DNA of 64,000 bases from Candidatus Gallimonas intestinigallinarum (GTDB taxonomy: Bacteria; Bacillota; Clostridia; Christensenellales; Borkfalkiaceae): positions 403-64,402 of the forward strand of contig CALVLM010000011.1 in NCBI GenBank assembly GCA_944338075.1, in the 5' to 3' direction. Positions 1-64,000 of this stretch are shown here, piece by piece. The translations under genes were made by a program, and so were the position numbers. The notes beneath the pieces were generated by a model, which searched no databases, had not been told where the DNA came from, and saw only the letters and a program-made list of their open reading frames with translations. Position 1 is the stretch's first letter, and each line of letters starts with the position of its first letter.

Positions 1-559
1 CGGGATAGGCAGGCATCTCCCAAGGATTATCCTCGGGGGATGTCTTTGTATATTTGAAGAAAATTTGGATCTTATCGTCGAACACGACGATTTTCTCGAT
101 CAAAGCGCGGATCAGCCGCCTTGGTGCCTGACGGAGCGGATCTGTCAGGTAGCTGATGACTTTGTCTTTTGTCAGGCGGTTTTGATGTTTGCACTGTTCT
201 ATGGCGATCTTGTCGTCGATCTCACTGCGCCGCTGTTCGAGTTCGTCCATGCGCGTCTTGGTCGTCTCATTGAAGATGCCTCGTTCGATCGCCTTCATGA
301 TGTTTGCAAGCGAGCGTGTCACTTCTTCCCTGTCGCGCTCTAAAAGCTGCAAGACGGATTGATCGCTCTTTCGTCTCTCATTGATGCGCATGATTTCATC
401 TGCAATCTTTTCAGTTGTCGCTTTGTCTCCAAAGAGTTGGCAGACGATGCCGATTACAAATTGCTCAACCTCGATTCCATGGTAAAAGACCCAAGTAACG
501 ATTTGCTTGGGTCTAAATTTTTTTGTGCCGTAATTTAAGTAAAAATTCTTTGATTTGTC
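1..559 (-). pseudogene. 3' fragment of a large serine recombinase gene. Only the C-terminal region is present. There is no start codon and no resolvase domain, and the 3' end runs off the left edge.
   Basis: Minus-strand translation reads YHGIEVEQFVIGIVCQLFGDKATTEKIADEIMRINERRK..ANIMKAIERGIFNETTKTRMDELEQRRSEIDDKIA..LIRALIEKIVVFDDKIQIFFKY. This is the coiled-coil/C-terminal pattern of large serine recombinases. The frame is closed upstream by TGA at 560-562 with no Met in between. Confidence 0.55.
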
Positions 560-886
560 TCAAATGACACTATAGGGAAAGATCTGAGGTATGGTTTTGA
601 AGAATTCATCCGAGAGGGACTTCAATTTTTGCAATAAGACAGAGACCTCTTTTACAGTGTAAGGTATAATAAAAAATTCTGTCAAAGAAATTTCAAGGGC
701 GTCACAAATCATACAAACCGTTTGTAATGTTGGCAGTCTGTGGTATTTGCGCGATTTATACAGTGTATCGACAGAAATATCGGCGGAGAGACAAAGCCGA
801 TACAATGACCAGTTTCGATTATTCAGAAAAAAATTTAATCGGTCAAAAAATGTTTCGCTTGTCCAGAAGCTGCAGTTATTTATCAT
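560..886 (-). CDS. XRE/Cro-C1 family helix-turn-helix transcriptional regulator
   Basis: 108-aa ORF with an HTH_3-like core (WSLYRLCLSADISVDTLYKSRKYHRLPTLQTVCMICDALEISLTEFF). It is divergent from the recombinase across an AT-rich intergenic region. Confidence 0.7.
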   Translation of the reverse strand: MINNCSFWTSETFFDRLNFFLNNRNWSLYRLCLSADISVDTLYKSRKYHRLPTLQTVCMICDALEISLTEFFIIPYTVKEVSVLLQKLKSLSDEFFKTIPQIFPYSVI

Positions 887-1002
887 TGTGACGCCTCCTA
901 AATTTTATCATGTGTAAGAAAAATATCTGATAAAAAGCATGCTTTTCAGTATAAATATATTATAGAACAGAATGGATATTATGATAAAATAACACATAGT
1001 GA

Positions 1003-2823
1003 ATGGACGATATCAGAGGCGATGTAAGGATGGATGAATATCGGGAGGCGGACAAAAATCAAACGGCAGAGTTGAATGCGTATTATATTCCGGCGAGAGC
1101 GAAAGAGGAAATTTACCAAAATACAAAAATTCGTGTATGCGCCTATTGCAGAGTATCCACGGACAGTGATGCACAGTCAACGTCATTTGTTTTGCAAAGA
1201 GAACATTATCAGAATTTAACGAATGCGCATCCTAATTGGATCCTGAAACATATTTATGCGGACGAGGGAATATCAGGGACGTCATTGAAAAGACGGGATG
1301 AATTTAATAAAATGATTGCTGCGTGCAGAGCGGGGGAATACGACCTAATCGTTACAAAATCGGTTTCGCGCTTTGCAAGGAATTTGGTCGATTGCATATC
1401 TTTGGCGAGAGAACTGAAAAATCAGAATCCTCGCGTCGGAATTTATTTTGAAACAGACGGTCTCAATACTCTGATGGAGGATTCCGAATTGAGACTTTCG
1501 ATCCTGGCTTCATTTGCGCAGGAAGAATCGGTCAAAAAGAGCGAAAGCATGGTCTGGTCTCTCAAAGAGCGTTTTAAGAATAAAAAGTTACTTACTCCAG
1601 AATTATATGGGTATCGTCGGCCGCGAGATGCCGGAGGGCATTTCATAAAAGGGGATGCTCTTGAAATAGATACGTCTGAGGCGGCGGTAGTGAAATTTAT
1701 ATACGATTCCTTTTTGGCGGGCAGTTCCACGGAAAATATTTCAGCGACGCTGACTGACTTGGGGATCCCGACAAAAATCGGAAACCCAAAATGGAGTGCG
1801 GGTTCTGTCAATTATATACTACGCAACGAAAGGTATTGCGGAAGTGTATTGACATGGAAAACATTTACCTACGATATTTTTGAACATAAAAAGCGGAAGA
1901 ACAAAAAAGACCGTGATCAGTATTTATATAAGGCACATCATCCTGCCATTGTGACGGTGGAACAATATGAGGCCGTTCAGACTCTTTTGGATGCAAAACA
2001 CAAAGGCATGAGGGGTGGACTGCATTATATGCATGTTGTCGATGAAGGCATATTTCGTGGATACGTTCCGATCGATCATCGATGGATCAATGATGATCCG
2101 GATATCTATTTTCAAGCGTCGGAGAGCGTGCAGGAGGACAAAAGAGAAAGATTGGTAAGGCGGTCCTGTTTCAGTCACTTTGATTTATCGGGATATCAGG
2201 TGGTGCGCGGTCAATACCTTACCGCAAGGTCGGAGCTTCCGGGGATGAGTATATTTGAAAACAGAATCGTATTTAACAGTTCGTGCGGGAACAAATTAAA
2301 AAATTTTTCTTATATACAACTTCTGTTGCATCCAACTGAACGAAAAATGGCGATCAGACCTTGCGGGCAAAACGATGTTTTTAGTATATATTGGAATACG
2401 AAGAAAGTTTCATTGAATAAAACGATATTTTGCCCCTATTTCGGGAAGGCCTTGTTTCGGATTATGGAGTGGGATCCGGAATTTCACTATAGAGTATTCG
2501 GAACGTGGATAAAAAAAGATGACGACTGTATCATGATATTCAATTTAACGGAATCAGTGCCCTTCATTTCTTATAAGGAAAACAGTTCAAATAAAAAGAG
2601 GGAAACGGCGGTATGCCCCGAAGGGTGGGACGATACGTTCGGAGAAGAGTTTTACCACTTCAGTCTTGAAAACAATTTATATTACAGCCGCGAAAAGGCC
2701 GGTTGGAACAGTCGGACCGAATGTAAATGTATTGAAGAACATCCTGCCGTTCGCATCATGTCCCCGATGGAGTTAAAGGAATGTGCGGCGGGATTAAAAC
2801 GGAAAACGGAGCAGCTCGAATGA
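1003..2823 (+). CDS. Atypical large serine recombinase: resolvase catalytic domain, recombinase domain and a non-canonical C-terminal domain
   Basis: Catalytic-Ser motif VCAYCRVSTDSD, then ADEGISGTS..DLIVTKSVSRFARN and a recombinase-domain-like YGYRR..NYILRNERYCG. No CxxC zinc ribbon or long coiled coil is visible after it. An alternative start is Met10 at 1030. Confidence 0.85.
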   Translation: MDDIRGDVRMDEYREADKNQTAELNAYYIPARAKEEIYQNTKIRVCAYCRVSTDSDAQSTSFVLQREHYQNLTNAHPNWILKHIYADEGISGTSLKRRDEFNKMIAACRAGEYDLIVTKSVSRFARNLVDCISLARELKNQNPRVGIYFETDGLNTLMEDSELRLSILASFAQEESVKKSESMVWSLKERFKNKKLLTPELYGYRRPRDAGGHFIKGDALEIDTSEAAVVKFIYDSFLAGSSTENISATLTDLGIPTKIGNPKWSAGSVNYILRNERYCGSVLTWKTFTYDIFEHKKRKNKKDRDQYLYKAHHPAIVTVEQYEAVQTLLDAKHKGMRGGLHYMHVVDEGIFRGYVPIDHRWINDDPDIYFQASESVQEDKRERLVRRSCFSHFDLSGYQVVRGQYLTARSELPGMSIFENRIVFNSSCGNKLKNFSYIQLLLHPTERKMAIRPCGQNDVFSIYWNTKKVSLNKTIFCPYFGKALFRIMEWDPEFHYRVFGTWIKKDDDCIMIFNLTESVPFISYKENSSNKKRETAVCPEGWDDTFGEEFYHFSLENNLYYSREKAGWNSRTECKCIEEHPAVRIMSPMELKECAAGLKRKTEQLE

Positions 2824-3413
2824 AGGAAGAATACTGCCGAATGATACCGGAAGAGGAAGAACAAGAGACGGTAAGTCTGGCCGGGTATCAGGTTGCAAAG
2901 GCTGAATTGTTTGCCCATACGCGTGAACCGGCAATAACCGTCTGGCAAAATAAAATCAAGTTCAATATGGCGTGCCTTCGCAGGTTCCCGGGCGTGAAGT
3001 ACATACAGCTTTTAATTCATCCGGAAGAACTACGGTTGATTGTGCGACCGTGCGAAGCAGATGCCCCCGACTCGCTGCGTTGGGCAAATGGAGGAGGGGA
3101 AAAGGAAATAAAAAACCGTGATATGATCTGCCAGATATTCGCTGCAAAACTATTCGATCTCATGTCCTGGCAGAAGGAATATCGCTATAAAATGCTTGGC
3201 AAGCCGGCAGTTTACAAAAATGAGGCGCTATATTTGTTTAAATTGACAGATTTTGAATTGTTTGTCAATAACGGAACAAAAAAACAGAGATCATGGCTGC
3301 CTGAAGATTGGCGCGAGTGTTTCGGCGTCCCGTTTGAACGGCACGATGATTCATACAAGATAAATTTAGCGGAAGGCTATATTACAACAAATAAAATGGG
3401 AGGATCGAGATGA
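2820..3413 (+). CDS. Hypothetical protein, paralog of the recombinase C-terminal domain (copy 2)
   Basis: ATGA overlap with the recombinase stop. GYQVAKAELF..ITVWQNKIKFN..YIQLLIHPEELRLIVRPC..YRYKMLG aligns with recombinase residues ~395-520. The track ORF 2781 is an upstream alternative-start extension. Confidence 0.7.
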   Translation: MKEEYCRMIPEEEEQETVSLAGYQVAKAELFAHTREPAITVWQNKIKFNMACLRRFPGVKYIQLLIHPEELRLIVRPCEADAPDSLRWANGGGEKEIKNRDMICQIFAAKLFDLMSWQKEYRYKMLGKPAVYKNEALYLFKLTDFELFVNNGTKKQRSWLPEDWRECFGVPFERHDDSYKINLAEGYITTNKMGGSR

Positions 3414-3838
3414 ACGACGCACTGATCAACGAAATTGATCTGGACGGATATCAGATTGTAAGAAGTCAGTACTTTCAAAAACAGTCTGAACCGGTAATAA
3501 CTCTATTTCAAACAGCGCTTGCTTTCGGGCAGGGCACGTTTCAGGCACTCAATAACTGCGAGGCGATCCAAGTGTTGCTCAATCATCGCGGCAGGAGTAT
3601 TGTGATACGTCCGGTATCATCCAATACGCCCGATGCAGTCATGTGGAAAAAGCGTGCGGAACCGAAGTATACGAAGATCGAATGCCCGCAGCTTACGCGC
3701 AACATTTATGAGCGGTGGGGATTGGATAAGAAATGTCATTATCGGGCTTTTGGTAAAACGGTGCAAGCGGATAAAAAAATACTGATATTATTTGATTTTA
3801 CCGATCCGGTCGTATATGAAGGATTGAAAAGGGTATAG
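3410..3838 (+). CDS. Hypothetical protein, same paralog family (copy 3)
   Basis: ATGA overlap with the preceding gene. Carries GYQIVRSQYF..ITLFQTALAFG..AIQVLLNHRGRSIVIRPV..HYRAFG. Confidence 0.7.
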   Translation: MNDALINEIDLDGYQIVRSQYFQKQSEPVITLFQTALAFGQGTFQALNNCEAIQVLLNHRGRSIVIRPVSSNTPDAVMWKKRAEPKYTKIECPQLTRNIYERWGLDKKCHYRAFGKTVQADKKILILFDFTDPVVYEGLKRV

Positions 3839-3841
3839 ACC

Positions 3842-4195
3842 ATGCCAAACGATACAGCGTATGTTTCATTTTATATGAGGAGCAATACCATACGGATTTT
3901 TAAGAATACAATACGAGCGATGGGGTCTCCTAAATTTATCAGATTACGTATCCACGATAGAGAGAAAACGATCATTATAGAGCCCTATGACAGAAGCACA
4001 TTTTCGTCGTTCCGAGTGCCTTTGCCGCTGAATGCGGCAAAGGAAGGATTGGATATTCACAGTAAGCTTTTTATCCGAATTGTTGCGAAGCGTATGCGGT
4101 GGGATATGGAACGGACATACCGGGTGTCCGGAGAATTATACGAAAGGCAGGGAATTGTAAAATTAGATCTGGTGCGAGCCGTAAAAATATCGTGA
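3842..4195 (+). CDS. Hypothetical protein, divergent member of the same paralog family (copy 4)
   Basis: Starts 3 nt after the previous stop. Carries IRIFKNTIRAM..FIRLRIHDREKTIIIEPY..TYRVSG. The last AT-rich gene before the GC-rich flank. Confidence 0.6.
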   Translation: MPNDTAYVSFYMRSNTIRIFKNTIRAMGSPKFIRLRIHDREKTIIIEPYDRSTFSSFRVPLPLNAAKEGLDIHSKLFIRIVAKRMRWDMERTYRVSGELYERQGIVKLDLVRAVKIS

Positions 4196-4357
4196 ATGCT
4201 TTCGATGTCAATCACTTCACGGTGCGTAGTGCTGCGGCACGCGTTAGCCCGCCCGGAAGGGCCTCGGGGAAAACGATCACGATTGGCGCGAAGCATTCTG
4301 CGCAGGGAGTGCAAGTATATTTTTTCAAAATTTTTCTCCCAAAGTGCGCAAAAACAG

Positions 4358-4386
4358 TTGCAAAGCCTTTGCGGATATGCTATAAT
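4358..4386 (+). promoter_or_regulatory. Sigma-70-type promoter for tRNA-Glu
   Basis: TTGCAA (4358-4363), 17-nt spacer, TATAAT (4381-4386). It lies 18 nt upstream of the tRNA 5' end. Confidence 0.5.
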
Positions 4387-4403
4387 AACAAAGCTTTTGA
4401 CGA

Positions 4404-4478
4404 GGCCTTGTGGTCAAGCGGTTAAGACGGCGCCCTCTCACGGCGCAATCCCGGGTTCGATTCCCGGCAAGGTCACCA
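4404..4478 (+). tRNA. tRNA-Glu (anticodon CUC) with encoded CCA
   Basis: The cloverleaf can be read directly. Acceptor stem is GGCCTTG/CAAGGTC (one G-U pair). Anticodon stem is GCGCC/GGCGC with loop CTCTCAC, giving CTC at 4437-4439. T arm is CCGGG-TTCGATT-CCCGG, and the 3' end is CCA. The sequence closely resembles Firmicute tRNA-Glu. Confidence 0.9.
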
Positions 4479-4483
4479 GCAAA

Positions 4484-4512
4484 ATGAGCAGACGTTGGTC
4501 TGCTCATTTTTT
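4484..4512 (+). terminator. Rho-independent terminator of tRNA-Glu
   Basis: Stem ATGAGCAGAC / GTCTGCTCAT with loop GTTG, followed by TTTTTGTT. Confidence 0.75.
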
Positions 4513-4683
4513 GTTGGTGACCTTGCTGGGTGCGAGAAACGGGCGGGTGCGCCCGACGCGCAGCGGCGCACGCCCGACACGCGCAAGAAATGTCTGCTTG
4601 CAGGGACATTTCGCCGCCGTGGCGCACGAGAGCCGTAGGATCGATGTAGCACGAAGCACGAAATATTCCCGGTTTTCCGTTTT

Positions 4684-4714
4684 AAAAAACGGCGCATCTG
4701 AAGATGCGCCGTTT
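4684..4714 (-). terminator. Rho-independent terminator of the M20 peptidase gene
   Basis: Stem AAACGGCGCATC / GATGCGCCGTTT with a 4-nt loop. On the minus strand it is followed by a T run (TTTTTTAAAA). Confidence 0.7.
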
Positions 4715-4717
4715 CGA

Positions 4718-5989
4718 TTATTTTGTCAATTCAAAGATCGCCTGTTTGTATACGTTCAGGAGGAGTCTGACCCGCTCCAGCGTGATATATTCGTCCGCCT
4801 GGTGTACGACGGGCTCGTCGTCTGCCATCTCGGGACCGAACGCCACGCCGCATTTCAATGCCCGCGCGTATGTACCGCCGCCGATTGCGATGGGCTCCGC
4901 CTGCGTGTGCGTGCAGTTCTCGTAGGTCTTGAGCAGCGTCTGCACCAGCGCGCTGTTTTTTTCCTGCATCAGCGGCGCCTGATGGTGCAGCGTCTCAAAT
5001 TTGACGCCGATTTTTTTCAGCTTTTCCACGACGTCCGCATAGGGGACGGTCGCGGGGTAGCGGATATCGCAGATGACCTGAAGTTCACCCTTGCGGAATT
5101 TGATGATATCGGGCGAAAGGGTGAGCCTGCCTGTCTCGTCCGCAAGTTCGGTAAGTCCGCAGGCATCGCGGAACAGGCAGTCGATCACCTTTTTTACGTC
5201 CGCGCTCTTGTTTTCAAAAAAGGTGAGAATGGGCAGGATGGCGTTCTTGCCCAGTTCGGGCGTCGAACCGTGCGCGGATTTGCCGTACGCGATGATCTTT
5301 TTGCCCTTGATCTCCAGTCCCAGTTCGCGGGCGCGCGTGACGGTGAGCGTGCGCGGCGTCGCAGAGCATTCTGCGCACACCATGTTGACGCTCGTTCCGC
5401 CCGACAGGTAGCTGAAGGGGGGATTTTTTACGGGGAAGTGCAGCCGCACATGCAGAATTCCCTTTTCCGCATAGATGACGGGGAAACTCCCGTCGGGTGA
5501 GAAGCCCTCTTCGGGCATCGTGGAGACCTCGTTGAAGTGGCCGATGCAGCCCCAGCCGGCCTCTTCGTTGCACCCAAGCAGAAAACGGATGCGCTTTTTG
5601 GGCACAAAGCCCTCGTCCTTGAGCTGCTTCATGGCGTATAAGACGCAGAAGGCAGGACCTTTGTCGTCCATCGCGCCGCGTCCCCAGATCTTATCGTCTG
5701 AAACTTCGCCGCCGAAGGGATCCTTTGTCCAGCCGCTGCCCGCGGGCACGACGTCCAGATGCGCAAGTATGGCAAACTCCGCAGGACCTGTGCCGAAGGT
5801 CACTTCGCCGATGTAGTTGTCATAATTATGTGTTTCAAACCCCAAATCCTGCGCGAGGGAAAGGAAGTGTGCAAGACAGTTCGCCGCGCCCTTGCCAAAC
5901 GGCATTGCCGGCGTCGGGTCTTTGAGAGAGGAATCGAAACGGATGCTCTCGGAGATACTCTTTACGGTTTGCTCAAAACAATCAGTCAT
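4718..5989 (-). CDS. M20 family metallopeptidase (PepV/Sapep-like dipeptidase)
   Basis: 423 aa with AILAHLDVVPAG..W..DPF and WGRGAMDDKGP metal-site motifs. GGAGAAG Shine-Dalgarno sequence upstream. Confidence 0.85.
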   Translation of the reverse strand: MTDCFEQTVKSISESIRFDSSLKDPTPAMPFGKGAANCLAHFLSLAQDLGFETHNYDNYIGEVTFGTGPAEFAILAHLDVVPAGSGWTKDPFGGEVSDDKIWGRGAMDDKGPAFCVLYAMKQLKDEGFVPKKRIRFLLGCNEEAGWGCIGHFNEVSTMPEEGFSPDGSFPVIYAEKGILHVRLHFPVKNPPFSYLSGGTSVNMVCAECSATPRTLTVTRARELGLEIKGKKIIAYGKSAHGSTPELGKNAILPILTFFENKSADVKKVIDCLFRDACGLTELADETGRLTLSPDIIKFRKGELQVICDIRYPATVPYADVVEKLKKIGVKFETLHHQAPLMQEKNSALVQTLLKTYENCTHTQAEPIAIGGGTYARALKCGVAFGPEMADDEPVVHQADEYITLERVRLLLNVYKQAIFELTK

Positions 5990-6183
5990 ACAGCTTCTCC
6001 AATCAATTTCAATTCATTATACTCCTTGTAAAATGAGTTGTCAAGTATTTGCCGTATTTCGATTGTTTTGCGGGTGGGCAGAAAGCGGGTTTTTATCGAT
6101 TTCTTTGAATTTACGAGAGAAATTTAATGCTTTTTTGATGCAAAGCTCAGAAAAATATGATACAATAGCAATAAGGTGGAATT

Positions 6184-6900
6184 ATGCACGAGGGACACAG
6201 ACAGCGCATGTTACAGCGGCTCGAGGACGCAGAGCATTTACAGGATCACGAACTTCTGGAGATCCTGCTGTTCAACGCCATCCCCCGTAAAAATACCAAC
6301 CCGCTCGCCCATGAACTGCTCGCGGAGTTTGTCTCGCTGGACGGGCTTATGCGCGCGAGCTATGAAGAACTTCTGAACGTGCAGGGCATCGGGAAGGAGA
6401 CGGCGGCGTATCTGCGCTGCATCGCCATTTTGTGCGAGCGGTTAAAAAAGCGCGAGGATCCTCTGCCGCGGCTCTTCAATGTGCGCGACTTTTCGGGGTT
6501 CTTATTTGAGCGCCTTGCGCCGCTCAAGGAGGAAGTCATCGAGCTGTTCGCGCTGGATGCGCAGCAGCACATTATTGCCGAAAAACGCTTTACCGTGTGC
6601 GCAACGGACAGAGCGGCGCTCGAGCCGGAGGCGGTCAACCAGTTCCTTGCCGTGCGCAAGCCTGCGGGGCTTGTGGTGGCGCACAACCATCCCGCCGCGC
6701 CCGCGCACCCGTCTGCGGCGGACGATAAATTTACCGCGCAGATGCAGGTCGTCTGTTCCATGAATAACGTCCGTTTTTACGATCATATCATCGTCGGCAC
6801 GGACGGCACATACAGCTATTTCCTGGTCGGACGTATGGAGGAGATCCGCCGCGCGTTCGATCTCAATGCGATCGTGGGAGGGAAGATTCTCCGTGACTAA
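6184..6900 (+). CDS. radC: RadC-family JAB-domain protein
   Basis: N-terminal HhH-like region (LLNVQGIGKETAAYL) and JAMM-like VAHNHPAAPAHPSAADDKFT. Confidence 0.85.
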   Translation: MHEGHRQRMLQRLEDAEHLQDHELLEILLFNAIPRKNTNPLAHELLAEFVSLDGLMRASYEELLNVQGIGKETAAYLRCIAILCERLKKREDPLPRLFNVRDFSGFLFERLAPLKEEVIELFALDAQQHIIAEKRFTVCATDRAALEPEAVNQFLAVRKPAGLVVAHNHPAAPAHPSAADDKFTAQMQVVCSMNNVRFYDHIIVGTDGTYSYFLVGRMEEIRRAFDLNAIVGGKILRD

Positions 6901-8149
6901 TCGTCTGCATCAGATCCTTGCCTTTTTGTTCAAATGGGGCTCCTTCATCATCTTCGGGCTGCTCGTATTCGTAGAGTTTCTTCTCCTCGTCAATAACTGG
7001 AATGCTGTCTTTTTCGGGCATGTGCGCGCGTTCTGGGTGCTGCTGCCCGTGACCGCGTTCTTTACGATAGAGAACGCCGTCAAGCTGTGGGGACTGAAAA
7101 AGTTCACGCAGCGCATTCCCTGCTATGTGCTGGATATCCTCTGTCTCATTGTCCTGACCATCTTCTCGGACGGGATGCTCATTTCGACGCTGTATATCAT
7201 CATCCTGTCCGAATTCTACCTCGGGCAGACCAGCCTCATGGGCAGCGTGGCGATGGGGGTAGCGAGCATCGTGCTCTTTCTGATTGCCTTTGCCGTTTCG
7301 GGTGCGCTCAAGGAGCAGAACGTCAACATCGCCATGCTCATCTCCAACGGCTTTAACGATATCCTCTTAATGGCGCTGCACTTTCTGGGCTTTAACTTTG
7401 TCCTGCACATCTACCGCACGAACAACGAGATGAGCGCGGCGCTCGAGGAGATCGAGGAGAGTAACCGCCGCCTGCAGGCGGCAAATGCAGAACTCAATGA
7501 GAACAGGCAGAAACTCCAGGAGGCATACAAGAACCTGCAGGAGGTGACGGTGCTGGAGGAGCGCCAGCGCATCGCGAAGGACATCCATGACACGGCGGGG
7601 CACTCCATTACGACCATTATCATGCAGACGGAGGCGGCAAAGCTGGTCATCGACAGCGACCCCGAGGACGCCAAGCGCAAGATCGCGGCGGCAAACCTGC
7701 AGGCGCGCAGCGCCCTGGAGGAACTTCGGGAGAGCGTGCATCTGCTCTCCGGCGCGTCCGAGCAGCTTACCCTGCGCGAGGCGCTCATGAATATCATCCA
7801 CGAATCGACGGACGGCACGGGGATCGTCATCCGCGCCGACATTGACGATATCACGCTGTGCAGCGCGAAGCACCGGTTTCTGTGCAATACCTTAAAGGAG
7901 GGCATCTCCAACGGGCTGCGGCACGGAAATGCGACGGCGTTCTACTTTGAACTCAAGAAAAAGGGAGACAGGATCGCCTTCCTTCTGTCCGACAACGGCA
8001 GCGGCGTGGACGGCGCCAAGCTCAAAAAGGGGTTCGGGCTCAGGGGCATGACGGCGCGCGTCGAGGCGCTGGGCGGCGAGGTCTCGTTTGAGAGCGAGCC
8101 GGACGAGGGGTTTGAGATCCACATTTCCCTTCCTGCGGACAATTTGTAA
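6893..8149 (+). CDS. Two-component sensor histidine kinase (HisKA_3, DesK/LiaS type), multi-pass membrane protein
   Basis: About 5 TM helices, a coiled coil, H-box IAKDIHDTAGHSI, and a HATPase region (NGLRHG..DNGSGV..GFGLRGM). A GTG start at 6893 follows GGGAGGGA. The track start at 6866 is the alternative. Confidence 0.85.
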   Translation: MTNRLHQILAFLFKWGSFIIFGLLVFVEFLLLVNNWNAVFFGHVRAFWVLLPVTAFFTIENAVKLWGLKKFTQRIPCYVLDILCLIVLTIFSDGMLISTLYIIILSEFYLGQTSLMGSVAMGVASIVLFLIAFAVSGALKEQNVNIAMLISNGFNDILLMALHFLGFNFVLHIYRTNNEMSAALEEIEESNRRLQAANAELNENRQKLQEAYKNLQEVTVLEERQRIAKDIHDTAGHSITTIIMQTEAAKLVIDSDPEDAKRKIAAANLQARSALEELRESVHLLSGASEQLTLREALMNIIHESTDGTGIVIRADIDDITLCSAKHRFLCNTLKEGISNGLRHGNATAFYFELKKKGDRIAFLLSDNGSGVDGAKLKKGFGLRGMTARVEALGGEVSFESEPDEGFEIHISLPADNL

Positions 8150-8169
8150 TCTTTTATCGGGAGAAGACG

Positions 8170-8823
8170 ATGGAACATAAAATACGGGTTTTGCTTGCGG
8201 ACGATCAGTCCATTCTTGCGGACGGCATTAAGAGCGTCCTGTCCTCGTGCGAGGACATTGAGGTCGTCGGGATCGCTTCGGACGGGTTTGAAGCGCTCGA
8301 TCTGCTCGAAAAGTGCCTGCCGGACGTCATTCTGATGGACATACGCATGCCCAACATGAACGGCGTCATCGCGACGCAGGAGGTCAAGCGGCGGCATCCC
8401 GAAGTCAAGGTGCTCATTCTGACGACCTTTGACGACAGCGACTACATTCTCAACGCCATCAACAACGGCGCGAGCGGGTATCTTTTGAAGGATACTTCCT
8501 CCGCGGCGCTCATCGACGCCATTAAAAACGCCTATGCGGGCGATACCATCCTGCCTGCCAAGATCGCGCGGCGCATTGCCGACGCGGCGCGTATGGTGTC
8601 CTCCGACCGCGAGATCAAGTTAAAGCGCTGCTTCGGGCTGTCCGACAGGGAGGTGGAGATCGCGCTCATGATCTATGAGGGCTTCACCAACAAACAGATC
8701 GCATCTGCGCTCAAGCTCACGGACGGCACGGCGCGCAACTATATCTCCGCCATCTATGAGAAGGTCGGCGCGTCCTCGCGCAGCGAAGCGGTCGAGAAGA
8801 TGAAGGAAGTCATATCTTGTTAA
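8170..8823 (+). CDS. NarL/LuxR-family response regulator
   Basis: REC domain (VLLADDQ..DVILMDIRMP..ILTT) and a C-terminal LuxR HTH (LSDREVEIALMIYEGFTNKQIASALKLTDGTARNYIS). Confidence 0.9.
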   Translation: MEHKIRVLLADDQSILADGIKSVLSSCEDIEVVGIASDGFEALDLLEKCLPDVILMDIRMPNMNGVIATQEVKRRHPEVKVLILTTFDDSDYILNAINNGASGYLLKDTSSAALIDAIKNAYAGDTILPAKIARRIADAARMVSSDREIKLKRCFGLSDREVEIALMIYEGFTNKQIASALKLTDGTARNYISAIYEKVGASSRSEAVEKMKEVISC

Positions 8824-8915
8824 AGGGGGGAATGCGATGAATCGTGTCAGGATCACCGTTATACCCCGGTTACGGACTGATTGAAATGTCCGGTCATTTG
8901 TAAATTCCGTATACG

Positions 8916-8958
8916 AAAAAAGGAACTTCCGCAATCATTGCGCGGAAGTTCCTTTTTT
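8916..8958. terminator. Bidirectional hairpin terminator between the response regulator gene and hydA
   Basis: Stem GGAACTTCCGC / GCGGAAGTTCC (11 bp), flanked by an A run on the 5' side and a T run on the 3' side. Confidence 0.7.
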
Positions 8959-8983
8959 GTTCTTGAAAATTTGCCCCGGAGCG

Positions 8984-10717
8984 TCAGATTCTCTTGTCCT
9001 CGTGGTAGTGGGTGTGCAGGACCTCGTGCGACTTGTGGCTGTTGGGGAAGATGAAGTAATCTTCGTACAGCATGTCGATGACGGGGGAGCCGGAGGAGCG
9101 GCGGAGCTCGTTCTGGTTGTCGCTCATATACAGCGCCTTGGCGCGCGTCTCCTTGAGTTCGGTGGAGTTGCGCACGCTGTCCGAGAGCGTGGGCTGACCG
9201 CCGCCGTTGACGCAGCCGCCCGGGCACGCCATGATCTCGACGAAGTCGTACTTCTTCTCGCCCGACTTGATCTGCTCGAGGAGCGTCGCGGCATTTTCAA
9301 GCCCGGAAGCGACGGCAACGCGCAGGGTGTGTCCCGCGACGAGGAAGGTCGCCTCCTTGATGGGGTTGGAACCGCGCACGGCAAAGAAGTCGAGCACTTC
9401 AAAGTTGCCGTCCAGCATGTGCGCCGCCGTTCTCAGCGCCGCTTCCATGACGCCGCCCGTCGCGCCGAAGATGGCGCCGCCGCCCGTCGCGGTCGCGAAG
9501 GGGTTGTCGAACTCTTCGTCGGGCAGCTCCGTAAACTTGATGCCCGCGGTCTTGATCATGCGCGCAAGTTCGCGCGTCGTGATCGCCGCATTGACTTCGC
9601 CCTCCATTTCGGGGCGATGGCACTCGTACTTCTTCGCCGTGCAGGGGATGACGGAGACGGTATAGAGATCCTCGGGACGGATGTGGTGTTTTTCGCACCA
9701 GTACGTCTTGAGGAGCGCGCCGAACATCTGCTGGGGCGACTTACAGGACGAGAGGTGGGGGATCATCTCGGGATACTTCTGCTCCACGAACTTGACCCAC
9801 GCGGGGCAGCAGGAGGTGAACATGGGCATGGGCTTGCCCGTCTTGATGCGGTTGATGAGCTCGCTCGCCTCTTCCATGATGGTCAGGTCCGCGGTCACGT
9901 CCATGTTGAACACTTCGCAGGGACCCAGACGGCGGATCGCGGCGACCATCTTGCCCTGAACGTTGGTGCCGATGGGCATATCGAACGCCTCGCCCAGTGT
10001 CGCGCGGATGGAGGGCGCCGTGAAGAACACGACCTTCTTGGTCGGATCCGCGAACGCCTTCCAGACCTCGTCGATCGTGGAGCGCTCGGAGAGCGCGCCG
10101 ACGGGGCAGGCGACGATGCACTGACCGCAGCCCACGCACACCGATTCAAAGAGGGGCATATCGAACGCGCTGCCGATATGCACGTTGAAGCCGCGCCCGA
10201 TGGGGCCGATCGCGTTGACGTGTTGCTTTCTGCACGCCGCGACGCAGCGCATGCAGTTGATGCACTTGTCGTTGTCTCTCACCACGTAGGGCGCGGAGGT
10301 ATCGATTGGCAGGACGAAGTCCTCGCCCTTGAATCTGTCCTCGTCCACGCCGTAGCCGAGGGAGAGCTTCTGCAATTCGCAGTTGTGGTTTCTCTCGCAG
10401 GAGAGGCACTTTTTCTTGTGCTTGGAGAGGAGCAGCTCCAGCGTCATCTTTCTGCTTTCGCGGCACTTCTCGGTATTCGTTCTGACCTCCATGCCCTCGG
10501 CGACGGGGTACACGCACGCGGCGACGAGACCTCTCGCGCCCGTCGCTTCCACGACGCACATACGGCAGGAGCCGACGCAGGAGACGTCCTTCAAGTAGCA
10601 CAGCGTAGGGATCTCGATGTGCGCCTTTCTCGCCGCCTGCAAAATGGTCGTTCCCTCGGGAACGGTCACGGAAATATTGTTGATGGTCAACGTAACGTCT
10701 TTTGCCATGTTACTCAC
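8984..10717 (-). CDS. hydA: [FeFe] hydrogenase catalytic subunit, group A3/bifurcating type
   Basis: N-terminal 2Fe-2S and 4Fe-4S Cys motifs. H-cluster motifs are FTSCCPAWV, PCTAKKYE and EIMACPGGCVNGGGQP. Confidence 0.92.
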   Translation of the reverse strand: MSNMAKDVTLTINNISVTVPEGTTILQAARKAHIEIPTLCYLKDVSCVGSCRMCVVEATGARGLVAACVYPVAEGMEVRTNTEKCRESRKMTLELLLSKHKKKCLSCERNHNCELQKLSLGYGVDEDRFKGEDFVLPIDTSAPYVVRDNDKCINCMRCVAACRKQHVNAIGPIGRGFNVHIGSAFDMPLFESVCVGCGQCIVACPVGALSERSTIDEVWKAFADPTKKVVFFTAPSIRATLGEAFDMPIGTNVQGKMVAAIRRLGPCEVFNMDVTADLTIMEEASELINRIKTGKPMPMFTSCCPAWVKFVEQKYPEMIPHLSSCKSPQQMFGALLKTYWCEKHHIRPEDLYTVSVIPCTAKKYECHRPEMEGEVNAAITTRELARMIKTAGIKFTELPDEEFDNPFATATGGGAIFGATGGVMEAALRTAAHMLDGNFEVLDFFAVRGSNPIKEATFLVAGHTLRVAVASGLENAATLLEQIKSGEKKYDFVEIMACPGGCVNGGGQPTLSDSVRNSTELKETRAKALYMSDNQNELRRSSGSPVIDMLYEDYFIFPNSHKSHEVLHTHYHEDKRI

Positions 10718-10718
10718 C

Positions 10719-12611
10719 TCACTGTCTCACGACTGCGCCAAACTTGCAGTTCGCCATACATACGCCGCACTTGATGCAGATATCCTTGTCGATGACGTGC
10801 ACCTCGCGCACCTTGCCGGAAATGGCGTGGGTAGGGCAGTTGCGCGCACAGAGCGTACAGCCGCGGCACTTGGTGGGATCGATGGAATAGGTCAGCAGCG
10901 CCTTACATACGCCTGCGTCACAGTGCTTCTTTTCAATGTGGTCCACATACTCCTGACGGAAGTAGCGGAGGGTGGAAAGGATGGGGTTGGGCGCGGACTG
11001 CCCCAGCGCACAAAGCGAGGATTGCTTCATGTGCGAGGCGAGTTCCTCGATCTTGACGAGGTCCTCCGGCTCGCCCTTGCCCTCGGTGATCTTGGTGAGC
11101 AGCTGTAAAAGCCGCTTGGTGCCGATGCGGCAGGGCGTACACTTGCCGCAGCTCTCGTCCGCGGTGAATTCCAGGTAGAACTTGGAGATGTCCACCATGC
11201 AGGTGTCCTCGTCGAGGATGATCATGCCGCCCGAGCCCATCATGGAGCCGATCGCGAGCAGGCTGTCATAGTCGATGGGGGTGTCGATGCACTCTGCGGG
11301 GATGCACCCGCCCGAAGGTCCGCCTGTCTGAGCCGCCTTGAACTTCTTGCCGCCCGGAATACCGCCGCCGATCTCCTCGACGATCTCGCGGAGCGTCGTG
11401 CCCATGGGAACTTCCACGAGGCCGACGTTGGTGATCTTGCCGCCGAGCGCGAACACCTTGGTGCCCGTCGAGGTCTGCGTGCCGATCTTGGCGAACCATG
11501 CCGCGCCGTTGACGATGATGGGGTTGACGTTCGCCCAGGTCTCCACGTTGTTGAGGATGGTGGGCTTGCCGAAGAGTCCCTTGACGGCAGGGAAGGGGGG
11601 ACGGGGACGGGGTTCGCCGCGGTGACCCTCGATGGAGGTCATCAGCGCCGTTTCCTCGCCGCAGACGAACGCGCCCGCGCCGAGGCGGATTTCGATGTCA
11701 AAGTCGAAGCCGAGCCCTAAGATGTCCTTGCCCAGCAGCCCGTATTCGCGCGCCTGCTTGATCGCGATCTTGAGGCGCTCGACGGCGACGGGGTACTCTG
11801 CACGCACATAGATATAGCCCTGATGCGCGCCGATCGCATAGCCCGCGATGGTCATTGCCTCCAGCACGCAGTGGGGATCGCCCTCCAGCACGGAGCGGTC
11901 CATGAACGCGCCGGGGTCGCCCTCGTCGGCGTTGCAGCAGACGTACTTGATATCGCCGGCCGAAGCCTTTGCAAACGACCACTTTCTGCCCGTCGGAAAG
12001 CCCGCGCCGCCTCTGCCGCGCAGCCCGGAGGCGGACATCTCGTTGATGACGTCGTCGGGCGTCATGCTCGTTAATACCTTTTCCAGCGCCGCGTAGTCGC
12101 CCGCCGCGATGGCTTCCTCGATATCCTCGGGCGCGATGACGCCGCAGTTTCTCAGCGCAATGCGCATCTGCTTTTTATAGAAGGGGGTCTCCGCAAAGGG
12201 GATGATGGTGCCGTCCTCAGCGACCGTGCCCTGATAGAGAAGCTCTTTGACGATCTTGCCGCCCTTGACAAGGTGCTGTTCGGCGACCGTCTTGACGTGC
12301 TCGGGGGTCATCTGCGCATAGAACGCGCCCTCGGGATAGACGATCATGATAGGGCCGAGCGCGCACAGACCAAAGCACCCCGTCTTTACGACGAGCACGT
12401 CGGTGATGCCCAGCTCCTGCAGGGACTGCTCCAGCTGCGCGATGACCTTCATCGAGTGCGAGGATGTGCAGCCCGTACCGCCGCAGACGAGGACCTGCTT
12501 TCTGTAGCCCGTCTGCTTGGCGAGTTTTTCGCCCTGTTCGCGCACGACGCGCCTGACGTCGATGAGTGCCTTTTTCTTCTGACGGATGGCGTCAAGTTCC
12601 TTGATGGTCAT
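10719..12611 (-). CDS. hydB: NuoF-like NAD(P)H/FMN-binding hydrogenase subunit
   Basis: GLRGRGGAGFPTGRKW, the FMN/NADH site, a C-terminal ESCGKCTPCR cluster and 2x[4Fe-4S] ferredoxin motifs. Thioredoxin-like N-terminus. Confidence 0.92.
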   Translation of the reverse strand: MTIKELDAIRQKKKALIDVRRVVREQGEKLAKQTGYRKQVLVCGGTGCTSSHSMKVIAQLEQSLQELGITDVLVVKTGCFGLCALGPIMIVYPEGAFYAQMTPEHVKTVAEQHLVKGGKIVKELLYQGTVAEDGTIIPFAETPFYKKQMRIALRNCGVIAPEDIEEAIAAGDYAALEKVLTSMTPDDVINEMSASGLRGRGGAGFPTGRKWSFAKASAGDIKYVCCNADEGDPGAFMDRSVLEGDPHCVLEAMTIAGYAIGAHQGYIYVRAEYPVAVERLKIAIKQAREYGLLGKDILGLGFDFDIEIRLGAGAFVCGEETALMTSIEGHRGEPRPRPPFPAVKGLFGKPTILNNVETWANVNPIIVNGAAWFAKIGTQTSTGTKVFALGGKITNVGLVEVPMGTTLREIVEEIGGGIPGGKKFKAAQTGGPSGGCIPAECIDTPIDYDSLLAIGSMMGSGGMIILDEDTCMVDISKFYLEFTADESCGKCTPCRIGTKRLLQLLTKITEGKGEPEDLVKIEELASHMKQSSLCALGQSAPNPILSTLRYFRQEYVDHIEKKHCDAGVCKALLTYSIDPTKCRGCTLCARNCPTHAISGKVREVHVIDKDICIKCGVCMANCKFGAVVRQ

Positions 12612-13108
12612 GCCTGTGCCTCCTTTCTGTAGCCGTCAAGGATGCCCTTGACCATCTCGGGCGTGAGTTTGCCGTGCACTTCCTCGTTGATCATGAGGAC
12701 GGGCGCAAGCCCGCACGCGCCCACGCAGCGGCAGCTGTCGATGGAGAACATGCCATCCTCCGTGCATTCGCCGCACTTGATGCCCAGCTCCTTTTCCACT
12801 TCGGCAAGGATCTTGTCCGAGCCCTTGACGTAGCACGCCGTCCCCAGGCACACGCTCACGCGGTACTTGCCCTTGGGCTTGAGCGAGAACTGGGAGTAGA
12901 AGGTGACGACGCCGTACACCTCCGCAAGCGAGATCCCCAGACCCTCCGCGATCGTCTTCTGGACGGGGAGAGGGAGATAGCCGTAAATGCCCTGTGCCTC
13001 CTGCAGGATGTGCATCAGACACCCGGGGGTCGTGCGGGACTCTTCGATGACAGCCTGAAGCTTCTCCAGCTGTTCGGGCGTGCCGCACGCGCCTTCGCAT
13101 TCTTTCAT
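12608..13108 (-). CDS. hydC: NuoE-like 2Fe-2S hydrogenase subunit
   Basis: CLGTACYVKG..C..VGACGLAP motif. The start was moved to the internal Met (MKECEG) at 13108, which is preceded by AAGGAGG. The track start is 13171. Confidence 0.88.
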   Translation of the reverse strand: MKECEGACGTPEQLEKLQAVIEESRTTPGCLMHILQEAQGIYGYLPLPVQKTIAEGLGISLAEVYGVVTFYSQFSLKPKGKYRVSVCLGTACYVKGSDKILAEVEKELGIKCGECTEDGMFSIDSCRCVGACGLAPVLMINEEVHGKLTPEMVKGILDGYRKEAQA

Positions 13109-13185
13109 AACAATCCTCCTTATCTTGATGCGAATTTCTCTGCCGCGTTTTGGGAAACGGGAGAAAAACAAAATGACATAAATTG

Positions 13186-13214
13186 ATTATATCACGGACG
13201 CAAAAATTTTTCAA
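13186..13214 (-). promoter_or_regulatory. Candidate promoter of hydCBA
   Basis: Minus strand reads TTGAAA, 17-nt spacer, TATAAT, with a TGn extended -10. Confidence 0.45.
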
Positions 13215-13300
13215 TAGAATTTGAGAAAATGTAAAAAATTGTCGTTGATTTTTTCAATTTTTTCGCGTGCGCATACAGAGGAATTGATTGGGAAAAGCGT

Positions 13301-13329
13301 TTGACATTGCCATTTCCTTGTGTTAGAAT
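13301..13329 (+). promoter_or_regulatory. Candidate promoter of glgP
   Basis: TTGACA, 17-nt spacer, TAGAAT, with a TGT extended -10. It lies ~50 nt upstream of the ATG. Confidence 0.45.
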
Positions 13330-13380
13330 AAAAAATCGGCGAACGAACAAATTTATTTACGTTACGAGGTTGAAATTATC

Positions 13381-15687
13381 ATGCATTTCGATCAGAAGAA
13401 TTTCCTTGCCGACGTGGAGCGCGTGCTCCATGCGGAATACGCCTGCGACATCAAGTCCGCGGGCAAGTATGAACTCTATAATGCAGTTTCCCGCGCGGTG
13501 ATGGAGGAGGCGTTCGAGGACTGGAACCGCGAAAAGACCTCCGATCGCCGCCGCTGCGGTTATTTTTCGGCGGAGTTCCTGATGGGGCGCGCCATCTACT
13601 CCAATCTTTTGAATCTCGGCATTCTGGACGGCGTCAACGAGGCGCTTGCCTCCGTGGGCGAGGACCTCAAGCAGTTTGAGGAGGTCGAGGACGCGGCGCT
13701 CGGCAACGGGGGCCTCGGCAGGCTCGCGGCGTGCTATCTGGAGAGCGCGGCGTCCAAGAACATCGCCCTGGACGGCTACGGCATCCGCTACCGCTACGGG
13801 CTGTTCCGCCAGACGTTTGTGGACGGCTACCAGCACGAGGAAGGGGACGACTGGCTCAGGTGGGGAGATCCCTGGAGCGTACGCATCGAGCGCGACGCGG
13901 TGCTCGTGAAGTTTGCCGACCAGACGGTCAGGGCAGTTCCCTATGATATGCCCATCTTCGGCTACAAGAACGGCGTCGTCAATACGCTGCGCCTGTGGCA
14001 GAGCGAGCCCGTGCAGGCGTTCGACTTTGCCTCCTTCAACGATATGAAGGGCGAAGTCAAGGCGACGGATAACTTCAACGCGACCAAGATCACCGACGTG
14101 CTCTATCCCAACGACAACACGATGGTCGGCAAGATCCTGCGCCTTCGTCAGCAGTACTTTATGGTCAGCGCGTCGCTGCAGGATATCGTCAGAAAGTTCA
14201 AGGCGACGGGCAAGTCTCTAAAGCAGCTGCCCGAGAAGTGGTGCTTCCAGCTCAACGACACCCACCCCGTCATCGCCATCCCCGAGCTTCTGCGCATCCT
14301 GCAGACGGAAGGACTCTCCTTTGACGAGGCGTTCGAGGTCTGCGCCGCTTGCTTCAACTTCACCAACCACACCATCATGGCGGAGGCGCTGGAGAAGTGG
14401 GACGCCCTGGCGCTCTCCGATCTTCTGCCCGACGTCTACGAGCAGATCCTCAACTGCCAGAGAAAGCTGGAGGCAGACGGGCTGGATCCGAATGCCTTTT
14501 ACATCGTGCGCGACAACGTCATTCACATGGCGAACCTCGCGATCTTCGTTTCCTCGCACGTCAACGGCGTCGCAGAGATCCACACCAATATCTTAAAGAC
14601 GCAGACCTTCAAAAACTGGTACGAGCGCTTCCCGGAAAAGTTTGTCAACATCACCAACGGCATCACGCCCCGCCGCTGGCTGCTTCTCAACAACCCCGAA
14701 CTTGCGCGCGTCATCGACGGGAAGATCGGCGCCGGCTGGCACACCGAGCTCTCCGAGCTCAAAAAGCTCACGCCTTACCTTGCCGAGATTCTGCCCGACT
14801 TCAAGCGCATCAAGCACGCAAACAAGGAGAAACTCGCCGCCTATATCCGCGCGCACGAGGGCGTGGAGGTCTCCCCCGACTTCATCTTTGATGTACAGGT
14901 CAAGCGTCTGCACGAGTACAAGCGCCAGATGCTCAATGCGCTGAGTGTGCTTTACTTCTACTTCGGCATCAAGGACGGCTCGATCACCGACTTCCCGCCC
15001 ACGGCGTTCCTGTTCGGCGCAAAGGCGGCGCCCGGCTACTATATGGCAAAGGCGATCATCAAGTTCATCAACGAGATCGCCAACCTTGTCAACAACGATC
15101 CCGACGTCCACGACAAGATGAAGGTCGTGTTCATGCAGAATTATAACGTCTCCTATGCGGAAAAGATCGTCTGCGCGGCGGATATCTCCGAGCAGATCTC
15201 AATGGCGGGCATGGAGGCATCGGGCACGGGCAACATGAAGTTCATGCTCAACGGCACCGTGACGCTCGGCACAATGGACGGCGCGAACGTGGAGATCTGT
15301 GAGGAAGCGGGCAGAGAGAACAACTATATCTTCGGCGCGACGGTGGAAGAGGTCGCGGCGGTCAAGAAGTACTATTGCCCCCGCGAGCAGGTGGAGGGCA
15401 ATCCCCGCCTCAAGCGCGCGCTGGAGACGCTCATCGACGGCACCTTCCCCGATGAGGCGGGCATGCTGAAAAAGCTGTACGAGAGCATGGTCAGTGGCTA
15501 TGAGCCGGACAGATATCTCGTCCTCTATGATTTCGCCGACTATGTGCGCGTCAAGGAGCAGCTTCTGCGGGACTATGGCTCGGACGAGTACTTCATGAAG
15601 TGTCTTATCAACCTTGCCAATGTGGGCAAGTTCTCGGCGGACCGCTCCGTCACTGACTACGCAAATCTCATCTGGCATCTGAACTGA
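13381..15687 (+). CDS. glgP: Glycogen/maltodextrin phosphorylase
   Basis: 768 aa with the PLP-lysine motif EASGTGNMKFMLNG, plus GNGGLGRLAAC and TNHT motifs. Confidence 0.95.
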   Translation: MHFDQKNFLADVERVLHAEYACDIKSAGKYELYNAVSRAVMEEAFEDWNREKTSDRRRCGYFSAEFLMGRAIYSNLLNLGILDGVNEALASVGEDLKQFEEVEDAALGNGGLGRLAACYLESAASKNIALDGYGIRYRYGLFRQTFVDGYQHEEGDDWLRWGDPWSVRIERDAVLVKFADQTVRAVPYDMPIFGYKNGVVNTLRLWQSEPVQAFDFASFNDMKGEVKATDNFNATKITDVLYPNDNTMVGKILRLRQQYFMVSASLQDIVRKFKATGKSLKQLPEKWCFQLNDTHPVIAIPELLRILQTEGLSFDEAFEVCAACFNFTNHTIMAEALEKWDALALSDLLPDVYEQILNCQRKLEADGLDPNAFYIVRDNVIHMANLAIFVSSHVNGVAEIHTNILKTQTFKNWYERFPEKFVNITNGITPRRWLLLNNPELARVIDGKIGAGWHTELSELKKLTPYLAEILPDFKRIKHANKEKLAAYIRAHEGVEVSPDFIFDVQVKRLHEYKRQMLNALSVLYFYFGIKDGSITDFPPTAFLFGAKAAPGYYMAKAIIKFINEIANLVNNDPDVHDKMKVVFMQNYNVSYAEKIVCAADISEQISMAGMEASGTGNMKFMLNGTVTLGTMDGANVEICEEAGRENNYIFGATVEEVAAVKKYYCPREQVEGNPRLKRALETLIDGTFPDEAGMLKKLYESMVSGYEPDRYLVLYDFADYVRVKEQLLRDYGSDEYFMKCLINLANVGKFSADRSVTDYANLIWHLN

Positions 15688-15699
15688 CAAAAAACAGCT

Positions 15700-15727
15700 G
15701 CGCCCGCGCGAATTCTCGCGCGGGCGC
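15700..15727. terminator. GC-rich hairpin in the convergent glgP/ridA gap
   Basis: 12-bp stem GCGCCCGCGCGA / TCGCGCGGGCGC. The T run is on the minus-strand side only. Confidence 0.5.
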
Positions 15728-15746
15728 AATGATCATATAATAAAAG

Positions 15747-15780
15747 CCGCGCCGTTTCGCATTTGTGCGAAACGGCGCGG
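15747..15780. terminator. Second hairpin terminator in the glgP/ridA gap
   Basis: 15-bp stem CCGCGCCGTTTCGCA / TGCGAAACGGCGCGG with a 4-nt loop. Confidence 0.55.
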
Positions 15781-15796
15781 TTGCTATTTCATCACT

Positions 15797-16171
15797 TCAG
15801 TCGCAAAGGGCGATGACTTCGATCTCGGCAAGTACGTTCTTGGGGAGTGTCCTGACGGCGACGCAGCTTCTGGCGGGCTTGCCCGTGAAGTAACTGCCGT
15901 AGACCTCGTTGAATGCCGCAAAGTCCGCCATGTCGGCTAAAAAGCAGGTCGTCTTGACGACTTTTTCCAGAGAGCTTCCCGCTGCCGCAAGCACGGCTTT
16001 GAGGTTCTCGCAGATGCGCGTCGTCTGCTCCCTGATGCCGCCCTCGACGACGGCGCCCGTCTCGGGGACGAGTGCGATCTGTCCGGACGTAAAGACCATT
16101 CCGTTTGCCTTGACCGCCTGGGAATAGGGTCCGATGGCGGCGGGGGCGAGAGGGGTGTGTACGGTTTGCAT
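15797..16171 (-). CDS. ridA: RidA/YjgF family reactive-intermediate deaminase
   Basis: 124 aa. Carries [38 protein letters not shown]. Confidence 0.92.
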
Positions 16172-16186
16172 ATTGATACCTCCTGA

Positions 16187-17392
16187 TCAGAGCGTCTCGC
16201 AGAGCTTGAAGCCCGCGTCTGTCAACGCCTTTTTGATTTCATTGATCTGTGCGAAGTCGCGCGTCTCCATGTCGATGCGCAGGTAGCAGCCGATGACCTC
16301 GCTGCCTGCGTTGGCATGTTCGTGGTGGACGCCGACGACGTTCGCGCCGCACTTTGCAATGATCTGTGATACGGCGACGAGCTGCCCGGGCTTGTCCAGA
16401 AGCTCGATGTTCAGCGTGCACTGTCTGCCGCTCGTCACAAGTCCGCGCGTGATGACGCGGCTCAAGATGGTGACGTCGATATTGCCGCCCGAGACGAGGC
16501 AGCACACCTTCTTGCCGTCCAGCTGGGGGAGTTTGCCCGCCATGATGGCGGCAACGGGCGTCGCGCCCGCGCCCTCGGCGACCAGCTTCTCCTTTTCGAT
16601 GAGTGCGAGGATGGCGGTGCAGATCTCGTCCTCGGTGACGGTGACAACGCCGTCGACGTACTCCTTGCAGTATTGGAAGGTGTGCTCGCCCGGTTGCTTG
16701 ACGGCGATGCCGTCCGCGATCGTCGAGACGGAGTCAAGACATTCGATCTTGCCGTCTTTGAGCGAGAGAGCCATGCTGGGCGCGCCCGCCGCCTGTACGC
16801 CGTACACCTGCACATGGGGTGCAAGGTGCTTGATTGCAAACGCGACGCCCGCGATCAGCCCGCCGCCGCCGATGGGCACGACAACCGCGTCCACGCCCGA
16901 AAGCTGGGACAAGATCTCCATGCCGATGGTCGCCTGACCCGCGATGACGTCCTCGTCGTCAAAGGGGTGGATGAAAGTGTAGCCGTACTCCTTTTGCAGC
17001 TCGACCGACTTCTGGTATGCGTCGTCATACACGCCGTGCACGAGGCAGATATCCGCCCCGTAGCTGCGCGTCGCCTCTACCTTGGAGATGGGCGCGCCGT
17101 CGGGCAGGCAGATGAGCGCCTTGATGCCGTTCTTCTGCGCCGCGAGCGCGACGCCCTGCGCGTGGTTGCCTGCCGAGCAGGCGATGACGCCCCGCGCCTT
17201 TTCCTCGGATGAGAGCTGCGAGATTTTATAATACGCGCCCCTGATCTTGAAGGAGCCCGTCTTTTGCAGGTTCTCTGCCTTGATGAACAGCTCGCAGCGG
17301 TCGGTGAGCTTGCTTGTGGGCATGATGTCCGTTTCGTAGAGCGCTTCTTTCAGGACGCTCTGTGCATGTCTGATCTTATCGAGTGTAAGCAT
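16187..17392 (-). CDS. ilvA: Threonine ammonia-lyase (PLP-dependent, C-terminal ACT-like domain)
   Basis: PLP lysine motif QKTGSFKIRGA and a GGGGL loop. The start was moved to Met12 (17392), because the track start at 17425 lies immediately downstream of the -10 hexamer. Confidence 0.9.
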   Translation of the reverse strand: MLTLDKIRHAQSVLKEALYETDIMPTSKLTDRCELFIKAENLQKTGSFKIRGAYYKISQLSSEEKARGVIACSAGNHAQGVALAAQKNGIKALICLPDGAPISKVEATRSYGADICLVHGVYDDAYQKSVELQKEYGYTFIHPFDDEDVIAGQATIGMEILSQLSGVDAVVVPIGGGGLIAGVAFAIKHLAPHVQVYGVQAAGAPSMALSLKDGKIECLDSVSTIADGIAVKQPGEHTFQYCKEYVDGVVTVTEDEICTAILALIEKEKLVAEGAGATPVAAIMAGKLPQLDGKKVCCLVSGGNIDVTILSRVITRGLVTSGRQCTLNIELLDKPGQLVAVSQIIAKCGANVVGVHHEHANAGSEVIGCYLRIDMETRDFAQINEIKKALTDAGFKLCETL

Positions 17393-17427
17393 TCTGTTCC
17401 TCTGAACGCATAGATTGCGTAACAAAA

Positions 17428-17456
17428 ATTATACGCCCATTGCGGGCGTTTGTCAA
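17428..17456 (-). promoter_or_regulatory. Consensus promoter of ilvA-ridA
   Basis: Minus strand reads TTGACA (17456-17451), 17-nt spacer, TATAAT (17433-17428). Confidence 0.6.
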
Positions 17457-17518
17457 TCATTTGCAGGCCCTGTACCTTTCACGCGGCGAATGGGCGCAAT
17501 CGGTGTCATGCATTACGC

Positions 17519-17530
17519 GGGGGGGGGGGG
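17519..17530. repeat. G12 homopolymer between divergent promoters
   Basis: Twelve consecutive G, counted directly in the sequence. Confidence 0.95.
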
Positions 17531-17571
17531 AAGGGCGCCTCTTCCCGCGGTGTAAAAATATATAGCGGGTA

Positions 17572-17600
17572 TTGACAAATCATGGGGGGGGGGTTATAAT
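17572..17600 (+). promoter_or_regulatory. Perfect-consensus promoter of the fused ABC transporter, with a G10 tract inside the spacer
   Basis: TTGACA (17572-17577), 17-nt spacer, TATAAT (17595-17600). Spacer positions 17584-17593 are G10. Confidence 0.65.
17584..17593. repeat. G10 homopolymer (simple-sequence contingency-type tract)
   Basis: Ten consecutive G, counted directly in the sequence. Confidence 0.95.
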
Positions 17601-17678
17601 AGAGAGGTGCTTCAGACTTTAGAAAAGTGTGGCGTTACGGTTATAGCCGGAAGTATATGAAAAAACAGGAGAAGGAAT

Positions 17679-20405
17679 ATGATCGAATTGCGCAACGTAT
17701 CAAAGACGTATCGTCCTAAGAAGGGAGTGCCCGTGCAGGCGTTGAAGAACGTCTCCGTCACGTTTCCCGATCGCGGGATGTATTTTATCCTCGGGCGTTC
17801 GGGGAGCGGCAAGACGACCGCGTTGTATCTGCTCGGCGGGCTGGACGCGTGCACCGAAGGCGATCTGTTGGTCGACGGGAAATCGACCAAGCACTTTTCG
17901 CAGAAAGATTGGGACGCCTATCGGAACCGGGAGGTCGGATTTGTCTTTCAGGACTACAATCTGTTCGAGCGCTTCAATGTAGTACAGAATGTCTCCCTCG
18001 CCTCGGAACTGCAAGGGGAAAAGCGGGATGACGGGCGGGTTGCGCAGGTCCTGCGGGCGGTCGGCATGGAGGGCTACGAAAAGCGCGCGCCCAAAGAGCT
18101 TTCGGGCGGTCAGCAACAGCGCGTTGCCGTTGCCCGCGCGCTCATCAAGGACCCTTCCGTCCTGCTTGCGGACGAGCCGACGGGTGCGCTCGACGAAAAG
18201 ACGGGCGAAGAGCTGTTCGGGCTTCTCAAAGAGCTGTCCAAACAAAAGCTGGTCATCGTCGTCTCGCACGATCGGGATTTTGCCGAAAAATACGGCGACG
18301 GGATCCTGGAGTTTGCAGACGGCGAGGTCATCCGCGACACCGTCAGCGGCGCCGCGGCAAACGAGCGCCGCGATCAGGACGGGGAAGCGGCAAAACACAC
18401 TGTCCGTTCCAGACGGCGGGGGCTGGGGATCGCTTCCCGCCTGCGCCTGTCCGCGAAGGGGCTTGTGCAGCATCCCGTGCGCATGGTCGTCACGATCTTT
18501 CTGGCGATGATCTGTTTTGCGCTTGCGGCATTTACCAACAGCGTTTCTTCCTATGATCGGGACGAGGTCATCCTGCGCTCCATGCGGGAGGCGGGCGTCT
18601 CCTACATCGGCTTCGGGATCAATACCTCCATTGTGTCGGATAACAGCGGCGGGAGCCCTTATGAATGGGGCCGCTGGACGCTGCAGGACGAAGCAAACTT
18701 TATCGAGCGAACAGGCGCGGAACGGATCGACTATGCGCTCTCCGATTTGCAGGACGAGTATGCGTCGCCCGAAGAGGTCTTTTTTACGGGCGGGCTTCCG
18801 CTGAAAGAAGGGATGATGGAGCTGTATGGGCTGCGCCTTCTCGGCGGCAGGCTGCCGGAGATTGTTTCGGGCGATGCACCGCAGGAGGTCGCGATCTCGG
18901 AATTTATCTTCCGCAAATTTGTCGAACAGGGGTATGAGGAATACGCGTATCGGACCGATCTTCCCTATGGGGACGGCACGGGTTACGCTCTGACGGGGCG
19001 CGTGCTTCCTGTTTCCGAATATGACGATCTGCTCGGGCAGGTGCTGCTCATCGGGGGGCATTGCTATACCGTCGTCGGGATCCTTGACACGGGCTACGAC
19101 TTTGAGCGCTACGGCGACCTCGACGAGAACGACCCCATGTCGGAAGAGCTGCACAAAGAGTCGATCACGGGCGAATTGCTGCAGCTGCACCGCATTGCCT
19201 TCCTGTGCGGCGACTACGAGGATCTCGTTTCGTTCGGGCTGGAACACTTTGTTTCCTTTCAGTCCTGGAGGAGCATGACGGGGACCATGGATGGCAATCA
19301 GGACGACTGGGTTTCGCTGGACGGCGTCGGATCACACCCCGCCGAGGATCTGACGATCTGGTATCGCGACGGCGCAAGGGAGCTTGGGGAGTCGGATGTG
19401 TTGCTTCCGTTGTCTGTTTTGTCGGAATTTGACGATCGTCAGACCCTGAACGAGATCAGGATGCGATACATCCGTGAATTCGCAGAGGAACATGCTGCGC
19501 AGACCGATCTCAATACGGAGGCTTATATCGATTATATCATTTCGACGGAGTTCGGCGAAAACAACTATCACCCGGGATACAACTTCGCATATTTCGACCG
19601 CCTTGCCCTGTTGGAGCTTGCGCAGGACGAGACCGTGTTCGACCGCTTTGAAACCATCACGCTGGATCTGGCGGGATATGTGTTTGAAGATATGAATATC
19701 GTCGGCTATTACGATAATACGCAGCTGCCTGCGCGGGAGGAATGGCCGGCGGTCGTCCTCTGTCAGGAAGAACTGGTGCTCTATATGGACGGGCTGAGCG
19801 GTACGGAGCAGTATTCCATGCTGTTTGTGCCGCTCACGGGCGATGATGCGCGCGACGCAAGGCTGCTGAATGACATGATTCTCATGGCGGTCGACGGCGT
19901 ATCGTACACGACGCTTTCGTTTACGGGCGGCAGGCAGCTGATTTCGGGCAATGTGCAGATCACTTCCGTGCAACACTCGCATAATCTCCTGCGCACCTTT
20001 GCCAATTTGTTTGTCTGGGTTTCGGTCGGATTCGCCGTGTTCGCCTGCGTCATGTTCTTTAACTATATCCATGCCAGCATTACGGGGCGGCAGCGGGAGA
20101 TCGGCATTTTCCGAAGCATGGGGGCAAGTAAGAAGGACGTGTTCCTGCTCTTCTTCGGGGAAAGCATTCTCATCGCGTTGCTGAGTGCGGTGTTCGCGAT
20201 CGTTCTGTTTGCGGCAGCGGTTGCGGGATTCAATTTCTATATGCAGACTGCGCTTCTCCTTCCCATCACGCTTCTCTCTGTCCAAGCGGTGCAGATCGTC
20301 CTGATCGTCGGTCTGAGCGCGGCGGTCGCGCTGCTTGCGACATTTCTTCCCTGCTACATCAATTCGCGGAAAAAGCCCATTGACGTCATCCGCAGTGCGT
20401 TTTGA
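17679..20405 (+). CDS. Fused ABC transporter, MacB/FtsX type: ATPase, large extracytoplasmic domain and FtsX permease
   Basis: Walker A GRSGSGKTT, signature LSGGQQQRVAVARAL and Walker B LLADEPTGALD. These are followed by a TM helix, a ~470-aa acidic domain and a C-terminal FtsX-like 3-TM block. AGGAGAAGG Shine-Dalgarno sequence. Confidence 0.9.
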   Translation: MIELRNVSKTYRPKKGVPVQALKNVSVTFPDRGMYFILGRSGSGKTTALYLLGGLDACTEGDLLVDGKSTKHFSQKDWDAYRNREVGFVFQDYNLFERFNVVQNVSLASELQGEKRDDGRVAQVLRAVGMEGYEKRAPKELSGGQQQRVAVARALIKDPSVLLADEPTGALDEKTGEELFGLLKELSKQKLVIVVSHDRDFAEKYGDGILEFADGEVIRDTVSGAAANERRDQDGEAAKHTVRSRRRGLGIASRLRLSAKGLVQHPVRMVVTIFLAMICFALAAFTNSVSSYDRDEVILRSMREAGVSYIGFGINTSIVSDNSGGSPYEWGRWTLQDEANFIERTGAERIDYALSDLQDEYASPEEVFFTGGLPLKEGMMELYGLRLLGGRLPEIVSGDAPQEVAISEFIFRKFVEQGYEEYAYRTDLPYGDGTGYALTGRVLPVSEYDDLLGQVLLIGGHCYTVVGILDTGYDFERYGDLDENDPMSEELHKESITGELLQLHRIAFLCGDYEDLVSFGLEHFVSFQSWRSMTGTMDGNQDDWVSLDGVGSHPAEDLTIWYRDGARELGESDVLLPLSVLSEFDDRQTLNEIRMRYIREFAEEHAAQTDLNTEAYIDYIISTEFGENNYHPGYNFAYFDRLALLELAQDETVFDRFETITLDLAGYVFEDMNIVGYYDNTQLPAREEWPAVVLCQEELVLYMDGLSGTEQYSMLFVPLTGDDARDARLLNDMILMAVDGVSYTTLSFTGGRQLISGNVQITSVQHSHNLLRTFANLFVWVSVGFAVFACVMFFNYIHASITGRQREIGIFRSMGASKKDVFLLFFGESILIALLSAVFAIVLFAAAVAGFNFYMQTALLLPITLLSVQAVQIVLIVGLSAAVALLATFLPCYINSRKKPIDVIRSAF

Positions 20406-20417
20406 GCGCCTGACAAA

Positions 20418-20448
20418 CAAAAAGACGGCAGCGTGTTGCCGTCTTTTT
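20418..20448. terminator. Bidirectional terminator between the ABC transporter and GDPD genes
   Basis: Stem AAAGACGGCA / TGCCGTCTTT, flanked by A and T runs. Confidence 0.75.
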
Positions 20449-20451
20449 GCA

Positions 20452-21192
20452 TTATGCAAGGAAATGTTCGAAGATGATGTTGTCGACGTACGGCTTGAGG
20501 CGATCCGCTTCCTCCTGCGAGCGCACCGTCCAGGCGAGTTTTGTTTTGGGGTACGACGTCAAAGCGGGCGAGGGGTAGTCCTCGGCGCGGTAGCTTAAAA
20601 AGTCCAGCTTTTCTGCCCAGCGGAGGCTCATATTCCTGACCGCAAACGCCTTGATGCGCCACACGGGCGAGCCGTCGAAGTCGGACTTTTTCATTGCTTC
20701 GCCCGAGCCTAAAATGCCGCAGGCGATTTCGGGGCAGAGCTTTTTGTACGCCCGTACATAGGCGGGCTGGAAGGACTGCACGGCGTATTCGCCGGAAAAA
20801 GTGCGCATCGCCTCGTGTACGGCGCGTGCCACCGTGTCCGCGGGGACACCGGGCATGTCCTTGATCTCAAGAAGAAGGGGCGCACGGCCGGAAAGGCAGG
20901 CGAGCGCGTCCTGAAAGAGGGGGATGCGCTGCTCGCTCCCTGCAAGGTGCAGCTTGGTAAGCTCGGCGGCGGTACATTCGGCGACGGCGCCCTCCTGCCC
21001 CGTCATGCGCGCGAGCAGGGCGTCGTGAAAGACGATCAGCTGCCGGTCTTTGGAAAAGTGCACGTCCGTCTCGACGGCATACCCATGCCGTATGGCGTTT
21101 TCAAATGCCGCAAGACTGTTTTCGGGATACCTTTCATCGTGCAGGCCGCGGTGCGCGATGGGCGTGTGCGTGAGAAAATCGGGAAGTTTCAT
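20452..21192 (-). CDS. Glycerophosphodiester phosphodiesterase family protein
   Basis: MKLPDFLTHTPIAHRGLHDERYPENSLAAFENAI..ETDVHFSKDRQLIVFHD (GDPD HR..EN..E.D motifs). Only the last 246 codons of the track ORF 20452-22140 are coding. The remainder is antisense to lepA. Confidence 0.85.
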   Translation of the reverse strand: MKLPDFLTHTPIAHRGLHDERYPENSLAAFENAIRHGYAVETDVHFSKDRQLIVFHDALLARMTGQEGAVAECTAAELTKLHLAGSEQRIPLFQDALACLSGRAPLLLEIKDMPGVPADTVARAVHEAMRTFSGEYAVQSFQPAYVRAYKKLCPEIACGILGSGEAMKKSDFDGSPVWRIKAFAVRNMSLRWAEKLDFLSYRAEDYPSPALTSYPKTKLAWTVRSQEEADRLKPYVDNIIFEHFLA

Positions 21193-21294
21193 GCGTATAT
21201 TGTAGCAAATCGGCGGAAAGATTTCAATAGCGGTTGCAAAATTTTCATAAATTTTGTATAATATGGGTCGATAAGAAAGGTTTTGGGAGACGGC

Positions 21295-23109
21295 ATGGCA
21301 AAAGCAAGCAAGTATCTTCGCAATTTCTGCATCATTGCGCATATCGACCACGGCAAGAGCACGATCGCCGACCGCATCATGGAACTCACCGGGCAGGTGA
21401 GCAAGCGCGACATGGAGGATCAGCTCCTCGATTCCATGGACATCGAGCGCGAGCGCGGCATCACGATCAAACTCACGCCCGTCAGAATGTATTATAACGC
21501 CCTGGACGGGAACGAGTACGAATTCAACCTCATCGATACGCCCGGACATGTGGACTTTACCTATGAAGTCAGCCGCTCGCTCGCTGCGTGCGAGGGGGCG
21601 TTGGTTGTCGTAGACGCGACGCAGGGCGTGGAGGCGCAGACGCTCGCAAACGTCTATCTTGCGTTGGAAAACAATCTCGAGCTGGTGCCCGTCATCAACA
21701 AGATCGACCTGCAATCTGCGCGCATCGAGGAGACCAAGGCGGAGATTGAGGAAGTCATCGGGCTGGACGCCTCCGAAGCGCCCTGTGTCTCGGCAAAAGA
21801 GGGCACCAATATCCGCGATATTCTGGAGGCGGTGGTCAAATTCGTCCCGCCGCCCGAGGGGGACACGGACGATCCCCTGCGCGCGCTCATCTTTGACAGC
21901 TATTACGATAACTACAAGGGCGTCATTCTGTTCGTGCGCATCAAGGACGGGCAGGTCAAGGTGGGAGACAAGATCAGGACGTTTCTCTCCGAAAAGACGT
22001 ACGACGTCACCGAAGTGGGCGCATTCGCCCCGCAGATGCAGCCTAAAAACATTCTGCTGGCGGGCGAGGTCGGCTATATCGCCGCGAGCATCAAGTCTAT
22101 CGAGGACGTCGAGGTGGGCGACACCGTCATCAGCGCGCAAAATCCCGCCGCGCAGCCGCTGCCCGGCTACAAAAAGGTGCAGCCCGTCGTCTTTTGCGGC
22201 ATCTATCCCCTGGACGGCAGCAAGTTCGTAGACCTGCGGGAGGCGATCTTAAAACTCAAGCTCAACGACGCGGCGCTCACCTTTGAGCCGGACAACTCCG
22301 TCGCGCTCGGGTTTGGCTTCCGCTGCGGCTTTTTGGGGCTATTGCACATGGAGATCGTGCAGGAGCGCATCGAGCGCGAATTCAACCTCGATATCATCAC
22401 GACGGCGCCCTCCGTCTCCTACCTCGTTCACAAGACCAACGGCGAGAGCTTCTATGTGGACAACCCGTCCCACCTCCCGCCGCCCACCGATATCGATTAC
22501 ATGGAGGAGCCCATCGTCAAGGCGGAGATCTACACCCCGCCCGAATACGTCGGCTCCATCATGGAACTGTGCCAGGACAAGCGGGGCGTCTACAAGGACA
22601 TGACCTATCTCGACGCCCGCCGCGTCCGCCTGGAGTATCGGCTTCCGCTCAACGAGATCGTCTATGACTTCTTCGACGAACTCAAGTCCCGCACCAAGGG
22701 GTATGCGAGCTTTGACTACGAGGTCGCGGGCTATGAAAAGAGCAAACTGGTCAAACTGGATATCCTTCTGAACGGCGAGGTGTGCGACGCGCTCTCGACC
22801 ATCGTGCACGAGGATCACGCCTACCGCCGCGGCAGGATGCTCGCGGAGAACCTGAAGGAGGCGATCCCCCGTCAGCTGTTTGAGGTGCCCATTCAGGCGG
22901 CGGTCGGCGGCAAGATCATCGCCCGCGAGACGGTCAAGGCAGTCAGAAAGGACGTCCTTGCCAAGTGCTACGGCGGCGACATTACGAGAAAGAAAAAGCT
23001 GCTCGAAAAGCAGAAAGAGGGCAAGAAGCGCATGCGCCAGGTGGGCACGGTGGAAGTGCCCAGCGAGGTATTCATGGAGATCTTAAAGACCAATAAGGAC
23101 AGAAAATGA
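21295..23109 (+). CDS. lepA: Translation elongation factor 4
   Basis: [19 protein letters not shown] and NKID GTPase motifs, and a LepA-type C-terminus. The ATG at 21295 follows GGGAGA. The track TTG start is 21283. Confidence 0.95.
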
Positions 23110-23441
23110 GCGGACGTACCCCCAAAAACGCGACCAATACGAGGCTGTTTGAGCGCGTGTACGAATTTGTCAGGCGCGTGCCCAAGGGCAAGGTCGTCAC
23201 ATACGGACAGGTGGCGGCGGCGATCGGCGCGCCGCGCTGCGCAAGGCAGGTGGGCTGGGCGCTGCACGTCAACCCCGAGCCCGGCGTCATTCCCTGCCAC
23301 CGCGTCGTCAACCGTGAAGGAAGGCTCGCGCCCGCATTCGCCTTCGGCGGCCAGGAGGTGCAGGCAAGCCTTCTGGAGGCGGAGGGCGTGCAGGTCGAAG
23401 GCGGTTACGTCGATCTGAACAAATACCGCTGGGAGGAGTAA
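23106..23441 (+). CDS. MGMT-fold protein (methylated-DNA-protein-cysteine methyltransferase DNA-binding domain only)
   Basis: 111 aa with [13 protein letters not shown] and an intact PCHRVV active-site motif. ATGA overlap with the lepA stop. Confidence 0.8.
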
Positions 23442-23442
23442 T

Positions 23443-24552
23443 ATGGCAGGCATCTATATTCACGTTCCCTTCTGCAAACACAAGTGCACGTACTGCGACT
23501 TTGTCTCCTTTCCCAACCGCATGGACGTCGCCGAGGCGTACATGGCGTGCGTCCTCAAAGAACTGGAGATGCGCGGCAAGGAGCTGGAGGGCAGAGCGTT
23601 TGACACCGTCTATTTCGGCGGCGGCACGCCCAGCGTCGTCGACCCCAAGTATATCTATGCCGTCATGCGGCAGATCAAAAAGTGCTTTACGCTCTCCGCC
23701 CGCCCTGAGATCACGATCGAAATGAACCCCGGAACGGTGAGCGAACAGAAGATCGCCATGTACAAGCGCGCGGGCATCAATCGCTTCTCCATCGGCTTGC
23801 AGACGGCGATCGACGAGCAGCTTGCGGATCTGGGCAGAATCCACACCGTGCGCGACTATCTCTATTGCACCTCCTTGATCAAAGGGGAGAACTTCTCCGC
23901 CGATATCATGCTGGGCATCAAGAACCAGACGCAGGAGGACGTCAGAAAGACCATCGAGATCGCCGCGGGCAGCGGGGCAAAGCACATTTCCATGTATGCC
24001 CTGACGCCCGAGGACGGCACGCCCATCTACACCGATTATCTCAACGGCGAGCTGCCCGACGGGGACGAGGTCGCCGCGCTCTATGACTTCGGCTGTAATC
24101 TGCTCAAAGAGAAGGGGTATCACCGCTATGAAGTGAGCAACTTCTGCAAAAAGGGGTTCGAGAGCAGGCACAACCTCAACTACTGGCGGCGCGGAGAGTA
24201 TGTCGGCGTCGGGGTGAGCGCAAGTTCGTTTATGAGCGGGCGGCGGCTGCTCAATACCGCCAACCTGGACGAGTACATGAAGTGCATCTTGTCCGGCTTC
24301 CTTCCCGTCATCGACAGCGAGGAGGTCGGCGTGCAGGACGCCAAGTTCGAGACGGTCATGCTCGGGCTGCGCACGGTGTACGGCTTCTCGCCGAGCGAAT
24401 ATCAAAAGCAATTCGGAACCGACTGGAAGGAGGACTTTGCCGCAGCGTACAAAAAGACGAGGCAGTACCTCTTGGAGGAGGGGGACAGCGTGCGCATCAG
24501 GGACGAGTACCTGTATGTGCAGAACATGATTCTCTCCGAGTACGCGCAGTGA
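23443..24552 (+). CDS. hemW: Radical SAM haem chaperone HemW (HemN-like)
   Basis: GIYIHVPFCKHKCTYCDF CxxxCxxC motif. The lepA-hemW synteny is typical of Firmicutes. Confidence 0.9.
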   Translation: MAGIYIHVPFCKHKCTYCDFVSFPNRMDVAEAYMACVLKELEMRGKELEGRAFDTVYFGGGTPSVVDPKYIYAVMRQIKKCFTLSARPEITIEMNPGTVSEQKIAMYKRAGINRFSIGLQTAIDEQLADLGRIHTVRDYLYCTSLIKGENFSADIMLGIKNQTQEDVRKTIEIAAGSGAKHISMYALTPEDGTPIYTDYLNGELPDGDEVAALYDFGCNLLKEKGYHRYEVSNFCKKGFESRHNLNYWRRGEYVGVGVSASSFMSGRRLLNTANLDEYMKCILSGFLPVIDSEEVGVQDAKFETVMLGLRTVYGFSPSEYQKQFGTDWKEDFAAAYKKTRQYLLEEGDSVRIRDEYLYVQNMILSEYAQ

Positions 24553-24570
24553 CACAGGACAATACAAAGA

Positions 24571-24609
24571 AAAAACGGGATGCGTTTTGAACAACGTATC
24601 CCGTTTTTT
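24571..24609. terminator. Bidirectional terminator between hemW and the amidase-like gene
   Basis: Stem ACGGGATGCGT / ACGTATCCCGT, flanked by A and T runs. Confidence 0.65.
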
Positions 24610-24625
24610 GTACCAAGTATGCAGT

Positions 24626-25474
24626 TTACCAGATATTCTGCGGGTCAAAACCGAACACCTGCACGACTTCGAACAGGTCGCTGTGAACGATATCCCGCGT
24701 CGTGCAGACGGGGCCGCCGTCTGAATCGATGTCATAGCCGTAGTACCAGTACGCCTGCCAGACGAGGTGGGAACAATGCGTCTCCTGCGGCGTGACGCCC
24801 TGGTCCTTGGGGGAGAGAATGCCCACCGTGATCGAATAGGGGACCCTGTTCAGCCGATCGAGCGCAGTCTCGGCGATCTGCGCGCGCTTTGCCTCGTCCG
24901 CGTCCTTGAGGCGCAGTACCACAAAATTGGGGCTTTGGCGGAAGAAGTTGACGTTGCTGGAATTGTTGCTCGGGATGCCGAGCGAGATGGACTCCAGGAT
25001 CGTATTCGTGCGGGCGTTGGTGACGATGGCGGCATGTCCGTTCTGCCAGCCGTAGGTGTGACAGGTGGACGTGACGAGGACGTCGCCGTCCTGCAGATCG
25101 ACGATGGGGGCGCGGTAGCCGTCTGCAAACCGATCGTGCTGGGTGGTGATCGCCGCCGCGACGTGTTCGATCTCCCCGTCGTAGAAAAAGGCGTCCTGGA
25201 ATTCGAGGATGCGATCAGGCTTGTCCTTCATCTCGTCGAGCGCCGTGCGGGAAAGTCCCGTCTGCGCATACAGCGTCTCGTAGTCCTGTTCCGACCAGCT
25301 CTCCTTTGCGAGGATCTCGGTGAGATCGGCCCTGGCATAGGAGGGAACCCAGCGCACCGCCGTATCGACGATCGCGTCGGCGATCAGCATAAAACAGACC
25401 ATGGCCGCTAAAAATATGCATAGAGCGAGCAGGAACGCGAGTGCGATGCGACCCGCGCGTTTTGCGATCTTCAT
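24626..25474 (-). CDS. Membrane-anchored permuted papain-fold hydrolase (YiiX/C92, NlpC/P60 superfamily-like)
   Basis: N-terminal TM helix. The His-containing block GDVLVTSTCHTYGWQNGHAAIV precedes the Cys block ETHCSHLVWQAY, which is the permuted order. The family assignment is from memory of the motif pattern. Confidence 0.5.
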   Translation of the reverse strand: MKIAKRAGRIALAFLLALCIFLAAMVCFMLIADAIVDTAVRWVPSYARADLTEILAKESWSEQDYETLYAQTGLSRTALDEMKDKPDRILEFQDAFFYDGEIEHVAAAITTQHDRFADGYRAPIVDLQDGDVLVTSTCHTYGWQNGHAAIVTNARTNTILESISLGIPSNNSSNVNFFRQSPNFVVLRLKDADEAKRAQIAETALDRLNRVPYSITVGILSPKDQGVTPQETHCSHLVWQAYWYYGYDIDSDGGPVCTTRDIVHSDLFEVVQVFGFDPQNIW

Positions 25475-25553
25475 GACATCCTCCTGTTGTATCTTGTAAC
25501 AGTATATCCGCTTTTTCGCGCGCTGTCAATCGCTCGCGGGGCAAAAGCGCGTG

Positions 25554-25581
25554 AAAAAACCGCCCGTCGGGGCGGTTTTCA
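25554..25581 (-). terminator. Terminator of the lipoprotein gene
   Basis: Stem AAAACCGCCC / GGGCGGTTTT with loop GTCG. There is a T run on the minus strand. Confidence 0.7.
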
Positions 25582-25615
25582 AAAATTTTGGACACAGTGC
25601 GCCAAAAAATGGAAA

Positions 25616-26263
25616 TTATGTCGCGCGGTGGGCGAGGATCTCTCCCGTCTGCGCATCGATTAAAAGTGCGATCTGCTCCTCGCCGTCCGTCACGGCGACA
25701 TAGTAGTAGTTTTGTTCCCGCCGCAGCAGACGTACACGGAATTCGCCGCAGAACACGCCCTCTTTCCGCATGCGGTTGAGTGTCTCGTTTTCGCTCTCCG
25801 TGAGCACGGCGAGCGCTGCTTCCGGCGAGAGGGTTTCCTCCGTGCGCACGCTCGTCGCGGCGACCTCATAAGTGCGCTCCCCCCAGGCGATGCGCAGGTC
25901 GACACTGCCCGCGGGGAAGGTGTCCACCCCCTGGGAAAAGCGGTAGTCGCCATGCACCGCCGAAAAGGACGCCTCGCCGCCCCAGCTCTCGTCGGCGGCG
26001 TAGACGAGGACGTCGCCCGCAGGGGAGACGGCGGGGGTGAGCGTGACTTCGATCAGGTCGGACATGGGGCAGGCGATGCCGTCGTCCGCATAGGGGTATT
26101 CGCGTGACGTGCACGAGAGCGTGAGCGTAAAGTCCTCCGTCTGCGCACAGAAAATGTCCCGCCGCACCTCGGAGATGTGCTCCGTGTAGTCCTCCTGTCT
26201 GCATGCCGAGAGTACGGGCAGGAGTGCAGCGAGAAGTATGATGCTTGCAATGCGTCGTCTCAT
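25616..26263 (-). CDS. Putative lipoprotein with a PepSY-like C-terminus
   Basis: Signal peptide and lipobox MRRRIASIILLAALLPVLSAC. The C-terminal IALLIDAQTGEIL pattern resembles PepSY. The start was moved to the internal Met; the track start is 26341. Confidence 0.65.
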   Translation of the reverse strand: MRRRIASIILLAALLPVLSACRQEDYTEHISEVRRDIFCAQTEDFTLTLSCTSREYPYADDGIACPMSDLIEVTLTPAVSPAGDVLVYAADESWGGEASFSAVHGDYRFSQGVDTFPAGSVDLRIAWGERTYEVAATSVRTEETLSPEAALAVLTESENETLNRMRKEGVFCGEFRVRLLRREQNYYYVAVTDGEEQIALLIDAQTGEILAHRAT

Positions 26264-26406
26264 GTCTACACTGTATGCGCTTTTGCTGCGGGAAATGACT
26301 TTTCGGGCGACTTTTTTGTGATTTTCTGTTGCATTTTTCATGCGCGTGTGATAGAATGGATAAAATCATCATTCCAGAGGGTCAGCGCTCGCGCGTTTAC
26401 GATATT

Positions 26407-28477
<2,071 letters not shown>

Positions 28478-28534
28478 ACCTCAAAAACGCCCGCACGGGC
28501 GTTTTTCACATGACATTACAATATGGAGATGACT

Positions 28535-30070
28535 ATGCAACACGAAAGAGTGCTCGTTCTCGACTTCGGCGGACAGTACAACCAACTCATTGCGCGCCGC
28601 GTGCGCGACCTGAAGGTCTATTGCGACTTAAAGCCCTGCGACATGACGGTGGAGGAGATCAAGGCGTACGATCCCATCGGCATCATCTTCACGGGCGGCC
28701 CCAACAGCGTGTATGACGCGGGTTCGCCTCATATCGATCCCGCAGTCCTGCAGCTCGGCATTCCCGTGCTCGGCATCTGCTACGGCTGCCAGCTCATCGC
28801 CTACACGCTGGGAGGTAAAGTAGAGCACGCCGCGACCAGCGAGTACGGCAAGCGCACCTTCTCCTTTGTCAAGCCAAGTCCGCTCTCCAAGGATATCCCC
28901 GAGAGCAGTATCTGCTGGATGAGCCATACCGATCACGTCACGCAGGTTCCTGCGGGCTTTGAAGTGCTCGCTTCCACACAGACCTGCCCCGTTACGGTGT
29001 ACGGGAGCGAGGAAAAGCGCATCTACGGCGTGCAGTTTCACCCCGAGGTCGTCCACTCCGAGTACGGCAACAAGATTCTGGAAAACTTCCTCTATGAAGT
29101 CTGCGGCGCCAAGGGCGACTGGACGATGGGCGGCTTTGTTGCCGAACAGGTCGAAAAGATCAGGTGCAAGGTGGGAGGCAAAAAGGTGCTCTGCGCCATG
29201 TCGGGCGGCGTCGATTCCGCCGTCGCCGCGACGCTCATCCATAGGGCGATCGGCAGTCAGCTCATCTGCGTGTTCGTCGATCACGGTCTGCACCGCAAGA
29301 ACGAGCCGGAGGAGGTCATGTCCGTATTCCGCGACGGGCTGGGCATGAACCTCATCAAAGCGGACGCCGCCGATAGCTTCCTTGCGAAACTTGCGGGCGT
29401 CACCGACCCCGAGCAGAAGCGCAAGATCATCGGCGCGGAGTTCATCAACGTCTTTGAAAAAGAGGCGAAAAAGATCGGCGCGGTGGACTTTTTGGTGCAG
29501 GGCACCATCTATCCAGACGTCATTGAGAGCGGCAAGGGCAAGAGCGCGGTCATCAAGTCCCATCACAACGTGGGCGGGCTTCCCGACGTCGTCGATTTCA
29601 AGGAGATCATCGAGCCGCTGCGCGACCTCTTTAAGGACGAAGTGCGCCGCGTCGGCACGGAATTGGGGCTTCCCGACTCCGTCGTCTGGCGGCAGCCCTG
29701 CCCCGGTCCCGCGCTCGCCATCCGTATCATGGGCGAAGTCACGCGCGAGAAGCTGGAGACGCTGCGCGACGCGGACTATATCTTCCGTGAGGAGATCGCA
29801 AAGGCGGGGCTGGACAAGAGCATCTGGCAGTATTTTGCCGTCATCACCAACAGCAAGACGGTGGGCGTGCAGGGGGACTTCCGCACCTATGAGAACGTCA
29901 TTGCCCTGCGCGCGGTCATGAGCGTGGACGCCATGACGGCGGACTGGGCGCGTATTCCCTATGACGTTCTGGAGACGGTCTCCAACCGCATCACCAACGA
30001 GGTAAAGCACGCCAACCGCATCGTGTACGACATCACCAGCAAGCCCCCGGCGACCATCGAGTGGGAGTGA
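28535..30070 (+). CDS. guaA: GMP synthase (glutamine-hydrolysing)
   Basis: GATase (VLGICYGCQ), ATP-PPase SGGVDS and a C-terminal dimerisation domain ending in IEWE. The start is uncertain (28523, 28529 or 28535). Confidence 0.95.
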
Positions 30071-30184
30071 GCCATTGGAATGTAAAGGACGCATTTTCAG
30101 CGAATGAAAGAAACCTGCGAGACTTGACACAAAGCCGAAGCGGGTTTTTTGTTGAAACGTGTTTGGTAAAGCTGAGGAGCTATT

Positions 30185-30579
30185 ATGGAGATAAGAGAAT
30201 TGGGCTTAGAGCAGACGGAAGAGATAAAGCGATTGATGGTTGAAATTTTTTCCAAAGAACCGTGGAATGATATGTGGACGGATACGCAGTTGCATGCGTA
30301 TGTGTTGGAACTGATTTGATCGGCATGGCATTGGGCAGGATCAGGAGTTGGTATGAGGGGACGGAATACTGGATCGATGAGTTTGGAATCGCATCCGAAA
30401 TGCAATGCCGCGGGGCAGGAACGAAGTTTCTCACTGAATTGGAATGCCTTCTCAAAGGTAGAGGGGTAAAACACATCGTGCTGCTCACAGAACGGAGCGT
30501 TCCAGCCTATCGTTTTTATCTGAAAAACGGTTTTTCGGAACAACAGGGAACGGTGTTCTTTGTAAAAGCCATAGGATGA
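30185..30579 (+). pseudogene. GNAT N-acetyltransferase disrupted by an internal deletion or frameshift
   Basis: The 44-codon N-terminal piece MEIRELGLEQTEEIKRLMVEIFSKEPWNDMWTD..YVLELI stops at TGA 30317-30319. The GNAT core continues in another frame (LIGMALGRI..YWIDEFGIASEMQCRGAGTKFL..VLLTERSVPAYRFYLKNGF). Confidence 0.6.
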
Positions 30580-30625
30580 TACGTCAAAAACGCATTAATT
30601 TTTCTGAAAATATTCATTCAAACGC

Positions 30626-30656
30626 TTGCTCGTGACGCGGCGTCATATGTTAGACT
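30626..30656 (+). promoter_or_regulatory. MerR-type promoter with a 19-nt spacer containing a dyad operator
   Basis: TTGCTC (30626-30631), 19-nt spacer, TAGACT (30651-30656). The spacer holds the palindrome TGACGC-G-GCGTCA (30633-30645). Confidence 0.5.
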
Positions 30657-30685
30657 ATCCTTACAATCCTTACAAGGAGAAACGT

Positions 30686-31462
30686 ATGCCGAAAACAGAC
30701 TACATGACCGTTGGCGAGGCGGCGAAGAAAATGGGCGTCAGCGTCCGTACTTTGCAGTATTACGACAAGCTCGGGCTGCTCGCACCCTCTGCGCAGAGCG
30801 AGGGCGGGCGGCGGCTGTATGCGCAAAGAGATCTCGTCCGTCTGCATCAGATTTTGTCCCTGAAGTCGCTCGGCTTTTCGCTCGAGGACATCAAAGAAAG
30901 GCTCCCCGCGCTGGATACGCCCGCCGAGGTCGCAGACGCGCTCAGCGCGCAGGCAGAGGACCTCCGCAGCCGCATCTCACGGCTTTCCGACTGCCTTGCC
31001 GCGGTCGAAGGGCTGCGCGCGGAGGTCTTGCAGATGCAGGCGGTGGACTTCAAGAAGTACGCGGATATCATCGTCAATCTTCAGATGAAGAACGAGTACT
31101 ACTTTCTCATCAAGCACTTTGATGAAGAAACGCTCGATCACATCCGCACCCGGTTCGATGCCGAGAGCGGCAAGGAGTTCATCGAAAGGTTCATGTACCT
31201 GTGCGATCGGGCGCTTGCAATGCAGAAAGAGGGCGTCCCGCCCGAGAGCGAGGTGTGCCAGCAGCTTGCGAAAACATTCTGGGAGATGGTCGTCGAGTTC
31301 ACGGGCGGCGATATGCGCCTTTTGCCCAGGCTCATGGCGATCGGAGAGGCGAAGGGTGACGACGGCTGGCACAAGAAGCAGGCGCAAATCAACGCATACC
31401 TCGGCCCCGCGCTGGAGATCATGTTCGAGCGGCAGGGCACAAATCCCTTTTCAGGAGAATGA
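30686..31462 (+). CDS. MerR-family transcriptional regulator with a TipAS-like C-terminal domain
   Basis: YMTVGEAAKKMGVSVRTLQYYDKLGLL..GGRRLY. AGGAGA Shine-Dalgarno sequence. The track start at 30626 coincides with the -35 hexamer. Confidence 0.88.
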   Translation: MPKTDYMTVGEAAKKMGVSVRTLQYYDKLGLLAPSAQSEGGRRLYAQRDLVRLHQILSLKSLGFSLEDIKERLPALDTPAEVADALSAQAEDLRSRISRLSDCLAAVEGLRAEVLQMQAVDFKKYADIIVNLQMKNEYYFLIKHFDEETLDHIRTRFDAESGKEFIERFMYLCDRALAMQKEGVPPESEVCQQLAKTFWEMVVEFTGGDMRLLPRLMAIGEAKGDDGWHKKQAQINAYLGPALEIMFERQGTNPFSGE

Positions 31463-31463
31463 C

Positions 31464-32375
31464 ATGCGCGATATTATCACGATCGACCATTTAAGCAAGC
31501 ACTTCGGCGAAGTGAAGGCGGTGCAGGATCTTTCCTTCCGCGTCAGGGAAGGGGAGCTGTTCGCCTTCCTCGGCGTCAATGGCGCGGGAAAGAGCACGAC
31601 CATCCATATCATGTGCGGGCAGCTCAAAAAGGACGGCGGCAAGATCGTCATCGACGGCGCGGACCTCGACGGCGGCGCCGACCCCGTCAAGCAAAAGCTG
31701 GGCGTCGTCTTTCAGAACTCCGTACTGGACGGCGCGCTCACCGTGTGGGACAACCTCGAAAGCCGCGCCGCGCTCTACAAGATCACGGGCGCCGCGTTCA
31801 AAAAGCGCTTTTCAGAGCTTGACGCGCTGCTCGGGATCGGCGAATTCAAGAGGCGGGCGGTCGCCAAGCTCTCGGGCGGGCAGCGGCGGCGCATCGACAT
31901 TGCGCGGGCGCTGTTGCACCGCCCCAAGATCCTCATCCTCGACGAGCCGACCACGGGGCTGGACCCGCAGACGCGCAAGCTCCTCTGGGGCGTCATCGCG
32001 CGGCTGCGGCAGGAGGAGGGAATGACAGTGTTCCTCACAACGCACTACATGGAGGAGGCAGCGGAGGCGGACTTTGTCGTCATCCTCGAAAGCGGAAAGA
32101 TCGCCGCCGAGGGCACGCCGCTCTCGCTCAAAAACAGATACACGGGCGACTTCATTACGCTCTACGGCGCGGACGAGGAGACCATCATGGGGTTGGGGCT
32201 TTCCTATGAAAAGGTCCCGGGCGGATTCCGCCTGTCCGTGCCCGATACGGCGCACGCGACGCAGCTCATCCTCGCCCATCCCGAAGTATTCCTCGATTAT
32301 GAGGTCACAAAGGGCAGAATGGACGACGTCTTTCTTGCCGTGACGGGCAGACAGCCGGAAGGAGGGATGCAATGA
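31464..32375 (+). CDS. ABC transporter ATP-binding protein (ABC-2/drug-exporter type)
   Basis: Walker A GVNGAGKSTT, signature LSGGQRRRIDIARAL and Walker B ILILDEPTTGLD. The start follows AGGAGA. The upstream part of track ORF 31119 overlaps merR out of frame. Confidence 0.92.
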   Translation: MRDIITIDHLSKHFGEVKAVQDLSFRVREGELFAFLGVNGAGKSTTIHIMCGQLKKDGGKIVIDGADLDGGADPVKQKLGVVFQNSVLDGALTVWDNLESRAALYKITGAAFKKRFSELDALLGIGEFKRRAVAKLSGGQRRRIDIARALLHRPKILILDEPTTGLDPQTRKLLWGVIARLRQEEGMTVFLTTHYMEEAAEADFVVILESGKIAAEGTPLSLKNRYTGDFITLYGADEETIMGLGLSYEKVPGGFRLSVPDTAHATQLILAHPEVFLDYEVTKGRMDDVFLAVTGRQPEGGMQ

Positions 32376-33262
32376 CTGTTCTCATTCTCATCAAACGCAA
32401 CATCAAGCTCTTTTTCAAGGACAAGGGCATGTTCTTCACCTCGCTCATTACGCCCGCCATCCTGCTCATTTTGTATGTGACCTTTCTGAGCAATATCTAT
32501 CGGGACAGCTTCCTTGCAGGTTTTCCCGCGGGGATGTCCGTGCCCGAGGACGTCATCGACGGGCTGGTGGCGACGCAGCTCATCTCCTCCATGCTCGCCG
32601 TGTCCTGTGTGACCGTGGCGTTCTGTTCCAACTTTCTCATGGTGCAGGACAGGGTGACGGGCGCCATCCGCGATCTGCGCATCTCGCCCGTGAAGCCCGC
32701 TGCGCTCTCGCTGAGCTACTACGTTGCGACGCTCGTCTCCACGCTGCTCATCTGCTATGCGGCGACGGCGATCTGCCTCATCTATGTGGCGGTCGCTGGG
32801 TGGTATCTCTCGGTCGCGGACGTGTTCCGGCTGCTGCTCGACGTGTTGCTCTTGGTGTTGTTCGGCACGGCGCTCTCCTCCGTCATCAACTTCTTCCTCT
32901 CCACGCAGGGGCAGATTTCGGCGGTCGGTGCGATCGTCAGCGCGGGCTATGGGTTTATCTGCGGCGCGTACATGCCAATCTCCTCCTTCGGCGAGGGGCT
33001 GCAGACGGCGATCGGCTTCCTTCCGGGGACATACGGCACCTCGCTCATCCGAAATCACGCCATGCAGGGCGCATTCCATGAGCTCGGCGCGCAGGGACTG
33101 CCGTCGGAGGCGGTGGAGGCGCTGCGCGACGCGGTGGACTGCAACCTCTACTTCTTCGGGGAGCAGGTCGGACTGCCCGCCATGTACCTCGTCCTTGCAG
33201 GCGCAACGCTCGCGCTGCTCCTTGTCTATATCCTGCTGAATGTGCTCAGAAAGCGTGGATAA
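32372..33262 (+). CDS. ABC-2 type transporter permease
   Basis: 296 aa with ~6 TM helices. 4-nt overlap with the ATPase gene. Confidence 0.85.
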   Translation: MTVLILIKRNIKLFFKDKGMFFTSLITPAILLILYVTFLSNIYRDSFLAGFPAGMSVPEDVIDGLVATQLISSMLAVSCVTVAFCSNFLMVQDRVTGAIRDLRISPVKPAALSLSYYVATLVSTLLICYAATAICLIYVAVAGWYLSVADVFRLLLDVLLLVLFGTALSSVINFFLSTQGQISAVGAIVSAGYGFICGAYMPISSFGEGLQTAIGFLPGTYGTSLIRNHAMQGAFHELGAQGLPSEAVEALRDAVDCNLYFFGEQVGLPAMYLVLAGATLALLLVYILLNVLRKRG

Positions 33263-33295
33263 ACGCCGCATTTTGCGGTTTCGCCGAAGCATATG

Positions 33296-33328
33296 CCGCG
33301 CCCGCCGAACGTCGTTCGGCGGGCGCGG
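33296..33328. terminator. GC-rich hairpin after the ABC-2 operon
   Basis: Near-perfect inverted repeat CCGCGCCCGCCGAACG / CGTTCGGCGGGCGCGG. There is no clear T run. Confidence 0.4.
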
Positions 33329-33390
33329 AATTATAAAATGAAATCCGCGTGTCCTTTGAAAAAAATCTATGAAAAAATGCAAATTAGGTC

Positions 33391-33418
33391 TTGACGAACG
33401 CTGTATTTGTGCTATAAT
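33391..33418 (+). promoter_or_regulatory. Candidate promoter of the alcohol dehydrogenase gene
   Basis: TTGACG, 16-nt spacer, TATAAT, with a TGC extended -10. Confidence 0.5.
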
Positions 33419-33471
33419 ATCTTTTGGAAATCAAGTGAACGTTGTTCACGAAAAAGGAAAAGGAGTTTCAA

Positions 33472-34689
33472 ATGGCAAGGTTTACGTTACCCAGAGATCT
33501 CTATCATGGCAAGGGCTCGTTGGAAGTCCTCAAGACGCTCGAAGGCAAGAAGGCGATGATCTGCGTCGGCGGCGGCTCGATGAAGAAGTTCGGCTTCCTC
33601 GACAGAGCGGTGAATTACCTCAAGGAAGCGGGCATGGAAGTGGAAGTGTTCGAGGGCATCGAGTCCGATCCTTCCGTCGAGACGGTCATGCGCGGCGCTG
33701 AAGCGATGCTCAAGTTCGAGCCTGACTGGATCGTCGCAATGGGCGGCGGTTCGCCCATCGACGCGGCAAAGGCGATGTGGATCAAGTACGAATATCCCGA
33801 TACGACCTTCGAGGATATGTGCAAAGTGTTCGGGCTTCCCAAGCTGAGGAAGAAGGCGCACTTCGTCGCGATCCCCTCCACGTCGGGCACGGCGACCGAG
33901 GTCACGGCGTTCTCCATCATCACCAACTATCAGAATGGCATCAAGTACCCGATCGCAGACTTCGAGATCACGCCCGATATCGCGATCGTCGATCCCGATC
34001 TCGCGGAGACCATGCCCAAGAAGCTGGTCGCGCACACCGGTATGGACGCAATGACGCACGCGATCGAAGCTTACGTCTCCACGGCGAACTGCGACTACAC
34101 CGATCCGCTCGCCATCCACGCGATCGAGATGATCCAGGAAAATCTCATTCCCTCCTACAACGGGGATATGGAAGCGCGCGACAAGATGCACAACGCGCAG
34201 TGCCTTGCGGGACAGGCGTTCTCCAACGCGCTGCTCGGCATCGTCCACTCCATGGCGCACAAGACGGGCGCGGCGTTCGCTGATTACGGCGCACACATCA
34301 TCCACGGCGCAGCAAACGCAATGTACCTGCCCAAGGTCATCGCCTTCAACGCGAAGGACCCCACCGCGAAGAAGCGCTACGGCGTCATCGTGGACTACAT
34401 GGGGCTCGGCGGCAAGGATGACGATGAGAAGGTCGCACTGCTCATCGCGCACCTGAGGAAGATGAACGACGAGCTCAATATCCCTCACTGCATCAAGAAC
34501 TACGGCGCAGACAGCTATCCCTGCGAGCAGGGCTTTGTGCCCGAGGACGTGTTCCTCTCCCGCCTGCACGACATCGCCGTCAACGCGATCGGCGACGCCT
34601 GCACGGGCTCCAATCCCCGTCAGCCCTCCGTCGAGGAGATGGAAAAGCTGCTCAAGTGCTGCTACTACGATACCGAAGTCGATTTCTGA
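33472..34689 (+). CDS. Iron-containing (group III) alcohol dehydrogenase
   Basis: GGGSMKK..GGGSPIDAAKAM and metal-binding His motifs (HTGMDAMTHAIE, HSMAHK..HG). The start follows AAGGAG. The track TTG start is 33442. Confidence 0.9.
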   Translation: MARFTLPRDLYHGKGSLEVLKTLEGKKAMICVGGGSMKKFGFLDRAVNYLKEAGMEVEVFEGIESDPSVETVMRGAEAMLKFEPDWIVAMGGGSPIDAAKAMWIKYEYPDTTFEDMCKVFGLPKLRKKAHFVAIPSTSGTATEVTAFSIITNYQNGIKYPIADFEITPDIAIVDPDLAETMPKKLVAHTGMDAMTHAIEAYVSTANCDYTDPLAIHAIEMIQENLIPSYNGDMEARDKMHNAQCLAGQAFSNALLGIVHSMAHKTGAAFADYGAHIIHGAANAMYLPKVIAFNAKDPTAKKRYGVIVDYMGLGGKDDDEKVALLIAHLRKMNDELNIPHCIKNYGADSYPCEQGFVPEDVFLSRLHDIAVNAIGDACTGSNPRQPSVEEMEKLLKCCYYDTEVDF

Positions 34690-34701
34690 TCGATTTAGCG
34701 C

Positions 34702-34732
34702 AAAAAAGGAAGCCACACGGCTTCCTTTTTTT
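34702..34732 (+). terminator. Rho-independent terminator of the ADH gene
   Basis: Stem AAAAAGGAAGCC / GGCTTCCTTTTT with loop ACAC and a T run. Confidence 0.8.
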
Positions 34733-35051
34733 GTGCCCTGAAATGCCCGTTGATTCGGCGGAAGGGGCGTGTGTTTTGAAAGTTGTCAAAATATCCCTTC
34801 TTTCGGCTGTGCCGCAGGGGATTGGTCAATCCATTTGAAATGCGCCGAAAAACGGCGATTTCGCGCATTTTGCCGCAAAATGGCGCGGGCGGGAGGGGCG
34901 AAAAATGCAGATTTTCGTGTCGGAAGGAAGTATATTTCGATTATTATCTAAATAAATGCCATCATGCCAGTCAGGAGTTTTTCCTCTTTGGAACGGGGAA
35001 ATCCCTGCCTTTTTCTTTTTTCGCCGCTCCGTTTACCTGGGCGCGCAAAGT

Positions 35052-36116
35052 TCACTTGGCAGATCTTGGCAGCATGCCGATGCTCTCAAAATAGGTTTGA
35101 TTGTGAAGGACGGAGGGATGCGTCGGGGCGAGCGCGGCGGCGCGCTTGTGATACTCCAGTGCAGCGTCCTTTTTTCCGAGCAGGGAATTGCAATAGACGA
35201 GCCCCAGCAGCGGATAGAGCGTGCGTTCGTCGGGCACGTCGAAGTCGCCCTCCGCGGAGCGGTCGGGGCAGGCGAGCGCCCGTTCGTACCACCAGACGGC
35301 CTCGCCAAGTTTCCCGTCCTCCTGGAATGCCCTGCCGATGGTGTGGCAGACGCCCCCGCGCGGCAGTCCGAAGGAGAAGCTGCGAAAGAGGGTGTTGAGC
35401 GCCCGGGTTCGCTCTCCCTTGGCAGCATAGCAGCTCGCAAGCACTTTGCACGCTTCGATCTGGTTGACGTACCAGCCCTCACTCGCAAGCATCTCCTCCA
35501 GGACGGCGATCGCCTCGGTATATAACTTGTTGTAGTACAGCTCGCGCCCGTAGTAGAACAGGTCGCGCGCCGAGAGCGGCTCCTCCGCGCGCCACTTCTG
35601 GTAGATATGCAGGTTGCGCGCGCCGCGCGGCTTGTCGCTTCTCAGGTGGGTCACCGTGAAGTCGCTGCCGATCACTCTGCCGAAGGGGGAGATACACTCA
35701 TGCACGCGTCCCACCCAGCGCGCTCTTTCGCACCGCCTGACGATGCGCTCGCGCCGAAAGGAGAGTCCGCCGCCCGCATACCCGCACACGACCATATCGG
35801 CGGGGTCGCGCTGCAGTTGTTTTTTGAGTGCAACAAGGCGGGGGAGTTGCTCGGGCGCGATGACGTCGTCGGCGTCCAGCCACATGAGATAGTCCCCGCC
35901 CGCCCTTGCAAAGGAGACGTTGCGCGCCCGTGCAAAGTCGTCCTGCCATAGCTCGTCATAGAGTTTGTCGGTGTAGCGCGAGGCGATCGCACGGGTTGTA
36001 TCCGTGCTCCCCGTATCGACGATGACGATCTCATCCACGGCATCCTTCACGCTGTCCAGACAGCGGGAAAGGACGTCCTCTTCATTTTTTACGATCATGC
36101 ACAGGGAAAGCTGCAT
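35052..36116 (-). CDS. Family-2 glycosyltransferase fused to TPR repeats
   Basis: LSLCMIVKNEEDVLSRCLDS..IVIVDTGSTD..WLDADD (GT2 DxD motif), then TPR-like repeats. The start Met at 36116 follows GGAGGT. The track start is 36203. Confidence 0.85.
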   Translation of the reverse strand: MQLSLCMIVKNEEDVLSRCLDSVKDAVDEIVIVDTGSTDTTRAIASRYTDKLYDELWQDDFARARNVSFARAGGDYLMWLDADDVIAPEQLPRLVALKKQLQRDPADMVVCGYAGGGLSFRRERIVRRCERARWVGRVHECISPFGRVIGSDFTVTHLRSDKPRGARNLHIYQKWRAEEPLSARDLFYYGRELYYNKLYTEAIAVLEEMLASEGWYVNQIEACKVLASCYAAKGERTRALNTLFRSFSFGLPRGGVCHTIGRAFQEDGKLGEAVWWYERALACPDRSAEGDFDVPDERTLYPLLGLVYCNSLLGKKDAALEYHKRAAALAPTHPSVLHNQTYFESIGMLPRSAK

Positions 36117-36146
36117 CGTCACCTCCGTAGTCAAAGTTGGATATAA

Positions 36147-36557
<411 letters not shown>

Positions 36558-36741
36558 GGGAAAGGAAGGATCGCTTCATATCCGTTGCGTGAAATGTGCC
36601 GATCGCCGTATGAATCGGCTGGGTCAATCATTGCGCATACGAAAAAATTGTGATATAATAGAGTCATTCCCTGGTTATTTCGGGTATCGCGAAAGATGCG
36701 TCGCTGCAGACGGCGATGAGTTTCTGCATGAGGAAAGGGCA

Positions 36742-37700
36742 ATGAACAATATCATTTTTTCGATGATCCCTTTTATATTGTTTGCATTCATTTGCGTCGT
36801 TCTGACCATGAGAAGATTCTCGCGGGCAGTGACATACATCGCGTGGGCGGTGCTCGTCGGTGCGATCGTCGCCGTCTATCTCGGGCTCGGTTTTACCCGT
36901 CTGGACAATGCGTTCCTCATCGCGCTTATGCCCGTCACGGCGTATCTTCCCGTCATCATAGCGGTGTTTGTGCTCTCAAAGAGAAGTTTTACGGGAAATG
37001 TCTTTGTGATATCCGTCTCCCTGCTTGCATGCGTCATCGCGGGGCTTGTAAGAAAACTTGTCGTCACGTTCGGCTTTGACGGGGTGTGGGGCGGCGTGCT
37101 CTGCGCGCTCATCGTCGCCGCAGTCAGCGCCGTCATCGCGTTTGTCGTCTACTATTATCTGCGTGGCATCTTCCGCGACTATGACAAGACGGAAAAGAAA
37201 AACCTCTTTCTTCTGCCGGTCATGTTTCTGCCGGTCGTGCTGTCGCTGTATCAGATCTCAAGCGTGAGCGATCTCACCGCCATCCTTCTCCTGCTCGCCG
37301 CCGACCTGTGCGTGTTCGGCGTCACGACGGCATATATCGTGACCCGCTACAAGAACATGAAGCTGCGCATCGAGCGCGAAGAGGCGCTCCGTCAGGTGGA
37401 GATCGAGCGGGAGGAGTACAAGCTCTCCGAACAAAAGCTGGAACTTGGCAGGCGCTACCGTCACGACATGCGCCATCACTTTGCTGCCATCCGCGGGCTT
37501 TTGGTGCAGGGCGACACGGGGCAGGTGGTGGAGTATCTCAACACGCCGTCGCGCTCGGGGAGGACGGACTGCCCGTCGCAACAAAGACGGACGAGCACGG
37601 CTATGGCATGACGAGCATCCGCTATATTGTCCAAAAGTACAGTGGGGTTCTCAAGTGCGAGAGTACGGAAGAAAGTTTTTCCATCCGGCTTGTCCTGTTT
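36742..37700 (+). pseudogene. AgrC/LytS-like GHKL sensor kinase with an internal deletion and frameshift
   Basis: About 6 TM helices and the H-box RYRHDMRHHFAAIRGLL in one frame. The G2/ATP-lid end (TKTDEHGYGMTSIRYIVQKYSGVLKCES..FSIRLVLFE) follows only ~30 codons later in another frame. No N-box region is present. Confidence 0.55.
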
Positions 37701-38303
37701 GAAACATCGGACGTGAGCTCCCCGCGCCGCAGGAAGCGGGGCAGCGTGCGCGCCCTCACCGCTGTCCCGCTCGGTCTGGTCGCGGCGATCATCTCCCTCA
37801 ACTGCATGCCCGCCACCGTGAGCGCACTCGAGGACGTTCCCGTGCTCGGCGCGGCGGTCTCCGCCGTCGATTTCGCAACTGGGGATTTGGCTGGGGGGAC
37901 AGCGAGCTGGATGTCACCTACCCGGAGACGGGCAATGAAACGATCGATAAGACAATCGAGGACTATATCGACGCGTGCGTGGACGAGTTTATGACCTATT
38001 ACGGCCTGCGCGATCAGGGGTACGTCGGCGCGGATATCATGAGCTCCGTCCTCGTGGAAAATGAGGCGATGCTCACGATCAGGGTCAGCTACACGCTGAA
38101 CATCGGGAGCTCGCTCTCCTATGAAAGGTATTTTGTCATCGATAAGGAGCGCCTATCCCAATCTTACGCAGGACGAATATGTGGACGAAATGCTGCGCCT
38201 GTTCAAAGAGGCGGGCGTTTTTCTAACGCGCGAAGAGCTGGAAAAATTGCTCATGCTGCGCCGGCAGACAGATCTGCTGTTGCTTGATCAATTTGGCAAA
38301 TAA
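37701..38303 (+). pseudogene. Decayed RsiV/DUF3298-like membrane protein gene with at least two frameshifts
   Basis: The TM segment ALTAVPLGLVAAIISL, then FRNWGFGWGDSELDVTYPETGNETIDKTIEDYIDACVDEF..MLTIRVSYTLNIGS, then YPNLTQDEYVDEMLRLF lie in three different frames. There is no independent start codon. Confidence 0.45.
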
Positions 38304-38359
38304 AGGAGTGCGGCGCAGGCAAGGCGCTGCAATGGTAAGAAAATTTGAAAAGTTTAAGG

Positions 38360-38390
38360 GCAGGCTGCCGCATGTACTGCGGCAGCCTGC
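38360..38390 (+). terminator. Perfect 13-bp hairpin after the decayed genes
   Basis: GCAGGCTGCCGCA / TGCGGCAGCCTGC with a 5-nt loop. The downstream T run is weak. Confidence 0.45.
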
Positions 38391-38492
38391 TATTCGTTTA
38401 TGCGCACAGGCGGGCGCGGAAGCTTCATATTATGATAGGGGGCAGGTGTCCAAATCATCCTGACGGAGGAGCAGAATACGGAAAATCAGCCA

Positions 38493-38657
38493 ATGCAGCC
38501 GCAGGAGCCGTGCAGCGCTCCTCCGACCTCGGAAAAGACATACGAGGCGGATGGACAAAAGTGCCTCGTCATCAGACATTTTACGGGGGATGCACCGCTT
38601 TCTAAAATCGTTCTGGAGGTCGCCGTGCGCCGGGTCGATCGGGAGATGGGCTTATGA
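38493..38657 (+). CDS. Small ORF (54 aa) translationally coupled to the serine recombinase
   Basis: MQPQEPCSAPPTSEKTYEADGQKCLVIRHFTGDAPLSKIVLEVAVRRVDREMGL. Its stop overlaps the recombinase ATG (ATGA). It resembles small proteins I recall upstream of Clostridial transposon recombinases, but this is unverified. The RBS is weak. Confidence 0.4.
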   Translation: MQPQEPCSAPPTSEKTYEADGQKCLVIRHFTGDAPLSKIVLEVAVRRVDREMGL

Positions 38658-40240
38658 CGGCTCCCCTCGGGCGTACGGGGATCTATATGCGCCTCTCGCG
38701 CGACGACGAGAAGGCGGGCGAGTCGATGTCCATTGAAAATCAGCGCGCGATGCTTCTGCAATATGTCGCGGAAAATGGCGGCACGGTCGCGGGCGAGTAT
38801 GCGGACGACGGCTGGTCGGGCACCGACTTCGAACGCCCGGGCGTTGCGCGCCTTCTGGAGGATGCCAAAGAGGGAAAGATCGACACGATCATCGTCAAAG
38901 ACCTGTCCCGCTTCGGGCGCAACTATATCCGCGTCGGGCAGTATATCGACTATCTCTTTCCCGCCTACGGCATTCGCTTTATCGCCCTCGCGGACAACGT
39001 GGACACCGCGGACAGGTCGGGGGCGGGCATGGACATGATGCCCATCATGAACGTGTTCAATGAATGGCACGCAGCGAATACCTCCAAGAAGATTCGCGCG
39101 GTGCTGGAGAGCAACTGGCGCGCGGGCAAGTACACCAACTGGGCCTATCCCTACGGCTACAAAGCGAGCACGGACGAAAAACGTACGGCGGTCATCGACG
39201 GGGAGGCGGCGGGCATCGTGCGGCGCATCTATGACATGCGCCTGCAGGGAAATTCCGCCCGCACGATCGCGCGGCGGCTGACCGATGAGGGCGTCCCCAA
39301 CCCCGCGACCTACTTCACGCGGCTGGACGGCAAAAAATCGGACCGCCGCTGTTCGCCCCACTGGACGCCCAAGACGGTCATGGGCATCCTCTGCAATCCG
39401 ACCTATATCGGCACGATGACACAGCACAAGACGACGCGCTTTTCCTATAAAAACCACAAGGTCGTCACCGTGCCGGAAGGGGAGCGCATCGTAAAGGAAG
39501 ATGCGCACGCTGCGATCATCTCCCGCGAGGTCTGGGAACAAGTGCAGGCGATGCGCGCCGCACCGCGCGGCAGGGCGGATCAGGCGCAGGAAGTGCACCC
39601 CCTGTCCGGACTCCTCGTCTGTGCCGACTGCGGCAAGAAGATGAAGCGCAGGGCGTCGAAGGGGAAAAACGCCTGCTACGCCTGCCGCACCTATATTGAC
39701 CTCGGCAAACAGTATTGCACCTCCCACAGCATCGGCGAGCGGCAGTTGGAGGAACTGCTCCTGCGCGACATCCGCGCCATGCTCGGCAATGTCTCAATCG
39801 ATGCGGGGGTCGTCGGGAAGGCATACCTTAAAAAGCTGGAAGCGCGCGGCGCGCAGGACAGGCGCGCCGGGGAAAGGGAACTGCGCGCTTGCAGGGCAAG
39901 GCTTGTCCAATTGGACAGTCTGATCGCATCGGCGTTTGAGGAGCGGGTGCTGGGAAAACTCCCGGAGAGCGTCTGCAAGTCGCTGTGCGAGCGCTACCAG
40001 GCGGAAAAGGTCAGAATCGCGGAGCAGATCGCCGCGCTGGAGGCGCACCTTGCGCGCCCGGACGACGCGCAGACCGCAAGGCAGTATGCAGCGCGCCTTG
40101 TGCATTACGCCGCGTGCGAAGAGCTCACCCGCGAGCTGTGCCTGCAGCTCGTTGAAAAGATCGTAGTGGGGGAGCGGGTATCGTCGCGCACGATCGAGAT
40201 CTATTACCGCTTTTGCGCGCCCATGGCGCCTTCGCCATAG
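38654..40240 (+). CDS. Large serine recombinase
   Basis: GIYMRLSRDDE catalytic Ser, DTIIVKDLSRFGRN, a recombinase domain, a Cys-pair zinc ribbon (CADCGKKM..CYACRTY..C) and a coiled coil. Confidence 0.9.
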   Translation: MTAPLGRTGIYMRLSRDDEKAGESMSIENQRAMLLQYVAENGGTVAGEYADDGWSGTDFERPGVARLLEDAKEGKIDTIIVKDLSRFGRNYIRVGQYIDYLFPAYGIRFIALADNVDTADRSGAGMDMMPIMNVFNEWHAANTSKKIRAVLESNWRAGKYTNWAYPYGYKASTDEKRTAVIDGEAAGIVRRIYDMRLQGNSARTIARRLTDEGVPNPATYFTRLDGKKSDRRCSPHWTPKTVMGILCNPTYIGTMTQHKTTRFSYKNHKVVTVPEGERIVKEDAHAAIISREVWEQVQAMRAAPRGRADQAQEVHPLSGLLVCADCGKKMKRRASKGKNACYACRTYIDLGKQYCTSHSIGERQLEELLLRDIRAMLGNVSIDAGVVGKAYLKKLEARGAQDRRAGERELRACRARLVQLDSLIASAFEERVLGKLPESVCKSLCERYQAEKVRIAEQIAALEAHLARPDDAQTARQYAARLVHYAACEELTRELCLQLVEKIVVGERVSSRTIEIYYRFCAPMAPSP

Positions 40241-40279
40241 CCCGCGCTGCGATAGGGGGCATTTCACAAGAAAAAGAAT

Positions 40280-40308
40280 GCGGGCGTTCGGCTGTGCCGA
40301 ACGCCCGC
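40280..40308. terminator. Bidirectional terminator between the recombinase gene and galK
   Basis: 13-bp stem GCGGGCGTTCGGC / GCCGAACGCCCGC. Confidence 0.65.
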
Positions 40309-40323
40309 AAGTGTATCAGAAAT

Positions 40324-41454
40324 TCAGGAGAGCTTTGTGATGCTCACGCCGTCCTCAATGGTCGTATCGTAGAAGGATGCCTCATAGCCGACTGCCTCCC
40401 TGTACGCCTTTCCGACGTTCTCGCGGAAGGCGTCCGTCTTGCCCTTTTCCACAAGGCTGATGGTGCAGCCGCCAAAGCCCGCGCCGATCATGCGCGAGGC
40501 GATGCAGCCCTCCTGTGCCCGCGCCGCGTAGGCGAGCGCATCAGGCTCCCTGCCTGTTACCTCGTAGAGCTTGGAGAGACTGTCGTGCGAGGCGTTGATG
40601 AGCCTGGCGAGCGTCTCGATCTTGCCCGCCTTGAGCGCCTCCGCTGCCTCTGCGACGCGTGCACATTCATAGACGACGTGCGTTGCGCGGTCGAGGATCT
40701 TGCCGCTCAGAACGTGCTTGGCGCGCTCGAACATGTCGGGCGTAAGGTCGGCAAGACAGCTGATCGAGGGGTACACCTGTTGCAGCTGTTCCAGCGCGCG
40801 CTCCACTTCGGCGCGGCGCTCGTTGTACTTGCTCTCCACAAGGGCATGCGGCTTGTTGCAGTTGGCGACGATGAGCTCGTAGTTTCCAAGATCGAGGGGG
40901 ATATACTCATAGTCCAGCGTCTTGCAGTCGAGCAGGATGGCGTGATCCTTCTTGCCCATTGCCGAGGCAAACTGGTCCATGATGCCGCAGTTGACGCCGC
41001 AGTACTCGTTCTCCGCCTTCTGCGAGAGGAGGGCGACTTGCTTCAAATCGGGCGTCTCGCCCGCAACGGTCGCGAGGGCAACCATCGTGCTGACCTCGAT
41101 GGCGGCGGAGGAGGACAGCCCGCTGCCGAAGGGGACGGAGCAGTCCTGCAAAATGTCGCATCCGACGAGTTTGTGCCCCGCCTGCTGCCACATATAGGCG
41201 ACGCCCGCGGGATAGTCGGCATATTTCACCTTGCGGTAGTCGTTGAGCCGCCCGATCTCCAGCGAGATGCGCGCGGGGATGTCCGTCCACGCAAGGTTGA
41301 TGCGGTCGGTGCCGTTGGGACGGATGTAGACGGTGTTTTTAAGCGAGAGCGCCGCGGGCATGACCTTGCCGCCGCAGTAGTCGATGTGCTCCCCGATGAG
41401 GTTGATGCGCCCTGCCGCCGAGACGGCATACATGAACTGTTTTTCATTTTCCAT
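40324..41454 (-). CDS. galK: Galactokinase
   Basis: GRINLIGEHIDYCGG signature and the GHMP motif PFGSGLSSSAA. Confidence 0.95.
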   Translation of the reverse strand: MENEKQFMYAVSAAGRINLIGEHIDYCGGKVMPAALSLKNTVYIRPNGTDRINLAWTDIPARISLEIGRLNDYRKVKYADYPAGVAYMWQQAGHKLVGCDILQDCSVPFGSGLSSSAAIEVSTMVALATVAGETPDLKQVALLSQKAENEYCGVNCGIMDQFASAMGKKDHAILLDCKTLDYEYIPLDLGNYELIVANCNKPHALVESKYNERRAEVERALEQLQQVYPSISCLADLTPDMFERAKHVLSGKILDRATHVVYECARVAEAAEALKAGKIETLARLINASHDSLSKLYEVTGREPDALAYAARAQEGCIASRMIGAGFGGCTISLVEKGKTDAFRENVGKAYREAVGYEASFYDTTIEDGVSITKLS

Positions 41455-42916
41455 AGGTGAAACCTGCCTTGTGGATGAGGAATTGTGCCGTGTCCGAGGG
41501 GGCCTCGAAGACGGCGGTATTTTTCAGGATACGGCTGCATACGCTCGCCAGCTCCGTCTTGACTGCTTCGTGCGCCGATTGCGGCGTAAAGGCGGGGGAC
41601 ATTGCCTTCATCTCCGCAAAGAGCATCGCGTAGTCTGCGTACTGCTCCGGCAGAGGCGCGCCCGATATAAGGAGCGCTTCGAGGTCGGCAAGTTCATGCA
41701 CCAGCCGTCCGGGGAGAATGAACAGCCCCTGTGCCTCGATGAGCCCGATGGACTCCTTCTTGATGACGTGGAACTCCGGGTGCGCATGGAACACGCCGTC
41801 CGGGTATTGCGCCGAGGTGATATTGCTGCGCAGGATGAGATTCATTTCGTAGCCGTTTTGCGTCTTGATGACGGTCGGGCTGACGGCGTGGTGTACGCCG
41901 TCGCCGTCAACGGGGATGAGCCCGCGCGCGGCGTCCTCGTAGGCGCACCATGCCTCGCGCACGCGCTCGGAGAGGTCCGCGATCTGGTCGGCATTCTTTC
42001 CGCTGAGGCGCACCGCCGTGCCCTGCCAGTCAATGACGCCCGCCCTGATTTCCGGAAAGTCGGGATGGGAGAGCGGGACGGCGATGGAGGCGCGGTGCAG
42101 CGGAAGCACTTCGCCGCCGCCCTGGTAGTGGTCGTGGGCGAGCACGCTGCCGCCGATGCGCGGCAGGGGCGCGTTGCAGCCGATGAAGTAGTGCGGGAAC
42201 AGGTCGACAAACTGCATGAGCCGGACAAAGGTGTCCCTGTCGACGTGCATGGGGATGTGCTTTTGATTGACGGCGATGCCGTGCTCGTGGAAGTAGCCGT
42301 AGGGGGAGAACTGCCAGAACCACGGTTCCCCGCCAAGCTCCAGCGAGACGGTGCGCAGCGTGCATTTGTTGCGCCCGACAAATCCCTCGTTCTCGCGGCA
42401 GATCGTGCAGGCGGGATAGCCGCCCCTGACGCTGTTGCCGCTCGCCGCCTTTTTGGGGTCGCGGAATTCGGGCTTTGCGCAGTTGATCGTGACGATCAGC
42501 CCGTTCTCTGCCGTAAAGCGGGGGTTGGCGTCCAGTTTCTTCTTTTTGACGTAGTCGGCGTGCACGCAGTAGTCGTACAGCCACCTCGTCGCCTCGGCGG
42601 AGGAGACGCGCATGTGCGCGGCAAATGCCTCTTCGACCGCCTCGGGGGAGAGCATCAGCGCGCCCATCACGCCGTCGGTGAGTCGCTCGGGCTGTTCGGC
42701 GGCGGGAAGCCCCGCTTCCGCGCAGGCATTGACCAGGTCGCTTAAGAGGTCGGAGACCTCCCGCCCGTCATAGACTGCGCCGCTGTCTTCGTAGCTCTGC
42801 GCGCCCACGAGTCCGAGTACGGTGTTGCGCGCATAGACCGCATTGCGCGACGAAAGTCCGAGTTTTTCGCGCGCATAGGCGATGAGTGCGTCGATTGCAT
42901 GAGATAGGTTGTTCAT
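41444..42916 (-). CDS. galT: Galactose-1-phosphate uridylyltransferase (type 2, Firmicute form)
   Basis: About 490 aa, with FSPYGYFHEHGIAVN and GGSVLAHDHYQGG. The start Met (MNNLSHAIDALI) at 42916 follows GGAGG. The track ORF extends to 43222. Confidence 0.9.
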   Translation of the reverse strand: MNNLSHAIDALIAYAREKLGLSSRNAVYARNTVLGLVGAQSYEDSGAVYDGREVSDLLSDLVNACAEAGLPAAEQPERLTDGVMGALMLSPEAVEEAFAAHMRVSSAEATRWLYDYCVHADYVKKKKLDANPRFTAENGLIVTINCAKPEFRDPKKAASGNSVRGGYPACTICRENEGFVGRNKCTLRTVSLELGGEPWFWQFSPYGYFHEHGIAVNQKHIPMHVDRDTFVRLMQFVDLFPHYFIGCNAPLPRIGGSVLAHDHYQGGGEVLPLHRASIAVPLSHPDFPEIRAGVIDWQGTAVRLSGKNADQIADLSERVREAWCAYEDAARGLIPVDGDGVHHAVSPTVIKTQNGYEMNLILRSNITSAQYPDGVFHAHPEFHVIKKESIGLIEAQGLFILPGRLVHELADLEALLISGAPLPEQYADYAMLFAEMKAMSPAFTPQSAHEAVKTELASVCSRILKNTAVFEAPSDTAQFLIHKAGFTYGK

Positions 42917-42945
42917 GATCGTTTGCCTCCGGGCAAATGGGGGGG

Positions 42946-42980
42946 GACAATGAGGCGATGATTCCGATCGCCTCATTGTC
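42946..42980 (-). promoter_or_regulatory. 14-bp perfect hairpin flanked by C runs in the galT 5' region
   Basis: GACAATGAGGCGAT / ATCGCCTCATTGTC with a 7-nt loop. A G8 run (42939-42946) and a G6 run (42988-42993) flank it on the plus strand. Confidence 0.35.
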
Positions 42981-43075
42981 AGGGGTTGGGGGGATTTTGA
43001 ATAGACAATCTTTGTGGCGGGATTTGCGCACGGCGAGCGATCTTCCGGCGCTGCTGCTCTTCTTTTCGCCCATAT

Positions 43076-43451
43076 TATACTGTAAGGGAAAAATACGAAC
43101 CACGCCTTTGGCGGTATCTTTTTGGCAGCTTTCCGCTCATCTTCCTCGCAATACGCGGGTATTACTTCGTCATCGCGTCGCGGCAAGGCGCGTTTTGCGA
43201 AAGTTCGGCTTACGCCAAACATTGCGCTTTGATCGCCTGCCGCTCCTTTTTCTCAAAATTCTTCACAAAGAATTTTGAGAAAAAGCTGAGGTGCTCGCCA
43301 AAGGTGCAAAGCAATCAAAAGCGGCAAGATGTGCGTCTCAGACAAGGCGAAAGGCGCAGGGCGTGCCCGGTGGCACGGTCAAGCCTTTCAACACAGTATG
43401 AGCGTGCAGTTTCCGCTTTTGATCGGGTTCGCATTACTCCCTTACAGTATA
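43076..43451. repeat. 376-bp dyad-symmetric non-coding unit (terminal inverted repeats plus a central perfect palindrome)
   Basis: The left end TATACTGTAAGGGAAAAATACGAACC (43076-43101) and the reverse complement of 43426-43451 (TATACTGTAAGGGAGTAATGCGAACC) match at 23 of 26 positions. The central palindrome is 17 bp per arm (43247-43284). Confidence 0.6.
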
Positions 43452-43598
43452 CCTGCTCTTTGCGGGCATGGCAAGCAATGTATTGTCCGTTTTTGGACAA
43501 TTATTGACATAATACGGCCGCATGCTTTCCTGTTTTTGCGCAACTGAAAGAAAAGCGGGGAATGCACGCGATTTTTTTGAGGAATTGCGGTATTTTAA

Positions 43599-43627
43599 TT
43601 GACAAATTCTGCAATACCCGTTATACT
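43599..43627 (+). promoter_or_regulatory. Promoter of the polyamine operon
   Basis: TTGACA (43599-43604), 17-nt spacer, TATACT (43622-43627). Confidence 0.55.
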
Positions 43628-43925
43628 CAAAGCAAAGGTATGGCGTGTTCGGAGTCCATGCAAATATTCGGCGGCGTGTGCCGCATTATTGATTGAGATA
43701 AGGCTGTTCGCCTAGACTCAAATTTTATAAGTTGGACAGGGCAACCTGTTTGAATTTAGCCGATAAAAGGCGTCACTTGTGAAACGGTCAATAAGAGTAT
43801 TAAAAGTATTTGCTGTATAGACTCTGATCCACGTGCATCAAGCAAAAGCGATTTTTTACGCATGCATGCGCACTGTCGAGGGACGTCCTTGTTCGGGACA
43901 TCCCTTATTTTTTTGGAAGAGAAGT
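43628..43925 (+). promoter_or_regulatory. Long structured 5' leader (candidate riboswitch or attenuator, class not recognised)
   Basis: About 300 nt lie between the promoter and the ATG, with no credible ORF. Several local hairpins are present, and an intrinsic terminator ends 12 nt before the start codon. Confidence 0.45.
43879..43914 (+). terminator. Leader terminator/attenuator hairpin
   Basis: AGGGACGTCC / GGGACATCCCT stem with one mismatch, followed by TATTTTTTT. Confidence 0.6.
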
Positions 43926-45374
43926 ATGAGCGAGTTCAACCAAAGAAGCGCCCCCCTCTACGAAGCGCTTGAAAAATTCCGCAAGCAGCGGGTCGTTCCC
44001 TTCGACGTGCCCGGGCACAAGCGCGGCCGCGGCAATCCCGAGCTCGTCGAGCTGCTCGGCGAGAAGTGCGTGGGGCTGGACGTCAACTCCATGAAGCCGC
44101 TGGACGATCTGTGCCATCCCTCCTCGGTCATCCGTGAGGCGGAGGCGCTCGCAGCCGAGGCATTCGGCGCGGCGCACGCCTTCTTTATGGTGGGCGGCAC
44201 GACCTCCGCCGTGCAGAGCATGATCCTCTCCGTCTGCAAGGAAGGGGACAAGATCATCATGCCGCGCAACGTGCACAAGTCGGTCATCAACGCGCTCATC
44301 TTGAACGGCGCGATTCCCGTCTATGTCAATCCCGAAGTGGACCAGAATCTTGGCATCGCGCTGGGGATGGAGCCGGAGAAGCTGAAAAAGGCGGTGGAGG
44401 ACAACCCCGACGCAAAGGCGGTGCTCGTCAATAACCCGACCTATTACGGCATCTGTTCGGACATGCGCTCCATCGTGAAAATTGCGCACGAACATGGCAT
44501 GAAGGTGCTCGCGGACGAGGCGCATGGCACGCACTTTTCCTTTCATCCCGATCTGCCCGTGTCCGCCATGGCGGCGGGGGCGGACATGTCGGCGGTCTCC
44601 ATGCATAAGTCGGGCGGCAGTCTGACGCAGAGCTCTCTGTTGCTGCTCTCCGGGAGCATGAACGAGGACTACGTCCGTCAGATCATCAACCTGATGCAGA
44701 CGACGAGCGCATCTTATCTGCTCATGTCCAGCCTGGATATCTCCCGCCGCAACCTCGCATTGAATGGCGAGGCGTCCTTTGAAAAGGTGATGAAGATGGC
44801 ATCCTACGCGCGGGAGGAGATCAATGGCATCGGGGATTATTACGCCTACGGGAAGGAACTCATCAACGGCACTTCGGTGTACGACTTTGACGTCACCAAG
44901 CTCGCCGTGTACACGCGCGATCTGGGGCTTGCCGGCATCGAGGTGTACGATCTTCTGCGTGACGAGTACAATATCCAGATCGAGTTCGGCGACATCTCCA
45001 ATATCCTCGCGTACGTCTCCATCGGGGACAGGCTGCAGGATATCGAACGGCTGGTCGGCGCACTGTACGATCTCAAGCGGCTGTACAAGAGGGACAAGGC
45101 GGGCATGCTGAGTGCGGAGTACGTCTCGCCCAAGGTCGCCGTGCCCCCGAGGAAGGCGTTCTACTCGGACAAGGTCTCCCTTCCCTTGCAGGAGGCGGAG
45201 GGGAAAGTGTGCACGGAGTTTGTCATGTGCTATCCGCCGGGCATTCCCATCCTTGCGCCCGGGGAGCTGATCACCAGGGACATCATCGAATATATCGTCT
45301 ATGCCAAGGCGAAGGGCTGTTCCATGCAGGGTACGGAGGATTTCGCCGTCGAGCGGCTCAACGTATTGAAATAA
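43926..45374 (+). CDS. speA: Orn/Lys/Arg decarboxylase family 1 enzyme (probable arginine decarboxylase)
   Basis: FDVPGHKRG and the SMHKSGGSLTQSS PLP-lysine motif. The operon context includes agmatine deiminase. The start is the Met (MSEFNQ) internal to the track ORF. Confidence 0.85.
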   Translation: MSEFNQRSAPLYEALEKFRKQRVVPFDVPGHKRGRGNPELVELLGEKCVGLDVNSMKPLDDLCHPSSVIREAEALAAEAFGAAHAFFMVGGTTSAVQSMILSVCKEGDKIIMPRNVHKSVINALILNGAIPVYVNPEVDQNLGIALGMEPEKLKKAVEDNPDAKAVLVNNPTYYGICSDMRSIVKIAHEHGMKVLADEAHGTHFSFHPDLPVSAMAAGADMSAVSMHKSGGSLTQSSLLLLSGSMNEDYVRQIINLMQTTSASYLLMSSLDISRRNLALNGEASFEKVMKMASYAREEINGIGDYYAYGKELINGTSVYDFDVTKLAVYTRDLGLAGIEVYDLLRDEYNIQIEFGDISNILAYVSIGDRLQDIERLVGALYDLKRLYKRDKAGMLSAEYVSPKVAVPPRKAFYSDKVSLPLQEAEGKVCTEFVMCYPPGIPILAPGELITRDIIEYIVYAKAKGCSMQGTEDFAVERLNVLK

Positions 45375-45398
45375 CCAAAGAAAAGGGAGGGATTGCAT

Positions 45399-46256
45399 AT
45401 GGAAATGTGGTTTTCGGACATCCATACGCCCAATATCAAGCTGAATATCCGCGTCAAAAAGCAGCTCTTTTCCGAGCGCAGCGATATCCAGCAGGTGGAC
45501 GTATTCGACTCGGAGGATCTGGGCAAGTTTATAAGTCTGGACGGCGAGGTCGTCTTTTCGGAAAAGGACGAGTTCATCTATGACGAGATGGTGGCGCACG
45601 TCCCCATGGCGGTACACCCGCATGTTCGCAACGTGCTGGTCATCGGCGGCGGCGACGGCGGCGTCGCCAAGGAACTGTGCCGCTATCCCGAGATCGAGCG
45701 CATCGACGTCGTGGAGGAGGACGAAATGTTCGTCTACGTCTCGCGCACTTTCTTTCCGGAGACGGCGGCGGGACTCACCGATAAGCGCGTCAACTTATAC
45801 ATTCAGGACGGGCTGAAATTTTTGCGCGGCAAGGTGGGGGAGTACGACCTCATCATCAACGATTCCACCGATCCGTTCGGGCCCACGGAGGGGCTGTTCA
45901 CCAAGGAGTTCTACGGCAGCTGCTTCAAGGCGCTCAACGATACGGGCGTCATGGTCTACCAGCACGGCAGTCCCTTCTATGCCGAGGACGAGGAGGAGTG
46001 CCGCAAGATGCACCAGAAGGTGTTCCGCTGCTTCCCCGTCTCCAAGGTCTATCAGGCGCACATTCCCACCTGTTCTTCGGGCTACTGGCTGTTCGGCTTT
46101 GCCAGCAAGCAGTATCATCCGCTGAAGGACTTCAACCCTGCAAAGTGGAAGGAGCGCGGCATTCCCACGCGCTATTATACGACCAACCTGCACATGGGCG
46201 CCTTCATGCTGCCCAAGTATGTGGAGGACATTCTGCTCGCCGCCGAAAAGGACTGA
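45399..46256 (+). CDS. speE: Polyamine aminopropyltransferase (spermidine synthase family)
   Basis: VLVIGGGDGGVAKE and DLIINDSTDPFGP motifs. The ATG follows GGGAGGG. Confidence 0.9.
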   Translation: MEMWFSDIHTPNIKLNIRVKKQLFSERSDIQQVDVFDSEDLGKFISLDGEVVFSEKDEFIYDEMVAHVPMAVHPHVRNVLVIGGGDGGVAKELCRYPEIERIDVVEEDEMFVYVSRTFFPETAAGLTDKRVNLYIQDGLKFLRGKVGEYDLIINDSTDPFGPTEGLFTKEFYGSCFKALNDTGVMVYQHGSPFYAEDEEECRKMHQKVFRCFPVSKVYQAHIPTCSSGYWLFGFASKQYHPLKDFNPAKWKERGIPTRYYTTNLHMGAFMLPKYVEDILLAAEKD

Positions 46257-46328
46257 GCGCGGCAAAACTATGCCCGCCGCGGAATGCGGGCGCTGAAATT
46301 TCAGATATCTCAGAGGGAGGATATAATT

Positions 46329-47585
46329 ATGAAACTGTTGGTCATCGGTTGCGGCGGCGTTGCGCAGGTCGCCATCCAGAAGTGCGCGCAGGCGGACGAC
46401 GTGTTCACGGACATTCTCATTGCCAGCCGCACGGAGAGCAAGTGCAAGGATCTCGTTGCAAAGATCAAGGACAAGACCAAGGCAAAGCTTACTACCGCCA
46501 CGGTCAATGCCGACAACGTGGAGGCGCTCGTTTCGCTCATCGAGTCCTTCCGTCCCGTCGCCGTGCTCAACGTGGCGCTGCCCTATCAGGACCTTGCCAT
46601 CATGGAGGCATGCCTGCGTACCAAGGTGCACTATATCGACACCGCAAACTACGAGTGTGAGGACACGGACGACCCCGTCTGGCGCGCAAAGTATGAAGCG
46701 CGCGTCAAAGAGAAGGGGTTCACCGCCTACTTTGACTATTCCTATCAGTGGGACTACTTCAAAAAGTATGAGGACGCGGGCATCTGCGCGCTCCTCGGTA
46801 CGGGCTTCGATCCGGGCGTCACGCAGGTGTTCTGCGCCTATGCACAGAAGCACTACTTCGACACGATCGAGACCATCGATATTCTGGACTGCAACGGCGG
46901 CGACCACGGCTATGCGTTCGCGACCAACTTCAACCCGGAGATCAACTTGCGCGAGGTGTCGGCGAACGGCTCGTATATCGAAAACGGCAAGTGGGTGGAG
47001 ACCAAGCCTTTGGAGATCAAGCGCGAGTATGACTTCGACGAAGTGGGCGTCAAGGATATGTACCTGTTGCACCACGAGGAGCTGGAAAGCCTCGCCAAGA
47101 ACATAAAAGGCGTCAGGCGCATCCGCTTCTTCATGACCTTCGGGCAGAGCTATATCCAGCACATGAACTGCTTAAAAGACGTCGGCATGCTCTCCACGAC
47201 CCCCGTCAGCTTCGAAGGCAAGGAGATCGTCCCCATCCAGTTCTTAAAGGCACTGCTGCCCGACCCCGCAACGCTGGGCGCGCGCACCAAGGGCAAGACG
47301 AATATCGGCTGCATCTTTACGGGCGTCAAGGACGGCAAGCCCCGCTCGCTGTATATCTACAACGTCTGCGACCATCAGGAGTGCTACAAAGAGGTCGGTT
47401 CGCAGGCGATCTCCTACACGACGGGCGTGCCCGCCATGATCGGCACCATGCTCGTTGCGACGGGCGTCTGGAACAAGCCGGGCGTCTGGAACTGCGAGGA
47501 GTTTGACCCCGATCCCTACATGGACGCGCTCAATAAGTACGGGCTGCCCTGGAAGGTGGTGGAGAATCCCGTCCCGGTCGACTGA
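46329..47585 (+). CDS. Carboxynorspermidine/carboxyspermidine dehydrogenase (saccharopine dehydrogenase family)
   Basis: MKLLVIGCGGVAQV Rossmann motif. About 418 aa, adjacent to the decarboxylase partner. Confidence 0.85.
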   Translation: MKLLVIGCGGVAQVAIQKCAQADDVFTDILIASRTESKCKDLVAKIKDKTKAKLTTATVNADNVEALVSLIESFRPVAVLNVALPYQDLAIMEACLRTKVHYIDTANYECEDTDDPVWRAKYEARVKEKGFTAYFDYSYQWDYFKKYEDAGICALLGTGFDPGVTQVFCAYAQKHYFDTIETIDILDCNGGDHGYAFATNFNPEINLREVSANGSYIENGKWVETKPLEIKREYDFDEVGVKDMYLLHHEELESLAKNIKGVRRIRFFMTFGQSYIQHMNCLKDVGMLSTTPVSFEGKEIVPIQFLKALLPDPATLGARTKGKTNIGCIFTGVKDGKPRSLYIYNVCDHQECYKEVGSQAISYTTGVPAMIGTMLVATGVWNKPGVWNCEEFDPDPYMDALNKYGLPWKVVENPVPVD

Positions 47586-48697
47586 TGAAAGTTTGCGAAC
47601 TTCCCACGCCCGTCTACGTCATCGACGAGGACGCGCTCCTTCACAATCTGGAGATCTTGCGCGCGATCGAGGTGCGTACGGGCTGTAAAATTTTGCTCGC
47701 GCAGAAGGCGTTCTCCTGCTATTATTTCTATCCGCTCATCTCGGCGTATGTAAGCGGCACGACGGCGAGCGGACTGTATGAAGCCAGGCTCGCGCACGAG
47801 CACTTCAGGGGCGAAAATCATGTCTTTTGTCCTGCCTATCTGGAGGACGAGTTTGACGAGATCGCGTCCATCTGCGATCATATCGTCTTTAACTCCTTCC
47901 GCCAGCTGGAAAAGTTTGCGGGCAGGGCAAAGCATGCGAGCATCGGACTGCGCATCAATCCGCAGTTCTCCACGCAGGGCGGCGGCATCTACGACCCCTG
48001 CGCACCCTTCTCCCGCCTCGGCATCCCCAAGGAGAACTTCCGCCCCGAGCTTTTGAGCGGGGTGGAGGGCCTGCATTTCCACACGCTCTGCGAGCAGGGC
48101 GCCGAGGATCTGGCGGCGACCGTCGCGGCGTTCGAGCGCGAGTTCGGGGCGTATCTTCCAGGGATGAAGTGGCTCAATCTCGGCGGCGGGCACCATATCA
48201 CCAAGCCGGGCTACGATATTGCTCTCCTGGAGGAGACCGTCAAGCGGCTCGCAGATCGCTACGGCGTGCAGGTGTACCTGGAGCCGGGCGAGGCGATCGC
48301 TCTCAACGCGGGGTACCTGCGTACGCGCGTCCTGGAGATCGTGCACAACGGCATGGACATCGCCATTCTGGACAGTTCTGCGGAGTGCCATATGCCCGAC
48401 GTCCTGGAAATGCCATACCGCCCGCCCCTTGAAGGCGGCGGAAAGGCGGGCGAAAAGCCGTACACCTACCGCCTCTCCTCGCGTACCTGCCTTGCGGGGG
48501 ACGTCATCGGGGACTACTCCTTCGACCGTCCGCTTGCAGAGGACGACGTGCTCACCTTCGGGGACATGGCGATCTACACCATGGTCAAAAACAACACCTT
48601 CAACGGCATGCCGCTGCCCGCCATCGCGCGCATGCGCGGCGGGGAATGCGAACTCATCAAGACCTTCGGATACGCCGACTTCAAATGCAGACTATGA
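47585..48697 (+). CDS. nspC: Carboxynorspermidine/carboxyspermidine decarboxylase
   Basis: TPVYVIDEDAL..ILLAQKAF (PLP lysine). Alanine-racemase-fold decarboxylase pattern, 370 aa. Confidence 0.85.
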   Translation: MKVCELPTPVYVIDEDALLHNLEILRAIEVRTGCKILLAQKAFSCYYFYPLISAYVSGTTASGLYEARLAHEHFRGENHVFCPAYLEDEFDEIASICDHIVFNSFRQLEKFAGRAKHASIGLRINPQFSTQGGGIYDPCAPFSRLGIPKENFRPELLSGVEGLHFHTLCEQGAEDLAATVAAFEREFGAYLPGMKWLNLGGGHHITKPGYDIALLEETVKRLADRYGVQVYLEPGEAIALNAGYLRTRVLEIVHNGMDIAILDSSAECHMPDVLEMPYRPPLEGGGKAGEKPYTYRLSSRTCLAGDVIGDYSFDRPLAEDDVLTFGDMAIYTMVKNNTFNGMPLPAIARMRGGECELIKTFGYADFKCRL

Positions 48698-49782
48698 CGA
48701 CCCCCAAACGCGACAACTTTTATATGCCCGCCGAGTACGCGCCGCACGCCGCGACCATCATGATCTGGTGCGAGCGCGGCGGCAGCTGGATCTACGGCGC
48801 AAAGTACGCGCGGCCCGTCTTTGCGGAGATGATCAAAGCCATCAGCCGCAGGGAGAAGGTATACCTCGCCGTGTCCGAGCGGGGAAAGATGAGCGCGCTG
48901 GAATATTTGCAGACTGAGGTCAACGAGGGGCGCGTTGAGCTTGTCGGAATCCCGACGGACGACAGCTGGGCGCGCGACATGGCGCCCACGTTCGTCACCG
49001 ACGGCAGGGAAGTGCGCGCCGTGGACTGGGCGTTCAACGCCTGGGGCGGCGACTACAACGGGCTCTACAAGGACTACCAAAGCGACGACGCCTTTGCAGC
49101 GCAGTTTGCAAAAAGGTACGGCTGCAAGTGCTATCCTGCGCGTCCCTTTGTTTTAGAGGGCGGCTCGGTGCACACCAACGGAAAGGGCACCGTTCTCACG
49201 ACGGAGGAGTGTCTGCTCTCGCCAGGGCGCAATCCGCAGCTGACGAAGGAAGAGATCGGGGAGAAATTGATGGAGTACCTCGGCGCGGAGCGCGTCGTTT
49301 GGCTTCCGTACGGCGTAGAAGGGGACGAGACGGACGGGCACGTCGATAATATCTGCGCGTTCGTATCGGAAAATGAAGTTGTCCTCGGCTGGACGGAGGA
49401 GGGCGAACAGGGCAGACGCTGCCGCGCCGATCTTGAGGCTTTAAAGGCGGCGGGGCTCACCGTCCACAAGCTGCCCTTTCCCAAGACGCCCGTCTGCTTT
49501 ACGCAGTTTGAAGTGGACGGCTTTTCGCCCGAAGAAGGGGAGGACATGCGCGAGGTCGGCGAGAAGCTCGCGGCGAGCTACGTCAATTTCTACGTCTGCA
49601 ATGGCGCGGTGCTCGTGCCGCAGTTCGGCGACGAAAACGACGGCGTCGCCGTGCGCATCCTGTCCGGGCTGTTCCCGGGGCGGGAAGTCGTGCCCGTGTA
49701 TGCCCGCCAGCTCATCATCGGCGGCGGCAACATCCACTGCCTGACGCAGCAGATCCCCGCGCCCTCGCAAAAGGAGAAGTGA
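48694..49782 (+). CDS. aguA: Agmatine deiminase
   Basis: FYMPAEYAPH, SWARD, and the C-terminal GGGNIHCLTQQIP catalytic Cys. ATGA overlap with nspC. Confidence 0.9.
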   Translation: MTTPKRDNFYMPAEYAPHAATIMIWCERGGSWIYGAKYARPVFAEMIKAISRREKVYLAVSERGKMSALEYLQTEVNEGRVELVGIPTDDSWARDMAPTFVTDGREVRAVDWAFNAWGGDYNGLYKDYQSDDAFAAQFAKRYGCKCYPARPFVLEGGSVHTNGKGTVLTTEECLLSPGRNPQLTKEEIGEKLMEYLGAERVVWLPYGVEGDETDGHVDNICAFVSENEVVLGWTEEGEQGRRCRADLEALKAAGLTVHKLPFPKTPVCFTQFEVDGFSPEEGEDMREVGEKLAASYVNFYVCNGAVLVPQFGDENDGVAVRILSGLFPGREVVPVYARQLIIGGGNIHCLTQQIPAPSQKEK

Positions 49783-49784
49783 GT

Positions 49785-50657
49785 ATGAGAAAGATAAAAC
49801 TTGCCTGCGTGCAGATGCGCTGCTCGACTGACCGCGGCGAAAATGTTCAGAAAGCCGCGTCCTTTGTAAGACAGGCCGCAGCGAACGGAGCAAATGTCAT
49901 TCTGCTGCCCGAGCTGTTCGAGCGCCCCTATTTTTGTCAGGAGCGTAACTACGACTACTATGCCTATGCCGAGGAGACGGGAAAGAACGCCGCCGTTTTG
50001 GCGCTGTTGCCTCTTTCTGCGGAGCTGAAGACCGTCATTCCCGTCAGTTTTTACGAAAGAGAGGGGAACGTGCTGTACAATTCCGTTGCGATGCTCGATT
50101 GCGGCAAGCTGCTCGGCGTGTACCGCAAGACGCACATTCCCGACGATCACTACTATCAGGAGAAATTCTACTTCACGCCCGGGAATACGGGATTTCGTAC
50201 CTTTCAGACGACGCATGGGTGTATCGGCGTGGGCATCTGCTGGGATCAGTGGTTCCCGGAGACGGCGCGCGCGCTCGCTATCAACGGCGCGGAGGTGCTG
50301 CTCTATCCCACGGCGATCGGCTCCGAGCCCATTCTGGAGACGGACAGCGCGGGGCACTGGCAGCGGGTCATGCAGGGGCATGCCGCCGCCAATCTGATGC
50401 CCGTTGCGGCGGCAAACCGCATCGGCGAGGAGCGCGTCGCGCCGAGCGCCGGAAACGGCGGGCAGAGCTCGTCGCTCACCTTCTACGGTTCTTCCTTTAT
50501 CGCCGACAACACGGGCGCCAAGCTCGTTGAGGCGGGAAGGAGTGAGGAACGCGTGATTGCGGCGGAGTTTGACCTCGATGAACTTGCCAAGGCGCGCCTT
50601 GCGTGGGGGCTGTTCCGCGACCGTCGCCCGGAGTGCTATAAGGATCTCACAAAATAG
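49785..50657 (+). CDS. aguB: N-carbamoylputrescine amidase (CN-hydrolase family)
   Basis: LLPELF (Glu), YRKTHIP (Lys) and GVGICWDQWFPE (Cys) form the catalytic triad context. Confidence 0.9.
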   Translation: MRKIKLACVQMRCSTDRGENVQKAASFVRQAAANGANVILLPELFERPYFCQERNYDYYAYAEETGKNAAVLALLPLSAELKTVIPVSFYEREGNVLYNSVAMLDCGKLLGVYRKTHIPDDHYYQEKFYFTPGNTGFRTFQTTHGCIGVGICWDQWFPETARALAINGAEVLLYPTAIGSEPILETDSAGHWQRVMQGHAAANLMPVAAANRIGEERVAPSAGNGGQSSSLTFYGSSFIADNTGAKLVEAGRSEERVIAAEFDLDELAKARLAWGLFRDRRPECYKDLTK

Positions 50658-50700
50658 AGCGAAGAAGCCTTTTTTGTGTCGCAAACAGGTTCTTTGCATG

Positions 50701-50735
50701 AAAAAGAGCATGGGAAGCACCCCTGCTCTTTTTTT
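50701..50735 (+). terminator. Terminator of the polyamine operon
   Basis: AAGAGCA(T)GGG / CCCTGCTCTT hairpin followed by T7. Confidence 0.65.
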
Positions 50736-50855
50736 ATGCGCTGTGGTCCGGATGCATACGATTGTTGCGGGTGCGGCGCACGGATATGTATCCTGCGCAG
50801 CAGAGGCGACGCATCCCTTGTCTAATAAAAAGTTATATAATTTCCTGCCGTACAC

Positions 50856-50884
50856 TTGCTAAGCGAAAAGATTTGTGATAGAAT
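50856..50884 (+). promoter_or_regulatory. Promoter of the 8-gene McrB-like/surface-protein operon
   Basis: TTGCTA, 17-nt spacer, TAGAAT, with a TGA extended -10. It lies ~35 nt upstream of the first gene. Confidence 0.5.
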
Positions 50885-50917
50885 AATAATAATCTTGTGT
50901 AAGGGTCGCGAAGAACC

Positions 50918-51652
50918 ATGATGATTTTTGTTTTGATAGCATTTTCAGCCGGATTGATATGCGCCATTGTTCTGTGCTGTAAGGTGCTGTATAAACTGCA
51001 TCTCAACGTTCATGCCTTTCTGCGCGGGACGCCTGACATCGGCGTCGCGAGGTACAACCTGAAAGACGGGATTTCCGTCATGTACCGTGCGCCTGCTCCG
51101 TCCGATCGGGCATTGCGCGGATATCAAATATATACCATGCAGAAGAGAAAGGAAAAGTTTTTTGTCGCGGAGTGGGCGGACGGCGCGCGGAGTGCCGAAT
51201 ATGATCTTGTGCTGTACGACGCGTGCAACCGCGTGATCGATATCATGCGGATCGCGGAGGTGCGCGGCGGACGGGCATATACGCACAAATATACGCTCCC
51301 AGCAAAGACGGACTATCTTTCTCTCTCCGTGCGCTCCGTCAATGGCGGACGGCTTGTCTCCGGCTGCGCAATCTCCCTCAAAACGTGCGCCCATATCTTG
51401 TTTGCGGCAGTCGTTTCCGCGCTGTTTGCGTGTGTGATCGCCTGGGTTACATGTTCCATCGTGTTTCTGGCGCAGAGCGGCCTTGCGGGCATCTCGTTCG
51501 GCGGCTGGATGCATCTGCTGCCTGCTTCCGGCTTTGCTGCTTTCGGGTGCTCCGTGCTCATCTCCCTGTATCCTGTTGCCGCGGGGGCATTCCGTGCATG
51601 GGCGGAAAGGATCCGCAGATCACGCCTGAAAGGAGGCGGTCATGGGATATAG
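50918..51652 (+). CDS. Hypothetical membrane protein: N-terminal TM helix, ~120-aa soluble domain and a C-terminal TM bundle
   Basis: 244-aa ORF. Hydrophobic segments MMIFVLIAFSAGLICAIVLCC and HILFAAVVSALFACVIAWVTCSIVFL. No family recognised. Confidence 0.6.
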   Translation: MMIFVLIAFSAGLICAIVLCCKVLYKLHLNVHAFLRGTPDIGVARYNLKDGISVMYRAPAPSDRALRGYQIYTMQKRKEKFFVAEWADGARSAEYDLVLYDACNRVIDIMRIAEVRGGRAYTHKYTLPAKTDYLSLSVRSVNGGRLVSGCAISLKTCAHILFAAVVSALFACVIAWVTCSIVFLAQSGLAGISFGGWMHLLPASGFAAFGCSVLISLYPVAAGAFRAWAERIRRSRLKGGGHGI

Positions 51653-52154
51653 TGCTCCGGTCTATACATACAGCCAAAATGAGCAGAAGGACTTCCCCGT
51701 ATTTGTCAGTCAACTGCTCCTGTATAATGAAAACGGGTGCGTCCTCAGCCTGCGCGTGCGAAATGTGATCGGGGTCATCGTGACGGGGTTGCGGATCAGA
51801 CTGCGCATGTACGACGCCAAGGGCGGGCTGATCGGCGCAAAGCAAATGGAGTTTGACGGGCTTGCCTGCGTGTCAGGATCGGAATGTATCTTGCCCAATA
51901 TCATCATGGCGAAGGAATGCTGTTCGGTCGCGGCAGAAGTGGAACTTGTCCGCTCCGGGCGCTACGAATATTCGCTGTCAGAGGGGAAGGTGAAAGTTGT
52001 ATACCGCCGCGAAGGGGAAGAAGTGCGCATCGGGCGGCGTCCCTTTCATTGCAGTTTTCTGCGTTCGCCGACATATCGCAGATTTTCCGTGCTGTTTACG
52101 TTGCTCTTTGTGAGCGCGGTATCTGCGGCGGTGCTGATCCTGGCGTTCGTGTGA
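51642..52154 (+). CDS. Hypothetical protein with a C-terminal TM anchor
   Basis: 170 aa. 11-nt overlap with the preceding gene. C-terminal FSVLFTLLFVSAVSAAVLILAFV. Confidence 0.55.
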   Translation: MGYSAPVYTYSQNEQKDFPVFVSQLLLYNENGCVLSLRVRNVIGVIVTGLRIRLRMYDAKGGLIGAKQMEFDGLACVSGSECILPNIIMAKECCSVAAEVELVRSGRYEYSLSEGKVKVVYRREGEEVRIGRRPFHCSFLRSPTYRRFSVLFTLLFVSAVSAAVLILAFV

Positions 52155-52187
52155 TAAAGATATTTTTAATTTCGACGGGGCACGTCC

Positions 52188-55100
52188 ATGTTAAAACACA
52201 AAAATGAAATAGAAAAACTTACGCTGCGTCAGAAGACGGCGCTGCTGACCCAATTTGACCGTCTGTCCGACAGCGGGATCAACAGCGCGGGGATCCCGCG
52301 TGTAAAGCGTGCGGAGCTGGACGATCTTGTAAGAGAGAGCGAATACCCCGCTTATTCCTCGATTATCAATTGCTGGGACTCTGCGCTGATTGAACAGATG
52401 ACGACCGAACTTGCCCTGCGCGCAAGGGAGGCCGGTTACAATTTTCTCGTCACGCCCGATCTGAAGGCAGTGAGCAATCCGTACAAGGAGGGCTTGTCCG
52501 AGGACGCCTTTCTGAACGGCAAGGCAGGGGCTGCGATCAGCCGTGCCGTCAAAGCGGCGGGGGCGGCTTGTTGTCTGGAGGGACTGTACCTCGGGGAAGA
52601 GGACGCGGAGTTCCTGGATATGGAACAGGATCGATCCGCGGTCTGTTCCCTGTTTGAAATGCCATTTTTTTACGCCTTGGAGGATACGTCCTGCGATGCC
52701 GTGGGCTGTTCCATGGCTTCGGCGGGCTGCGGGTACGCCTTCGTGAATGCGGAGCTGTTTGATGCCGCAGTTGGAGGTCGGTATGGCAAGGATGCCTTCG
52801 TCGTTGGCAGAGATATCGCGCCCGATACCGACTTTCACGATTTTCTCAACGGAAATACCTGTATCGGCGGCGCTACGCTAGCACTGGACAGGGCGGCGGT
52901 CCGCTATACGCAGTTAAAAGAGTATATTGCCGAGGGGGGAGCTACGGACCGCGATCTGCAGGTCGCGATAGCGGACGGGAAGGCGATCTCGCAGGAGACA
53001 ATCGACAGCGCGGTCGACGGGGTCATCGCATTTGCGCACCGCGTGTCCTCGAGGCGTCCCGCGACCATCGCGTCGCCTGCTGAAAATACCGTCGCTGAGG
53101 CCGCACGCGCTTCCATCGTCTTATTGAAGAACAACGGCGTTCTGCCTATCAGGAAGGGCGCGTCCGTCGCCGTGATCGGGGATTTCCGGAACTGGAAAGA
53201 TGAGATCGCGGCATACTATCCCGTCTCCGGGACGGCTGCCGGGTATGAGACGCTTGCAGAGCGCAGCGACGACTTGCTCTTTGCGGCAGGAGAGGCGGCA
53301 AAGTCTGCCGACGTCGTGGTGGCGGTCCTGGAGCAGCGCCGCACCACAGACAGAGCTGCGCGAAGCCTGATGCTCCCGGCAAACAGACTGGCGCTGATCG
53401 ATACGCTGCGCAGCAACACGAAAAAGCTGATTGCCGTAATCGTCGGAGACGCGCCCGTCGATCTGTCTTTCGATGCGTGCTGTTCGGCTGTCCTGATGGT
53501 ACCGTCCGGCGGCGCGTCCTGCGCAAAGGCGCTCGCGGAGGTGCTCAGCGGCGCTTATAATCCGTCCGGGCGGCTTGCCCGCACCTGTTATGACGGCGGA
53601 GATGCCTTTTTTGCGCAGCTGAAAGATCAGATACGTTCAGGTACAAAGCAAGTCGGAAGCCTGTCCGGTTACAGATATCTCGCATCGGAAAAACTGCGAG
53701 TGCGCTATCCCTTCGGATACGGACTCAGCTATACCAGATTTTCCTACTCCTCGCTCAGGATCGACGGGACGAACGTCACATTTACCATCAAAAATACGGG
53801 ACGCCGCGATGGGGTCGAGACGGCGCAGGTGTATGTTGCATACGGGTGCGGAGGGGTAAAAGAACTCAAGGGCTTTGCAAAAGTTTCTCTGAAGGCGGGG
53901 GAGAGCAAGACGGTTCGCGTCTCCATCCCGCCTGTGAAGCCGCAATCGGATGAGACGGGAAGGCAGACGGAATGCCGTACCGTCTATGTCGGCTCGTCGT
54001 CTCAAAATATTAAGCTCAAGGGGACGATGGGCGGCATGGTGCATAAACTGGCGTCGGTTGCCTCCGCCTTCCCGACAGTTCTTTTGCGCTTTGTTAAGGG
54101 GGGCGCAAAGATGCCTTCTGCGTTTCGCATGTCAGCCGTCAGCGACGGAGAGAAGGGATATGAAACATATTCCCCCGGCGCCGTCATGGGCGCGATCTTT
54201 ATTATAGCTGCCATTCTTACGATGGTCATATCGGCATCCTGCTATGTGTTTCTCGGAGCGCAGTTTTTGATCTGGCAATGGGTCCTGGTCGCGGGCGCAG
54301 GGGGCTTGGTCCTCGTCGAAGTAGCTGTCTATATCGCCATGAAACTGCACCGCGAGAAGTTGCTGCATAAACTGGATGCGGAGGACGAAAAAAAGCAATT
54401 TTTATCCGATGCGAAGAGCGCGGTCACGCCTGAGGGCGCATTTGAAGATGCCTTTGAAAAGACGCAGAGCGCCGTACAGACGAGCGAGCCCGTCAGGGAG
54501 GGATTGCACTATTACGAGAAGGGGTTTACCTTTTCGCTGCTGTCCGGGCAGCTGAAAACATTTTTTTCGGAACGCGGTCTGCTGGCGGAAAACAACGTCC
54601 TGTTTGACCTGATCGGTGCATTGACTTGTTCCCGTCTCCTTCTCGTACCCGGGAAGTACACGGAACAGATGTATTCGATGTGCCGCGTGCTGGCAGAGTA
54701 CTTTGGCTGTGCCTCCTATCGCGACAATGCCGCAGGGGTCGCGCAGGCGGGCGGGTTGTTTGTCGTGCGCGATCGGAACGGCATGCGAAGTACTAATTTA
54801 AGAGCGGCCGTGGAACAGGCGTCGCGAAATACACGCGTTCCCCATGTGGCGGCGGTCGGACATATTTGTGGACAATATGCGCAGGAATTGCTGGGGACGC
54901 TTGCGTGGGGGCTGGAGCAGCACGGCGGCAATCCCGCGCACTTTGAAGCCTACGCCGACGGGCTGAGTGCCGTGCACAGCCTTCCGCCCAATTTGTGGAT
55001 CGTCGCCGCGGTCGACGGCGATATCGACTCTCTCTCGGAGACGTTGACGGAAATCGCGACCGTTTTCATTCCCGATTTTCTCAGGGGACCCGTCTCGTCC

Positions 55101-55526
55101 GAAACGTCGCTGTGCAAACCGCTCAGTTATTTTCAGTTTGAAAATATGCGGCGGTTGGTGCGAGAGCAGTTCCCGCTGGAAGAACAGTTCTGGAAGCGGG
55201 TGGACCGTCTGGAAGAGGGGATTGCGGGGATGCGTCCATACCGGGTGGGAAACAGGCTCTGGAACAAGATGGAGATATTTGCCTCTGCCTTTGCGGCGTC
55301 CGGCGGCACGGAGGCGGATGCGCTCGACGGCGCAGTCGCCTGTTGCCTGTTGGCGGGGGTCTTTACCGATCGTCAGGACAAAGAATACGCGGGGCAAGTC
55401 CTTGCAGAGCTGGAAGCGGCGCTTGGAGAGGAACAGACTACGCAGTGCAAGCGGATGATGCAGTTGCTGCAATCTTTCGGAGAACAGCCCGATCCCCAAT
55501 TCAAGGAGGCTAAATCAAGTGAGTAA
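52188..55526 (+). CDS. GH3-like domain, TM hairpin and degenerate McrB-like AAA+ domain fusion protein
   Basis: The N-terminal ~600 aa are GH3-like, including the Fn3-like LRVRYPFGYGLSYTRF..FTIKNTGRRDGVETAQVYV..ELKGFAKVSLKAGESKTVRVSI. Two TM helices lie at ~54181-54350. The C-terminal ~340 aa are collinear with the two downstream AAA+ proteins but lack Walker A and Walker B. Confidence 0.8.
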   Translation: MLKHKNEIEKLTLRQKTALLTQFDRLSDSGINSAGIPRVKRAELDDLVRESEYPAYSSIINCWDSALIEQMTTELALRAREAGYNFLVTPDLKAVSNPYKEGLSEDAFLNGKAGAAISRAVKAAGAACCLEGLYLGEEDAEFLDMEQDRSAVCSLFEMPFFYALEDTSCDAVGCSMASAGCGYAFVNAELFDAAVGGRYGKDAFVVGRDIAPDTDFHDFLNGNTCIGGATLALDRAAVRYTQLKEYIAEGGATDRDLQVAIADGKAISQETIDSAVDGVIAFAHRVSSRRPATIASPAENTVAEAARASIVLLKNNGVLPIRKGASVAVIGDFRNWKDEIAAYYPVSGTAAGYETLAERSDDLLFAAGEAAKSADVVVAVLEQRRTTDRAARSLMLPANRLALIDTLRSNTKKLIAVIVGDAPVDLSFDACCSAVLMVPSGGASCAKALAEVLSGAYNPSGRLARTCYDGGDAFFAQLKDQIRSGTKQVGSLSGYRYLASEKLRVRYPFGYGLSYTRFSYSSLRIDGTNVTFTIKNTGRRDGVETAQVYVAYGCGGVKELKGFAKVSLKAGESKTVRVSIPPVKPQSDETGRQTECRTVYVGSSSQNIKLKGTMGGMVHKLASVASAFPTVLLRFVKGGAKMPSAFRMSAVSDGEKGYETYSPGAVMGAIFIIAAILTMVISASCYVFLGAQFLIWQWVLVAGAGGLVLVEVAVYIAMKLHREKLLHKLDAEDEKKQFLSDAKSAVTPEGAFEDAFEKTQSAVQTSEPVREGLHYYEKGFTFSLLSGQLKTFFSERGLLAENNVLFDLIGALTCSRLLLVPGKYTEQMYSMCRVLAEYFGCASYRDNAAGVAQAGGLFVVRDRNGMRSTNLRAAVEQASRNTRVPHVAAVGHICGQYAQELLGTLAWGLEQHGGNPAHFEAYADGLSAVHSLPPNLWIVAAVDGDIDSLSETLTEIATVFIPDFLRGPVSSETSLCKPLSYFQFENMRRLVREQFPLEEQFWKRVDRLEEGIAGMRPYRVGNRLWNKMEIFASAFAASGGTEADALDGAVACCLLAGVFTDRQDKEYAGQVLAELEAALGEEQTTQCKRMMQLLQSFGEQPDPQFKEAKSSE

Positions 55527-56835
55527 CGTTATCAACGTATTGACTGCGGATGGCGCGTCGAGCGTGCTGGAGATCCTGACAAGTCCTTTGCTCATCATTA
55601 TTTATATTGCCGTCGTCATCCTTCTCATCCTGCTCGTGGTGATCTCCGTCATGATCAACGAACGCCGGTTTAATCAGTCGGTCAAACGCATTCTCTCGCA
55701 GGCAAAAAAGACGGAAAAGCTCGATCAGCTTGAACGGGAGGAAAAGGCGGGAAAGAACAAAAATCGTTTTGAACTGCTCAAAAAGATCGATGCGGAGGGG
55801 GTGAACAAACGCAGCGATTTTACGCAGTCGTGCACCCTCCATGAGATCTGCGATGAATTCCGCCTCTTTGCCGCAAACCGCCTGAATTTGTACTATGATA
55901 TCTCCGATATCAGGCAATTTGTCGCGGGGCTTGCTGTTTCCCGCATCCTGATCCTGCAGGGTATGTCGGGTACGGGCAAAACGTCGCTCGCGTATGCGTT
56001 CGGGGAATTTATCGATAATTCCTCTGTCGTCATTCCCGTGCAGCCGATGTGGAAGGAGCGCACCGACCTGCTCGGGTACTACAATGAGTTCACCCGCCGC
56101 TTCAACGAAACGCTGCTTTTGGAGAAGATGTATGAGGCGGGCGAGCGGGAGGACATGTATATCACGATCATGGACGAACTCAATATCGCCCGCGTGGAAT
56201 ACTATTTTGCAGAATTTTTGTCTCTGCTGGAGATCCCCAATCCTGAGGCTCGCTATCTGGAAGTGGTGTCCGATCATTGGGAGACCGACCCCGCGAAGCT
56301 AAAGAACGGGCGTATCAGGCTGCCTGAAAACATGTGGTTTGTAGGGACGGCAAACAACGACGATTCCACGTTTTCCATCTCCGACAAGGTGTACGACAGA
56401 GCGATGGTCCTCAATCTTGACCGCAAGTCGGAGCCCTTTCAGACTTCGAGCAGCAAAAAGATGCCGCTCACCGCGAAAAAGTTCGATGAACTGGCACGCA
56501 AGGCAGTAGAGGACTATTCTGTCACGCAGGAAAGTCTTGCGCGCCTCGATCAGCTGGATAAATACCTGATCGAAAAGTTCCAGATCACTTTCGGCAACAG
56601 AATCATGCGTCAGATTCTGCGCTATATTCCGATCTTTATCGCATGCGGCGGAACGGAGCCGGAAGCACTGGACGATATTCTGACAAAGAAGGTACTGCGT
56701 AAACTGGAGACGCAGAATACTGCCTACTTGCGCAGCGAATCCGAGGAACTTTGCAACTATATTGAGGGATTGTTCGGCGAGAACGCCATGCCGCGTTGCA
56801 CCGAGTATATCCGCCGTATTGCAAGGAATATTTGA
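55519..56835 (+). CDS. Membrane-anchored McrB-like AAA+ GTPase (paralog 1)
   Basis: N-terminal TM helix SPLLIIIYIAVVILLILLVVISVMI. P-loop LILQGMSGTGKTS and Walker B region ITIMDELNIARVEYYFAEFLSLLE. McrB-signature-like WFVGTANNDDSTFSISDKVYDRAMVL. A GTG start follows AAGGAGG. Confidence 0.85.
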   Translation: MSNVINVLTADGASSVLEILTSPLLIIIYIAVVILLILLVVISVMINERRFNQSVKRILSQAKKTEKLDQLEREEKAGKNKNRFELLKKIDAEGVNKRSDFTQSCTLHEICDEFRLFAANRLNLYYDISDIRQFVAGLAVSRILILQGMSGTGKTSLAYAFGEFIDNSSVVIPVQPMWKERTDLLGYYNEFTRRFNETLLLEKMYEAGEREDMYITIMDELNIARVEYYFAEFLSLLEIPNPEARYLEVVSDHWETDPAKLKNGRIRLPENMWFVGTANNDDSTFSISDKVYDRAMVLNLDRKSEPFQTSSSKKMPLTAKKFDELARKAVEDYSVTQESLARLDQLDKYLIEKFQITFGNRIMRQILRYIPIFIACGGTEPEALDDILTKKVLRKLETQNTAYLRSESEELCNYIEGLFGENAMPRCTEYIRRIARNI

Positions 56836-56845
56836 GGCGTAAAAC

Positions 56846-58663
56846 ATGACGCAGACCGATCTGTATTTTCGTGCATATCTCGACTATAAAACGGCGCTCC
56901 AAAAGGACAGGGAGACGTCCACACTTCGCGCCGCCCTTGTGCAGGCGGAGCAAGCGGAGCATATCGCCAGCGTGCGCGCAGTTTGTGAGATCGAAAACGA
57001 TTGGGTGGACGCCGTCGAGCGCGGGCTGATCTATATCGGAAGGTCGATCGATGAGGAGCGACAATTCATCCTTTCCCAGGGCGAAGTCCAGCCCATCGAG
57101 AAGATCAAGCGCGTCTCCAAGGAATCGGTGGAGCACCTTGCGCGGCACAGCAACCTGATCATGCACGAACAAAAGAGTGCAGATGATATTGTACCCGACA
57201 AACTCTATACGGTGGAAAGGTTGAGCAATTATGCCGTATACGAGAACAGGTTTTTATTCATGCTCCTGAACATGGTCAAAGATTTTGTCTCGGTGCGCTA
57301 TAACGCCATCGTCCGCCTGACCAATACATATCACGGGAAACTCTCGGTCGACAAGGCGGTCTCCCTGGGAAAGCACAGGCTGCGCTATCGGCTGGAGCTG
57401 GACGATGAGCGTGAGGATGATCCTGTCATGCGCGCGAATAATAACGTCCGCGAGACGCTGGAGCGTATGGAGATCATCTTGCGTACGGTGCACTACTATC
57501 TGAATACGCCGCTGATGACGGAGGTCGCGAAGGCGGATAAGCTCAAGCCGCCCATCACCAAGACCAATCCGCTGCGCATGGATAAAAATCTCAAGGAGAC
57601 GGTCGTCCTCTATGAGTTTCTGATGGCGTATGAGAAGGACGGCTACACGATCACGCAGGAGGAACAATTGCTCAATCCGCGAAAGGGGGATGTGGCGGAC
57701 GAACTTGTCGATCCCGCTCTGCTCGCCGCCTTTCTCACATACGAAAGCACGCTTGCCCTGAAAGACGAGCTGCTGCGCCGCTATCAGGAGGAGGAAGCGC
57801 GCAGGCGGGCGGAGGAACTGCGCGAAGTCGAGGCACAGCTATCGTCCATCCGCGACCGGATGCGGGAAACGGGCTGGACAGAGCGTTATATCGCACTGTT
57901 GGAAAAGAAAAACAGTCTGCTGGAGCGCGAGAATGAGCGCGTCGCTGCGTTGCGTTCGCGCATGGAGGAGCTGGAAGGATTAAACAATGCGCTTCATGAG
58001 CAGATCGCCGCGCATGCGGCAGAGCTGGAATGCATCGGCGAGGCACACGCCAGAGAGATTTCAGATTATCAGGCGCGCCTTGATGAGCAGCGGCAAAAGC
58101 TTGCCGAGGAAATGGCAGAGCGCGCCAATGAGCGCAGCCGTCTGGAAGAACAGAGGCGTGCGGAACTTGCGAAGCTGCGGGAGGAGACGGATGCACTGCT
58201 CGCCGAAAGAGACGGCCGCTATCTGGAAAAATCGCGCGAGGCAGAGGATTTGACGGAGCGCCTTGCACGGCTTGCAAAACAAAAAGCCCTCAACGATGCC
58301 CGTCTGAACGGGCTTCGGCAGCAATACGGACTGTTGTCTCCCATGGATGATTTTTCCTCCGAGGAAGCCTTTACGGAACTGGAAGATGAACTTGAGGCGC
58401 TGTATGAGTTGGTTCGTGGCGAATGGAAGAATGCGAAAGAGATCTTGCGGAGAAATTTCCTGCATGACCTCAAGGACATTATAAGCGGTAAAAAACGCAA
58501 AGCTGCCGCTGCGAAAAAGGCAGAAGTTTTGCCGGAGGAAGACGAGGCCGCTGCTGCACATGAGGCTCCGGAGCAGGTTGCGGCAGAGCCCGCAGAACAG
58601 GACGGCGGCGAAATTGCATTAGCGGAGGGCGAACAGCGCAATGAAGAAACAAGAAGGACCTAA
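56846..58663 (+). CDS. McrC/DUF2357-like N-terminal domain fused to a long coiled coil; no nuclease motif seen
   Basis: LSNYAVYENRFLFMLLNMV and KPPITKTNPLRMDKNLKETVVLYEFL resemble the McrC N-terminal (DUF2357) pattern, recognised from memory. Residues ~300-540 are heptad-rich and Glu/Arg/Leu-rich. The tail is acidic. Confidence 0.6.
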   Translation: MTQTDLYFRAYLDYKTALQKDRETSTLRAALVQAEQAEHIASVRAVCEIENDWVDAVERGLIYIGRSIDEERQFILSQGEVQPIEKIKRVSKESVEHLARHSNLIMHEQKSADDIVPDKLYTVERLSNYAVYENRFLFMLLNMVKDFVSVRYNAIVRLTNTYHGKLSVDKAVSLGKHRLRYRLELDDEREDDPVMRANNNVRETLERMEIILRTVHYYLNTPLMTEVAKADKLKPPITKTNPLRMDKNLKETVVLYEFLMAYEKDGYTITQEEQLLNPRKGDVADELVDPALLAAFLTYESTLALKDELLRRYQEEEARRRAEELREVEAQLSSIRDRMRETGWTERYIALLEKKNSLLERENERVAALRSRMEELEGLNNALHEQIAAHAAELECIGEAHAREISDYQARLDEQRQKLAEEMAERANERSRLEEQRRAELAKLREETDALLAERDGRYLEKSREAEDLTERLARLAKQKALNDARLNGLRQQYGLLSPMDDFSSEEAFTELEDELEALYELVRGEWKNAKEILRRNFLHDLKDIISGKKRKAAAAKKAEVLPEEDEAAAAHEAPEQVAAEPAEQDGGEIALAEGEQRNEETRRT

Positions 58664-60083
58664 AAAACACTACAAGCTGTCCATATTTTTCATCGCGCTT
58701 GTCGCCATTGCGGGCGGACTGTTGCTGACTGCCCTGATCTACTTGCAGGTTACGGGTCAGTTTGCCGCGCTCACGGAGGCGATCCGGGAAATTGTCGCGC
58801 AGAACACCATCTACGGGATCCTGATCCTATTCTGGGTCATCATCATTCCGTTGATGCTCGTCCTGATCTTTGTGCTCAATCTGTTCAGGAGGGACAGGTT
58901 CAAGAAGATCAAAAAGGGCTGGGAGGACGCGGCGCGGATCGTCGCCGAAAAGGAGGCGGCAGCCAGGAAGCGGGAAGAGGAAAAGAAAAAACAGACCATT
59001 TCCCGCTTCGGGACACTGAACAGCTACGATCACAAATCGCCCGCCCGTAAGGCGGACCAGGCGGCGCTTACGCTCACGCTCGGCGATTTTTGCGACAACT
59101 TCCGTATGTTTGCGGCGCAGAAGTTTCGATTGTACTATGATATTTCCGTCATCAGACAGTTTGTGGCGGGGCTTGCCGTCTCGCACCTGATGATCTTGCA
59201 GGGCATGTCGGGCACGGGCAAAACATCGATCGCCTATGCGTTCGGCGAGTTTCTCGGAAATTCTTCGGAGATCGTTCCCGTGCAGCCCGTCTGGAAGGAG
59301 CGCACCGATCTTCTGGGCTATTACAATGAGTTTACAAAAAAGTATAACGAAACGCCTTTCCTGCAAAAGATGTACCAGGCAAACGCAAGCGATAAGCTGT
59401 ATGTCGTCGTCCTGGATGAGCTGAACATTGCACGCGTGGAATACTACTTTGCGGAGTTTCTCTCACTGCTGGAGATCCCCGATCCCAATTCTCGCTACCT
59501 TGAAGTCGTACCTGACCGCTGGCCGACCGATCCCGCAGGTCTGCAAAACGGGAGAATCAGACTGCCCGACAACATGTGGTTTATCGGCACGGCAAACAAC
59601 GACGATTCCACCTTCGCGATCTCCGACAAGGTGTACGACAGGGCAATGGTCATCAATCTTGACAGCAAGGCAGAGCCCTTCTTGCCGGACGGCGACGAGG
59701 TGCGCTGTGTTCCCATTTCCGCCGCCGGATTCAGGAAGTTGATTGCCTCTGCGCAGGCGGGGTATGAGATCACCAACCGCAATATGCGCAGGCTCAGAGA
59801 GTTGGACGAATACCTGATCGAAAAATTTCAGATCACCTTCGGAAACCGTATCATGCGGCAGATCAAGGACTATATTTCCGTCTATGTCGGATGCGGTGGT
59901 GACGAAATGGAAGCGCTCGATGATATCATATCCAAAAAAGTGCTTCGGAAGTTGGAGATGCAGAACGCCGTATACGTCAAAAATCAGGCGGAAGCGCTGT
60001 GCAACTACCTTTGCGAGCTGTTCGGCGAAACTAAAGTTCCCAAGTGCATTGCATATGTCAGGCGCGTCGCGCGGAATGCGTAA
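58641..60083 (+). CDS. Membrane-anchored McrB-like AAA+ GTPase (paralog 2)
   Basis: Two N-terminal TM helices. MILQGMSGTGKTS, VVVLDELNIARVEYYFAEFLSLLE and WFIGTANNDDSTFAISDKVYDRAMVI. The core is highly similar to paralog 1. Confidence 0.85.
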   Translation: MKKQEGPKKHYKLSIFFIALVAIAGGLLLTALIYLQVTGQFAALTEAIREIVAQNTIYGILILFWVIIIPLMLVLIFVLNLFRRDRFKKIKKGWEDAARIVAEKEAAARKREEEKKKQTISRFGTLNSYDHKSPARKADQAALTLTLGDFCDNFRMFAAQKFRLYYDISVIRQFVAGLAVSHLMILQGMSGTGKTSIAYAFGEFLGNSSEIVPVQPVWKERTDLLGYYNEFTKKYNETPFLQKMYQANASDKLYVVVLDELNIARVEYYFAEFLSLLEIPDPNSRYLEVVPDRWPTDPAGLQNGRIRLPDNMWFIGTANNDDSTFAISDKVYDRAMVINLDSKAEPFLPDGDEVRCVPISAAGFRKLIASAQAGYEITNRNMRRLRELDEYLIEKFQITFGNRIMRQIKDYISVYVGCGGDEMEALDDIISKKVLRKLEMQNAVYVKNQAEALCNYLCELFGETKVPKCIAYVRRVARNA

Positions 60084-60092
60084 GGAGGGTAT

Positions 60093-62369
60093 ATGAACGG
60101 TAGATCCAGACTTTTATATGTTTTTGGTACGATCGTTGTCGTCCTTATTTCGGCAGTGATCATTGCCGCATGCCTGATCGGTGCCGGAAACGGTTTTGGA
60201 CTGATCAACTGGTCAGCATTGGGATCGGGCGGTACGGGCGGCGGCACGGGCGGCGGTGGTTTGCCCGGCGGCGGTGGTTTGCCCGGCGGCGGTGATACGC
60301 AGATCGAGTGCCACGAGCATGAACTGACTTACTTGGAGCAGAAAGACCCGACCTGTACGGAAGAGGGAAATATCGCGTGCTGGTACTGCGAAACATGTGA
60401 TGTGTATTTTGTGGACGCGTGCGGGCAGATTGTCCTGTCGGAGGACGAGGTGTTTCTCGACTCGCTCGGACATGATTTTTCCGAGGAATGGGAGTACACC
60501 ACCTCAGAGCACTATCATCCCTGCATTCGCTGCGATGCGCAGTCCGGCAATGAGGAGCATATTTATAACGCGAGCGATGTTTGTATCGTGTGCGGATATG
60601 AAAAGCCTGAGGAAGTTCCGCCTGAAGGCGGCGGAGGCGGAGAGTTTTCCGGACTCGATCTGAGCGGCCTGATCAGAGGACCGATGTTTTACAATGATGC
60701 CGTAATTGCATATGTCTATTCCGATACGTCCGGCGGCGAGTACCTCAAAGTCAAGAGTTTTGGCGACTATGCCGGCTTTATGTGGGATTCTGCGGAGGCG
60801 TATGACGGGAGACTTGTTGCCGATTACTCGATGAATTATCTCACGGGGGCTTGGATGGGAAATGAGCATGTGCCGTCAAAAATGACCATCCTCAACAAGA
60901 CTTCGCTCTATATTCTTCCGAGCTATCTGGCTGTCGGGGCGGGCGGATACGAGATACAGAGCAGCGACGTGCTGTATGTCGGCAAGTATACGGCGAGCTA
61001 TACGGTCCCGTATTCCACCAATGCGGACGTCAGGGGGAGTCTTTCCTCTGCCCCCGATCTCGGCGCGTACAGCGCCGCGGAGGCAGCGTACAGGCAGTAT
61101 GTTTATGAAAACTATCTCTCCGTTCCCGCGTCAACATTGGAGTTTTTGTTGCAGTATGCGGAGGAACACGGCATCTCTCCCTCCGATGAGAATTTGATTT
61201 GGGAAATTGAGGCGCTGATCCGTTCCTCTGCAACGTACAATATGCAATATGACAGAGACATGGATGCGGAGGAGGATATCGTGGTCGCGTTTCTCGATCG
61301 TTATCGAGAGGGGACGTGCTCGCATTTCGCTTCGGCTGCGACGTTGATGTATCGCGCACTTGGTATCCCGGCGCGCTATGTAACGGGGTGCGTCTGTACG
61401 ACTTCCGCCGGGCAGTACGCCGTCGTGACGGGCAATCAGGCGCATGCCTGGACGGAGATCTATCTCGATGGCTGCGGCTGGATCACGATCGATGCCACTG
61501 GGAGTGGGGGGCTTGGCGGAGGGCTGCCTGGTGGAGGACTGCCCGGCGGGGAAGAGCCCGGCGGAGAACAGCCCGGCGGGGAAGAGCCCGGCGGAGAACA
61601 GCCCGGCGGGGAAGAGCCCGGCGGGGAAGAGCCCGGCGGAGAACAGCCCGGCGGGGAAGAGCCCGGCGGAGAACAGCCCGGCGGAGAACAGCCCGGCGGA
61701 GAACAGCCCGGCGGAGAACAGCCCGGCGGAGAACAGCCCGGCGGGGAAGAGCCCGGCGGGGAAGAGCCCGGCGGGGAAGAGCCCGGCGGGGAAGAGCCCG
61801 GCGGGGAAGAGCCCGGCGGGGAACAACCCGGCGGACAACAGCCGCCTTCCATTGCTCCCACCCGTACATTACAAATCACGACCCAGGACATCGTTGCCGA
61901 ATATGACGGTACGGCGCATTTCAGCGAGGACTTCTCCGTTGTCGGGCTGGCGAGCGGGCACAGAATTCAAACATTCAACGTGACGAAATTGACGAGGGTC
62001 GGCGTCGCGACCAATGAAGTGGCGGGAATTCTCGTCTATGACAGCCTCGGAAACGATGTCACGACCATGTACAAGATGGAATATACCTATGGAACGATTA
62101 CCGTGACGCCGCGGTCGATCACGATCGAGACAGGCTCGGCATCCAAGGTATATGACGGAACGCCGTTGCAATGCGATACATATTCGGTCACGTCGGGCGC
62201 GCTTGCGGAGGGCGATCAGATCGGCGAGATTGTTTTTACCGGCACTCAGACCGAGCATGGAAGAAGTCAGAACGGCATTTCCGACCTTGTGATATACGAT
62301 CGTAACGGGACGGATGTAACCACATGCTATTCGATCGAGGTCGTCGCAGGCACATTGACGGTCTATTGA
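60093..62369 (+). CDS. Membrane-anchored surface protein: Cys/His-rich module, transglutaminase-like core, PGGE(E/Q) linker and two MBG-type repeats
   Basis: N-terminal TM helix. Transglutaminase core GTCSHFASAATLMYRALGIPARYV..AHAWTEIYLDGCGWITIDATG. 20 x PGGE[EQ] units. KVYDGTPL-type repeats. AAGGAGG Shine-Dalgarno sequence. Confidence 0.85.
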   Translation: MNGRSRLLYVFGTIVVVLISAVIIAACLIGAGNGFGLINWSALGSGGTGGGTGGGGLPGGGGLPGGGDTQIECHEHELTYLEQKDPTCTEEGNIACWYCETCDVYFVDACGQIVLSEDEVFLDSLGHDFSEEWEYTTSEHYHPCIRCDAQSGNEEHIYNASDVCIVCGYEKPEEVPPEGGGGGEFSGLDLSGLIRGPMFYNDAVIAYVYSDTSGGEYLKVKSFGDYAGFMWDSAEAYDGRLVADYSMNYLTGAWMGNEHVPSKMTILNKTSLYILPSYLAVGAGGYEIQSSDVLYVGKYTASYTVPYSTNADVRGSLSSAPDLGAYSAAEAAYRQYVYENYLSVPASTLEFLLQYAEEHGISPSDENLIWEIEALIRSSATYNMQYDRDMDAEEDIVVAFLDRYREGTCSHFASAATLMYRALGIPARYVTGCVCTTSAGQYAVVTGNQAHAWTEIYLDGCGWITIDATGSGGLGGGLPGGGLPGGEEPGGEQPGGEEPGGEQPGGEEPGGEEPGGEQPGGEEPGGEQPGGEQPGGEQPGGEQPGGEQPGGEEPGGEEPGGEEPGGEEPGGEEPGGEQPGGQQPPSIAPTRTLQITTQDIVAEYDGTAHFSEDFSVVGLASGHRIQTFNVTKLTRVGVATNEVAGILVYDSLGNDVTTMYKMEYTYGTITVTPRSITIETGSASKVYDGTPLQCDTYSVTSGALAEGDQIGEIVFTGTQTEHGRSQNGISDLVIYDRNGTDVTTCYSIEVVAGTLTVY
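60252..60294 (+). repeat. 18-nt tandem duplication (about 2.4 copies) encoding GGGLPG
   Basis: GGCGGTGGTTTGCCCGGC occurs at 60252-60269 and 60270-60287, followed by a partial third copy. Confidence 0.85.
61542..61841 (+). repeat. 15-nt tandem repeat x20 encoding PGGEE/PGGEQ
   Basis: Units of CCCGGCGGGGAAGAG or CCCGGCGGAGAACAG run in phase from 61542. Only the last two units are degenerate. Confidence 0.95.
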
Positions 62370-62381
62370 CAGGGGATCAGA

Positions 62382-64000
62382 ATGCTCTATCAATCGTATC
62401 AACAAAAACTTGATCATCTGACAGCGATTTTTGCGAAAATCTGGCACTTTCGCATTCTCATTGTCTGCGCCGTCGTATTTGTCGTCGCATTGATAGGCGT
62501 TTTGCTGGGTATCACAGGGACCATCGTTTCGTTCCGCTGCGATTCGTCGGTATGGTATGGCGATGAATTGCAGGTCTCGGCTTCGGCGATCTTTAAGGGC
62601 GTAACGTATGAGTATCGGCAGGCGGGCGGAACCTGGGGCAGCGAGCGTCCGACAAAAGTTGGCAACTATGAGGTGCGGGCGTCGGCGGACGGCATCGGCG
62701 GAACACGGTACAGTCAGGTTCTTTCGTTTTCGGTGCTGCCGCGTCCCACCGAAGTAACGATCGTGCAGGAAACTCTGGTCTATGGGGAGACGCCCGTTGC
62801 GACGGCAGAGCTTGTCTATTCCGATGAGATCCTATCGCAGTCCGTAGCGTATGAAATCGAGGATGCGAACTTTATGATTTCCTCGGCAGAGCTCACTGTC
62901 GTCAACGAAGCGGGCGAGGAGGTCACGGAAAACTATCAGTTTAGCTTTCAGCCTTGCAGCGTCGCCATGGCGCCCCGCCCCATCACGATCTCCGTCGAGG
63001 ACGCCGTAAAAGTGTATGACGGCACGCCGCTCACGTCCCGCGAATATTGCATTGCCGATGGCTCGCTGGTCGAAGGGGATCGCCTTGAAGTGGACTTTTC
63101 CGCTTCCGTGACCTTGGCATCGACGGTCGAAAATACGCCCGTGGTTCATATCTTGGATCGTGCCGGTACGGATATTACCGCGTACTACGATATCACCATC
63201 GATGTGGGGATGCTTGTGGTGGAGCCGATGGAGATCATGTTGACGACAGGAAGTGCGCAGAGCGTATATGACGGCGCAGATTGGTCAGAGGAGTCATATA
63301 CGGCAAGCGTGCCTCTCCCTGCCGGGCACACTGCAGTATGCTCTGCATTCCCGTCCGTTCGCAATGTGGGCACCTATGAAAATACGGCAACTGTTGTGAT
63401 CGTCAATGCGGAAGGGGAGGACGTGAGCGGAAGTTTTCGCTTACAGATGACGTTCGGAACCCTGACCGTGTTGCCAAGAACGCTGGAGGTGACGACGGGC
63501 TCGCAGACGTGGGCATATGACGGCTTGCCGCATTCCTGCAAGGAGTTTTCCGCCGTTGGTTTGGTTGAAGGCCATGCGATGCAGGTCATGTCTGCAACGT
63601 CCGTCAAGGAGGTCACGGATGACGGCGACATTCCCGGCTATGTGGAGAATATTTTGACGTTTTCCATTATGGATGCACAGAATACGGACGTGAGCGCCAA
63701 CTATTCTCTTCAGATCGACTACGGCAGCTTGCGCATTTCTGAAGCGGTCATCGTGCGCGTGTTCGGGTTGGAAAAGTATTATGACGGAACGCCGCTTTCC
63801 TATACGGAGGACGATTATCGGGTCATCCATCATCCGGAAGGGTACGATGTGCGTGTGATGATCAATGGATCTTTGACCGAACCGGGAAAGCGGACGCCGC
63901 AGGTGACGGTACAGGTCTTTGATGAAAGCGGCAGAGATGTCACAGCACAACAGATGATTTCTGTGATCGGCGAATGCTATCTGCGTGTGCTGCCTCGGAA
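62382..64000 (+). CDS. Membrane-anchored MBG-repeat (YDG-type) surface protein, partial (continues past the window end)
   Basis: This ORF is absent from the track because no stop codon lies in the window. MLYQSYQQKLDHL..TM helix ILIVCAVVFVVALIGVLLGI, then at least 5 repeats with VKVYDGTPL / QSVYDGADW / TWAYDGLPH / EKYYDGTPL cores. Confidence 0.75.
   Translation, partial: MLYQSYQQKLDHLTAIFAKIWHFRILIVCAVVFVVALIGVLLGITGTIVSFRCDSSVWYGDELQVSASAIFKGVTYEYRQAGGTWGSERPTKVGNYEVRASADGIGGTRYSQVLSFSVLPRPTEVTIVQETLVYGETPVATAELVYSDEILSQSVAYEIEDANFMISSAELTVVNEAGEEVTENYQFSFQPCSVAMAPRPITISVEDAVKVYDGTPLTSREYCIADGSLVEGDRLEVDFSASVTLASTVENTPVVHILDRAGTDITAYYDITIDVGMLVVEPMEIMLTTGSAQSVYDGADWSEESYTASVPLPAGHTAVCSAFPSVRNVGTYENTATVVIVNAEGEDVSGSFRLQMTFGTLTVLPRTLEVTTGSQTWAYDGLPHSCKEFSAVGLVEGHAMQVMSATSVKEVTDDGDIPGYVENILTFSIMDAQNTDVSANYSLQIDYGSLRISEAVIVRVFGLEKYYDGTPLSYTEDDYRVIHHPEGYDVRVMINGSLTEPGKRTPQVTVQVFDESGRDVTAQQMISVIGECYLRVLPR

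Follow-up and report, generated by a model that had tools for sequence, protein, structure and literature searches.

The window analysed here, a stretch of 64,000 nucleotides from Candidatus Gallimonas intestinigallinarum (contig CALVLM010000011.1), holds in its last part an operon on the forward strand, in which the gene of a McrC-like protein lies between two genes of McrB-like AAA+ proteins. The genes concerned are as follows.

52188..55526, + strand: GH3-like protein, two TM helices, C-terminal domain McrB-like but degenerate (Pfam Glyco_hydro_3_C, Fn3-like)
55519..56835, + strand: upstream McrB-like AAA+ paralogue, 438 aa (Pfam AAA_5, NCBIfam McrB)
56846..58663, + strand: nuclease-free McrC-like (DUF2357 + coiled-coil) protein, 605 aa, ATG start (ORF list)
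58641..60083, + strand: downstream McrB-like AAA+ paralogue, 480 aa, two TM helices at the N-terminus
60093..62369, + strand: membrane-anchored transglutaminase-core surface protein (Pfam Transglut_core 4e-21, YDG, MBG)
62382..64000, + strand: MBG / AgI_II_C2-repeat surface protein, running past the end of the window (Pfam AgI_II_C2 3.4e-8)

The McrC-like gene has a GAGG Shine-Dalgarno sequence at 56834-56837, 8 nt ahead of its ATG, and is separated by 10 nt from the end of the upstream McrB-like gene at 56835. On the other side, it overlaps the downstream McrB-like gene by 23 nt (start at 58641, end of the McrC-like gene at 58663), exactly as a preliminary description of the locus had placed it. 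The median gaps on either side of the gene in its relatives are 9 and -4 nt. Translational coupling links the McrC-like gene to both McrB-like paralogues, which are intact and membrane-anchored. These are 56% identical to each other and have both retained the Walker A and B motifs and the NNDD signature; the upstream one carries a single N-terminal TM helix, read from its sequence as hydrophobic residues 21-45. The closest solved relative of the downstream paralogue is E. coli McrB (6hz4, E 7e-5), and the pairwise alignment of the two spans Walker A, Walker B and the N..D signature. Neither paralogue has a DNA-reader domain, their N-termini being TM helices. The C-terminal 412 residues of the GH3-like protein also align to the AAA paralogue (E 1e-7), with Walker A and B replaced, and constitute a third, inactive paralogue. 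Two small membrane proteins are encoded at 50918-52154.

The McrC-like protein has more than 1300 homologues at E<=0.001. In all 37 long relative loci the order is the same, with the GH3-like/dead-AAA gene (syntenic in 37/37), a McrB-like gene, the McrC-like gene and a second McrB-like gene, followed by transglutaminase and/or MBG genes, whose numbers differ widely from one locus to another. No nuclease, HEPN, toxin or DNA-reader domain was found in these 37 loci. The operon is strictly conserved, and in gut Clostridia it is membrane-anchored and linked to surface proteins. Among gut Clostridia of small genome size, at least 279 species-level genomes carry this variant architecture, and one carrier, Anaerocaecibacter muris CLA-AA-M11, is in culture. 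The genes flanking the operon vary between genomes, and orthologues are present in about 11 of the 101 genomes of the bacterial family; such a patchy distribution would also fit a role in defence, and it counts against the explanation favoured below.

The DUF2357-like domain and its putative finger

The McrC-like protein can be divided into the following parts, all on the same strand.

56846..57754, + strand: N-terminal globular domain, residues 1-303, helices and a four-stranded sheet (AlphaFold2)
57053..57226, + strand: putative finger, a stalk with a loop-helix-loop tip, residues 70-127 (conservation, AlphaFold2, anatomy of Niu et al. 2020)
57062..57622, + strand: segment homologous to the C-terminal ~60% of DUF2357, residues 73-259 (Pfam, hhalign)
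57761..58324, + strand: helical stalk, residues 306-493 (AlphaFold2, pLDDT ~90)
58292..58495, + strand: conserved C-terminal helical module, residues 483-550 (conservation, tblastn)
58496..58660, + strand: disordered acidic Ala-rich tail, residues 551-605 (pLDDT <50)

The N-terminal domain is 45-66% identical among homologues, across genera, and in two AlphaFold2 models its pLDDT is mostly above 85 outside the finger. Profile comparisons indicate that the protein keeps the DUF2357 domain, the N-terminal domain of McrC. Pfam PF09823 (DUF2357) is matched with 24.9 bits, above the gathering cut-off of 23.3, by residues 76-160 at profile positions 108-192 of 251. The same family is hit in 16 of 27 homologues (E<=0.01), and relatives of the S26 type score 31.4 and 26.3 bits. 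The Pfam match of the McrC-like protein spans just a third of the DUF2357 profile. By hhalign, the family profile aligns over residues 73-259 to residues 224-372 of L092, a canonical DUF2357+PDDEXK_7 protein (Prob 94%, E 1.2e-7), in which DUF2357 covers 120-369 and PDDEXK_7 covers 393-539, so only the C-terminal ~60% of DUF2357 is aligned. The segment contains the ENRF helix and the PPITKTN..LYEF motif. The preliminary description had recognised a DUF2357/McrC pattern in two stretches, YAVYENRFLFMLLNMVKDF (residues 129-147) and PPITKTNPLRMDKNLKETVVLYEFL (residues 235-259); both are present as quoted, and the profile comparison that it proposed has found the similarity. The residue after ENRF is Tyr or Phe here and Lys in canonical proteins (ENRFVK; ANRIIK in E. 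coli), and no equivalent of the catalytic Arg/Lys of McrC could be mapped in the McrC-like protein; R72, K86 and K170 would be candidates for a conserved basic residue at an active site.

A phmmer search of the PDB sequences with the McrC-like protein returned coiled-coil noise only, Foldseek with both AlphaFold2 models retrieved no solved McrC and no hit at E<0.001, and an hhalign comparison between the family profile and the one E. coli McrC sequence was uninformative (Prob 0.1). E. coli McrC falls in Pfam McrBC (PF10117) and not in DUF2357. The link between DUF2357 and solved McrC rests on the literature, because an HMM of canonical DUF2357+PDDEXK_7 proteins found no McrC match among the PDB sequences either.

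The best-conserved part of the protein is the finger region with the adjoining helix. Conservation per 20-residue block is 0.84 for residues 61-80, 0.80 for 81-100, 0.66 for 101-120 and 0.91 for 121-140, the block of the ENRF helix; the stretch 61-140 contains the three best-conserved blocks of the whole protein (0.80-0.91), with E70, R72, F74, I75, G79, I84, K86, L98, H101, P117 and E124 invariant. The order of secondary structure, namely a helix at 51-69, an extended low-confidence segment at 70-127 with a helix at 92-101, and a helix at 128-159, is compatible with a McrC finger, and residues 70-127 match the finger anatomy described for McrC (Niu et al. 2020, PMC7680126). In the monomer, pLDDT is low over residues 75-127; both models give the finger values below 50 and predict no more than helix 92-101 in it. 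High conservation together with low confidence in the monomer is what would be expected for a segment that folds inside a ring (Niu et al. 2020, PMC7680126).

Helices at the position of the nuclease

The McrC-like protein has no PD-(D/E)xK domain. None of 27 homologues, this protein included, matches a nuclease family; a Pfam search of residues 160-312 stayed empty even at E<=10; and hhalign aligns nothing past residue 280 to the PDDEXK_7 region of the canonical proteins. No D..(D/E)xK, a signature that the preliminary description had likewise not seen, is conserved across 98 homologues, and beyond the DUF2357 core the sole near-invariant acidic residue among them is D192, with no (D/E)xK beside it. 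DUF2357 ends at about residue 259, and a canonical nuclease begins some 20 residues beyond that point, where canonical proteins run on into a domain with invariant D465 and D484-A-K486 and the McrC-like protein runs into a coiled coil; in both AlphaFold2 models, helices occupy the nuclease position. The view that a coiled coil has replaced the endonuclease, with no cryptic nuclease behind it, is thereby upheld. Residues 247-276 were considered as a remnant nuclease helix and strand (LYEF..DGY against LYEIWCY..LGY) and rejected, as hhalign aligns them to the end of DUF2357 and the linker.

The stalk comprises a helix at 306-340, a conserved kink at 341-346 followed by the consensus PEEYxLLLEKRN, and a single helix of 147 residues (347-493) whose end, residues 475-493, reads RLAKQKALNDARLNGLRQQ; a third helix follows at 506-550. 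Its composition is 19% E, 15% L, 13.5% R and 12% A, with one Pro, and its conservation is low (0.30-0.41). The preliminary description had seen an uninterrupted, heptad-like region from about residue 300. The helical stalk itself was borne out, whereas the helical region has interruptions at 341-346 and 494-505, and its periodicity of about 3.6 corresponds to mixed heptads and hendecads, not to a clean 3.5; a quoted EELLRRYQ... is in fact DELLRRYQ..., a trivial difference. The hydrophobic period is 3.55-3.6 family-wide, with a peak at 3.45-3.65 in 96 of 98 homologues. For this sequence alone it is only marginally above shuffled sequences (P about 0.05); a Fourier test of this sequence at exactly 3.5 residues was not significant and has been superseded by the period scan and the family-wide analysis of the 98 homologues. 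Stalk length ranges from 158 to 440 residues and varies in steps of 11 and 7, so that 83 of the 98 homologues fall in three mod-11 classes spaced by 7. No significant co-variation was found between stalk length and the length of the TM-to-AAA linkers (rho about 0.35, p about 0.07). The McrC-like protein possesses a long helical stalk of conserved register, which would presumably serve as a scaffold or adaptor. Of the two roles suggested earlier, scaffold or effector, the latter is the weaker because no catalytic motif is present.

Beyond the variable stalk, conservation rises again to 0.52-0.62 in the C-terminal module, which has the consensus ARLxALRxExGL...DDFTSEEAFxELE...EWKxAKxxIR and the invariant or near-invariant residues R486, A489, G495, E513, W527 and K531. 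The module was found by tblastn in 35 of the 37 relative loci and has no Pfam family match. The tail was rightly described as acidic: residues 551-605 hold 15 D/E against 7 K/R, with pLDDT below 50, conservation of 0.14-0.21 and a length of 7-163 residues among homologues.

Relation to known McrBC derivatives

Coiled-coil derivatives of McrBC, mentioned in the preliminary description, have indeed been reported, including the CoCoPALM class, and McrC homologues without a nuclease have a precedent there (Bell et al. 2024, PMC11090510). Judged by sequence, the closest relatives of the present system are the CoCoPALM McrBC derivatives flanked by S26 signal peptidases (Bell et al. 2024). S26-flanked examples within the same bacterial family share 24-30% identity with the N-domain and 39-45% with the AAA domains, and the McrC-like family is the sister clade of the S26-flanked CoCoPALM-type McrC homologues, the two together forming one clade apart from nuclease-bearing DUF2357 proteins (SH-aLRT 99). 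Both have a McrB-like NTPase anchored in the membrane by an N-terminal TM segment, a McrC homologue with DUF2357 and a coiled coil but no nuclease, and operons for secreted or surface proteins. For the FtsB-like TM and coiled-coil N-terminus, a CoCoPALM trait, both paralogues offer TM helices followed by a charged linker, with weak matches only (FtsL, E 0.067, and FliL). Another trait is the NxD motif: GTANNDDST of the paralogues can be read as NxD + D or as NxxD, and an ungapped alignment to the NTAD of E. coli fits NxxD.

S26-like genes flank 18 of 19 loci of weaker relatives from the same bacterial family, whereas no S26/SipW-type signal peptidase was found in the operon or in the window (best tblastn E 0.24). 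Here the McrB-like gene occurs twice, once on either side of the McrC-like gene; a third McrB-like domain, a dead one, forms a fusion with a GH3-like protein, and the partners are transglutaminase-core and MBG/AgI_II proteins. The terms 'transglutaminase' and 'glycos*' are absent from the text and the searched supplements of Bell et al. 2024, and nothing on GH3 or CoCoPALM was found in those supplements (PMC11090510). The operon is a distinct architecture within the known CoCoPALM-like kind of McrBC derivative.

With the McrC of McrBC itself (E. coli, T. gammatolerans; PDB 6ut6, 6ut5, 7vsr; PMC7680126) the protein shares an N-terminal activator finger, putative here, with an ENRF/ANRII helix, and a gene that adjoins a McrB-family gene; it differs in having no nuclease, in a complex that is membrane-anchored, in McrB-like partners that lack a DNA reader, and in the lack of any detectable sequence or Foldseek match to the solved chains. 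The dimer of McrC bridges two hexamers in McrBC (Niu et al. 2020, PMC7680126), and by analogy the stalk could play this dimerising role. Canonical DUF2357+PDDEXK_7 proteins of Clostridia (PF09823 + PF04411), such as L092 (794 aa), align in the finger and ENRF region and in the motif ...S/T-x-x-V/L-x-x-M-x-x-x-F/Y-K-E...Y (hhalign 94%), and their partner McrB has the same motifs, GxSGTGK, DE(L/M)N(L/I)ARVEYY and N(N/M)DD; they lack the additional beta-hairpin (162-189) of the McrC-like protein, whose first 72 residues fall outside the alignment. CoCoNuTs (CnuB/CnuC; Bell et al. 2024) likewise carry coiled coils on McrBC-family components; the long one belongs there to the McrB homologue, here to the McrC homologue. 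Some CnuC proteins (Type III-A) no longer have the nuclease, a HEPN or other nuclease being always nearby and RNA-binding domains common (Bell et al. 2024, PMC11090510); no nuclease, HEPN or RNA-binding domain of the CoCoNuT type was found in the operon or the 37 loci.

Proposed function and its alternatives

We propose that the protein is probably the McrC-equivalent subunit of a membrane-tethered, nuclease-free NTPase machine derived from McrBC. The finger (about residues 70-127), together with the ENRF helix, would insert into a ring of the McrB-like paralogues beneath the membrane and would stimulate and order NTP hydrolysis there, like McrC in McrBC; that the finger is the best-conserved part fits such a stimulation. 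The stalk may have assumed the dimerising role of the lost nuclease domain as a fixed-phase spacer, and it would offer the C-terminal module to a partner that is most likely encoded in the same operon. Cycles of NTP hydrolysis would then be coupled to the assembly or control of surface proteins and not to DNA cleavage. A bolder, mechanical form of this proposal is decidedly improbable: the McrB-like ring, fixed in the membrane, would be a stator in which the finger steps, and the coiled coil a shaft or lever to the membrane proteins of the operon, gating extracellular cross-linking by the transglutaminase or the display of MBG adhesin fibres. Stepping of the finger around the inside of the McrB ring has been proposed for McrBC (Niu et al. 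2020, PMC7680126). If true, the motor of a restriction enzyme would have become an envelope machine working inside out.

A rather unlikely alternative is that the operon forms an anti-phage or conflict system at the membrane, as a type IV derivative resembling CoCoNuT or CoCoPALM; the McrC-like protein would be activator and scaffold of an immune NTPase, with the surface proteins as its sensors, decoys or effectors. Its McrBC ancestry, its patchiness within the family and genus, the flanking genes that differ among genomes and the variable numbers of transglutaminase and MBG genes all argue for it, and both AAA paralogues match the PADLOC candidate PDC-M26A (1e-47 and 5e-53). This match says only 'McrB-like', because the McrB of a canonical nuclease-bearing pair matches PDC-M26A too; the McrC-like protein matches no PADLOC model, and a literature search for 'PDC-M26' found nothing. 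None of the 37 loci offers a nuclease, HEPN, toxin or DNA-reader domain for such a role, and the N-domain evolves slowly across genera, with short branches, unlike typical arms-race proteins.

Were the protein no more than a structural, cytoskeleton-like coiled-coil tether, in which a DUF2357 remnant anchors it to the AAA+ proteins without activating a GTPase, the replaced Lys after ENRF and the mere 60% or so of DUF2357 that is recognisable would be accounted for, and degenerate scaffolds of the McrB family have a precedent in PcdA, a McrB-family protein co-opted for a cellular function (PMC10602043). We consider this reading improbable, since the catalytic motifs of both flanking AAA+ paralogues are intact and the constraint on the finger and ENRF helix exceeds what tethering needs. 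That the system still restricts nucleic acids by a cryptic nuclease, or by one acting in trans, is suggested by the nuclease that always accompanies nuclease-less McrC in CoCoNuTs (Bell et al. 2024, PMC11090510). This is highly improbable and largely refuted by the lack of a nuclease family in the McrC-like protein and 26 sampled homologues and of a conserved D..(D/E)xK, by residues 160-312 with their absence of any Pfam match, by McrB-like paralogues devoid of a DNA reader, and by a conserved operon of GH3-like, AAA, transglutaminase and MBG genes only.

Of GTP-driven restriction enzymes, McrBC is the textbook case. In the operon described here the activator subunit survives while every part related to nucleic acids is gone, and the motor is bound to the membrane beside genes of surface proteins. 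To our knowledge, the CoCoPALM class, named in 2024, has never been studied experimentally; it is widened by an architecture with two active McrB paralogues and a dead one, a pseudo-glycosidase and transglutaminase/MBG partners, and with a design rule by which the stalk changes in length only by coiled-coil repeat units. With A. muris CLA-AA-M11 as a cultured carrier, the role of a McrBC motor that does not cut DNA becomes testable.

The gene for the McrC-like protein and its DUF2357 domain

The elements by which the gene was recognised in the preliminary description, namely the quoted motifs, the Glu/Arg/Leu/Ala region and the acidic tail, are all present in the 605-residue ORF.

Features of the McrC-like protein (ORF list)
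56846-58663, + strand: gene, ATG start, 605 aa
Residues 129-147: motif YAVYENRFLFMLLNMVKDF
Residues 235-259: motif PPITKTNPLRMDKNLKETVVLYEFL
From about residue 306: Glu/Arg/Leu/Ala-rich region
Residues 475-493: motif RLAKQKALNDARLNGLRQQ
C-terminal end: acidic tail

The PF09823 (DUF2357) match scores 24.9 bits (curated cut-off 23.3), spans residues 76-160 (profile positions 108-192 of 251) and recurs in 16 of 27 diverse homologues. Because this match is short, an independent profile-profile test was built from canonical proteins that PF09823 retrieved from 200 genomes within the same class. The reference, a 794-aa protein of Clostridia (L092), carries DUF2357 at 120-369 and PDDEXK_7 at 393-539, and its gene adjoins a McrB-like gene with motifs identical to those of the McrB-like genes in the window. 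An alignment of 34 homologues of this protein, all annotated PF09823+PF04411, was compared by hhalign with the profile of the family's N-terminal 312 residues, giving a probability of 94% (E 1.2e-7), with residues 73-259 here corresponding to 224-372 in the canonical protein. Three blocks align, namely QFIRSNGEVxPIEKVKxVSxESVEHLARHSN here versus HNVxTxExIxxIxKAKxxSRxTIxYIRKHP in the canonical profile, VYENRFLYMLL versus IFENRFVKYMI, and PPITKTNVLRMDKNFKE..LYE versus KKSMSLVFQMAPGYKE..KKY. The two motifs that the preliminary description had named are therefore real DUF2357 landmarks, and the profile similarity it had anticipated is found by both Pfam and hhalign.

E. coli McrC is assigned to PF10117, not to DUF2357, and sequence searches against solved McrC chains gave no connection for either the McrC-like protein or the canonical DUF2357 family. 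Foldseek searches of the PDB with the full-length and N-domain-only models returned no match at E<0.001 and retrieved no McrC chain. Since neither approach linked DUF2357 to solved McrC, its equation with the McrC N-domain rests on gene context and on the literature (Bell et al. 2024, PMC11090510; PcdA preprint, PMC10602043).

In the canonical protein the nuclease begins about 20 residues past the end of DUF2357 and contains the invariant D465 and D484-A-K486. Here the DUF2357 homology stops at about residue 259, and with the full-length family profile hhalign aligned nothing past residue 280 to the nuclease (second match probability 0.1). A Pfam search of residues 160-312 gave nothing even at E<=10, and none of the 27 diverse homologues matches a nuclease family. 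In 98 homologues, D192 alone among the acidic residues beyond the ENRF helix is near-invariant, and no (D/E)xK stands beside it, in agreement with the earlier remark that a D..(D/E)xK signature was missing; neither Pfam nor hhalign detected a cryptic nuclease fold. The nuclease is absent from the McrC-like protein, and the stalk occupies its place.

Stalk, C-terminal module and putative finger

Predicted fold (AlphaFold2, 98-sequence alignment, mean pLDDT 80.6) and conserved module
Residues 1-303: globular domain
Residues 306-340: helix
Residues 347-493: single 147-residue helix, pLDDT about 90
Residues 506-550: helix
Residues 551-605: disordered tail
Residues 483-550: conserved C-terminal module; R486, A489, G495, E513, W527 and K531 invariant or nearly so

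Residues 306-550 comprise 19% E, 15% L, 13.5% R and 12% A, with one proline. The description of an uninterrupted heptad-like region needs correcting: the helical stretch is broken at 341-346 and 494-505, a test of strict 3.5-residue periodicity on this sequence alone was not significant, and a period scan of it peaked at 3.55-3.6 (P about 0.05). Across the family, the peak lies between 3.45 and 3.65 in 96 of 98 homologues, and their mean spectrum has a single sharp peak at 3.6, the value of mixed heptads and hendecads. The stalk register is conserved: lengths range from 158 to 440 residues, and 83 of the 98 fall in three modulo-11 classes spaced by 7 (e.g. 177, 184, 195, 206, 228, 239, 250). 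Length, varying in repeat units, is thus free, and phase is conserved, as expected for a coiled-coil spacer whose ends must hold one fixed orientation to each other. In some homologues (P0086, P0077 and P0090; columns 480-620 of the homologue alignment A1) the stalk is expanded by literal 11-residue tandem repeats, HAEEIRxINEA and the like. At a helix rise of about 0.15 nm per residue, the predicted helix of 147 residues would be roughly 22 nm long. The module at 483-550 occurs in 35 of 37 relative loci and has no Pfam match.

The McrC finger consists of two antiparallel helices, a beta stalk and a loop-helix-loop tip (Niu et al. 2020, PMC7680126). The order of elements predicted here, with a helix at 51-69, then 58 residues of extended chain interrupted by one short helix (92-101), and a helix at 128-159, is compatible with it. 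Residues 61-140, which cover the putative finger and the ENRF helix, contain the best-conserved blocks (0.84, 0.80 and 0.91 per 20 residues; 0.66 for 101-120). Within this region residues 75-127 still have pLDDT below 50 in both AlphaFold2 models, as would be expected of a part that folds only inside a partner ring.

The operon and its distribution

As had been described, the gene lies between two McrB-like genes and overlaps the second by 23 nt. The upstream AAA+ gene (55519-56835) ends 10 nt from the start codon, its TGA overlapping the Shine-Dalgarno GAGG at 56834-56837, and the downstream one begins at 58641, within the final 23 nt of the ORF; no plus-strand terminator-like site was found from 55.5 to 60 kb of the window. 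The two AAA+ proteins are paralogues (56% identical) matching AAA_5 and, weakly, the NCBIfam McrB equivalog, with E. coli McrB 6hz4 as closest solved relative (E 7e-5). Both keep intact NTPase motifs (GMSGTGKT, DELNIARVEYY, GTANNDDST), and both start with hydrophobic TM helices and are without a DNA-reader domain. Further upstream, a 1112-aa protein combines GH3 C-terminal and Fn3-like domains, two TM helices and a C-terminal domain that has lost Walker A and B but still aligns with the AAA paralogues (E 1e-7). The downstream genes encode a membrane-anchored transglutaminase-core protein, then MBG/AgI_II-repeat proteins. The first two genes of the operon encode small predicted membrane proteins (244 and 170 aa, 50918-52154) that match no Pfam family and show weak conservation in many of the relative loci.

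Searches with the McrC-like protein returned more than 1300 clusters at E<=0.001. Relatives occur in at least 279 species-level genomes, nearly all of which bear labels of uncultured gut Clostridia (Ca. Gallimonas or Christensenellaceae-labelled MAGs); among them is one cultured strain, Anaerocaecibacter muris CLA-AA-M11. Synteny with surface-protein genes is conserved, each of the 37 loci that span 14 kb or more having the order GH3-like/dead-AAA, AAA, McrC-like, AAA, then transglutaminase and/or MBG genes. Median gaps in relatives are 9 nt upstream and -4 nt downstream of the McrC-like gene, and genes outside the operon vary from genome to genome. Within the family only about 11 of 101 genomes have a clear orthologue, and within the genus 4 of 7; the module is therefore accessory.

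Several further observations concern individual loci. In loci L012-L090, zero to five transglutaminase-core genes and two to about five MBG-repeat genes follow the second AAA+ gene, and the upstream five-gene core is invariant despite these varying counts. Of 80 relative loci, 27 (within L036-L091) lie on contigs below 4 kb carrying little besides the McrC-like gene; MAG assemblies seem to break within the two flanking paralogous AAA+ genes, which in the window share 73-81% nucleotide identity over 166-300 nt. At L003:5431-8703 the GH3-like gene is in two pieces, of 662 aa (GH3-like) and 415 aa (TM and dead-AAA region); the break may be genuine or may stem from a frameshift or an error of assembly. 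A 2.2-kb contig with the McrC-like gene (L087) is labelled 'uncultured Acidiphilium sp.' and is probably mis-binned, because every other carrier belongs to Clostridia.

Relation to CoCoPALM and proposed role

Coiled-coil McrBC derivatives have indeed been reported: Bell et al. (2024, PMC11090510) named the S26-flanked arrangement CoCoPALM and deferred its study. Weaker matches in the same bacterial family (N-domain identity 24-30%) belong to this different operon, 18 of 19 loci having the order S26 signal-peptidase-like, TM/coiled-coil McrB-like, DUF2357-coiled-coil (465-1269 aa), S26-like. At one of these S26-type loci, an EAL-domain protein is encoded immediately upstream of the McrB-like gene (L008:5787-6641). 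In the N-domain tree, the transglutaminase type groups with the S26 type (SH-aLRT 99), at a large distance from the DUF2357 proteins that bear a nuclease. The S26-type sequences make up a single clade (93), and branches are much shorter in the transglutaminase type. The 64-kb window contains no S26-like gene, and the text and searched supplements of Bell et al. make no mention of transglutaminase or glycosidase partners. The protein is not to be filed as McrC, whose defining nuclease it lacks, nor as CoCoPALM in the strict sense, since its operon has no signal peptidase. Two genomes of the family carry both types of module, G085 (on C22 and C11) and G025 (on C2 and C4), a co-occurrence that argues against simple redundancy.

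The preliminary reading, that the protein keeps the stimulating role of McrC and acts through its coiled coil, is supported at the level of architecture. By analogy with McrBC (Niu et al. 2020, PMC7680126), we propose that the finger would enter a ring of the McrB-like paralogues and activate hydrolysis. The stalk may serve as dimerising element in place of the nuclease and also as spacer, the C-terminal module may dock on another product of the operon, and the output would be the cell surface rather than DNA. A role in defence at the membrane would suit the patchy distribution and the McrBC ancestry, but we consider it less likely, as the module has no effector domain and its PADLOC match, PDC-M26A, is one that McrB proteins of this kind give generally. 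That a McrB-family protein can be taken over for a cellular role has a published precedent in PcdA of Staphylococcus aureus (PMC10602043). The CoCoPALM class is already published but unstudied, and the elements that are new here are a putative ring of three paralogues, a pseudo-glycosidase, the setting among transglutaminase genes and a hendecad/heptad rule for stalk length.
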